Notes under the pieces: model-generated
What the model was told of the DNA's origin: nothing
What the model saw: only the letters and a program-made list of their open reading frames with translations
Database searches by the model: none
Translations under genes and position numbers: made by a program
In this document: positions 1-7,488 of the stretch, in pieces
How positions within the stretch are numbered: the first letter of the stretch is position 1
How the letters are laid out: each line of letters opens with the position of its first letter
DNA from: a virus
Lineage: Duplodnaviria > Heunggongvirae > Uroviricota > Caudoviricetes
IMG/VR virus record: IMGVR_UViG_2663763232_000018
Direction: 5' to 3' (one strand)
Length of the DNA stretch: 7,488 bases

Positions 1-981
1 TCACACCATCAGCCCGCCGCCAAGAGGGTTTAACGTTACTGCGTGTTGCAGGTAATCAGGTGCAAGGTGAGCATAAACCATCGTCTGTTGTATGCTGGCG
101 TGCCCCAGAATTTGCTGTAACGCAATAATGTTCCCCCCGTTCATCATGAACCAGCTTGCGAACGTATGTCTAAGCACATGCGTGGCCTGCCCGCGTGGTA
201 AGTCAGGCTTAACCAGCCTGAGCCGTTCGCAGAAGTTTTCATAGTCAACTTTGAACAGTGGCCCGGTGTCGCTGGTCTTGATCTCTTTCTCCAGTTCTTC
301 CGATATCGGCACCGTGCGCTTTTTCCCATTTTTGGTCTTAAGGAACGTCACACGCCCGTGATTAACCTGCTCACCTCGCAGCGTGCTCCCTTCACCCCAG
401 CGTGCGCCAGTGCTGAGGCATAGCAGTGCTACACGTCGATCGTCGCCGGTCAGAGTATCCAGCAATTTGCTGATCTCTGATTTGGCGAGATAAGTCATAG
501 CTGGCGGCGCTTCTTTCAGTGGTTCCAGACCCTTACAGGGGTTTTCCTTTCTGAACTCTTCCAGCTTTATCAACGTGCTGAACATCCCGGACAAACGGTA
601 AATATCCCGGTTGATCGTTGCTGCGCTGATACCGTCTTCCAGCCGTTGGCTTCGGTGCTGTGCAATCATTCGCTTGTTCAGTCGGTTAACGGCTGGATCA
701 CCAAGCGCCCTGATTGTTTTATTCAGGTGCCGCTTTTCAATCTCGCCATTTTCCTGAGTCTGTCCATATAGCAGCCACCAGGTATCTAACAACTCGCTTA
801 AGGTGCGGCGGTCAACGCTCGCGCCCAGCCATTCTTTTTTGTCGGCGTTGGCTAATACATAACGCTCAAAAAGAACTGCCTCTTGTTTCTTCTCAAATCG
901 CCTGCGGATACGTTTTCCGTTACGTCCGCGCGGCCATACGTCCACTTCATATTGACCACCTTCGAGCTTCTTAATCGACAT
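1..981 (-). CDS. int: P2-family tyrosine integrase, 326 aa, complete (stop codon at window positions 1-3)
   Basis: ORF 1..981(-). Tyrosine-recombinase signature residues are visible in the translation: box-I Arg in TGARWGE, His-x-x-Arg in HVLRHT, and the C-terminal Tyr in MVYAHL. SD GGAGGG lies 7 nt upstream of the ATG at 979-981. Position next to a C-type repressor and divergent from cox matches the P2 layout. Confidence 0.9.
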   Translation of the reverse strand: MSIKKLEGGQYEVDVWPRGRNGKRIRRRFEKKQEAVLFERYVLANADKKEWLGASVDRRTLSELLDTWWLLYGQTQENGEIEKRHLNKTIRALGDPAVNRLNKRMIAQHRSQRLEDGISAATINRDIYRLSGMFSTLIKLEEFRKENPCKGLEPLKEAPPAMTYLAKSEISKLLDTLTGDDRRVALLCLSTGARWGEGSTLRGEQVNHGRVTFLKTKNGKKRTVPISEELEKEIKTSDTGPLFKVDYENFCERLRLVKPDLPRGQATHVLRHTFASWFMMNGGNIIALQQILGHASIQQTMVYAHLAPDYLQHAVTLNPLGGGLMV

Positions 982-1050
982 AAGAAAGCCCTCCGGCGTT
1001 TATTTCCCCATCCTGATAACAGATAGTGAAAATGTAATGTTTATAAACAG

Positions 1051-1371
1051 TTAACCAGTTTGTTTCTCGGAGCGGTCTGATCCAGTTGACTCTGGCCCAA
1101 TGTGTGCGAGGGCCGGTGCGATTTGACCAGCTTGAGGGGCGGTCTTATCAGTCATAAGCCAGAGCGTGTATTTTGCGAAACGTGAATGCTGAGTGATCTT
1201 AAGCAAGATATCGCTACCAATACTCTCCACTCTTCCTGTCTCGTAATACTTCTGCGTGCCAGCAGGTATTCCAGTTAATTCAAAGAATTGCTGCCTTGTT
1301 AACCCCTCCGCATCCCTGATAGCTCTGATTTTTTCACCCACGCCGCTTGACGGGGTAGGGATCTCTACCAT
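1051..1371 (-). CDS. C: Immunity repressor, P2 C-type (HTH, about 106 aa from ATG at 1371; alternative in-frame ATG at 1404 gives 117 aa)
   Basis: Translation has an XRE-like helix-turn-helix (LTRQQFFELTGIPAGTQKYYETG) and a C-terminal segment (KYTLWLMT...GQIAPALAH) that matches my recollection of P2 C. The ATG at 1369-1371 has a near-consensus SD AAGGAG 6 nt upstream on the minus strand. Stop TAA at 1051-1053. The track ORF 1051..1410 begins with a TTG. Confidence 0.75.
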   Translation of the reverse strand: MVEIPTPSSGVGEKIRAIRDAEGLTRQQFFELTGIPAGTQKYYETGRVESIGSDILLKITQHSRFAKYTLWLMTDKTAPQAGQIAPALAHIGPESTGSDRSEKQTG

Positions 1372-1376
1372 AACAT
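1347..1376 (+). promoter_or_regulatory. Candidate rightward early promoter (Pe-like): -35 TTGACG at 1347-1352, -10-like ATAACA/TAACAT at 1370-1376
   Basis: Hexamers read by eye with a 17-18 bp spacer. The -10 is weak and the assignment is tentative. The element would overlap the 5' end of the repressor gene, consistent with the face-to-face promoter arrangement known for P2 and 186 switches. Confidence 0.25.
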
Positions 1377-1404
1377 TCTCCTTAAGGGTGGTAATCTCTA
1401 CCAT
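1361..1404. promoter_or_regulatory. Two perfect 11-bp direct repeats ATCTCTACCAT (1361-1371 and 1394-1404), 33 bp start-to-start; candidate repressor operator half-sites
   Basis: The repeats are seen directly in the sequence. They lie in the divergent int-C / cox switch region and flank a candidate -10 for the rightward early promoter, as P2 C operators (direct repeats flanking the Pe -10) do. Each repeat ends in CCAT, giving an in-frame ATG for the repressor on the minus strand. Confidence 0.4.
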
Positions 1405-1471
1405 GAGCAACCGCCAATATAAGCAGTTACAAGCCGAAATAAGCGCCTAGCGCCGATGGGGATTATGACAC

Positions 1472-1753
1472 ATGACAGAGAAAGAGTTAGAGGGGTTCAT
1501 TGAAGTGCGTCACGCCGTTGACGCGGTTCCATACCCTAAATTTGCCGAGTTAATCGGTAAGAAGCCCGCCACGGTTAAGAGCATGATTGAAGACGGTAAG
1601 TTGCCGATCATCCCGTGGAAGAACCCGGAAAGCCTGGGCGCCCGCGCTGAGAACTGGATCTATATTCCTGAGTTCAACCGCGCAATGCGTGACGCCTATT
1701 ACAACCGTCCGAGAGAACAGCGCGACGCGTGGTTGTTGTGGATCGGTCTTTGA
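1472..1753 (+). CDS. cox: Cox-like excisionase / early transcriptional regulator, 93 aa
   Basis: ORF 1472..1753(+), first gene transcribed divergently from the repressor. Size matches P2 Cox (91 aa), and the C-terminal WLLWIGL and the YPKFAELIGK segment match my recollection of P2 Cox. Confidence 0.75.
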   Translation: MTEKELEGFIEVRHAVDAVPYPKFAELIGKKPATVKSMIEDGKLPIIPWKNPESLGARAENWIYIPEFNRAMRDAYYNRPREQRDAWLLWIGL

Positions 1754-1763
1754 GGTTATCGCG

Positions 1764-1967
1764 ATGAGCCAGAAAACAGCCAACCACGAAAACCGGGTGC
1801 GTGAATGTAACGACATTCTGGACACCCATTTAAAAGATATGCAAACGGGCTTCATGATTCGCACCAATAGCGGCGAGTTCATGATCAGGGATAAAAAGCT
1901 GATTAAGGAAATAACCAAAGACGTGGCCCGCCATGTTGATGGTGAATTGCTTAAGCTGGGAATGTGA
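1764..1967 (+). CDS. Hypothetical small protein, 67 aa (MSQKTANHENRV...)
   Basis: ATG at 1764 is 7 nt downstream of SD GAGGT, which overlaps the cox stop. The 126-aa track ORF 1587..1967 starts at a TTG inside cox in another frame and its N-terminal part looks like out-of-frame junk. Confidence 0.6.
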   Translation: MSQKTANHENRVRECNDILDTHLKDMQTGFMIRTNSGEFMIRDKKLIKEITKDVARHVDGELLKLGM

Positions 1968-1974
1968 GGGCGAT

Positions 1975-2217
1975 ATGTTCAATCCACTGAATAAAAGCTA
2001 CACGGCAGTTATCAACCCTTTTTCTGATAACAATACCTATGATGTGCCGACATATATAAAGCCGGGCACTAAAGTAACGGTTGCCATTGATTCGCGTGAG
2101 CAGGAAATATCTATTCTTGCTGCTTACGATTACGGCATTGAAGCACTGAACGAAGAAGGGCGCGAGCAATTAAACCGTTTAATTGCTGATCTTAAAGTGG
2201 CTATCACAGGAAGATGA
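1975..2217 (+). CDS. Hypothetical small protein, 80 aa (MFNPLNKSYTAV...)
   Basis: ATG at 1975 is preceded by SD GAGGG (1966-1970). An alternative in-frame ATG at 1933 lies inside the upstream gene and has no SD. Stop TGA at 2215-2217 overlaps the next start. Confidence 0.6.
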   Translation: MFNPLNKSYTAVINPFSDNNTYDVPTYIKPGTKVTVAIDSREQEISILAAYDYGIEALNEEGREQLNRLIADLKVAITGR

Positions 2218-2218
2218 T

Positions 2219-2422
2219 ATGAGCCAGTTAGTGCAATTAAGCCGCCACTCTTATTTATATCGTGGCTTCACGATTCAAAAGTGCCCGCGTAATCCATTTA
2301 CGTTTAAGCACTCTTATCGTATTTCCAGCAATGGCGATTATTACGGGCGTGACTTTGCTTTAGCGGAAGCCATGCGCACGGTTGATCAGATGTATAAGCA
2401 AGGGGGCAGTAATGCACGATGA
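2219..2422 (+). CDS. Hypothetical small protein, 67 aa (MSQLVQLSRHSYLYRGF...)
   Basis: ATG at 2219 follows SD AGGAAG. The upstream stop and this start overlap as TGATATG. The track ORF start at 2183 is a TTG. Confidence 0.6.
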   Translation: MSQLVQLSRHSYLYRGFTIQKCPRNPFTFKHSYRISSNGDYYGRDFALAEAMRTVDQMYKQGGSNAR

Positions 2423-2642
2423 AGGCCCATCACTGGCAAGCCTGCTTAAGCACGGGTGCCAGGTCACGCACTTCAAGAACTCACGCGGCTGGCTGGAAAC
2501 GCCGGACGGAAGATTTTTTAAACCCGAACCGGCGAAGGTTCAATTTATCAAAGGTAAAAATAAACCGTTTATTTATACCCAAAGAATAAATAAAGGCTTC
2601 CTGCTTACACTGGCTGAATTATTTAAAAAGCTAATTAAGTAA
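2412..2642 (+). CDS. Hypothetical small protein, 76 aa, basic and Lys-rich (MHDEGPSLASLLKHG...)
   Basis: ATG at 2412 is preceded by SD AAGGGGG (2398-2404). It overlaps the upstream gene by 11 nt (ATGCACGATGA). Coding sequence becomes AT-rich from about 2500. Confidence 0.55.
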   Translation: MHDEGPSLASLLKHGCQVTHFKNSRGWLETPDGRFFKPEPAKVQFIKGKNKPFIYTQRINKGFLLTLAELFKKLIK

Positions 2643-2729
2643 TTCGGTTTTAAAAAAATCAACTATGTTTTCTCCGCCTTTTTATTAAGTGGCGGCGGTT
2701 CAACTCATTCTTTTTTTGAGGAAGAGATT

Positions 2730-2942
2730 ATGACCAGACGTGATCAATATAGCTTCATTTTGCATGTTCTTTTACCTGCTATCGAAAATGAAGGCTTAAC
2801 CATTAAAACCCGCCGTGATGGTGAGTTAACCCTTTCTGCCACTGGATCAGTAACCACTAATTTTATCAGCAACCTGCGCCAGCACTGCATTGAAGAATTG
2901 CAGCGCCCTTCCATTCCTTCTTCTCCTTACGGTTATTTATAA
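2730..2942 (+). CDS. Hypothetical small protein, 70 aa (MTRRDQYSFILHVLL...)
   Basis: ATG at 2730 is preceded by SD GAGGAAGAG. It sits in the AT-rich segment after an 87-bp AT-rich intergenic gap. Confidence 0.55.
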   Translation: MTRRDQYSFILHVLLPAIENEGLTIKTRRDGELTLSATGSVTTNFISNLRQHCIEELQRPSIPSSPYGYL

Positions 2943-2957
2943 ATAGAGGTCTTTTAC

Positions 2958-3206
2958 ATGAGTAACGTAGCGAAACTTCAATTAGGTTTTTCACCGCTGA
3001 CTAAAAAAATCCAGTTGGCAAAGATGCGCGATGATGGGGAAGGGCGCCGCCTTCGCGTTGGTAGTGATCCTGGTCGTGATGTGACTAACGAAGCTGCGCA
3101 ATTAGTTTGGCAGTTGGTTATGTCTGAGGGAGGGGAAATCGGCTGGAACCTGTCGGACGGTAGCCGCATGGTTTTGAAAGCTGAGAAAGTGGGGCACGCA
3201 TCATGA
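2958..3206 (+). CDS. Hypothetical small protein, 82 aa (MSNVAKLQLGFSPLTKK...)
   Basis: ATG at 2958 follows SD-like AGAGG. Its stop overlaps the dam start as ATGA (3203-3206). Confidence 0.6.
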   Translation: MSNVAKLQLGFSPLTKKIQLAKMRDDGEGRRLRVGSDPGRDVTNEAAQLVWQLVMSEGGEIGWNLSDGSRMVLKAEKVGHAS

Positions 3207-4186
3207 GCAGCCCTATTATTCGCCCGTTCATCAAATGGGCAGGGGGTAAAACCCGTGTCCTTCCTGACCTGCTGCCGCACCTTCCTAAAGCCGACTGCCT
3301 GATCGAACCGTTCGTAGGCGGCGCATCGGTATTTCTGGCGACTGAGTACCGCCGCTATGTGCTGGCTGATATCAACCCGGATCTTATTAACCTTTATCGG
3401 GAAGTCACCCGTTACCCGGACTTAGTGATCGATGCGGCCCGCGAACTGTTCAACAGCAAGAACAGCCCGCAGGGGTACAACGAAGTCCGCGCCGCGTTCA
3501 ATAAGCAGGTATGTACGGTAAAAAGCGGTGGGTTGCGTTATGGCGTCGAAATGGCGCGCATCATGCGTGCTGCTCAATTCCTGTATCTGAACCGCCACGG
3601 TTATAACGGCTTATGCCGTTACAGCCGTAAGACCGGCTTTAACGTGCCGTTTGGCAAGTATAAGAGCGTCTACTTTCCTGAAAATGAAATCCGCCTGTTT
3701 GCCGAAAAGGCCAACGATACAAAGGCAATATTTCTTTGCGCGCCGTTCCAGCGTTCTCTACAGGTCGTCACGGGTGGCGATGTTCTCGTTTACTGCGATC
3801 CGCCTTACCTGCCTGAAAGCAAAACAGCCGATTTTACCCAATACCACACCGAACCATTCACGGAAGACAACCACCGCCAGTTAGTCCAGGCACTGCTGGA
3901 AGTTAACCGTAAGCATGGCGTGAAGGTTGTCATTTCCAACAGCGACACCGAAGCCACCCGCGCGATTTATCAGCCTTTCAAGATGCACGAAATCAGCGTG
4001 CAACGTTCCGTCAGCACTGACAAAGACAACCGCCAGAAGGCCAAAGAAGTGATCGGCGTGCTGCCTGTCTGCGACTGCTGCGGGCGTTACGGCGGCGGTT
4101 GCCCTGATTGTGGCGCCGTGATGGGTGATGCGACTTACAACGCGATGGTTGCGGCAGGCACGTTTGACGATCTGGAGGCGTTTTAA
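3203..4186 (+). CDS. dam: Dam-family N6-adenine DNA methyltransferase, 327 aa, orphan (no adjacent restriction enzyme), with Cys-rich C-terminal extension
   Basis: N-terminal KWAGGK (residues 11-16), SAM-binding-like EPFVGGASVF, and catalytic DPPY (codons 3797-3808) are seen in the translation and are hallmark motifs of Dam-type MTases. A Cys cluster CDCCGRYGGGCPDC (codons 4070-4111) lies in a C-terminal tail beyond the length of E. coli Dam. Confidence 0.85.
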   Translation: MSSPIIRPFIKWAGGKTRVLPDLLPHLPKADCLIEPFVGGASVFLATEYRRYVLADINPDLINLYREVTRYPDLVIDAARELFNSKNSPQGYNEVRAAFNKQVCTVKSGGLRYGVEMARIMRAAQFLYLNRHGYNGLCRYSRKTGFNVPFGKYKSVYFPENEIRLFAEKANDTKAIFLCAPFQRSLQVVTGGDVLVYCDPPYLPESKTADFTQYHTEPFTEDNHRQLVQALLEVNRKHGVKVVISNSDTEATRAIYQPFKMHEISVQRSVSTDKDNRQKAKEVIGVLPVCDCCGRYGGGCPDCGAVMGDATYNAMVAAGTFDDLEAF

Positions 4187-4365
4187 TGAATCTTGTAGAC
4201 GCCTGGATCGTTGAAATCATAAGCGTGAGTCGTGGCGAGATTGTGCCGTATTGGTTGGTTGAGGCGAAAGTAACAGCTTATGGAAGGGAGTCAATAACCA
4301 CAATTCTGAAGAAATCAGAAGAGGAAGCCAAAGCCGTTAAAGTAGGGGATGTAGTTCAAATATGA
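4186..4365 (+). CDS. Hypothetical small protein, 59 aa (MNLVDAWIVEIISVSRGEIVPYWLVEAKVTAYGRESITTILKKSEEEAKAVKVGDVVQI); not present in the supplied ORF track
   Basis: Hand-translated ORF exactly filling the dam-A gap. Its ATG overlaps the dam stop (TAATG at 4184-4188) and its stop overlaps the A start (ATGA at 4362-4365). It was probably omitted from the track for length. Confidence 0.5.
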   Translation: MNLVDAWIVEIISVSRGEIVPYWLVEAKVTAYGRESITTILKKSEEEAKAVKVGDVVQI

Positions 4366-6719
4366 CCACGGCAACCAGTGGCCGTCGCGCCCCTTCTCCA
4401 CCTCCACCGTATCCGGGCAGCACTGACAATGCTATCCCTTACGCTTATGGCGGGAACAAACCATACCAGCCGATTGGCGTTGATGTAGCGCCGGGGCTGG
4501 ATGGTTTCGACTATCTCACGCCGGACGGCACGCGTAAGCATATTGCGTTCAGTGAACTGGTAGCGGAGGACGAAAAGCCGGAACGCAGTAAGCTGCTGCG
4601 TCGCCGTCTGGCTTCTCTTCCGCAATATGTCCGCCGCCACTTTGCAGCGAAGCTTGATGCGCTGGATGTGAAAGACCGCAAAGCGGCAGATCACTGGCTG
4701 CTTAACACCTTTGAGCGCCACGTATTAACGCGTATTGATAGCGTGAACAGTGTTTACCAGCCTGATACTGTGATGCCCGGCATTCTGCTGCCAATTCGCG
4801 ATCAGCTTTTCCGTATGCTCTGGGCAGGGAAAAAAGAGTTAAAAAGACTGGCTTATACGCTTGCCGATATCTTTACGAGCGAGTTTATACGCGAGTCCGA
4901 TCACCAGTTGGTGCGCACCGGCGATCCTGAGTTCGCGGCGCTTTCTGGCTATGGCCGTATTGCATCGCTGGCAGTGCATCTGAAAACGCCGATCCCCGGT
5001 TGGACAGCTTATTGCAATGAAGAACTTGAAGCGGAGGACGCGTTACGCGCAGTTCTCCGTCTTGAGTCACCGCAGTGGTGGTTAAACCGCCTGCGCCGTA
5101 TCCATGCCCGGTGGCGTGAGCATTTGATGATCGCAGCGGGATACGTCCAGAAAAAATCCTCCCCATACAGTAGCGCCCCGTGCCTTACGGAATGGCTGGC
5201 CCAGAAAAAAGCTAACCGTGAATACCTCAAGGCTATGGAACTGGAAGACCAGGACACGGGCGAGCGCATTTCGCTGATCGATAAAGTCGCCGGCAGTGTT
5301 GCCAATCCGGCCAACCGTCGCCGCGAACTCATGACGAGAATGCGCGGATTTGAAGATCTGGCGAAGCTGGAAGGGCTGGCCGGTGACTTCTACACGCTGA
5401 CAGCGCCTTCCCGCTATCACGCTATGCAGCATAACGGGCGCCGTAATAACAAATACTGTGGCGCGTCGCCGCGTGAGACACAGCAATATCTTTGCAAAGT
5501 CTGGGCGAGAACCCGCGCCGCATGGAAGAGAAAAGGGATCCGCGTCTTTGGTTTCCGCGTGGTCGAACCGCACCACGATGCAACGCCACACTGGCATTTG
5601 CTTCTTTTTATGCGCCCGGAATGCGTCGAGCAGGCGCGCGAAATCTTCCGTAAATATGCCCTGAAAGAAGACGGCAACGAACCGGGAGCGCAGGAAAACC
5701 GCTTTCAGGTCGTGCCGATCGACGATGCCCACGGCAGCGCAACTGGCTACATAGCGAAATACATTTCGAAGAATATCGACGGCTTCGCGCTGGATGGTGA
5801 GAAGGACGACGAAACCGGGGAAGACCTGAAAGAAATGTCACTCCGCGTTAGCGCGTGGGCATCGCGCTGGGCTATTCGTCAGTTTCAGCAGATCGGCGGT
5901 GCGCCGGTCACGGTATATCGCGAACTTCGCCGCTTGGGCGATCGCGAACTGGTGTTACACCCTGAACTGGAAACCGCCCGGCAGGCCGCTAACGGTGGCG
6001 AATGGGATAACTACGTATTAGCCCAGGGTGGCCCGTTGGTTGAGCGCGATAAGCTGCGCATCCGTCTGAATTATGAAACCACTGAAAACGGCAACGCCTA
6101 CGGCGATAACGTCCAGCGAATCACTGGTATTTACTGCCCGATTACGGGCAATGACTCTTTGATCTTCACCCGCACCACTCAATACAAAATCGTGCCGAAG
6201 CGCCAGAGCGCTGACGGTGTGGCCGTTGACGTTGGTTTTTCAGGCGGCAACGCCGCCCCTCGGAGTTCTGTCAATAACTGTACGCGGGATCCCGCGGCAG
6301 GTGCTGACGGTGTTGAACATGCCGATCACGAAGTGGGCGAGACGGTGAATTTTGATGCGCTTTCACGGCAGGAAAAGCGAGAACTGGCACAGAGGCTAAG
6401 TGACGATGTGCGAAGTAAGCGGAAAAAACGGCCACCGGAACGGGAAGACGGGGCCGGGATATCCGTGAAAGAGCAGCAGATCAGTGAACTGCTGGCGCTG
6501 CGTGGGATTGATGCCAGCGCCGGAATGGTCAGATCGATGATGGCCGGTGCGTCAGTGGCGTGCGGCGATCTTGTTATGACAGTGCAGGATGGGCGGCTGG
6601 TATCGCGCAACCGCGCCGCGTCGGGGCTGGATAAGCTGCCGTCGCAGGTGATGGCGGCGAAGCAACAGACAAATAGTCTTATTAACCGAATGAAAAAAGC
6701 CTTTAACGGTGCGTCATAA
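4362..6719 (+). CDS. A: Rolling-circle replication initiation protein gpA (HUH endonuclease superfamily), 785 aa
   Basis: HUH motif in PHWHLLLF (codons 5589-5597); paired catalytic tyrosines in GYIAKYISKNIDG (Tyr codons 5748-5750 and 5760-5762). Other blocks (TLTAPSRYH, VVEPHHDATPHWH, AWASRWAIRQF, RTTQYKIVPK, AAPRSSVNNC) match my recollection of P2 gpA. Confidence 0.9.
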   Translation: MTTATSGRRAPSPPPPYPGSTDNAIPYAYGGNKPYQPIGVDVAPGLDGFDYLTPDGTRKHIAFSELVAEDEKPERSKLLRRRLASLPQYVRRHFAAKLDALDVKDRKAADHWLLNTFERHVLTRIDSVNSVYQPDTVMPGILLPIRDQLFRMLWAGKKELKRLAYTLADIFTSEFIRESDHQLVRTGDPEFAALSGYGRIASLAVHLKTPIPGWTAYCNEELEAEDALRAVLRLESPQWWLNRLRRIHARWREHLMIAAGYVQKKSSPYSSAPCLTEWLAQKKANREYLKAMELEDQDTGERISLIDKVAGSVANPANRRRELMTRMRGFEDLAKLEGLAGDFYTLTAPSRYHAMQHNGRRNNKYCGASPRETQQYLCKVWARTRAAWKRKGIRVFGFRVVEPHHDATPHWHLLLFMRPECVEQAREIFRKYALKEDGNEPGAQENRFQVVPIDDAHGSATGYIAKYISKNIDGFALDGEKDDETGEDLKEMSLRVSAWASRWAIRQFQQIGGAPVTVYRELRRLGDRELVLHPELETARQAANGGEWDNYVLAQGGPLVERDKLRIRLNYETTENGNAYGDNVQRITGIYCPITGNDSLIFTRTTQYKIVPKRQSADGVAVDVGFSGGNAAPRSSVNNCTRDPAAGADGVEHADHEVGETVNFDALSRQEKRELAQRLSDDVRSKRKKRPPEREDGAGISVKEQQISELLALRGIDASAGMVRSMMAGASVACGDLVMTVQDGRLVSRNRAASGLDKLPSQVMAAKQQTNSLINRMKKAFNGAS
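6258..6274 (+). other. Candidate origin-of-replication nick region inside gene A (CCTCGGAGTTCTGTCAA)
   Basis: In P2 the ori lies within the A coding region. This stretch encodes the conserved AAPRSSVNNC block and closely resembles the P2 ori nick-site sequence as I remember it (one mismatch). That memory was not verified, so the call is tentative. Confidence 0.35.
6283..6296. repeat. Perfect 14-bp palindrome CGCGGGATCCCGCG with a central GATC, inside gene A
   Basis: Self-complementarity verified base by base. It lies 9 bp downstream of the candidate ori nick sequence. Confidence 0.85.
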
Positions 6720-6771
6720 CAGCGTGCCGGGGCTTCGCTTATTCATTTTCAGAAGAAACAGGAGTGACAGC

Positions 6772-7488
6772 ATGAGCAAAATTACCAGAGAACGCGCAGC
6801 AAAAATTGCAGCAGGCGGCGGATATAACTTTGATGAGGTGGAGGAGCTGGCGCGTATCGCGCTGGCATCGCTCGAAGCGGAGGAGTCAGGGCGAAATCCC
6901 GTGCTGGCCTATGCAGACAGTTACCGCGATATGGCTAAGCAGGGTGTTGAATCTATTCCTGTATGGAGCGTAATTACCGATCTGGAAAGAAATATCGCCC
7001 CGCTATACTCCGCCCCGCCAGCGCCGGTAGTTCCGGCAGAGCTTCATCCTGATACGCTGAAACTGGTGACCGACTTCAGCTCCGCCCTGGCTGAGAAGTT
7101 GTACAAGGCTCAATTAAAATATGGCTATGACGCGGACTGGAAACAAGATGGTTGGCCAAGCCAATGCCAGGCAGACTTTCAACAGCATATAGCTAAGGGA
7201 GACCCCCGGGATGTTGCCGCTTACTGTGCATTTATGTGGTATCACGGCTGGAAAACTGAGCCAGCGCCGGTATCGCTGCCTGACGAGCAACATAGCGAAC
7301 GCTTCAACTGGACACTTGGGCAGTGGGCTGAACATGTTGGGGGTCATTACCAGGGAAATGATCCGGCAAACTATTACGAGTTCGGCTCATTCATGGCGGT
7401 CGCTGCAATGCTGTGCCAATTCGGCACCGTTCAGCAAAAAATTGGATGGAACGCCTGCCGCGCCGCCATGGTTAACGCAGGCCAGTGA
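6772..7488 (+). CDS. Hypothetical two-domain protein, 238 aa, unknown function
   Basis: ATG at 6772 has a strong SD AGGAG (6760-6764) 7 nt upstream. The track start at 6709 is a GTG overlapping the end of A. The translation shows an acidic N-terminal region and a Trp/aromatic-rich C-terminal region (KYGYDADWKQDGW, AAYCAFMWYHGW) separated by a Pro/Ala linker (APPAPVVPAELHP). Stop TGA at 7486-7488. Confidence 0.7.
   Translation: MSKITRERAAKIAAGGGYNFDEVEELARIALASLEAEESGRNPVLAYADSYRDMAKQGVESIPVWSVITDLERNIAPLYSAPPAPVVPAELHPDTLKLVTDFSSALAEKLYKAQLKYGYDADWKQDGWPSQCQADFQQHIAKGDPRDVAAYCAFMWYHGWKTEPAPVSLPDEQHSERFNWTLGQWAEHVGGHYQGNDPANYYEFGSFMAVAAMLCQFGTVQQKIGWNACRAAMVNAGQ

Follow-up and report, generated by a model that had tools for sequence, protein, structure and literature searches.

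A P2-type lysogeny switch with two repeated candidate operators and a predicted new immunity specificity

Genes of the Early Region and Their Relatives

The window, by which we mean the whole stretch of 7,488 nt analyzed here (IMG/VR record IMGVR_UViG_2663763232_000018), is, judged from its genes and their homologies, the early region of a P2-family (Peduoviridae) prophage with a C/Pe/Pc/cox lysogeny switch (Table 1). The repressor gene C comes first and int second in a leftward operon, which is opposed by the rightward cox operon, the same int-C/cox gene order as in P2 and WPhi. Small ORFs lie between cox and dam, the one next to cox encoding a 67-aa hypothetical protein. Residues 8-106 of the repressor align end to end with residues 2-99 of P2 C (E = 6e-26; PDB 2XCJ/2L49), its sole match among solved structures, and the protein is 49% identical to P2 C over the full length and 60% identical to WPhi C. 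It falls into PHROG 147 (3e-37), and Pfam gives just a weak match to HTH_31. The cox product would serve, as in the P2 family, as Pc repressor and excisionase. A first-pass annotation of this DNA had called a P2-type lysogeny switch with a C-type repressor divergent from cox. This call holds, as the divergent gene encodes a Phage_Cox protein, the repressor is a full-length homologue of P2 C, C-int faces cox and two sites overlap the predicted Pe. A 186-type CI switch was rejected. CI of that type has about 190 aa and a C-terminal oligomerisation domain, and cII follows apl, whereas the repressor of the window is a 106-aa homologue of P2 C from end to end and the ORF after cox is the 67-aa hypothetical one.

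Enterobacter phage phiT5282H, the closest phage, is 97% identical over 78% of the window, with an identical switch region, and window positions ~2420-3200 and 6709-7488 lie outside this match. At the right end, an ORF that runs off the window contains 40 nt (6844-6883) identical to EaA genes of lambdoid phages. Salmonella phages SEN4 and SEN5 are about 95% identical to the window, with one substitution in copy 1 of the repeat described below. Between the Pc region and cox, both have about 815 bp of inserted DNA containing three small ORFs (2976-3771 of the SEN5 locus, L002), which is absent from the window and phiT5282H. At an identity of at least 95%, the switch was found in 19 of 5,426 complete E. 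coli genomes (about 0.35%), for example in strain KMi029, where the prophage adjoins cpxP. The replication origin of P2 lies within gene A. Short exact direct repeats occur within the gpA gene of the window (5147-5210, 5781-5870 and 5917-5950), including a pair of CCAGAAAAAA spaced by 54 bp and a pair of ATCGCGAACT spaced by 24 bp.

Table 1. Positions of genes and of predicted or candidate sites in the window.
Feature	Position	Strand	Basis or remark
Integrase, second gene of the leftward lysogenic operon	1-981	-	Pfam Int_N, Phage_integrase
C-type immunity repressor, 106 aa, ATG 1371-1369	1051-1371	-	P2 C homologue
Pe -35 TTGACG (predicted)	1347-1352	+	promoter scan and conserved offset
Operator O1 GGTAGGGATCTCTACC (predicted)	1354-1369		16-bp imperfect palindrome, 7/8 pairs; fills the -35/-10 spacer
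Copy 1 of ATCTCTACCAT	1361-1371	+	spans O1 centre and right arm, AT of the start codon and the first -10 base
Pe -10 TAACAT (predicted)	1371-1376	+	promoter scan
Shine-Dalgarno AAGGAG of the repressor gene	1378-1383	-	6 nt upstream of ATG-1371
Operator O2 GGTGGTAATCTCTACC (predicted)	1387-1402		5/8 palindromic pairs; about +4 to +19 of Pe
Copy 2 of ATCTCTACCAT	1394-1404	+	CAT at 1402-1404 provides the upstream in-frame start (ATG) of a hypothetical 117-aa form
Candidate Cox-binding array over the presumed Pc	1409-1449	+	AYAAGC boxes, 10-bp phase
Candidate Pc -10 TATATT	1421->1416	-	lenient scan, poor -35
Alternative Pc candidate TGtCATAAT	1470->1462	-	lenient scan, poor -35
cox, 93 aa	1472-1753	+	Pfam PF10743 Phage_Cox, 2e-23; PHROG 272, 8e-39
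dam	3203-4186		
gpA replication initiator	4362-6719		

Direct Repeats at the Predicted Pe Promoter

Two copies of ATCTCTACCAT lie on the plus strand without a mismatch, 33 bp apart from start to start, copy 1 forming codons 1-4 of the repressor ORF and copy 2 lying in the intergenic spacer; the repeat, its spacing and its overlap with the 5' end of the repressor gene were thus as first described. The similarity of the copies reaches leftwards to 19 nt (GGGTAGGGATCTCTACCAT and GGGTGGTAATCTCTACCAT, 84% identical). Because the sequence between the copies is unrelated, the pair does not represent a duplicated 33-bp unit, and a tandem duplication of such a unit was ruled out; the 14 nt 3' of each copy are unrelated as well. 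An exact local direct repeat of at least 11 nt arose in 1 of 5,000 dinucleotide-preserving shuffles of 1340-1471, and the pair exceeds every other local direct repeat of the window in length. A genome-wide check, already called for in the first-pass annotation, placed the repeat, with up to one mismatch allowed, solely at the two switch positions of the complete phiT5282H genome (31,978 bp). A chance origin was ruled out by the shuffles and this uniqueness.

A promoter scan of 1000-1800 returned a sole promoter-like site, TTGACG-18-TAACAT (1347-1376). One such match per 800 bp is the chance expectation, and TAACAT is weaker than the family -10 consensus, so the assignment to Pe rests on positional conservation. 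Our family set comprised 113 loci that encode C homologues, including 108 with repressor relatives (45-100% identical) as well as P2, WPhi, L-413C and SI7. Of 91 distinct switch regions, 89 have TTGAC at one and the same offset from the C gene, including classes in which it is non-coding, and the position of TTGACG is that of the annotated P2 -35 and of the annotated WPhi promoter. The -10 offset has the consensus TAWATT in 44 class representatives. Transcription from Pe is predicted to start near 1383, with O2 just downstream. In the family set, the strongest local repeat usually fell at the O1/O2 position, with a class-specific sequence, and the scan for repeats, which had no prior knowledge of it, picked out the WPhi operator as published (ATTGGTGAC, d = 34). 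A clear repeat was present in 24 class representatives, 17 of which have a spacing of 32-34 bp. The earlier proposal of a rightward promoter whose -10 lies between the repeats is borne out by sites that lie at TTGACG-18-TAACAT in a layout like that of the mapped WPhi and P2 operators. We consider it likely that the copies of ATCTCTACCAT are the two C-repressor operators of Pe, which would act by promoter occlusion as in WPhi and P2.

In the mechanism that we propose, a dimer of the 106-aa C protein would bind each operator through helix 3 of its helix-turn-helix (HTH). Since 33 bp amounts to about three helical turns, the two dimers would sit roughly on the same face of the DNA. A contact between them is conjecture, because genetic assays revealed neither cooperative binding in vivo nor higher oligomers of P2 C or WPhi C (PMC1904263). 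C bound at O1 and O2 would exclude RNA polymerase from Pe and keep cox and the early operon silent; by removing convergent transcription, it would also favour the leftward Pc and hence the expression of C and int. Superinfecting phages with the same operators would be repressed likewise, which would constitute immunity. In the opposite state, Cox on the AYAAGC boxes would shut Pc. The transcription start sites of Pe and Pc, the position of Pc and heteroimmunity are likewise predictions from the sequence.

The architecture is a known one, and the operator sequence with its specificity class very likely represents a new immunity specificity. A distinct specificity had been suggested before on the ground that the 33-bp spacing differs from the 22 bp of P2. 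The suggestion survives as very likely and the ground does not: this spacing is not unusual, because the WPhi layout (34 bp; PMC1904268) and most related loci with a clear repeat share it. Specificity would follow the sequence of the sites and the residues of the recognition helix, not the spacing. The literature searched, which did not extend to the earlier class lists (I-X), gave no description of this operator sequence or class, and the switch is not treated in the genome paper of SEN4/5. The centre of O1 (1360-1363) reads GATC, and the phage has its own Dam methylase; GATC is not conserved at the operator centre, which reads AATC in O2 and GATT in O1 of SEN4/5.

Start Codon of the Repressor

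The first-pass annotation had pointed to two in-frame ATGs (1371 and 1404) and to a longer repressor beginning MVEITTLKENVMVEI, and both read as claimed, with no stop between the ATGs. The repeat could on this account provide two alternative starts, for isoforms of 106 and 117 aa, or be a remnant of a duplicated 5' end of the gene. The long form is annotated in the RefSeq record of SEN5, and a Pc transcript starting near 1409 would have ATG-1404 at its 5' end. However, the minus strand upstream of ATG-1404 has no Shine-Dalgarno sequence comparable to the strong AAGGAG before ATG-1371, and a Shine-Dalgarno-like sequence is kept at the equivalent of 1378-1383 in nearly all relatives of the clade. 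Among relatives, an upstream in-frame ATG is found mainly in those whose copy 2 ends in CCAT at a spacing of exactly 33 bp. Classes with spacings of 32 or 34 bp lack it or have it out of frame, and so does L009, whose helix 3 is the same and whose copy 2 has CCGT; the sole locus of another class with an in-frame upstream ATG, L061, also has 33 bp. The 11 extra residues have no counterpart in P2 C, which aligns from residue 8 of the short form, and this 106-aa form is the one called by NCBI PGAP and in the phiT5282H RefSeq record, the long form being called in that of SEN5 alone. As to a duplication, the unrelated sequence between the copies means that no 33-bp unit was duplicated. Two starts or a duplicated 5' end are thus a very improbable explanation of the repeat, and a functional longer repressor is unlikely. 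Since the Shine-Dalgarno sequence, the relatives, the P2 C alignment and the annotations favour the short form, the second ATG appears to be a by-product of the operator repeat.

With the 106-aa form as the repressor, the clade shows an oddity: its C ORF opens at the Pe -10, O1 and the -35 thereby encoding residues 1-9, of which the first six (codons 1-6, MVEIPT) are encoded by O1. The first six residues of C vary with the operator class (MVEIPT, MVSNET and MVTTAT).

Comparison with Known Switches

To our knowledge, operators have been mapped by experiment for just three P2-family repressors. In P2, P2 Hy dis and WPhi alike, C binds to a pair of repeated half-sites at Pe. These are 8 bp long and 22 bp apart (centre to centre) in P2, where they flank the -10, 8 bp long and 26 bp apart in P2 Hy dis, where they flank the -35, and 10 bp long and 34 bp apart in WPhi, again flanking the -10 (PMC1904268, PMC1904263, PMC2995052). 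The GenBank record of P2 gives the order -35, O1, -10, O2 and then Pc, and that of WPhi annotates both promoters.

WPhi, with its 60% identical repressor and shared int-C/cox gene order, resembles the window closely. When the two are anchored on TTGAC, O1, -10 and O2 fall within 1-2 nt of each other: O1 lies in the -35/-10 spacer, offsets 23-29 hold the -10, and O2 follows O1 at 33-34 bp. The WPhi O1 (TATTGGTGAC), part of the fragment that was examined by EMSA and CAT assays (PMC1904263), has the same position as O1 of the window, and so has O2, given spacings of 34 and 33 bp. In contrast, the WPhi operator TATTGGTGAC is unrelated to the window core ATCTCTACC, and the specificity residues of helix 3 differ between the window (AGTQKYYETGRV, AGTQKYYET) and WPhi (LGTVKNYESGHK, LGTVKNYES). 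The repressor of the window also has an N-terminal extension, its start codon lying at the Pe -10 and O1 being coding, whereas the WPhi start codon abuts the -35. From these comparisons, the window shares the architecture of WPhi (class III of Karlsson/Nilsson) but is outside that immunity class: it has the spacing of about three turns flanking the -10, and neither the operator TATTGGTGAC nor the WPhi recognition helix.

P2 C (PDB 2XCJ), at 49% identity, likewise has two sites flanking the Pe -10, with converging Pe and Pc and Cox as counter-repressor (PMC2995052, PMC3936717). Its O1/O2 (GTTTAGAT) differ in being 8-bp repeats, described as non-palindromic, that are 22 bp or two helical turns apart, compared with three turns in the window; P2 C requires both half-sites for binding (PMC1904263). 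P2 Hy dis C belongs to the same protein family and follows the same two-site logic (PMC1904268), but its sites flank the -35 and are 2.5 turns apart, whereas those of the window flank the -10 at about 3 turns. More distantly, C.Esp1396I and the 434 and P22 c2 repressors are structural relatives of the P2 C dimer (PMC2995052), with sequences unrelated to the window repressor at the level tested. C.Esp1396I places one dimer on each of two directly repeated palindromic sites, as we propose for the window, although its sites are 15 bp apart and not 33.

Taken by itself, the locus is a prophage switch of an ordinary and well-understood type in which the operator sequence is new. For annotation, this means that the 106-aa start is correct, that Pe and its operators can be placed, and that an immunity group can be assigned, which includes phiT5282H, SEN4/5 and prophages in the roughly 0.35% of complete E. 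coli genomes given above.

Operator Classes and Helix 3 of the Repressor

Across the family set, the half-operators fall into classes according to helix 3 of the repressor. The helix 3 of the window class, IPAGTQKYYETGRV (AGTQKYYET), found at 19 distinct loci with repressors 62-100% identical to that of the window, goes with GGTRG, and the 28 half-operators of this class have the consensus GGTaGagA. Repressors with ..QKHYEMGRR (84-86% identity to the window repressor) go with GGTMTC, those with ..ASTQKQYET.. (82-85%) with GGTGTC, and those with ..V(G/V)TQKFYET.. (57-74%) with GGTTRC. Because the half-operators follow the helix 3 classes, the operator tracks helix 3 and not overall relatedness. 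The residue of helix 3 that varies is Tyr42, equivalent to Tyr36 of P2 C. In P2 C, an alanine scan found Tyr36 essential for repression and operator binding, and the structure places this residue, which is poorly conserved in the family, for base-specific contacts (PMC2995052). In the code that we propose, residue 42 would set the arm of the operator, Y reading GGTRG, H GGTMTC, Q GGTGTC and F GGTTRC.

Symmetry of the Predicted Operators

The 11-bp direct repeat had first been taken as the functional unit, a role that probably belongs to a 16-bp imperfect palindrome instead. Each repeat forms part of such a palindrome, GGTRG-N6-CYACC, ATCTCTACCAT being the centre and right arm of the 16-mer plus two bases, and the consensus 16-mer GGTAGAGATCTCTACC is a perfect palindrome. 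The 7/8 complementary pairs of O1 (6/8 in a WPhi-type O1, L093) and the 5/8 of O2 compare with a mean of 3.4 in random 20-mers from the same loci, 0.4% of which reach 7. Dyad symmetry is enriched at both O1 and O2 among 45 class representatives (Mann-Whitney p about 5e-14 and 1e-10); because the classes are related by descent, these p-values overstate independence and the co-variation with helix 3 is not fully independent. Some operator classes are perfect palindromes of 16-20 bp, such as L106 (TGGAACCTATATAGGTTCCA). In three loci with a helix 3 identical to that of the window (L010, L067 and L068) and one with two substitutions (L011), the same 16-mer is flipped relative to Pe; the reverse complement of L067 O1 matches O2 of the window at 15 of 16 positions.

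An alternative is that C operators are non-palindromic half-sites in direct repeat, of which one helix per dimer reads 9-11 bp (ATCTCTACC) while the other contacts flanking DNA non-specifically, the GGT...ACC symmetry being incidental. Such a reading was put forward on the basis of the crystal structure of P2 C (PMC2995052). The perfect identity of O1 and O2 is confined to the right-hand 11 bp, that is, to the centre and right arm, with left arms that differ (GGTAG vs GGTGG), and agrees with the published view that the repeat is read by one helix, the other binding less specifically. Direct half-sites would also agree with the mere 5/8 palindromic pairs of O2 and with the head-to-tail arrangement of O1 and O2 in every phage of the clade. 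On the other hand, the left arm is kept as GGTRG in the 28 half-operators that go with one helix 3, and it shifts along with the right arm when helix 3 changes. The flipped sites of relatives with the same helix 3, the strong enrichment of dyad symmetry across classes and perfect palindromes like that of L106 also speak against incidental symmetry. We therefore regard non-palindromic half-sites as unlikely. That each 16-mer is read symmetrically by one C dimer has, in our judgment, an even chance of being right. Somewhat more tentatively, we suggest that the half-sites of this clade, and perhaps those of much of the P2 C family, may in fact be two complete dyad-symmetric 16-bp operators whose arms are set by one helix-3 residue. 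If true, this would provide a natural recognition code for new immunity classes, and would explain how a symmetric P2 C dimer reads direct repeats, a point left open by the crystal structure.

In several more distant C classes (L022, L072, L094, L098 and others), O1 and O2 matched better as inverted than as direct repeats, contrary to the statement that direct repeats are common to all classes. This family-wide comparison of direct and inverted matches is heuristic and carries little weight, some of the distant inverted matches being a different palindrome near O2.

Candidate Cox Boxes, Pc and Mosaicism

Downstream of O2, AYAAGC boxes are found at 1419 (ATAAGC), 1429 (ACAAGC) and 1439 (ATAAGC), together with weaker flanking boxes. 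The 15-mer ATAAGCAGTTACAAG (1419-1433) has exactly two copies in the phiT5282H genome, one at the switch and one about 45 nt beyond the int stop, where it adjoins TGTAGAC direct repeats (9340-9400 of L116; see also 10817-10860 of L116) that look like Int arm sites. Two copies were also present in nearly every locus that has the switch copy and enough sequence past int, the exception being SEN5 (L002) with the switch copy alone. P2 Cox binds both Pc and attP via phased boxes (PMC3936717). Because this distribution over switch and attP is the one expected for Cox, the AYAAGC boxes are probably Cox boxes for Pc repression and excision. For Pc itself, the strict promoter scan of 1000-1800 gave no minus-strand site, and a lenient one gave the two weak candidates in Table 1. 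In the P2 record the Pc -35 is ATGAAT, which matches the consensus at 3/6 positions, and the WPhi record gives a promoter range alone; since the two records differ in the distance from Pc to cox, analogy does not settle the position of Pc.

Phased direct repeats in the same intergenic region are bound by Cox-family proteins (PMC3936717), and O1 and O2 might accordingly be sites for Cox, Int or a host factor, or else fold into hairpins within the C mRNA leader, each 16-mer being able to give a 5-bp RNA stem. Most loci of the H, Q and F classes have a Cox protein at 97-99% identity (80% for the class-D locus L066), and most of these near-identical proteins face completely different O1/O2. Because Cox is near-constant while the sites change, O1/O2 follow C and not Cox, which was ruled out as their binder. 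Moreover, AYAAGC is found at both Pc and attP, whereas the O1/O2 motif occurs nowhere else in the genome, attP included. The minus-strand fold of 1340-1412 is no more stable than shuffles (z = -0.6), and there was no Rfam match at E up to 1, which ruled out RNA structure and a known RNA family. Overall, another binder or a hairpin is extremely improbable, and C remains the likely ligand of O1 and O2.

Compared with window 1347-1753, loci L055, L054, L064 and L065 are 97-99% identical in Cox and the Pc/Cox-box block and differ in helix 3 of C and in O1/O2. By this comparison, there is a recombination boundary (mosaic joint) between O2 and the Cox boxes, and immunity specificity would therefore be exchanged or diversified as a C-plus-operator cassette. 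Relatives that share Cox and the promoter layout and differ at one or a few helix-3 residues form a natural series for tests of DNA recognition, which equally suits the study of how new immunity specificities arise. A 44-kb contig, IMGVR_UViG_3300045988_117626 (L034 and L082), encodes two C-type repressors with different operator classes, one 100% and the other 62% identical to the repressor of the window; it could be a case of tandem heteroimmune prophages or a chimeric assembly.

Follow-up and report, generated by a model that had tools for sequence, protein, structure and literature searches.

Two described early lytic operons frame the locus examined here. In phage 186 (NC_001317), the operon runs from pR through apl, cII, fil, dhr, the terminator tR1, and CP79–CP84 to A; in phage P2 (NC_001895), it runs from Pe through cox, orf78, B, a terminator, and orf80–83 to A. 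The 186 record states for fil that "overexpression blocks cell division" and for dhr that it "inhibits host DNA replication." Both are over-expression or infection phenotypes from 186 alone (186 record, NC_001317): Filamentation is annotated for 186 fil only, and replication inhibition for 186 dhr only.

We analyzed a 7,488-nt stretch of Caudoviricetes DNA (IMG/VR record IMGVR_UViG_2663763232_000018; hereafter, the window), whose nearest relatives are Peduoviridae phages—phiT5282H (97% identity) and SEN4/5—that have the backbone int-C-cox-...-dam-A in common with it. Our subject is the block of small genes between cox and dam (1764–3206). Most likely, this block forms the accessory middle of an early lytic operon in a P2-like prophage (Peduoviridae) with a 186-type early region, and its arrangement is ordinary for the P2/186 phage group. 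Gene content, homologies, selection, synteny, composition, and cassette boundaries are direct observations and are given as such below.

Probable Early Promoter and Operon Layout

A probable early promoter, Pe, lies upstream of the block at 1347–1376 on the plus strand (TTGACG-18-TAACAT by promoter scan; element 1347..1404), with a sequence identical in phiT5282H. Two 19-nt direct repeats (1353–1371 and 1386–1404, plus strand) flank its −10 hexamer. The layout of promoter and repeats agrees with O1/O2 annotated at P2 Pe, and by this analogy the repeats are likely operators of a P2-type C repressor. Judged from its sequence, Pe would probably drive the block. The first early-operon gene is cox (1472..1753, plus strand; 93 aa), which matches PF10743 Phage_Cox at 82.4 bits and whose product shares 48% identity with P2 Cox.

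Six plus-strand ORFs of 67, 80, 67, 76, 70, and 82 aa (orf1–orf6) fill the interval between cox and dam. A first-pass annotation had described six ORFs of 67 to 82 aa there, each with its own Shine–Dalgarno sequence; the positions are exactly as it gave them, and a GAGG/AGGA-type Shine–Dalgarno sequence, read directly from the DNA, lies 4–9 nt 5′ of all six. Overlapping stop and start codons, said to join several of the genes, occur less often than claimed: The 3′ end of orf3 overlaps the start of orf4 (fil) by 11 nt, and the orf6 stop overlaps the dam start by 4 nt (ATGA). Elsewhere the genes are packed with gaps of 1–15 nt (1 nt between orf2 and orf3), the sole exception being one 87-nt spacer.

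Such gaps and overlaps imply that the genes are probably co-transcribed and partly translationally coupled. Scanning 1764–3206 returned no plus-strand promoter-like sites and no terminator-like sites, and these consensus scans, taken with the spacing, point to probable co-transcription from Pe. The empty scan and the tight packing behind Pe also run against the earlier suggestion of moron cargo. Because no promoter or terminator of its own was found, the block falls outside the strict definition of a moron, although a consensus-based scan is a weak test of that status.

The downstream boundary of the block is dam (3203..4186, plus strand), which encodes a D12-class N6-adenine DNA methyltransferase (PF02086, 213.6 bits). 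A 59-aa ORF (4186..4365, plus strand; phrog_8110) separates dam from A and occupies a variable slot, held in relatives by Dcm, DUF4406, or PAPS reductase. Gene A (4362..6719, plus strand), a rolling-circle replication endonuclease by annotation in relatives, ends the early operon; relatives label it replication endonuclease or origin-nicking protein, and PF05840 Phage_GPA is found in near-identical loci. A short stretch of the ORF that follows gene A is also found in EaA genes.

All six block ORFs are under purifying selection, with synonymous changes predominating in comparisons with relatives (dN/dS 0.03–0.3). Short ORFs in AT-rich DNA might in part be chance open frames, and none of the curated libraries contains a family for orf2. 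That reading is nonetheless scarcely credible: The synonymous excess holds in all six (dN/dS ≤ 0.3), orf2 has 34 length-conserved homologue clusters reaching down to about 61% identity, and the AF2 models of orf2 and orf5 are confident.

Base Composition

GC content is 44.2% in the block and 53.7% in the rest of the window, a deficit of ~6.5 SD by a binomial estimate made by hand. The segment at 2440–3030 has 40.6% GC, and the minimum, 34.7%, falls at 2501–2800 (300-nt windows). GC3 is 0.38–0.48 in orf2–orf6, compared with 0.59 in orf1 and 0.58–0.66 in int, cox, dam, and A. The low GC of the block and its AT-rich segment, first noted by eye, are thus borne out by computation, and neither GC nor GC3 is uniform across the window.

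The first-pass annotation took this shift as a mark of acquisition, an interpretation that fails on comparison with the counterparts in P2 (B 43.5%, spacer 40%, orf81 37%) and 186 (dhr 40%, tR1 spacer 39%, CP83 39%). Gene A has 52–53% GC in the same comparison, and the early segments of both phages are depressed as much as the block. Because these counterparts are equally AT-rich, low GC is no sign of recent acquisition.

Composition is also what would mark the whole block as a recently acquired foreign island or moron set, a reading that can further appeal to orf2 and orf6, which are true insertions relative to the closest phages. We regard it as unlikely. In addition to the AT-rich early segments of P2 and 186 and the lack of a promoter or terminator in the scan, orf1, DUF4761, Fil, and orf5 are all present, their order unchanged, in the most closely related phages and prophages, at a divergence resembling that of the flanking cox and dam. 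For these four core genes, the foreign-island reading is largely refuted.

Conservation Across Relatives

Enterobacter phage phiT5282H (Novemvirus) and Salmonella phages SEN4/SEN5 (Senquatrovirus) are 95–98% identical to the window in nucleotide sequence. They share its order—int, C, cox, orf1, DUF4761, fil, orf5, dam, A—without orf2 and DUF7446. SEN4/5 additionally differ in their orf5 allele, which is 69% identical, and have a Dcm gene where the window has the 59-aa ORF. Four of the six block genes are thus conserved, and in order, in the closest relatives.

A wider sample of 24 independent Fil-bearing genomes gave a similar division. The run DUF4761–Fil–Dhr-like recurs in 14; a Dhr-like gene is present in 14, and DUF4761 adjoins Fil in about as many. 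By contrast, orf1 occurs in 5 of the 24 loci, orf2 in 2, and DUF7446 in 1. The lineage-conserved core is DUF4761, Fil, the hairpin, and the Dhr-like gene, whereas orf2 and DUF7446 are small cassettes swapped at gene boundaries among temperate phages.

This division splits the earlier proposal of horizontal cargo. The proposal stands for orf2 and orf6, exchanged cassettes that are cleanly absent from phiT5282H and SEN4/5; it does not extend to orf1, DUF4761, Fil, and orf5, which are conserved in order. The related view of the block as the variable, non-essential part of the early operon is likewise supported. The description of six unknown ORFs lacking any assignable motif does not hold, as three of the six exceed Pfam thresholds (Phage_186_Fil, DUF4761, and DUF7446).

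Conserved Core

The third gene, orf3 (2219–2422, plus strand; 67 aa), belongs to DUF4761 (PF15958, 42.3 bits against a cut-off of 27; phrog_2492). It is a short form of the family, since the match spans just positions 39–95 of the 105 in the model. DUF4761 lies immediately 5′ of Fil in most relatives, and orf3 evolves under strong constraint (dN/dS 0.03–0.09). Linkage and overlap with fil in most lineages suggest a role tied to Fil rather than membership of a variable defense repertoire.

The overlapping gene, orf4 (2412–2642, plus strand; 76 aa), is a clear member of Phage_186_Fil by sequence: It matches PF10893 at 71.6 bits (cut-off 25) over model positions 2–52 of 56, and matches phrog_816, "cell division inhibitor," at 2e-21. 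RefSeq names its orthologue "phage filamentation protein Fil family protein." Identity to 186 Fil is about 23–32%. An alignment of six Fil proteins, including those of 186 and SEN1, has 15 invariant columns, and orf4 retains the N-terminal core of 186 Fil (PSxASLL, H, GW, DG, P, and KG). Its location is likewise that of an early lytic gene of a P2-like phage, in the cox–A interval and on the same strand.

Between orf4 and orf5 lies the only real spacer of the block (2643..2729, plus strand; 87 nt, 34.5% GC), which is also its AT-rich minimum. The spacer contains a small plus-strand hairpin, in which CCGCC (2674–2678) pairs with GGCGG (2691–2695), followed 3′ by a conserved box, CGGTTCAACTCATTC (2696–2710, plus strand), and a T run (2711–2717, plus strand); the orf5 Shine–Dalgarno sequence is also within it. 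RNAalifold recovers the hairpin unaided in 15 diverse loci, with 93% of cells paired, compensatory changes in three of the five pairs, and a covariation score reached by 1 of 500 shuffles. The location is equivalent to that of 186 tR1 and of the P2 putative terminator after B. Considered as a canonical intrinsic terminator, the spacer was negative by scan and of ordinary folding energy (z = −0.5); an Rfam search of the window returned no match. By analogy with 186, hairpin and box may instead form, for example, a site setting up the read-through that the 186 record notes for tR1, and not a plain terminator.

The next gene after fil is orf5 (2730-2942, plus strand; 70 aa), which we identify as a distant homologue of 186 Dhr by blastp, hhalign, and reciprocal HMM comparison. 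The two proteins share 30% identity over 66 aa (blastp, 30–35 bits), against 20 bits for the best of 5000 shuffles, and hhalign aligns the orf5 family to Dhr with 96.5% probability (E 1e-9, 63 columns). The HMM matches hold in both directions, and no other ORF in the compared loci was matched. Size (about 66–70 aa, as for Dhr) and adjacency to fil, retained in 14 of the 24 Fil loci, agree with this assignment. The AF2 model has an alpha-beta-beta-alpha fold (pLDDT 86.6).

The relationship is a distant one. In RefSeq, orf5 is a "hypothetical protein"; an exhaustive single-pass HMM search with the close orf5 family returned 18 matches at E ≤ 0.001, with Dhr not among them, and a widened profile scored Dhr at 28.7 bits, or E 0.1 at whole-library scale. 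Because orf5 falls in phrog_21140 and the Dhr family is phrog_6069, and because Dhr is missed library-wide, we treat orf5 as a distant homologue and not as a member of the curated family. Proteins of 1000–2200 aa that also matched the orf5 profile belong to many unrelated Pfam families and contain no significant stretch; these were taken as low-complexity artefacts.

Searches of PDB sequences with DUF4761, Fil, the orf5 profile, and DUF7446 gave nothing significant, and fold searches with orf2 and orf5 gave no functional clue. The six block ORFs had no meaningful match in NCBIfam or PADLOC, with none of the six matching a PADLOC defense-system model at E ≤ 0.01. A search of the open literature on DUF4761, DUF7446, PF10893, Fil, and Dhr found no mechanism paper.

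Clade-Specific Gene and Exchangeable Cassettes

The first gene, orf1 (1764–1967, plus strand; 67 aa), belongs to the clade-restricted family phrog_29148 (PHROG match 3e-49). The family is narrow, with 79% identity or more throughout except for a single 39-aa fragment, and dN/dS is 0.04–0.3; orf1 is a clade-specific addition. It may share the Dhr-like helix-hairpin-helix layout. We considered it as a Dhr-like paralogue, a possibility that we keep without adopting: The hhalign probability is 74% with the orf5 family (32 columns) but only 18% with Dhr itself.

The second gene, orf2 (1975–2217, plus strand; 80 aa), is a rare cassette of a small unnamed family confined to cox-to-A early operons, within which its position varies. 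The nearest copy, in Citrobacter sp. Y3, is 99% identical, and the gene is missing from the otherwise 95–98% identical phiT5282H and SEN4/5, with clean junctions at gene boundaries.

The last gene, orf6 (2958–3206, plus strand; 82 aa), is a DUF7446 cassette (PF24233, 63.4 bits against a cut-off of 24.1; model positions 1–67 of 70). It too is missing from phiT5282H and SEN4/5 with clean junctions, and in Escherichia coli relatives its slot holds a 3′–5′ exonuclease or nothing. A varied set of phages (lambdoid, P22-like, and phage-plasmid), 21 records in all, carries copies at 64–81% identity. Two DUF7446 contexts were examined, in Salmonella phage 29485 and phage PhiR41_1, and both are ea (early accessory) regions; the ea regions that harbor DUF7446 include those of P22-like and phage-plasmid genomes.

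Such exchange bears on whether orf1, orf2, DUF4761, and DUF7446 act against restriction, abortive infection, or other host immunity. The genes are small and expressed early, and their slots vary among otherwise near-identical phages. DUF7446 is common to unrelated temperate phage types, and a P22-like phage carries it within a few genes of one annotated as anti-RecBCD; the neighboring dam and dcm are plausible restriction-evasion functions. Yet no characterized inhibitor was matched in Pfam, PHROGs, NCBIfam, PDB sequence, or fold searches, DUF4761 is tied to fil in most lineages, and the literature search on the DUF4761 and DUF7446 families was empty. We consider an anti-defense role for these four genes doubtful, and we read the block primarily as the accessory middle of a 186-type early operon.

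Proposed Role in the Lytic Program

The C-repressed promoter Pe would give a transcript carrying cox, orf1, orf2, DUF4761, fil, the structured spacer, the dhr-like gene, DUF7446, dam, the 59-aa ORF, and A. If the activities in the 186 record extend to these homologues, the Fil protein would be expected to block host septation upon induction or infection, and the Dhr-like protein would be expected to reduce replication of the host chromosome. Between them, these effects would leave the cell available for rolling-circle replication dependent on A. The earlier expectation of host-inhibitory early genes in the block is accordingly matched, at the level of homology, by Fil and the Dhr-like gene. 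With no function assigned to four of the six genes, "host takeover" covers only part of the block.

The first-pass annotation had pointed out that no ORF of the size of the P2 B helicase loader (~166 aa) is present. We confirm this: blastp and tblastn found no P2 B homologue in any frame of the window, and the largest block ORF is 82 aa. One or more of the small proteins might nevertheless replace B, serving as accessory factors in replication, recruiting the host helicase, and not as host inhibitors. The block sits where P2 has B, and "replication initiation protein" is the RefSeq label of some small early proteins in P2-like phages, P2 orf81 among them, as well as the label of the PHROG that 186 CP83 matches. 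We judge such a substitution very unlikely, given the absence of B similarity in every frame, the 186 record's marking of the tR1-to-A genes as non-essential, and best homologies that are to Fil and Dhr and not to replication proteins. In a 186-type operon, A-dependent replication would need no B-like loader. Papers from the Egan laboratory reportedly show that 186 replication requires gene A only.

We offer one further proposal tentatively, as something that could well prove wrong: One or more of the four proteins left unassigned would be a new early inhibitor of a host defense or housekeeping target, and, separately, the hairpin and box would constitute a regulatory RNA element of P2-like early operons. 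The best candidates for the inhibitor are DUF7446, which moves between P2-like phages, P22-like/lambdoid phages, and phage-plasmids, and orf2, which hops between operon positions.

The analysis corrects an annotation of six unknown ORFs to a conserved core plus exchangeable cassettes. It also defines variable cargo slots for counter-defense and host-takeover screens: cox|DUF4761, fil|dhr-like, dhr-like|dam, and dam|A. Linking orf5 to Dhr extends the only known Dhr phenotype to far more enterobacterial prophages, and since fil and dhr-type genes travel together, there is reason to study both as a pair.

Comparison with Known Systems

Lambdoid and P22-like phages carry, within the PL operon, ea regions that resemble the block in being mosaic runs of small non-essential early genes and that contain DUF7446 homologues, beside Ea22, EaD, and EaA genes. 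These regions differ in phage type, promoter, and regulatory circuit; what they have in common with the block is single cassettes and not arrangement.

P2 shares with the window a framework made up of C, Pe, cox, and A. The corresponding place in its operon contains a hairpin (CGCAC-TTAATT-GTGCG) whose loop is AT-rich and which carries a putative-terminator annotation. P2 orf78, B, and orf80–83 have no homologue in the window, and P2 is without fil, dhr, and dam.

The window differs from 186 in its P2-type Cox and its lack of cII, for which no homologue was found in any frame. Gene order differs as well, DUF4761-fil-spacer-dhr-like in the window and fil-dhr-spacer in 186; further downstream, the window has DUF7446 and dam where 186 has DUF2732, DksA-like, exonuclease, DUF5405, and PAPS reductase genes. 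Identity between window and 186 proteins is only about 23–32%, with a Fil homologue at the Pfam level and a Dhr homologue at the profile level in the same neighborhood. The two operons share adjacent fil and dhr genes, a structured AT-rich spacer (tR1 in 186), non-essential small genes, and the A replicase, and 186 likewise has no P2 B-type gene or loader between apl and A. A missing B is normal for the 186 type, and 186 is therefore a better comparator for this early region than P2.

Genomic Layout and Coding Status

The window comes from a P2-like prophage and represents its left end. An integrase gene (1–981) and an XRE-type C repressor gene (from 1051) lie on the minus strand, and the plus strand carries cox (1472–1753), six small ORFs, the Dam methylase gene (3203–4186), a 59-aa ORF matching phrog_8110 (4186–4365), and replicase gene A (4362–6719). 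The six ORFs—orf1 (1764–1967; 67 aa), orf2 (1975–2217; 80 aa), orf3 (2219–2422; 67 aa), orf4 (2412–2642; 76 aa), orf5 (2730–2942; 70 aa), and orf6 (2958–3206; 82 aa), all on the plus strand—have exactly the sizes reported in the first-pass annotation, and each is preceded by a Shine–Dalgarno-like sequence, as claimed there. True overlaps occur at orf3/orf4 (11 nt) and orf6/dam (ATGA), and 2643–2729 is the sole real spacer.

In comparisons with relatives, substitutions in each of the six ORFs are strongly skewed toward synonymous changes, with dN/dS mostly 0.03–0.3 and comparable with cox and dam; the ORFs are genuine genes. The 59-aa ORF, tightly coupled on both sides (overlaps of 1 nt with dam and 4 nt with A), shows the weakest constraint among the small genes (dN/dS up to ~0.9, on very few substitutions). 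A separate 19-nt direct repeat (1892–1910 and 2624–2642; 17/19 identical) encodes KKLIK close to the C-terminal portion of the orf1 product and at the extreme C-terminus of the orf4 product, and may be chance or a recombination trace.

Family Assignments and a Dhr-Like Protein

The six ORFs had been described as unknown, a label that does not hold for all of them. By profile score, orf4 is a clear Phage_186_Fil member (71.6 bits; cut-off 25); it matches phrog_816 (“cell division inhibitor”) and shares 15 invariant positions with 186 Fil and SEN1 Fil. We identify orf3 as a short DUF4761 protein and orf6 as a DUF7446 protein, and orf5 is very probably Dhr-like. Across Pfam, PHROGs, NCBIfam, and PADLOC, the sole matches of orf1 and orf5 were phrog_29148 and phrog_21140, respectively, and orf2 had none. 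Sequence searches of the PDB with DUF4761, Fil, DUF7446, and the orf5 profile found nothing, fold searches with confident orf2 and orf5 models were uninformative, and the open literature consulted held nothing on the mechanism of Fil or Dhr, nor on DUF4761 and DUF7446.

When window proteins were compared with 186 and P2 early proteins, orf5 aligned with 186 Dhr at 30% identity over 66 residues, scoring 30–35 bits, whereas none of 5000 shuffles exceeded 20 bits. The close orf5 family matched Dhr with an hhalign probability of 90%. Searching 1.8 billion representatives exhaustively with the profile brought the orf5 family to 18 proteins without reaching 186 Dhr; the widened alignment matched a Dhr alignment over 63 columns, close to the full extent of each, at 96.5% probability (E 1e-9). 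Within the complete ORF set of the compared loci, the orf5 profile matches solely orf5 orthologues and the three Dhr proteins, and the Dhr profile solely Dhr and orf5 orthologues. Given these matches, and since orf5 is also of Dhr size and occupies the corresponding position next to fil, we consider it very probably a distant Dhr homologue, one lying outside the curated Dhr PHROG.

The orf1 product and the orf5 family share a helix and a G[FL]xI[KR]T..GE[FL] hairpin motif. By hhalign, orf1 reaches 74% probability over 32 columns against the orf5 family; since Dhr itself gives just 18%, kinship to this family is kept as a possibility only. Four very long repetitive proteins (P0165, P0167, P0168, and P0171; 1000–2200 aa) each contain 5–14 orf5-profile stretches. 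They were rejected as orf5 relatives: the three scanned against Pfam (P0167, P0168, and P0171) give scattered sub-threshold matches to many unrelated families, and the proteins look like low-complexity artefacts.

Variable Slots in a Conserved Frame

Over the backbone, the window is 95–98% identical to Enterobacter phage phiT5282H and to Salmonella phages SEN4/5, which share the order cox–orf1–DUF4761–fil–orf5–dam. Relative to phiT5282H, the window has two clean insertions, 1971–2224 (orf2) and 2933–3214 (orf6), whose junctions fall at gene boundaries and reach a few codons into the starts or ends of the adjoining genes. The proposal that the block is horizontally acquired cargo stands in part: it is accessory and partly exchanged but not a foreign island, and orf2 and orf6 are variable, with the other four genes kept in order in the closest relatives.

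E. coli prophages of the same family adjoin cpxP and keep the frame with different cargo. Relatives carry nothing, DUF7446, or a 3′–5′ exonuclease between orf5 and dam; TerB plus DUF3927 between fil and orf5; and the 59-aa ORF, Dcm, or DUF4406 between dam and A. Slot cargo across relatives includes TerB with DUF3927 (TciB-like), the exonuclease, ParE-like, DUF4406, DUF3850, PAPS reductase, and Dcm proteins, with early-operon slots occupied at 5528–6144 of prophage locus L005, 5734–6315 of L004, and 7443–7667 of L011. In two E. coli prophages dam is annotated as a broken pseudogene (L003, 5993–6928; L005, 6401–7357), and the upstream small genes are intact.

A scan of one genome per species yielded 24 further Fil loci across Enterobacterales. 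A Dhr-like gene is present in 14, DUF4761 adjoins Fil in about as many, and orf1, orf2, and DUF7446 occur in five, two, and one, respectively. The 34 homologue clusters of orf2 all lie within such early operons, at differing positions: the gene follows cox in Salmonella and fil in Candidatus Erwinia dacicola, and here it precedes DUF4761. Diverse enterobacterial phages contribute 21 records with DUF7446 at 64–81% identity, among them a Lambdavirus and phage genomes of roughly 108 kb; DUF7446 lies among ea genes in both contexts examined (2/2), and in Salmonella phage 29485 also near an annotated anti-RecBCD gene. More distant Fil-bearing prophages (hosts Erwinia, Buttiauxella, Kluyvera, and others) have after fil, in place of a Dhr-like gene, a gene for a conserved 129-aa protein without a Pfam family (6258–6647 of L014, with counterparts in L035–L037, L040, and L042); this gene is separated from fil by the orf2 homologue in Candidatus Erwinia dacicola.

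The ORF at 6709–7488, which starts within the 3′ end of A and is open at the window edge, matches several PHROGs of unknown function and contains a 36–48-nt stretch, 92–100% identical, common to lambdoid and other enterobacterial phage genes, some annotated EaA. In relatives, A is followed by quite different genes, for an ImmA/IrrE peptidase or an FtsH-like AAA ATPase, so this is a further variable slot, at the point occupied in P2 by orf91, tin, and old. A paper on SEN4/5 says only that phage early regions are usually mosaic (PMC5261728). The present analysis adds a map of the variable slots and a new annotation, orf5 as Dhr-like.

Proposed Transcription and Early Function

A promoter scan placed a Pe-like promoter at 1347–1376 (plus strand), bracketed by two 19-nt direct repeats (1353–1371 and 1386–1404) that are laid out as P2 O1/O2 and look like P2-type operators. 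The C-repressor ORF as mechanically called (1051–1410; TTG start; 119 aa, vs. 78–117 aa in relatives) overlaps the promoter and both repeats at its 5′ end, where it is probably over-extended.

Within the block, scanning gave neither a plus-strand promoter-like site nor a terminator-like one, which argues against reading these genes as a set of morons. With a Pe-like promoter upstream, the six genes are most likely transcribed together with cox, dam, and A once C repression is lifted. By homology, septation would be halted by Fil and host replication depressed by the Dhr-like protein, with gene A driving rolling-circle replication. The suspicion of host-inhibitory genes is thus borne out, as putative functions, for these two; the other four of the six have no putative function.

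Comparison with 186 and P2

The compositional shift noted by eye is confirmed by computation: GC is 44.2% in the block vs. 53.7% in the remaining window, falling to 40.6% at 2440–3030 and to a window minimum of 34.7% at 2501–2800, on the fil 3′ end and the 87-nt spacer. GC3 is 0.38–0.48 in orf2–orf6 vs. 0.58–0.66 in int, cox, dam, and A. This low GC is not peculiar to this prophage, as the counterparts are equally depressed in 186 (dhr 40%, tR1 spacer 39%, CP83 39%, vs. gene A 52%) and P2 (B 43.5%, spacer after B 40%, orf81 37%, vs. A 53%).

The spacer (2643–2729, plus strand) contains a small hairpin (2674–2678 pairing with 2691–2695), followed by a conserved box (2696–2710; consensus CGG(T/A)T(C/T)AACTCAT(T/C)C), a run of T residues, and the ribosome-binding site of orf5. 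RNAalifold predicted the hairpin unguided in 15 diverse loci, with compensatory changes in three of five pairs, 93% of cells pairing, and the observed covariation reached by 1 of 500 shuffles. Stem variants include CCGCC/GGCGG, CCATCG/CGATGG, CCACTGT/ACAGTGG, and CATCAC/GTGATG. The hairpin/box element spans 2674–2717, its compensatory stem changes extend across genera, and Rfam holds no match for it. In the window it does not qualify as a canonical intrinsic terminator, given the 5-bp stem, a T run 15 nt downstream, a negative terminator scan, and a folding z-score of −0.5. The P2 sequence CGCAC-TTAATT-GTGCG, which follows B at the corresponding point, carries a putative-terminator annotation, and 186 has tR1 after dhr, annotated among several regional terminators read through in early lytic transcription; we take the hairpin to correspond to tR1 in position, any shared function being putative.

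Absence of a B gene is usual in the 186 type. The 186 record contains no B-type loader, and in it the genes from tR1 to A are labelled non-essential. Egan laboratory papers reportedly describe 186 as requiring gene A alone, with DnaC supplied by the host. The block is a 186-type accessory early segment.

What the first reader, a model, noticed from the sequence alone, without database searches (positions are those of the whole stretch)
4186..4365. Untracked 59-aa ORF exactly bridging dam and A with overlapping stop/start codons at both ends
Hand translation from the ATG at 4186 gives a 59-codon ORF ending at the TGA at 4363-4365. Its start overlaps the dam stop and its stop overlaps the A start, a pattern expected for a real, translationally coupled gene rather than a chance ORF. 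It is absent from the supplied track, probably because of a length cutoff. A small protein made stoichiometrically with the replication initiator could be a replication accessory factor.
Basis: seen in the sequence. Interest (0 to 1): 0.5.

Follow-up and report, generated by a model that had tools for sequence, protein, structure and literature searches.

The report
Small conserved phage gene between dam and A
The 59-codon reading frame is a real small phage gene, already listed as a "hypothetical protein" in public genomes. It encodes a tiny beta-barrel protein found in many unrelated phages, so it looks like a portable accessory gene rather than a dedicated helper of the replication initiator.

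Summary
ORF 4186-4365 (+) is 59 codons. Its ATG shares one base with the dam stop (TAATG) and its TGA overlaps the A start (ATGA). A GGAGG lies 7 nt upstream.

It is a real gene:
- It matches PHROG 8110 (unknown function).
- A profile search finds 84 relatives at 25-55% identity, nearly all 58-62 aa.

It is not new. Enterobacter phage phiT5282H annotates it as gp18, and NCBI's PGAP pipeline calls it a hypothetical protein (WP_016246746.1) in about 20 of 5,426 complete E. coli genomes.

The "replication accessory factor" idea is weakly supported. Two more P2-like lineages keep a homologue between dam and A. However, sister prophages whose matched part of A is 96-97% identical carry unrelated genes in that slot (DUF4406, DUF3850, methyltransferases). 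Homologues also sit in phages without gpA, such as ICP1, lambdoid, Aeromonas and Pseudomonas phages. The gene is AT-richer than its flanks (GC3 42% vs 60-63%) and the family is acidic.

Best reading: a horizontally mobile early accessory cassette that also passes ribosomes from dam to A. Its biochemical function remains unknown. Interest is low.

The parts
4186..4365 (+). orf59: 59-codon protein-coding gene (stop included), member of PHROG 8110, predicted mini OB-like beta-barrel
   Evidence: ORF and translation. PHROG 8110 at E=2.7e-12 over residues 1-56. 84 family members. AF2 pLDDT 88.9. Annotated as a hypothetical protein in phiT5282H and in E. coli.
4174..4178 (+). Shine-Dalgarno GGAGG, 7 nt upstream of the orf59 ATG, inside the last codons of dam
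   Evidence: Read from the sequence. Comparable GGAG/AGGAG motifs precede most of the distant homologues examined.
4184..4188 (+). TAATG junction: the dam stop (4184-4186) shares one base with the orf59 start (4186-4188)
   Evidence: Identical in 17 related loci.
4362..4365 (+). ATGA junction: the A start (4362-4364) overlaps the orf59 stop (4363-4365)
   Evidence: The same ATGA junction occurs in L030/L031, whose homologue is 39% identical. The nearest SD-like GGGGA (4345-4349) is 12 nt from the A ATG, so A probably depends on reinitiation (inference).
4163..4215 (+). Predicted mRNA hairpin that pairs the end of dam and part of the SD with orf59 codons 4-10. It is a possible coupling device and is unproven.
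   Evidence: MFE -21.9 kcal/mol, z=-4.4, 0 of 200 shuffles as stable. It is weaker in relatives (-16.5 kcal/mol) and absent in the distant P2-like homologues. There is no covariation, and 7 of the 9 variable pairs are simply broken.
3203..4186 (+). dam (D12-class N6-adenine DNA methyltransferase), the upstream gene of the coupled series
   Evidence: Pfam PF02086 at E=5e-63.
4362..6719 (+). gene A (P2-type rolling-circle replication initiator / nickase), the downstream gene of the coupled series
   Evidence: Pfam PF05840 Phage_GPA at E=5.7e-106.

Best explanation
orf59 is a real, translated early gene of a P2-like (Peduoviridae) prophage. It encodes a 59-residue, single-domain, acidic beta-barrel protein of OB-fold type. 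The protein belongs to a family of unknown function that is widespread in phages (PHROG 8110).

The gene is a horizontally mobile accessory cassette sitting in a variable slot between dam and A. It is not a fixed partner of the replication initiator.

Shown:
- The gene, its junctions and its SD.
- The family and the fold class.
- The variability of the slot.

Inferred:
- Ribosomes finishing dam start orf59 (TAATG plus GGAGG).
- Ribosomes finishing orf59 reinitiate at A (ATGA, with no well-spaced SD for A). Whatever cassette fills the slot would thus serve as the relay that sets the low level of the initiator.
- The protein itself acts independently of gpA as a small binding module made early alongside DNA-modification and replication enzymes.

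My rough split for its target is:
- A host or phage protein (host-takeover or anti-defence type role): about 0.35.
- Single-stranded nucleic acid: about 0.3.
- A gpA-specific role: about 0.1.
- Something else: about 0.25.
For: Gene reality:
- Only one open frame, and 1.2% of shuffles stay open.
- Junctions and length are invariant in 17 relatives.
- PHROG 8110 at E=2.7e-12.
- An exhaustive HMMER scan gives 13 full-length relatives of 58-72 aa at 37-55% identity, plus a 93%-identical one, a truncated one and two spurious repeat proteins.
- The profile search gives 84 members.
- Most homologues examined have SD motifs.

Fold:
- AF2 pLDDT 88.9 for all-round beta1-3, helix, beta4.
- BFVD shows the same fold in ICP1 ORF214 and in Klebsiella and Bacillus phage proteins, all uncharacterised.

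Cassette nature:
- GC is 43% and GC3 42%, against dam 54%/63% and A 56%/60%.
- The dam-A slot holds other genes in related prophages: a second methyltransferase in SEN5; DUF4406, or a C5-methyltransferase next to A; DUF3850 plus a hypothetical protein; PAPS reductase plus a homologue.
- Only 20 of 5,426 complete E. coli genomes carry it.

Independence from gpA, from the positions of homologues elsewhere:
- Upstream of DNA ligase in ICP1, in all 82 Vibrio phage records matched (ICP1 and close relatives).
- After O and helicase in a lambdoid Providencia phage.
- Upstream of Erf/exonuclease/NinB in Pseudomonas phage AF.
- First gene of an early operon that also encodes PolA.
- In arrays of small genes.
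- No shared neighbouring gene.

Coupling into A is kept whatever fills the slot: the upstream stop overlaps the A start in SEN5, L030, L045, L046 and L047.
Against: - No expression data exist.
- Within the close clade the substitution pattern does not look like a coding gene. There are 17 variable sites, split 6/4/7 by codon position, and pN/pS is 0.40, against 0.34 and 0.73 in the wrong frames. Selection on the protein is therefore shown only by the distant homologues.
- Three P2-like lineages at 39-43% identity keep the gene between dam and A. That could reflect a functional tie to A or Dam rather than mere ancestry.
- The ligand split is inference, based on the family's acidic pI (median 5.1) and on residue patterns.
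Confidence: 0.72

Rival explanations
1. One reading: orf59 is a replication accessory factor that works with gpA. For example, a mini-SSB/PriB-like protein could hold the displaced single strand or help load gpA at ori, made in fixed proportion to gpA through coupling.
For: - The gene sits immediately upstream of A with overlapping codons in this clade and in a lineage only 39% identical. It also lies between dam and A in Klebsiella phage 3LV2017.
- The OB-type fold is shared with SSB, PriB, RPA and the PolC OB domain.
- Some non-P2 homologues sit beside replication, repair or recombination genes: O and helicase, DNA ligase, Erf/exonuclease.
Against: - Prophages whose matched part of A is 96-97% identical lack it and carry unrelated genes in the slot (SEN5).
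- A tblastn search of 50,697 phage records found it only in phiT5282H, plus one weak partial match in an unannotated contig.
- Most homologues are in phages without a gpA-type initiator, and some sit next to terminase or tail genes.
- The family is acidic (87% of members have pI<7). It gives no SSB or other Pfam hit.
- No conserved partner gene, and no similarity of neighbouring genes to the gpA N-terminus.
Confidence: 0.12
2. orf59 is a host-takeover or anti-defence protein. It would be a small acidic early protein that binds and blocks a host factor, carried in a slot that otherwise holds DNA-modification (anti-restriction type) genes.
For: - Small and acidic.
- Early-operon position, foreign base composition and patchy distribution.
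- Other occupants of the slot are Dam-like and C5 methyltransferases, PAPS reductase, DUF4406 and DUF3850.
- Many homologues lie in arrays of small early genes of unknown function.
Against: - No similarity to any characterised inhibitor.
- It is present in all 82 matched Vibrio phage records (ICP1 and close relatives), next to DNA ligase. That looks more like a housekeeping role than an arms-race gene.
- Nothing here tests binding. PADLOC holds defence proteins, not counter-defence proteins, so its silence says nothing.
Confidence: 0.3
3. The frame is not a functional protein gene here. On this view the 177 bases matter only as a spacer or RNA element (for example the SD-sequestering hairpin) that couples dam to A, or the ORF is a chance or decaying frame.
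For: - In close relatives synonymous divergence is lower than in the flanks and pN/pS is about 0.4-1.
- A stable hairpin is predicted at the dam/orf59 junction.
Against: - Homologues at 25-55% identity keep their length and start motif in unrelated genomes.
- The fold is predicted with confidence.
- The low divergence is largely explained by the few sites available and by a mosaic breakpoint near 4026.
- The 251-nt region as a whole is not unusually structured (z=-1.0).
- The hairpin shows no covariation, and there is no Rfam match.
Confidence: 0.04

Closest known systems
Enterobacter phage phiT5282H gp18 (YP_009879858.1) and E. coli WP_016246746.1, both annotated 'hypothetical protein'
   Same: The same gene: 59 aa, 97% identical, in the same dam-orf-A position with the same overlaps.
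   Different: Nothing of substance. Those records give no function either.
PHROG 8110 (phage protein family of unknown function), including Vibrio phage ICP1 ORF214
   Same: Full-length profile match at E=2.7e-12. ICP1 ORF214 is 40% identical to orf59 in the structural alignment, with the same predicted fold (TM 0.86). Relatives share the N-terminal MNLID motif, the YG(R)ES turn and the KVG motif.
   Different: ICP1 is a lytic 125-kb myovirus without gpA, and its copy sits upstream of DNA ligase. No member of the family has been characterised.
OB-fold small barrels (eS28, IF1/eIF1A, SSB/PriB/RPA domains, Mop, PAN/Mpa N-domains)
   Different: Sequence identity in those matches is only 4-28% (mostly under 21%), and there is no sequence-level match to PDB or Pfam. 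The protein is shorter than most OB domains, with a short last strand. It is acidic rather than basic. No ligand can be inferred.
Non-essential small ORFs of the P2/186 early operon upstream of A (from my own knowledge of P2: orf80-83)
   Same: Small genes of unknown function packed between the early regulators and A in one operon, with overlapping stops and starts.
   Different: No sequence relationship was detected. The tblastn search of the phage collection hit only phiT5282H plus one weak partial match in an unannotated contig. Equivalence to any P2 ORF was not shown.

Membership tests
PHROG 8110 | Significant full-length match to the family profile | tested here: met
   E=2.7e-12, residues 1-56 against profile positions 1-56 of 59.
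PHROG 8110 / orf59 family | Conserved length (about 58-62 aa) and the N-terminal MNL(I/V)D motif, the YG turn and the C-terminal KVG motif | tested here: met
   Alignments A1 and A3: M1, N2 and G54 are invariant, D5 and G33 are at least 90% conserved. 70 of 83 members are 58-62 aa.
OB-fold | Five-stranded closed beta-barrel with a helix between strands 3 and 4 | tested here: inconclusive
Single-stranded DNA-binding proteins (SSB/PriB type) | Sequence membership (Pfam SSB and related families) | tested here: not met
   No Pfam hit for the protein or for 44 family members. No PDB sequence hit.
Single-stranded DNA-binding proteins (SSB/PriB type) | Basic and aromatic nucleic-acid-binding face; ssDNA binding | not testable with these tools
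   The family is acidic (median pI 5.1), which argues weakly against this. Binding needs a gel-shift assay.
Translationally coupled gene in an operon | Stop/start overlap with the neighbours on the same strand, with no promoter or terminator in between | tested here: met
   TAATG and ATGA junctions. No + strand promoter-like or terminator-like site between 3782 and 6211.
Translationally coupled gene in an operon | Downstream translation depends on upstream translation | not testable with these tools
   Needs stop-codon or reporter experiments. A lacks a well-spaced SD (GGGGA is 12 nt upstream), which is suggestive only.
gpA-specific replication accessory protein | Co-occurrence with a gpA-type initiator across genomes | tested here: not met
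   Present next to gpA in three P2-like lineages. Absent from sister prophages with near-identical A. Present in many phages without gpA in the neighbourhood.
Known anti-phage defence proteins (PADLOC) | Match to a defence-system model | tested here: not met
   No PADLOC hit at E<=0.01.

The most novel reading that the evidence does not exclude
The orf59 family (PHROG 8110, about 58-62 aa, invariant MN-start, acidic mini OB-barrel) could be a so far unrecognised class of phage early effectors with one conserved macromolecular target. That target might be a host replication, repair or defence protein, or a nucleic-acid intermediate. Very different phages (P2-like, ICP1, lambdoid, Aeromonas, Pseudomonas) would then each have recruited it into their DNA-metabolism modules. 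In P2-like phages its position would additionally tune gpA synthesis.
Probability: 0.2. Interest if true: 0.45.

Novelty: already known. Interest (0 to 1): 0.2.

Why it matters
It matters little as a discovery. The gene is already called in RefSeq phage and E. coli records, and its family already exists in PHROGs, both without a function.

Three points are still useful:
The same gene is also missed in at least one published phage genome, Klebsiella phage 3LV2017.
- It assigns an OB-type fold to a phage family that has no Pfam entry.
- It documents that the dam-A junction of P2-like phages is a swap-in cassette slot where every occupant keeps a stop/start overlap with A. That pattern suggests A is translated mainly by reinitiation.

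If the protein turned out to have a defined target, it would add one more small phage effector family.

Tried and rejected
- dN/dS on close relatives was uninformative. There are only 17 variable sites, spread 6/4/7 over codon positions, and pN/pS does not single out the true frame.
- The apparently low synonymous divergence is partly explained by a mosaic breakpoint near 4026 in L018/L035.
- Pfam, NCBIfam and PADLOC gave nothing for the protein, and Pfam gave nothing for 44 family members. The two NCBIfam hits at E about 0.05 are noise.
- A PDB sequence profile search gave nothing; the spectrin SH3 hit at E=0.9 is noise.
- Foldseek against PDB gave nothing significant.
- The afdb50 library was not available.
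- P0020 (884 aa) and P0022 (428 aa) from the exhaustive search are repeat proteins that matched spuriously. The longer 'fusions' P0048 and P0057 contain an internal MNLID/VNLVD and are probably over-extended gene calls.
- A search for a conserved neighbouring gene, or for similarity of neighbours to the gpA N-terminus or the dam C-terminus, found none beyond near-identical phages.
- Rfam gave no match. The 251-nt region is not unusually structured. The junction hairpin has no covariation support.
The scan with A2 found only three species, all with close copies.
- Literature searches for phiT5282H, ICP1 ORF214 and ICP1 gp213, plus a general search on P2-like phages, found nothing on function.

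Full report
**Observation.** The window is the early region of a P2-like (Peduoviridae) prophage. On the minus strand it carries the integrase (1-981) and an HTH repressor (1051-1410). On the plus strand it carries cox (1472-1753), DUF4761, DUF7446 (2958-3206), a D12-class Dam methyltransferase (3203-4186), the ORF in question (4186-4365), the gpA replication initiator (4362-6719) and an open-ended ORF from 6709.

The ORF is exactly as described: 59 codons, a TAATG overlap with the dam stop and an ATGA overlap with the A start. A GGAGG lies 7 nt upstream of its ATG. Only this one of the six frames is open, and only 1.2% of shuffles of the AT-rich interior stay open. Stop/start overlaps are common throughout this operon.

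**Is it a gene?** Yes, on four lines of evidence.
- All 17 close relatives retrieved keep the frame, the length and both junctions. They comprise phiT5282H, 16 IMG/VR contigs and later Salmonella, Enterobacter soli and Mixta genomes.
- The protein matches PHROG 8110 (unknown function) over its full length at E=2.7e-12.
- An exhaustive HMMER scan of 1.84 billion representatives found 16 proteins at E<=0.001. Thirteen of them are full-length relatives of 58-72 aa at 37-55% identity. The rest are a 93%-identical copy, a truncated copy and two spurious repeat proteins. A profile search found 84 members, 70 of the 83 tabulated being 58-62 aa. They share an invariant MN start, a near-invariant D5, a YG turn and a KVG motif. 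Most homologues examined have a good SD.
- AlphaFold2 with an 18-sequence alignment gives pLDDT 88.9 in all five models.

dN/dS within the close clade is uninformative. There are 17 variable sites, split 6/4/7 by codon position, and pN/pS is 0.40. The ORF's low synonymous divergence relative to its flanks is partly a mosaic effect, with a breakpoint near 4026 in L018/L035. Evidence for selection on the protein therefore rests on the distant homologues.

**Is it new?** No. RefSeq annotates it as phiT5282H gp18. PGAP calls it a hypothetical protein, WP_016246746.1, in about 20 of 5,426 complete E. coli genomes. It has no Pfam, NCBIfam or PADLOC family. No paper was found on its function.

**Where does it live?** Among P2-like phages, two further divergent lineages keep a homologue between dam and A.
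- L030/L031 (39% identical) has the order dam - PAPS reductase - homologue - A, with 4-nt overlaps at both ends.
- Klebsiella phage 3LV2017 has a 57-codon homologue starting inside the end of dam. It is not annotated there, and about 670 bp of other sequence follows before A.

The slot is nevertheless variable.
- SEN5 has a second methyltransferase.
- Some E. coli prophages have DUF4406, DUF3850 plus a hypothetical protein, or a C5-methyltransferase next to A.
- In these prophages the matched part of A is 96-97% identical.
- Wherever the junction was read, the occupant's stop overlaps the A start.

orf59 has 43% GC (GC3 42%), against 54-56% (GC3 60-63%) for dam and A. That fits horizontal acquisition.

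Outside P2-like phages, homologues are found in varied positions:
- upstream of DNA ligase in ICP1, in all 82 Vibrio phage records matched;
- directly after O and helicase in a lambdoid Providencia phage;
- upstream of Erf/exonuclease/NinB in Pseudomonas phage AF;
- as the first gene of an early operon that also encodes PolA and an ssDNA-binding protein;
- in runs of small unknown early genes;
- occasionally beside structural genes.

No neighbouring gene is shared across these contexts, and no neighbour resembles the gpA N-terminus.

**How it most likely works.** The shown facts are a real small gene, OB-type fold class, a mobile cassette and a tightly overlapped position. The rest is inference.

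Ribosomes finishing dam probably start orf59, helped by a strong SD. Ribosomes finishing orf59 probably reinitiate at A. The only SD-like motif for A (GGGGA, formed by the conserved Gly-Asp codons) is 12 nt away. Unrelated cassettes keep the same overlap with A. The slot occupant therefore probably acts as the translational relay into A, whatever it encodes.

The protein itself most likely acts independently of gpA, as a small binding module made early. I lean slightly towards a protein target over single-stranded nucleic acid, because the family is acidic and, from the alternation pattern around the near-invariant V25, the conserved aromatic residues appear to face the core. This lean is weak.

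A predicted hairpin (4163-4215, -21.9 kcal/mol, z=-4.4) would bury part of the SD and make orf59 translation depend on dam translation. It is weaker in relatives and absent in distant P2-like homologues. It shows no covariation: 7 of 9 variable pairs are simply broken. I record it as a possibility only.

**Verdict.** The specific proposal of a replication accessory factor is not supported by the gene's distribution. The gene is an already annotated, ordinary phage hypothetical protein. The added value here is a fold class, a description of the family and the cassette-slot picture. Interest is low (0.2).

Noticed in passing
L036:3501-3674 (Klebsiella phage 3LV2017, NC_047817.1 about 4857-5030): A 57-codon homologue of orf59 (MNTLDAVVTRVLDVRPYRHFWIVEVEVLSWGRYSNTTIIRDSEKEARQVQPGDTVTI) starts inside the last 14 nt of the annotated dam. 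It is not annotated in the RefSeq record. The 827-bp stretch up to A carries no annotated gene at all.
   Followed up: partly
window 4186-4365 compared with L002, L030, L045, L046: The dam-A junction of P2-like prophages is a variable cassette slot. Its occupants include orf59, a second methyltransferase, DUF4406, DUF3850 plus a hypothetical protein, a C5-methyltransferase, and PAPS reductase plus an orf59 homologue. Wherever the junction was read, the occupant's stop codon overlaps the A start.
   Followed up: partly
window 4163-4215: A stable predicted RNA hairpin (-21.9 kcal/mol, z=-4.4) pairs the end of dam and part of the orf59 SD with orf59 codons 4-10. Each arm carries a GATC site. There is no covariation support.
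   Followed up: yes
window 4012-4183 (dam residues about 270-327): Dam has a tail of about 58 residues beyond the D12 methyltransferase domain (Pfam covers residues 12-269). The tail contains a Cys-rich stretch, CDCCGRYGGGCPDCG, that looks like a small zinc-binding motif. Its function is not known.
   Followed up: no
window about 4026; L018 and L035 (Mixta mediterraneensis): There is a mosaic breakpoint inside dam. Upstream of about 4026 these relatives are about 50-80% identical to the window. From about 4026 through orf59 and into A they are about 90-97% identical. Recombination therefore joins a different dam body to the same dam tail, orf59 and A block.
   Followed up: partly
L045 and L047 (E. 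coli 2020N21-246 and 0H26): In several E. coli prophages the dam upstream of the slot is annotated as a split pseudogene, while orf59 (or DUF4406) and A remain intact.
   Followed up: no
window 6709-7488: An open-ended ORF starts with GTG inside the end of A. It matches only PHROGs of unknown function (16519, 4838), with no Pfam or PADLOC hit. At the same place phiT5282H carries an AAA ATPase and an S8 peptidase, so this is probably another variable cargo site after A.
   Followed up: partly
window 4186-4365: orf59 is compositionally foreign: GC 43% and GC3 42%, against 54-56% and 60-63% for dam and A. Two other small early ORFs (2183-2422 and 2730-2942) are similarly AT-rich.
   Followed up: yes
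window 1933-2217 and 2419-2589: Two further small plus-strand ORFs of the early operon have no Pfam or PHROG match. phiT5282H annotates a 'cell division inhibitor' (Fil-like) at about the position of the second one.
   Followed up: no

Follow-up and report, generated by a model that had tools for sequence, protein, structure and literature searches.

Results

Genes and sequence elements at the locus

The DNA considered here, which we call the window, is a stretch of 7,488 nucleotides from a virus of the Caudoviricetes (IMG/VR record IMGVR_UViG_2663763232_000018). It carries a gene A homologue with a methylase gene upstream, and the features discussed below are as follows.

3203-4186, + strand: phage-borne gene for a Dam-family N6-adenine methyltransferase, upstream of gene A (Pfam and NCBIfam matches)
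4362-6719, + strand: gene A homologue (gpA, rolling-circle initiator endonuclease), a 785-aa ORF that contains the origin
6243-6257, + strand: GC-rich hairpin abutting the core, with arms GGCGGC (6243-6248) and GCCGCC (6252-6257) and loop AAC
6259-6284, + strand: invariant nick-site core CTCGGAGTTCTGTCAATAACTGTACG, supported by origin match, synonymous conservation and distant blastn matches
6262-6263, + strand: position at which gpA is predicted to nick, inside CGG/A, from homology to the P2 and 186 annotations
6283-6296, no strand assigned: palindrome CGCGGGATCCCGCG, perfect over 14 bp, which lies in the variable 3' flank and overlaps the conserved core by its first two bases
6288-6291, no strand assigned: GATC (Dam target) at the palindrome centre, at a distance of 30 nt from where the core starts and within the interval of family-wide GATC enrichment at +20 to +59
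6324-6327, no strand assigned: second GATC, 36 bp from the first

The gene A product matches Pfam Phage_GPA (PF05840, E=5.7e-106, residues 159-474), and at the nucleotide level the gene is 95.6% identical to the genes of Salmonella phages SEN4 and SEN5 annotated 'replication protein / nicking at origin of replication' and 96.3% identical to its counterpart in Enterobacter phage phiT5282H; a PDB search by sequence returned no gpA homologue. The upstream gene matches Pfam MethyltransfD12 (D12, E=5e-63) and NCBIfam TIGR00571 'dam' (273 bits, cutoff 114.85), in agreement with an earlier reading of the window, made from the sequence alone, that the phage carries its own Dam. Family membership suggests that this methylase has GATC specificity. 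In the P2 record, examined upstream of A from 27246 on, no dam gene is annotated, which sets the two loci apart. Family-wide comparisons drew on 54 non-redundant gpA genes and on 80 loci gathered via peptide patterns chosen elsewhere in the protein.

A P2-type origin inside gene A

The sequence-only reading had placed a candidate origin and nick site inside gene A, noting a likeness of CCTCGGAGTTCTGTCAA to the nick site of P2. This element lies at 6258-6274, with position and letters exactly as first noted, where codons 6252-6281 encode AAPRSSVNNC; the origin corresponds to residues ~628-641 of the 785 in the gene A product. Positions 6255-6275 (GCCCCTCGGAGTTCTGTCAAT) are identical at 19 of 21 bases to the rep_origin feature of fiAA91-ss (GCGCCTCGGAGTCCTGTCAAT, a P2-type origin 21-mer), the two core differences being G>C and C>T, of which the latter replaces Pro with Ser. 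The 'nick site at ori' in the P2 record, 29892, is the first G of CCTCGGAG and aligns with G6262, while the record of phage 186 marks the second G, equivalent to 6263 and one base off the P2 annotation. The relative position is also shared, at 0.81 of gene length in P2 and in the window alike. Both the placement inside gene A and the noted likeness to P2 are upheld by alignment with the annotated origins of P2, 186 and fiAA91-ss.

The comparison of synonymous sites along gene A, which had been suggested together with the candidate origin, gave the same answer: across the 54 gpA genes conservation reaches its gene-wide maximum at 6258-6281, at 0.98 vs 0.43±0.10. The core is present in 79 of the 80 loci gathered by peptide patterns outside it, and in blastn it is the only segment of gene A that aligns to Vibrio and Aeromonas phages. 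Such conservation could be a mere consequence of an AAPRSSVNNC peptide that is essential in gpA, and amino-acid identity does peak at the core (0.75 vs 0.1-0.3 in the flanks), where N639 is invariant. However, synonyms are essentially unused at eight consecutive codons (CCT 34/34, AGT 50/51, TCT 36/36, GTC 51/51, AAT 51/51, AAC 54/54, TGT 48/48 and ACG 35/36), first-position changes that replace the amino acid are common (P/S/A, R/W, S/P/C), and the arms of the neighboring hairpin change their encoded residues in concert. On this codon evidence we rejected a protein-level cause of the core conservation, which we regard as hardly credible.

Conservation of the nick-site sequence among Peduoviridae has already been published, with reports for PV94 and Smhb1 (PMC3986222; PMC8537503); a literature search with the literal origin sequences found nothing relevant. 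At the level of sequence comparison, the site is confirmed as an ordinary, already known P2-type rolling-circle origin within its own replication gene.

A structure-conserved hairpin 5' of the core

The hairpin abutting the core folds as single-stranded DNA with -7.6 kcal/mol (z=-3.1), and the predicted nick lies 5-6 nt 3' of its stem. Among the 54 non-redundant relatives, 45 carry a perfectly paired stem of 5 bp or more that ends within -2 to +1 of the core start, 44 have a stem that surpasses composition-preserving shuffles at P<0.05, and eight are without a perfect stem at this position. Hairpins are found here in P2 (GCGGC-ATC-GCCGC), in 186 (AGGGCGC-TTCT-GCGCCCT) and in Burkholderia-type phages, and the relatives use more than 20 different stem sequences; within the close clade of the window, variation is confined to the loop (AAC, AGC, AGT). 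For the commonest register, all five core pairs have changed on both sides and the covariation score is 0.41 vs 0.09 in shuffles, both values coming from an alignment of sequences pre-sorted by register and hence biased. RNAalifold found no consensus structure in an unbiased, ungapped alignment of the 54 upstream regions, and fixed-column pair counts in this mixed alignment were only modestly over controls. Because the stem sits in two registers one base apart, we relied on the per-sequence positional and shuffle tests and on the register-sorted alignment. The two arms also change together at the level of the peptide (GG-x-AA, GR-x-AA, DG-x-AV, GA-x-AP). These patterns suggest that structure rather than sequence is conserved 5' of the core, kept in most lineages with many different stems, a proposition worth testing; we found no earlier mention in the searchable literature of a hairpin 5' of the P2-family nick site.

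Hairpins at this locus might act in the A mRNA, by translation pausing, RNase processing or stability, instead of in the origin DNA. The elements are transcribed within gene A, and G·T interruptions of the upstream stem, which are compatible with G·U pairing, are somewhat more frequent than A·C interruptions (9 vs 5). This asymmetry, however, is not significant, permits no strand call and fits plus-strand DNA equally. A role in mRNA would also leave unexplained the fixed position of the hairpin (±1 nt) abutting the core across gamma- and beta-proteobacterial phages, and an Rfam search of 6000-6500 returned no family. We therefore consider an mRNA function very unlikely.

The palindrome 3' of the core

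The sequence-only reading had also pointed to the palindrome CGCGGGATCCCGCG at 6283-6296 with its central GATC, and both coordinates are exact. It further suggested that methylation or structure at this element controls initiation. Spelled out, such a model would have the palindrome extrude as a hairpin or cruciform beside the nick site, with its Dam methylation, by the host or the phage enzyme, gating initiation. Several observations are in line with such a function. When folded, the palindrome forms a stem of 5 bp and leaves GATC as the loop (-6.0 kcal/mol, z=-2.1), and in single-stranded folds of either strand the two hairpins bracket an unpaired core (-14.6 kcal/mol, z=-2.3). Related phages of the window's subclade partly keep the 3' hairpin in place with altered bases, namely CGTGG/CCACG in L012, a G·T pair in L009 and a 3-nt loop in L011 and L013, and because of this the palindrome may be under weak selection. 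Burkholderia-type phages share the arms CGCGGG...CCCGCG around an insert, and the GATC sites enriched in the flank often lie within local palindromes (GGGATCCGG-TG-CCGGATCCC in L049, AGATC-GG-GATCT in L019). Moreover, the phage encodes a Dam-family enzyme, and Murchie and Lilley reportedly found in 1989 that cruciforms extrude faster when an inverted repeat carries methylated adenine at its centre.

Against this function, a perfect 14-bp palindrome is expected by chance in the window, first-order Markov simulations giving a mean of 0.59 and P(>=1)=0.45. In the close clade 4 of its 14 columns vary, which equals background; in L009 the GATC is gone and the pairing is no longer perfect, and the stem decays progressively in six related lineages (L091, L110, L151, L115, L193 and L195). 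P2 and 186 replicate without the palindrome. A family-wide 3' hairpin was rejected as well: the folding energy of the 3' 40-nt flank did not differ from same-gene background (median percentile 0.46, KS p=0.81), and stems starting +24 to +28 from the core were not enriched across the family (KS p=0.95). The nick at 6262-6263 lies 20 nt 5' of the palindrome and in the loop of neither hairpin, and the presence of GATC does not follow that of a phage-borne Dam. We accordingly judge a control function of the palindrome to be unlikely. The palindrome is probably a lineage-specific, unselected form of a fast-evolving 3' flank, and the covarying 5' hairpin, which the sequence-only reading missed, appears from these comparisons to be the better-supported structural element.

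GATC sites in the 3' flank

The second GATC of the window is kept in L003, L008, L009, L140 and L198; L004-L007, whose C-terminal segment is a different one from here on, have lost it. GATC occurs on average once per 170 bp of the window and twice in 6288-6327, and a single site is unremarkable. Across the family, GATC is ~4.5-fold enriched over the 45 nt that follow the core on its 3' side (about +20 to +68), a value to be read with an over-dispersed null and lineages that are not fully independent. Per 20-nt bin, frequencies are 0.28 and 0.23 in this flank vs ~0.06 elsewhere, and 25.6 sites are observed where 5.7 are expected from gene background. The excess persists under codon shuffling (25.6 vs 11.7±2.4, with all three frames used) and under synonymous resampling (24.6 vs 12.2±2.3, with control blocks flat). 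Counted by lineage cluster, GATC is present in 16 of 35 vs a background of 0.16 (binomial P=4e-5), the clusters being partly dependent as a shared D-Q motif lies behind several of the GATCs near +50. The enrichment recurs across lineages with non-alignable flanks, and the peptide TERSV is encoded by different rare codons that both keep GATC. Among palindromic 4-mers, GATC is the only one enriched 3' of the core; over all 4-mers, for which the null is over-dispersed, several others have z>3 and CGGT ties with GATC. High-GC (Burkholderia-type) phages, taken as a prospective Dam-negative control, gave an ambiguous picture, with GATC in excess of synonymous expectation, yet not in excess of flanking density.

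A phage-borne Dam showed no association with GATC near the origin, which is present in 38% of Dam-positive and 35% of Dam-negative representatives, and we found no D12 methylase in the 1.5-kb flanks of the high-GC phage set. The proposed link between origin and methylation is borne out in part: GATC appears recurrently enriched 3' of the core across lineages, and a dependence on the phage's own Dam was not seen. We did not find a GATC excess 3' of the P2-type nick reported in the searchable literature.

Discussion

Our comparisons support a model in which a P2-like phage has its rolling-circle origin at ~6243-6284, inside its own initiator gene A. This origin is made up of the hairpin (6243-6257) and the core (6259-6284) and followed by a GATC-prone 3' flank, with a palindrome that is probably unselected. 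We hold this organisation to be highly probable. In the model, gpA would be an HUH-type two-tyrosine endonuclease that acts in cis, recognises the core as single-stranded DNA, cuts within CGG/A (~6262-6263) and stays joined to the 5' end; leading-strand synthesis would be primed from the 3'-OH. gpA is reported to cut only single-stranded DNA in vitro. The 26-nt core is conserved at every codon position; the fast-evolving 3' flank tends to carry GATC sites and, in this lineage, happens to form the palindrome. The top strand is likely to be the one nicked. Of the earlier reading as a whole, then, the P2-type origin in gene A is retained, the palindrome as control element is not, and the methylation link is retained in part.

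Besides the Phage_GPA gene and the origin sequence, the window shares with P2 and 186 the hairpin adjoining the core on its 5' side. It differs from them in the sequence of the 5' stem and in an unrelated 3' flank, which has neither palindrome nor GATC in P2 and contains GCGAAAGCGATCC in 186. Further afield, the conserved 30-nt origin of phiX174 likewise lies inside the initiator's own gene, gene A; this initiator is again an HUH enzyme of the two-tyrosine kind and becomes joined to the 5' end. The phiX174 and P2-type sites are both cut after a G, and in both an AATAAC block follows the nick on the 3' side (CAACTTG/ATATTAATAAC in phiX), but the spacing from nick to AATAAC differs, at 5 vs 9 nt. 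We know of no requirement for a flanking hairpin in phiX174.

At the sites of some other HUH enzymes, too, a GC-rich hairpin of constant structure but free sequence stands a few nucleotides 5' of the cleaved bond, on the processed strand. In the oriT of conjugative relaxases it is an inverted repeat located shortly before nic. At the 3' end of Helitrons it is a hairpin that acts as a terminator (PMC4778049). By its position and covariation the P2-family hairpin would resemble these if the top strand is the one cleaved. By this analogy we speculate that it is a landmark for gpA binding and/or for recognition of the regenerated origin at termination, although relaxases and Helitrons belong to other protein families and serve transfer or transposition, not phage replication. 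The rolling-circle plasmid pT181 and the ssDNA geminiviruses and circoviruses also have structured origins, nicked by HUH or Rep-type enzymes (reviewed in PMC5714925); they are nicked in a hairpin loop, whereas here the core lies between or outside the hairpins.

The GATC sites may couple origin use to methylation state. E. coli oriC, P1 oriR and P1 pac, which are Dam/SeqA-controlled, likewise have a local GATC excess by the start of replication or processing. Clusters of the oriC/P1 type comprise 5-11 sites, whereas only 1-3 GATCs and no initiator boxes are present here; a further difference from Dam/SeqA origins is that the enrichment over synonymous expectation extends to the high-GC phages. 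It is tempting to speculate that P2-family origins are tripartite, with a hairpin conserved in structure alone, a core that does not vary and a flank with GATC through which the start or restart of rolling-circle replication is coupled to the state of Dam methylation, an idea that we put forward tentatively and rate as rather doubtful. By one route, the flank, being replicated first, would become hemimethylated and be bound by SeqA; by another, N6-methyladenine would ease melting of the flank. In the lineage of the window, the GATC is the centre of a palindrome able to form a cruciform, which would render opening of the origin sensitive to both supercoiling and methylation; through its own Dam, the phage would have a shorter refractory period.

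Finally, we note that the origin itself is routine and confirms an intact replication module of P2 type in this prophage-like element. A hairpin upheld by compensatory changes, at a cost to the protein sequence, would point to how gpA finds the site or terminates at it, and a GATC selectively kept just 3' of the nick would make an influence of Dam and SeqA on P2-type replication directly testable.

Results

The window represents the early region of a temperate, P2-like phage (Peduoviridae), with the following features:
1-981, minus strand, integrase
1051-1410, minus strand, helix-turn-helix repressor-like ORF
1472-1753, plus strand, Cox
2958-3206, plus strand, DUF7446 protein
3203-4186, plus strand, Dam-family N6-adenine methyltransferase
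4362-6719, plus strand, Phage_GPA protein of 785 aa (gpA, gene A)

The nearest phage records are Salmonella phages SEN4 and SEN5 (gene A 95.6% identical in nucleotides) and Enterobacter phage phiT5282H (96.3%), and the nearest chromosomal relatives are prophages of Salmonella, Kosakonia, Citrobacter and Enterobacter. A further plus-strand ORF (6709-7488) overlaps the end of gene A and continues past the window end, at a position corresponding to the variable orf91/tin region of P2; it had no Pfam or NCBIfam match, and the PHROGs it matched (phrog_16519, phrog_4838) are all of unknown function. Residues 228-572 of gpA share 37% identity with RstA, the filamentous-phage initiator (phage-collection match H130; CTXphi RS2 element, rstA), an alignment that links CTXphi-type and P2-type rolling-circle initiators.

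A P2-type replication origin almost certainly lies inside gene A, where the sequence-only reading had placed it with sequences and coordinates that proved exact on re-check. The site matches those annotated in P2, fiAA91-ss and 186 and has the same relative position, 0.81 of gene length in the window and P2 alike. In the P2 GenBank record, base 29892 (the first G of GCGCCTCGGAGTCC) is the "nick site at ori"; the rep_origin of fiAA91-ss is GCGCCTCGGAGTCCTGTCAAT, annotated "located within gene A"; and in the 186 record the corresponding mark, "by similarity with P2", is on the second G of TCTCGGAG. The P2 annotation (L002 2375-2432) and that of 186 are one base apart, at the first and second G of CGG. 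Window 6255-6275 reads GCCCCTCGGAGTTCTGTCAAT, with two bases unlike the P2-type 21-mer. Megablast of gene A aligned Vibrio, Aeromonas and one distant E. coli phage only at 6239-6287 (query 1878-1926), and by blastn 182 phage records match essentially this origin stretch alone. Conservation of the nick-site sequence among P2-like phages has already been noted in genome papers (PMC3986222; PMC8537503), and the origin, correctly spotted yet ordinary, is of a known kind.

The conserved nick-site core was present in 79 of 80 loci gathered from one-genome-per-species bacterial contigs through peptide patterns elsewhere in gpA. In a codon alignment of 54 proteins with mutual identity below 90%, the share of same-amino-acid sequence pairs with an identical codon (8-codon windows) is 0.43±0.10 gene-wide and peaks for the whole gene at 0.98 at 6258-6281, so that the synonymous-site comparison proposed in the sequence-only reading came out in its favor. 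Codon use in the core is nearly invariant (CCT 34/34, AGT 50/51, TCT 36/36, GTC 51/51, AAT 51/51, AAC 54/54, TGT 48/48, ACG 35/36), first-position substitutions often change the amino acid (CCT/TCT/GCT, CGG/TGG/AGG, TCT/CCT/TGT), and identity at the protein level falls from 0.75 in the core to 0.1-0.3 on both flanks. This pattern of codons and amino acids places the constraint on the DNA, over about 6259-6284, and makes the "conserved peptide" a by-product.

Immediately 5' of the core lies a hairpin (-7.6 kcal/mol, z=-3.1), and most relatives carry one at the same position with differing stems, more than 20 of them distinct:
Window, 6243-6257: GGCGGC-AAC-GCCGCC
P2: GCGGC-ATC-GCCGC
186: AGGGCGC-TTCT-GCGCCCT
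Burkholderia-type phages: GGCGGC-GGA-GCCGCC
Other relatives, stems: GGCCGC/GCGGCC, GGACGGC/GCCGTCC, GCGCC/GGCGC, CGTCGCC/GGCGACG, GGTGC/GCACC, GGAATC/GATTCC, GCCGAT/ATCGGC

In 45 of 54 non-redundant sequences a perfect stem (5 bp or more) ends at -2 to +1 of the core start; the median fraction of other positions within a gene that do equally well is 0.011. With shuffled versions of these 20 nt as the control, 44 of the 54 reach P<0.05. The hairpin register moves by one base between lineages. Once the alignment is sorted by register, the most frequent register holds 62 distinct sequences, which keep each of five core pairs in 98-100% of cases with all five changed on both sides; their covariation score is 0.41 (0.09 when shuffled, at most 0.11 with the partner slid). 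In the unsorted alignment RNAalifold found no structure and fixed-column pair counts were modestly above controls, no more. Within the close clade, variation is confined to the loop; more widely, the two arms jointly change the encoded residues (GG-x-AA, GR-x-AA, DG-x-AV, GA-x-AP). We found no description of a P2-family upstream hairpin in the searchable literature, which excluded the primary P2 papers. We consider this hairpin a probable origin element, and it is better supported than the palindrome on the other side of the core.

High-GC P2-like phages (L229-L258) have a variant origin architecture: their core reads GTGTAAATAAC, and a gap of about 10 nt separates it from the upstream stem, CCCGC-N6-GCGGG, where the two would otherwise abut.

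The perfect 14-bp palindrome at 6283-6296, with its central GATC, had been proposed as a control element, a role that the comparisons do not bear out. One such palindrome per window is the chance level (simulated mean 0.59; probability of at least one, 0.45), and P2 and 186 have none. When gene A is compared among eleven close relatives, variability is lowest in the 60 nt starting at 6224-6233; it is 0.07 over 6235-6279, 0.30 over 6280-6309 and 0.23-0.37 upstream, returning to background from about 6285. Four of the 14 palindrome columns vary; one relative (L009) reads CGCGGGAGTCTGCG and has lost the GATC, and two (L010, L140) have lost the outer pair. More distant members of the "TACGCGG" group form a gradient of stem loss, from retained (CGCGG-GAG-CCGCG in L011/L013, CGTGG-CCAAA-CCACG in L012) through weakened (L091, L110) to gone (L151, L115, L193, L195). 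Family-wide, the 40 nt 3' of the core have no folding advantage over 40-nt windows taken elsewhere in each gene (median percentile 0.46, KS p=0.81; the window itself, 25th percentile), and stems starting at +24 to +28 from the core start are not enriched. In single-stranded DNA the palindrome folds as a hairpin (-6.0 kcal/mol) that, together with the upstream hairpin, leaves the core unpaired; this core-bracketing geometry is attractive, but we found no sign of selection for it. A function of the palindrome as such is unlikely.

Several other features were seen in passing. In Burkholderia-type P2-like phages (L203 2455-2500; L204-L228) the origin 3' flank has a long-range stem, CGCGGG...CCCGCG, with arms identical to those of the window palindrome, surrounding a GGCC-AGGGGT-GGCC hairpin and CGATCG; in L214 the stem is replaced by CGCGGTCGG...CCGACCGCG, apparently a compensatory variant. 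Two perfect 12-bp AT-rich palindromes lie elsewhere in the window, TGTTTATAAACA (1038-1049) in the gap before int, just past the 3' end of the minus-strand repressor-like ORF, and TATTTATAAATA (2934-2945) at the end of ORF 2730-2942; 12-bp palindromes are at chance level (3 observed, 2.3 expected). At about 6322-6335, in the C-terminal part of gene A, four close relatives (L004-L007) change to a different sequence, with a 33-nt indel and all columns variable after 6325, which points to a recombination (or mosaic) joint located about 60 nt past the origin in the 3' direction, with a gpA C-terminus that may be exchangeable.

GATC is over-represented in the whole window (44 sites against 24.9±5.3 in first-order Markov simulations; one per 170 bp), and the phage has its own Dam. 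GATC was counted in 20-nt bins across 114 non-redundant origins, drawn from viral contigs and gammaproteobacterial hosts: its frequency per bin is 0.28 at +20 to +39, 0.23 at +40 to +59, about 0.06 elsewhere and zero in core and hairpin. With weighting by 35 clusters whose flanks cannot be aligned to one another, 25.6 sites are counted, against 5.7 expected from gene background, 11.7±2.4 with codon shuffling and 12.2±2.3 with synonymous codons resampled according to the usage of each gene; under that resampling, nine control blocks had no GATC excess. The sites are spread over all three reading frames (10.7, 7.4 and 7.5). Of the 35 clusters, 16 have a GATC, where the background fraction is 0.16 (binomial P=4e-5); some clusters share a D-Q motif by descent. 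Among palindromic 4-mers the enrichment is limited to GATC (z=5.1, rank 2 of 256, under an over-dispersed null model). Two lineages encode the peptide T-E-R-S-V differently, as GAA-CGA-TCA and as GAG-AGA-TCG, and each does so with a rare Arg codon that preserves the GATC. P2 is without GATC in its 3' flank, and the high-GC P2-like set is an ambiguous control. Of the earlier idea of methylation control, only a weaker form stands, namely that GATC recurs close to the nick; its enrichment is unrelated to whether the phage encodes Dam (38% of Dam-carrying against 35% of Dam-lacking representatives have a GATC there). A function of these sites is conceivable, if somewhat doubtful. The 186 flank (L283 4550-4625) contains GCGAAAGC, presumably a very stable DNA mini-hairpin motif, fused to a GATC.

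Discussion

Altogether, the gpA nick site is under DNA-level selection, with a structure-conserved hairpin before it and a variable, GATC-prone flank after it. Our model of how this origin works draws on established HUH-initiator behavior (review PMC5714925) and on P2 gpA. gpA made from its own gene would act in cis, recognize the core as single-stranded DNA, cut within CGG/A and remain on the 5' end during extension of the 3'-OH. P2 gpA is reported to cleave single-stranded DNA only. If the top strand is cut, the GATC flank would be copied first and hence hemimethylated first, while the hairpin would be displaced last, just before the regenerated nick site emerges, a position that would suit it as a binding or termination landmark. 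The hairpin may be likened to the 3' hairpin of Helitrons (PMC4778049) and to the inverted repeat that relaxase oriT sites carry 5' of nic. Experimental follow-up is best spent on the covarying hairpin upstream of the core and on the excess of GATC.

Follow-up and report, generated by a model that had tools for sequence, protein, structure and literature searches.

P2-like phages have, between the genes gpA and gpQ, an interval documented as a defence hotspot (PMC9122126, PMC13586616), and a gene of unassigned function found there raises the question of whether it is defence cargo or an ordinary gene of the phage. The question is posed here by the last gene in a 7,488-nt stretch of viral DNA (the window). 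An earlier, sequence-only reading had taken this gene for a two-domain protein at the position of the P2 tin/old locus, with anti-phage or superinfection-exclusion cargo as its suggested role and a faint resemblance to nucleotide-hydrolase-like folds. Elsewhere the window is an early region of the 186/P2 type, with genes for an integrase, an HTH repressor-like protein, Cox, DUF4761, Fil, DUF7446 and a Dam methylase, and the gene in question, which we call the accessory gene, directly follows replication gene A, as that reading had stated.

4362 to 6719, + strand: replication gene A (Pfam Phage_GPA, E 6e-106), annotated as replication endonuclease in the genomic copies
6760 to 6764, + strand: Shine-Dalgarno sequence AGGAG, 7 nt 5′ of the ATG, by direct reading of the sequence
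6772 to 7488, + strand: accessory gene, whole coding sequence, 238 aa plus stop, an intact mosaic reading frame

The reading frame opens with the ATG at 6772-6774, 52 bp past the stop of gene A and on the same strand, and closes with the TGA at 7486-7488, the final base of the window. We take this ATG as the start because homologues begin MSKITRE or MSTITRE; a GTG start at 6709 (259 aa) is disfavoured, both the Shine-Dalgarno sequence and these N-termini pointing to 6772. The descriptive part of the sequence-only reading is borne out: the Shine-Dalgarno sequence is strong, the N-terminal region is acidic (aa 1-76, pI 4.7), a Pro/Ala linker follows (aa 77-95, with 6 P in 19 residues), the C-terminal region is rich in Trp and other aromatics (7 W, 8 Y and 7 F in aa 96-238), and the window does end at the stop codon. 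Foreign composition is ruled out by a GC content of 0.52-0.54, like that of the neighbouring phage DNA. The full 238-aa protein has no match in Pfam (E<=1) or in NCBIfam, and the best PDB hit of the single protein sequence (E 1.4) is noise. PHROGs return families of 'unknown function' only, but in a mosaic pattern. The full-length AlphaFold2 model is poor (pLDDT 49.6) and was left out of fold searching.

The mosaic pattern proved the more informative description, and the two-domain architecture did not survive closer inspection, as a second Pro-rich linker lies at aa 163-173 and four modules with four junctions are resolved across 120 relatives. A search of a large database gave more than 2,690 homologues; each segment was scored separately against the best 120, a junction peptide being counted as present among these at 0.35 or more of its self-score. 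The resulting anatomy, with counts among the best 120 relatives, is as follows.

6772 to 6843, + strand: module A, aa 1-24, MSKITRERAAKIAAGGGYNFDEVE; rare, in 7 of 120
6844 to 6882, + strand: junction J1, aa 25-37, ELARIALASLEAE; a recombination junction common to lambdoid DUF551/EaA genes
6883 to 6999, + strand: module B, aa 38-76; in 25 of 120
7000 to 7056, + strand: junction J2, aa 77-95, PLYSAPPAPVVPAELHPDT; the Pro/Ala linker into module C; in 119 of 120
7057 to 7257, + strand: module C, aa 96-162 (the modelled domain, aa 86-166, spans 7027-7269); in 119 of 120
7258 to 7290, + strand: junction J3, aa 163-173, EPAPVSLPDEQ; the second Pro-rich linker; in 100 of 120
7291 to 7452, + strand: module D, aa 174-227; rare, in 9 of 120, with a weak match to PHROG 11500
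7453 to 7488, + strand: junction and terminus J4, aa 228-238, ACRAAMVNAGQ plus stop; the ACRAAM motif in 97 of 120

The relatives place these pieces in a recognizable network. Among 115 of them the partner domains are DUF551 (16), DUF550 (14), Ead/Ea22 (3) and DUF3850/ASCH (1), DUF550 being the dATP/dGTP pyrophosphohydrolase family PF04447. Much the same partners recur in 118 more divergent representatives (DUF551 9, DUF550 7, Ead/Ea22 3), joined there by one instance each of a Rv2179c-like exoribonuclease, a WDGH domain and a Lar restriction-alleviation domain. Annotated relatives are encoded in lambdoid nin regions, where the replication genes lie to one side and NinB/E/G to the other, in a P22-like ea region and, in Burkholderia phage BcepNY3, between the helicase and DNA polymerase genes. 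The J4 ending is also present in P0072, P0003 and P0002, and a full-length protein 99% identical to that of the window (P0001) represents 43 member sequences. We place high confidence in this anatomy and in the assignment of the gene to a mosaic family.

How the mosaic arises is visible in the DNA of alleles that occupy the same slot. Sibling prophages carry, 52 bp after A and ~380 bp before Q, either a 220-aa allele (P0003) or a 158-aa allele (P0072), and alignment of the three alleles with their flanks gives 100% identity apart from sharp block replacements. The 220-aa allele is identical to the window gene over nt 1-101 and nt 239-717, with an unrelated block in place of module B, its left breakpoint in J1 and its right one in J2. 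For the 158-aa allele the identical stretches are nt 1-260 and nt 680-717, the C-J3-D block having been exchanged between a left breakpoint in J2 and a right one in J4. DNA resembling the donors is found in phages of other types: gene nt 72-258 (J1 and B) match part of a nin-region DUF551 gene of a lambdoid prophage at 99.5% identity, nt 256-699 (C-J3-D-J4) are 100% identical to a P22-like ea-region gene with an unrelated N-terminal half, and module D recurs in independent non-P2 contexts at 97-100% DNA identity. Sixteen phage records and 47 of 51 matching E. coli genomes contain J1 itself (~39 nt, gene nt ~73-111), for the most part at 100% identity and with a minimum of ~92%, within genes that are unrelated in the rest of their sequence. 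The position of the breakpoints, the donor-like DNA and the recurrence of J1 together indicate that the junctions act as homology patches for module exchange, and these comparisons show that whole modules have been exchanged at junction-coding DNA, both between phages and between alleles in this slot. Such exchange agrees with relaxed homologous recombination among temperate phages as reported in PMC3945230. Conservation of J1 at the DNA level beyond what the peptide needs would suggest selection for a recombination junction. The dN/dS ratio of the C-D block is uninformative, since no more than 0-10 differences separate independent copies over 444 nt and since, where a codon differs at several bases, the outcome of simple counting depends on their order. 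A metagenome-derived relative of 259 aa (P0012) is the same gene frameshifted, identical to the window's protein as far as ~aa 146 and from there translated in the +1 frame beyond the usual stop codon, owing either to an error of sequencing or to natural frameshift variation.

Extending the sequence downstream, which the sequence-only reading had proposed as a check, settles what shares the interval with this gene. A survey of 5,426 complete E. coli genomes finds the accessory gene in three, at 99.7-100% identity and within a P2-like prophage. The prophage adjoins cpxP in two of them, and in the remaining one a further set of P2-type late genes lies ahead of the integrase. In the genomic copies ~380 bp separate the stop of the accessory gene from the convergent portal gene Q, with no further gene; a hairpin and a P2-like cos sequence lie in this stretch, and a terminator-like hairpin stands next before Q. 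The cos-like sequence matches 15 of 19 bases of P2 cosR (GGCGAGGCGGGG...). With no gene in the ~380 bp before Q, the accessory gene is the one cargo gene of the A-Q interval. One genomic copy (L001, 12799-12833) has a strong inverted repeat (CAGACCAGACGG...CCGCTGGTCTG) 82-116 nt past the window end, ahead of the cos-like sequence and with no T-run after it, which may be a structure of the operon end or an element associated with cos.

Several features of the surrounding prophages were observed along the way. In strain SZQ1 (L002 1-4400, NZ_CP173996.1) genes for tail sheath, tail tube, gpD and ogr precede the integrase in place of cpxP, and the megablast query matched two places in the NZ_CP173996.1 chromosome; the late genes before the integrase and the two matches suggest that SZQ1 carries tandem or multiple P2-like prophages. 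None of the copies compared (L001-L003 and L007-L012) is identical to the window over its whole length: window 3215-7488 is 99.7% identical to L003, and the int-cox region has its nearest counterparts, at 99.1%, in L007 and L009, a patchwork which implies that the prophage backbone is itself recombinant. A second variable spot lies in the early operon between fil and dam (window ~1970-2225 and ~2596-3215). Here the window has a 70-aa ORF (2730-2942) and the DUF7446 gene (2958-3206), and sibling prophages have either TerB and DUF3927 genes or another small ORF, with no alignment between siblings. A DUF7446 gene also occurs just 3′ of the mosaic gene in an unrelated phage contig (L015). The Dam-type methylase that follows (window 3203-4186) comprises a MethyltransfD12 domain at aa 12-269 and a Cys-rich C-terminal tail, CDCCGRYGGGCPDCG; it is 327 aa long in the window and 323 aa in siblings, and PGAP labels its gene a pseudogene in L002 and L003, two of the three copies. 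The dam gene, a 59-aa ORF (4186-4365) and A (from 4362) are chained by overlapping stop and start codons.

The function of the protein is most readily approached through module C, its most widely distributed part. Searched alone (aa 86-166), the module is found in 1,869 representative clusters (50% identity, E<=1e-3) from lambdoid, P2-like, T5-like, Burkholderia, Erwinia, Caulobacter and cyanobacterial phages. A non-redundant alignment gives the signature KGDPRDVAAYCAFMW.HGW plus KYG and, in domain numbering, the invariant residues F17, K24, Y32, W38, C47, K57, D59, D62, Y66, C67 and H73, and an AlphaFold2 model built with that alignment has three helices at pLDDT 92.3. Module C does not reach the gathering score (27 bits) of Pfam PF18909 (DUF5664, dGTP_diPhyd_N), the domain alone giving no PF18909 match; sub-threshold matches occur in 14 of 47 module C family members, all at E>=0.006, and a genuine DUF5664 enzyme scores 85.9 bits. 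Profile-profile comparison by hhalign aligns module C with a DUF5664 profile of 9 non-redundant sequences at a score of 31.6 (P 2.3e-5, probability 76%), against 21.1 or less for 30 column-shuffled controls, 12.4 for the reversed profile and 11.7 for DUF550. The last value is at control level, and a relationship between module C and DUF550 was rejected. Structure-based searches were less telling: Foldseek of the module C model against the PDB gave nothing below E 4, PDB sequence searches with the module C profile and with the DUF5664 profile gave nothing, and predicted DUF5664 structures in BFVD match the model weakly (TM 0.42-0.51, E 6-10). A Caulobacter phage protein that bears the name of an HD/PDEase domain protein also has a module C-like fold. 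Tandem duplication of module C, which might have hinted at a pseudo-dimer, was not borne out, as the two stretches were not recovered as two domains in the phmmer parse.

The DUF5664 proteins make a useful comparison, as their biochemistry is known in part. The stand-alone DUF5664 protein of Arthrobacter phage Wayne hydrolyses dATP, dUTP and dGTP to dNMPs, and the dATP/dGTP diphosphohydrolase of Acinetobacter phage SH-Ab 15497 is an active fusion enzyme with DUF5664 N-terminal to DUF550, the activity of both being the conversion of dNTP to dNMP and PPi (PMC12884076). Module C likewise stands N-terminal to DUF550 in relatives such as P0023 and P0026, is helical and of similar size, has the motifs KYG..W, H(I/L) and KG(D/E)..D in common with DUF5664, and is encoded among early or replication genes. 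What sets it apart from DUF5664 is a near-invariant signature of its own, KGDPRDVAAYCAFMW.HGW, with a pair of invariant Cys. Within the aligned range, 9 of 22 DUF5664-invariant positions are kept (F20, A25, K34, Y35, G36, W40, H56, D67 and A79), so that module C lacks the full invariant set, of which E22, R55, H56, E61, D65, D67, E69, H74 and H77 are part; absent are the acidic loop D.DEESG..HH, an equivalent of E22, the N-terminal KFD..K and the C-terminal DDRR. All-alpha NTP pyrophosphohydrolases have a metal motif of the EXXE...EXXD type. In module C, D59-x-x-D62 is invariant and EXXE is absent; no residue but E or Q occurs at position 29, and several members have A, N, G, R, Q, S or T instead of E23. 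A distant relationship of module C to DUF5664/PF18909 within the all-alpha NTP pyrophosphatase superfamily (MazG/dimeric dUTPase/HisE/AF0060-like) is moderately supported, and module C is, in our judgement, a family of its own outside PF18909 and probably a superfamily-level homologue of DUF5664. The family has no Pfam model, is widespread and is a previously undescribed variant. The nucleotide-hydrolase-like fold suggested from the sequence thus finds modest support, in the form of this distant DUF5664 kinship. Tentative as it is, the tie gives a large unannotated family a concrete lead for biochemical assay.

On balance we lean towards the reading that this is an accessory gene of a 186/P2-like E. 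coli prophage, an early-operon mosaic with a nucleotide-directed core. The gene takes its modules from the nin/ea-region accessory pool of lambdoid phages (the DUF551/DUF550/Ead-Ea22/DUF3850 network) and would be the last gene of the rightward early (replication) operon, directly before cos and in the position of P2 orf91. Presumably it is co-transcribed with A in that operon, so that the protein may be made early in lytic growth alongside the replication proteins, where it could act on nucleotides to the phage's benefit by binding or hydrolysing dNTPs or a related nucleotide, while the variable modules might tune its partners or targets. The nucleotide-directed function, taken by itself, is a tentative proposal that we rate somewhat below an even chance.

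A rather unlikely alternative, though the best placed of those considered, is that module C is a degenerate NTP-pyrophosphatase-like scaffold that binds a protein or ligand, the accessory protein being a non-catalytic regulator or adaptor that modulates host or phage processes such as replication or the lysis-lysogeny decision, as has been proposed for Ea22 and other exo-xis/nin-region proteins. The loss from module C of most DUF5664-invariant acidic residues and of the acidic loop would be expected of such a scaffold, and the relatives include fusions to Ead/Ea22, where Ea22 is a mosaic pro-lysogenic protein with variants that carry DUF551 (PMC10834534). YfdS of the CPS-53 cluster yfdQ-yfdR-yfdS-yfdT is likewise a DUF551 protein (PMC10834534), and overexpression of this cluster is reported to inhibit chromosomal replication initiation (PMC4776307). 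A non-catalytic role is harder to reconcile with the many polar or charged residues that are invariant in module C (K24, Y32, W38, C47, K57, D59, D62, Y66, C67 and H73), which suggest a small-ligand or active site, and with the repeated fusion of the module to the nucleotide hydrolase DUF550.

A bolder extension of the nucleotide-directed reading, which we regard as improbable, is that module C is a new and widespread all-alpha NTP pyrophosphatase family whose active site has been re-tooled (the invariant K, Y, W, C, H and D-x-x-D) and whose nucleotide target is relevant to phage-host conflict, the mosaic genes being arrays of counter-defence or takeover modules, of which the Lar and MazZ-type partners may be compared, diversified at linker junctions. 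If so, the dNTP pool or a nucleotide immune signal would be candidate targets, and the three alleles on a near-isogenic P2-like backbone would capture diversification in progress.

The proposal that the gene is anti-phage or superinfection-exclusion cargo of the gpA-gpQ hotspot, expressed in the lysogen and possibly nucleotide-depleting, is improbable. It draws on the location, as the gene does sit between gpA and gpQ next to cos, within the hotspot as defined (PMC9122126), and on base rates, with ~19% of P2-like phages having a hotspot with genes of unknown function only and an antiviral role predicted for 15-32% of such proteins (PMC9122126, PMC13586616). Rapid allelic module swapping is also compatible with an arms race. 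However, PADLOC (E<=1) found no match to the accessory protein, and no defence domain occurs among 233 relatives, whose single conflict-related partner, the Lar anti-restriction domain, is a function of benefit to the phage. The gene is co-oriented with A, and a consensus scan between the two found neither a sigma-70-like promoter nor a terminator, whereas P2 tin and old are counter-oriented with their own promoter. The family, moreover, resides mainly in lambdoid early, nin and ea regions, and in the Burkholderia phage among replication genes. Because defence gained no support and no confident match to a P2 core or structural protein was found, the proposal stands unsupported rather than refuted. 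A caution follows against taking every gene in the gpA-gpQ interval for defence cargo, the orf91-type position belonging to the early operon.

That the gene is a pseudogene or decaying remnant, as the RefSeq/PGAP label 'incomplete; missing C-terminus' in all three complete genomes would have it (codons 1-175 only, window 6772-7296, L001-L003 12001-12525) and as its rarity among E. coli genomes might suggest, is very improbable, given that all 238 codons are open behind a strong Shine-Dalgarno sequence, that module D and ACRAAMVNAGQ, supposedly missing, recur in frame in independent proteins and phage contexts, that all three alleles hold the reading frame across the exchanged blocks, and that PGAP cuts the gene, at codon 175, where modules J3 and D meet. 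The pseudogene call finds its best explanation in an alignment artefact, having probably arisen when a mosaic gene was aligned to a longer reference with a different downstream module. The analysis thereby corrects a RefSeq pseudogene call that is apparently due to mosaicism.

Comparison with known systems leads back to the early-operon mosaic that we favour. In the P2 reference orf91 follows A on the same strand; the opposite strand encodes tin and old, for which separate transcript starts have been mapped next to cos. The accessory gene resembles orf91 in standing directly after A, co-oriented with it, at the end of the early operon and 5′ of cos. It differs in that orf91 is followed by tin and old and the accessory gene by nothing, and in sequence, the two proteins having no similarity and the accessory protein no DUF3850/ASCH-like domain (no Pfam match). 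With tin and old it has in common the gpA-gpQ interval next to cos; unlike it, those genes are counter-oriented, lysogen-expressed from their own promoter and without homology to it. The sequence-only reading was right about the locus, within which position and orientation make the accessory gene the counterpart of orf91 rather than of tin/old. P2 Orf91 (DUF3850) and the N-terminal module of P0077, a relative that also contains module C, share 43% identity (E 1e-16), an indirect link which implies that the orf91 position of P2-like phages draws on the same module pool. A further likeness is to the accessory proteins of the lambdoid exo-xis and nin regions (Ea22 variants, Ead/Ea22-like proteins, DUF551, DUF550 and P22 EaA), with which junctions and whole modules are held in common, partly at 99-100% DNA identity, and to the beads-on-a-string mosaic layout of the Ea22 variants of lambdoid and Stx phages (PMC10834534). 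The accessory protein itself has no Ead_Ea22, DUF551 or DUF550 Pfam domain, and its gene is carried by a P2/186-like and not by a lambdoid phage. A phage specialist is unlikely to be much surprised by a mosaic accessory gene. The 238-, 220- and 158-aa alleles in otherwise identical local DNA are nevertheless a clean natural example of junction-mediated module exchange, one that spans P2-like and lambdoid/P22-like phages and offers a ready allelic series for functional study. In sum, the accessory gene is a new combination of modules within a known mosaic network, and an ordinary phage accessory gene.
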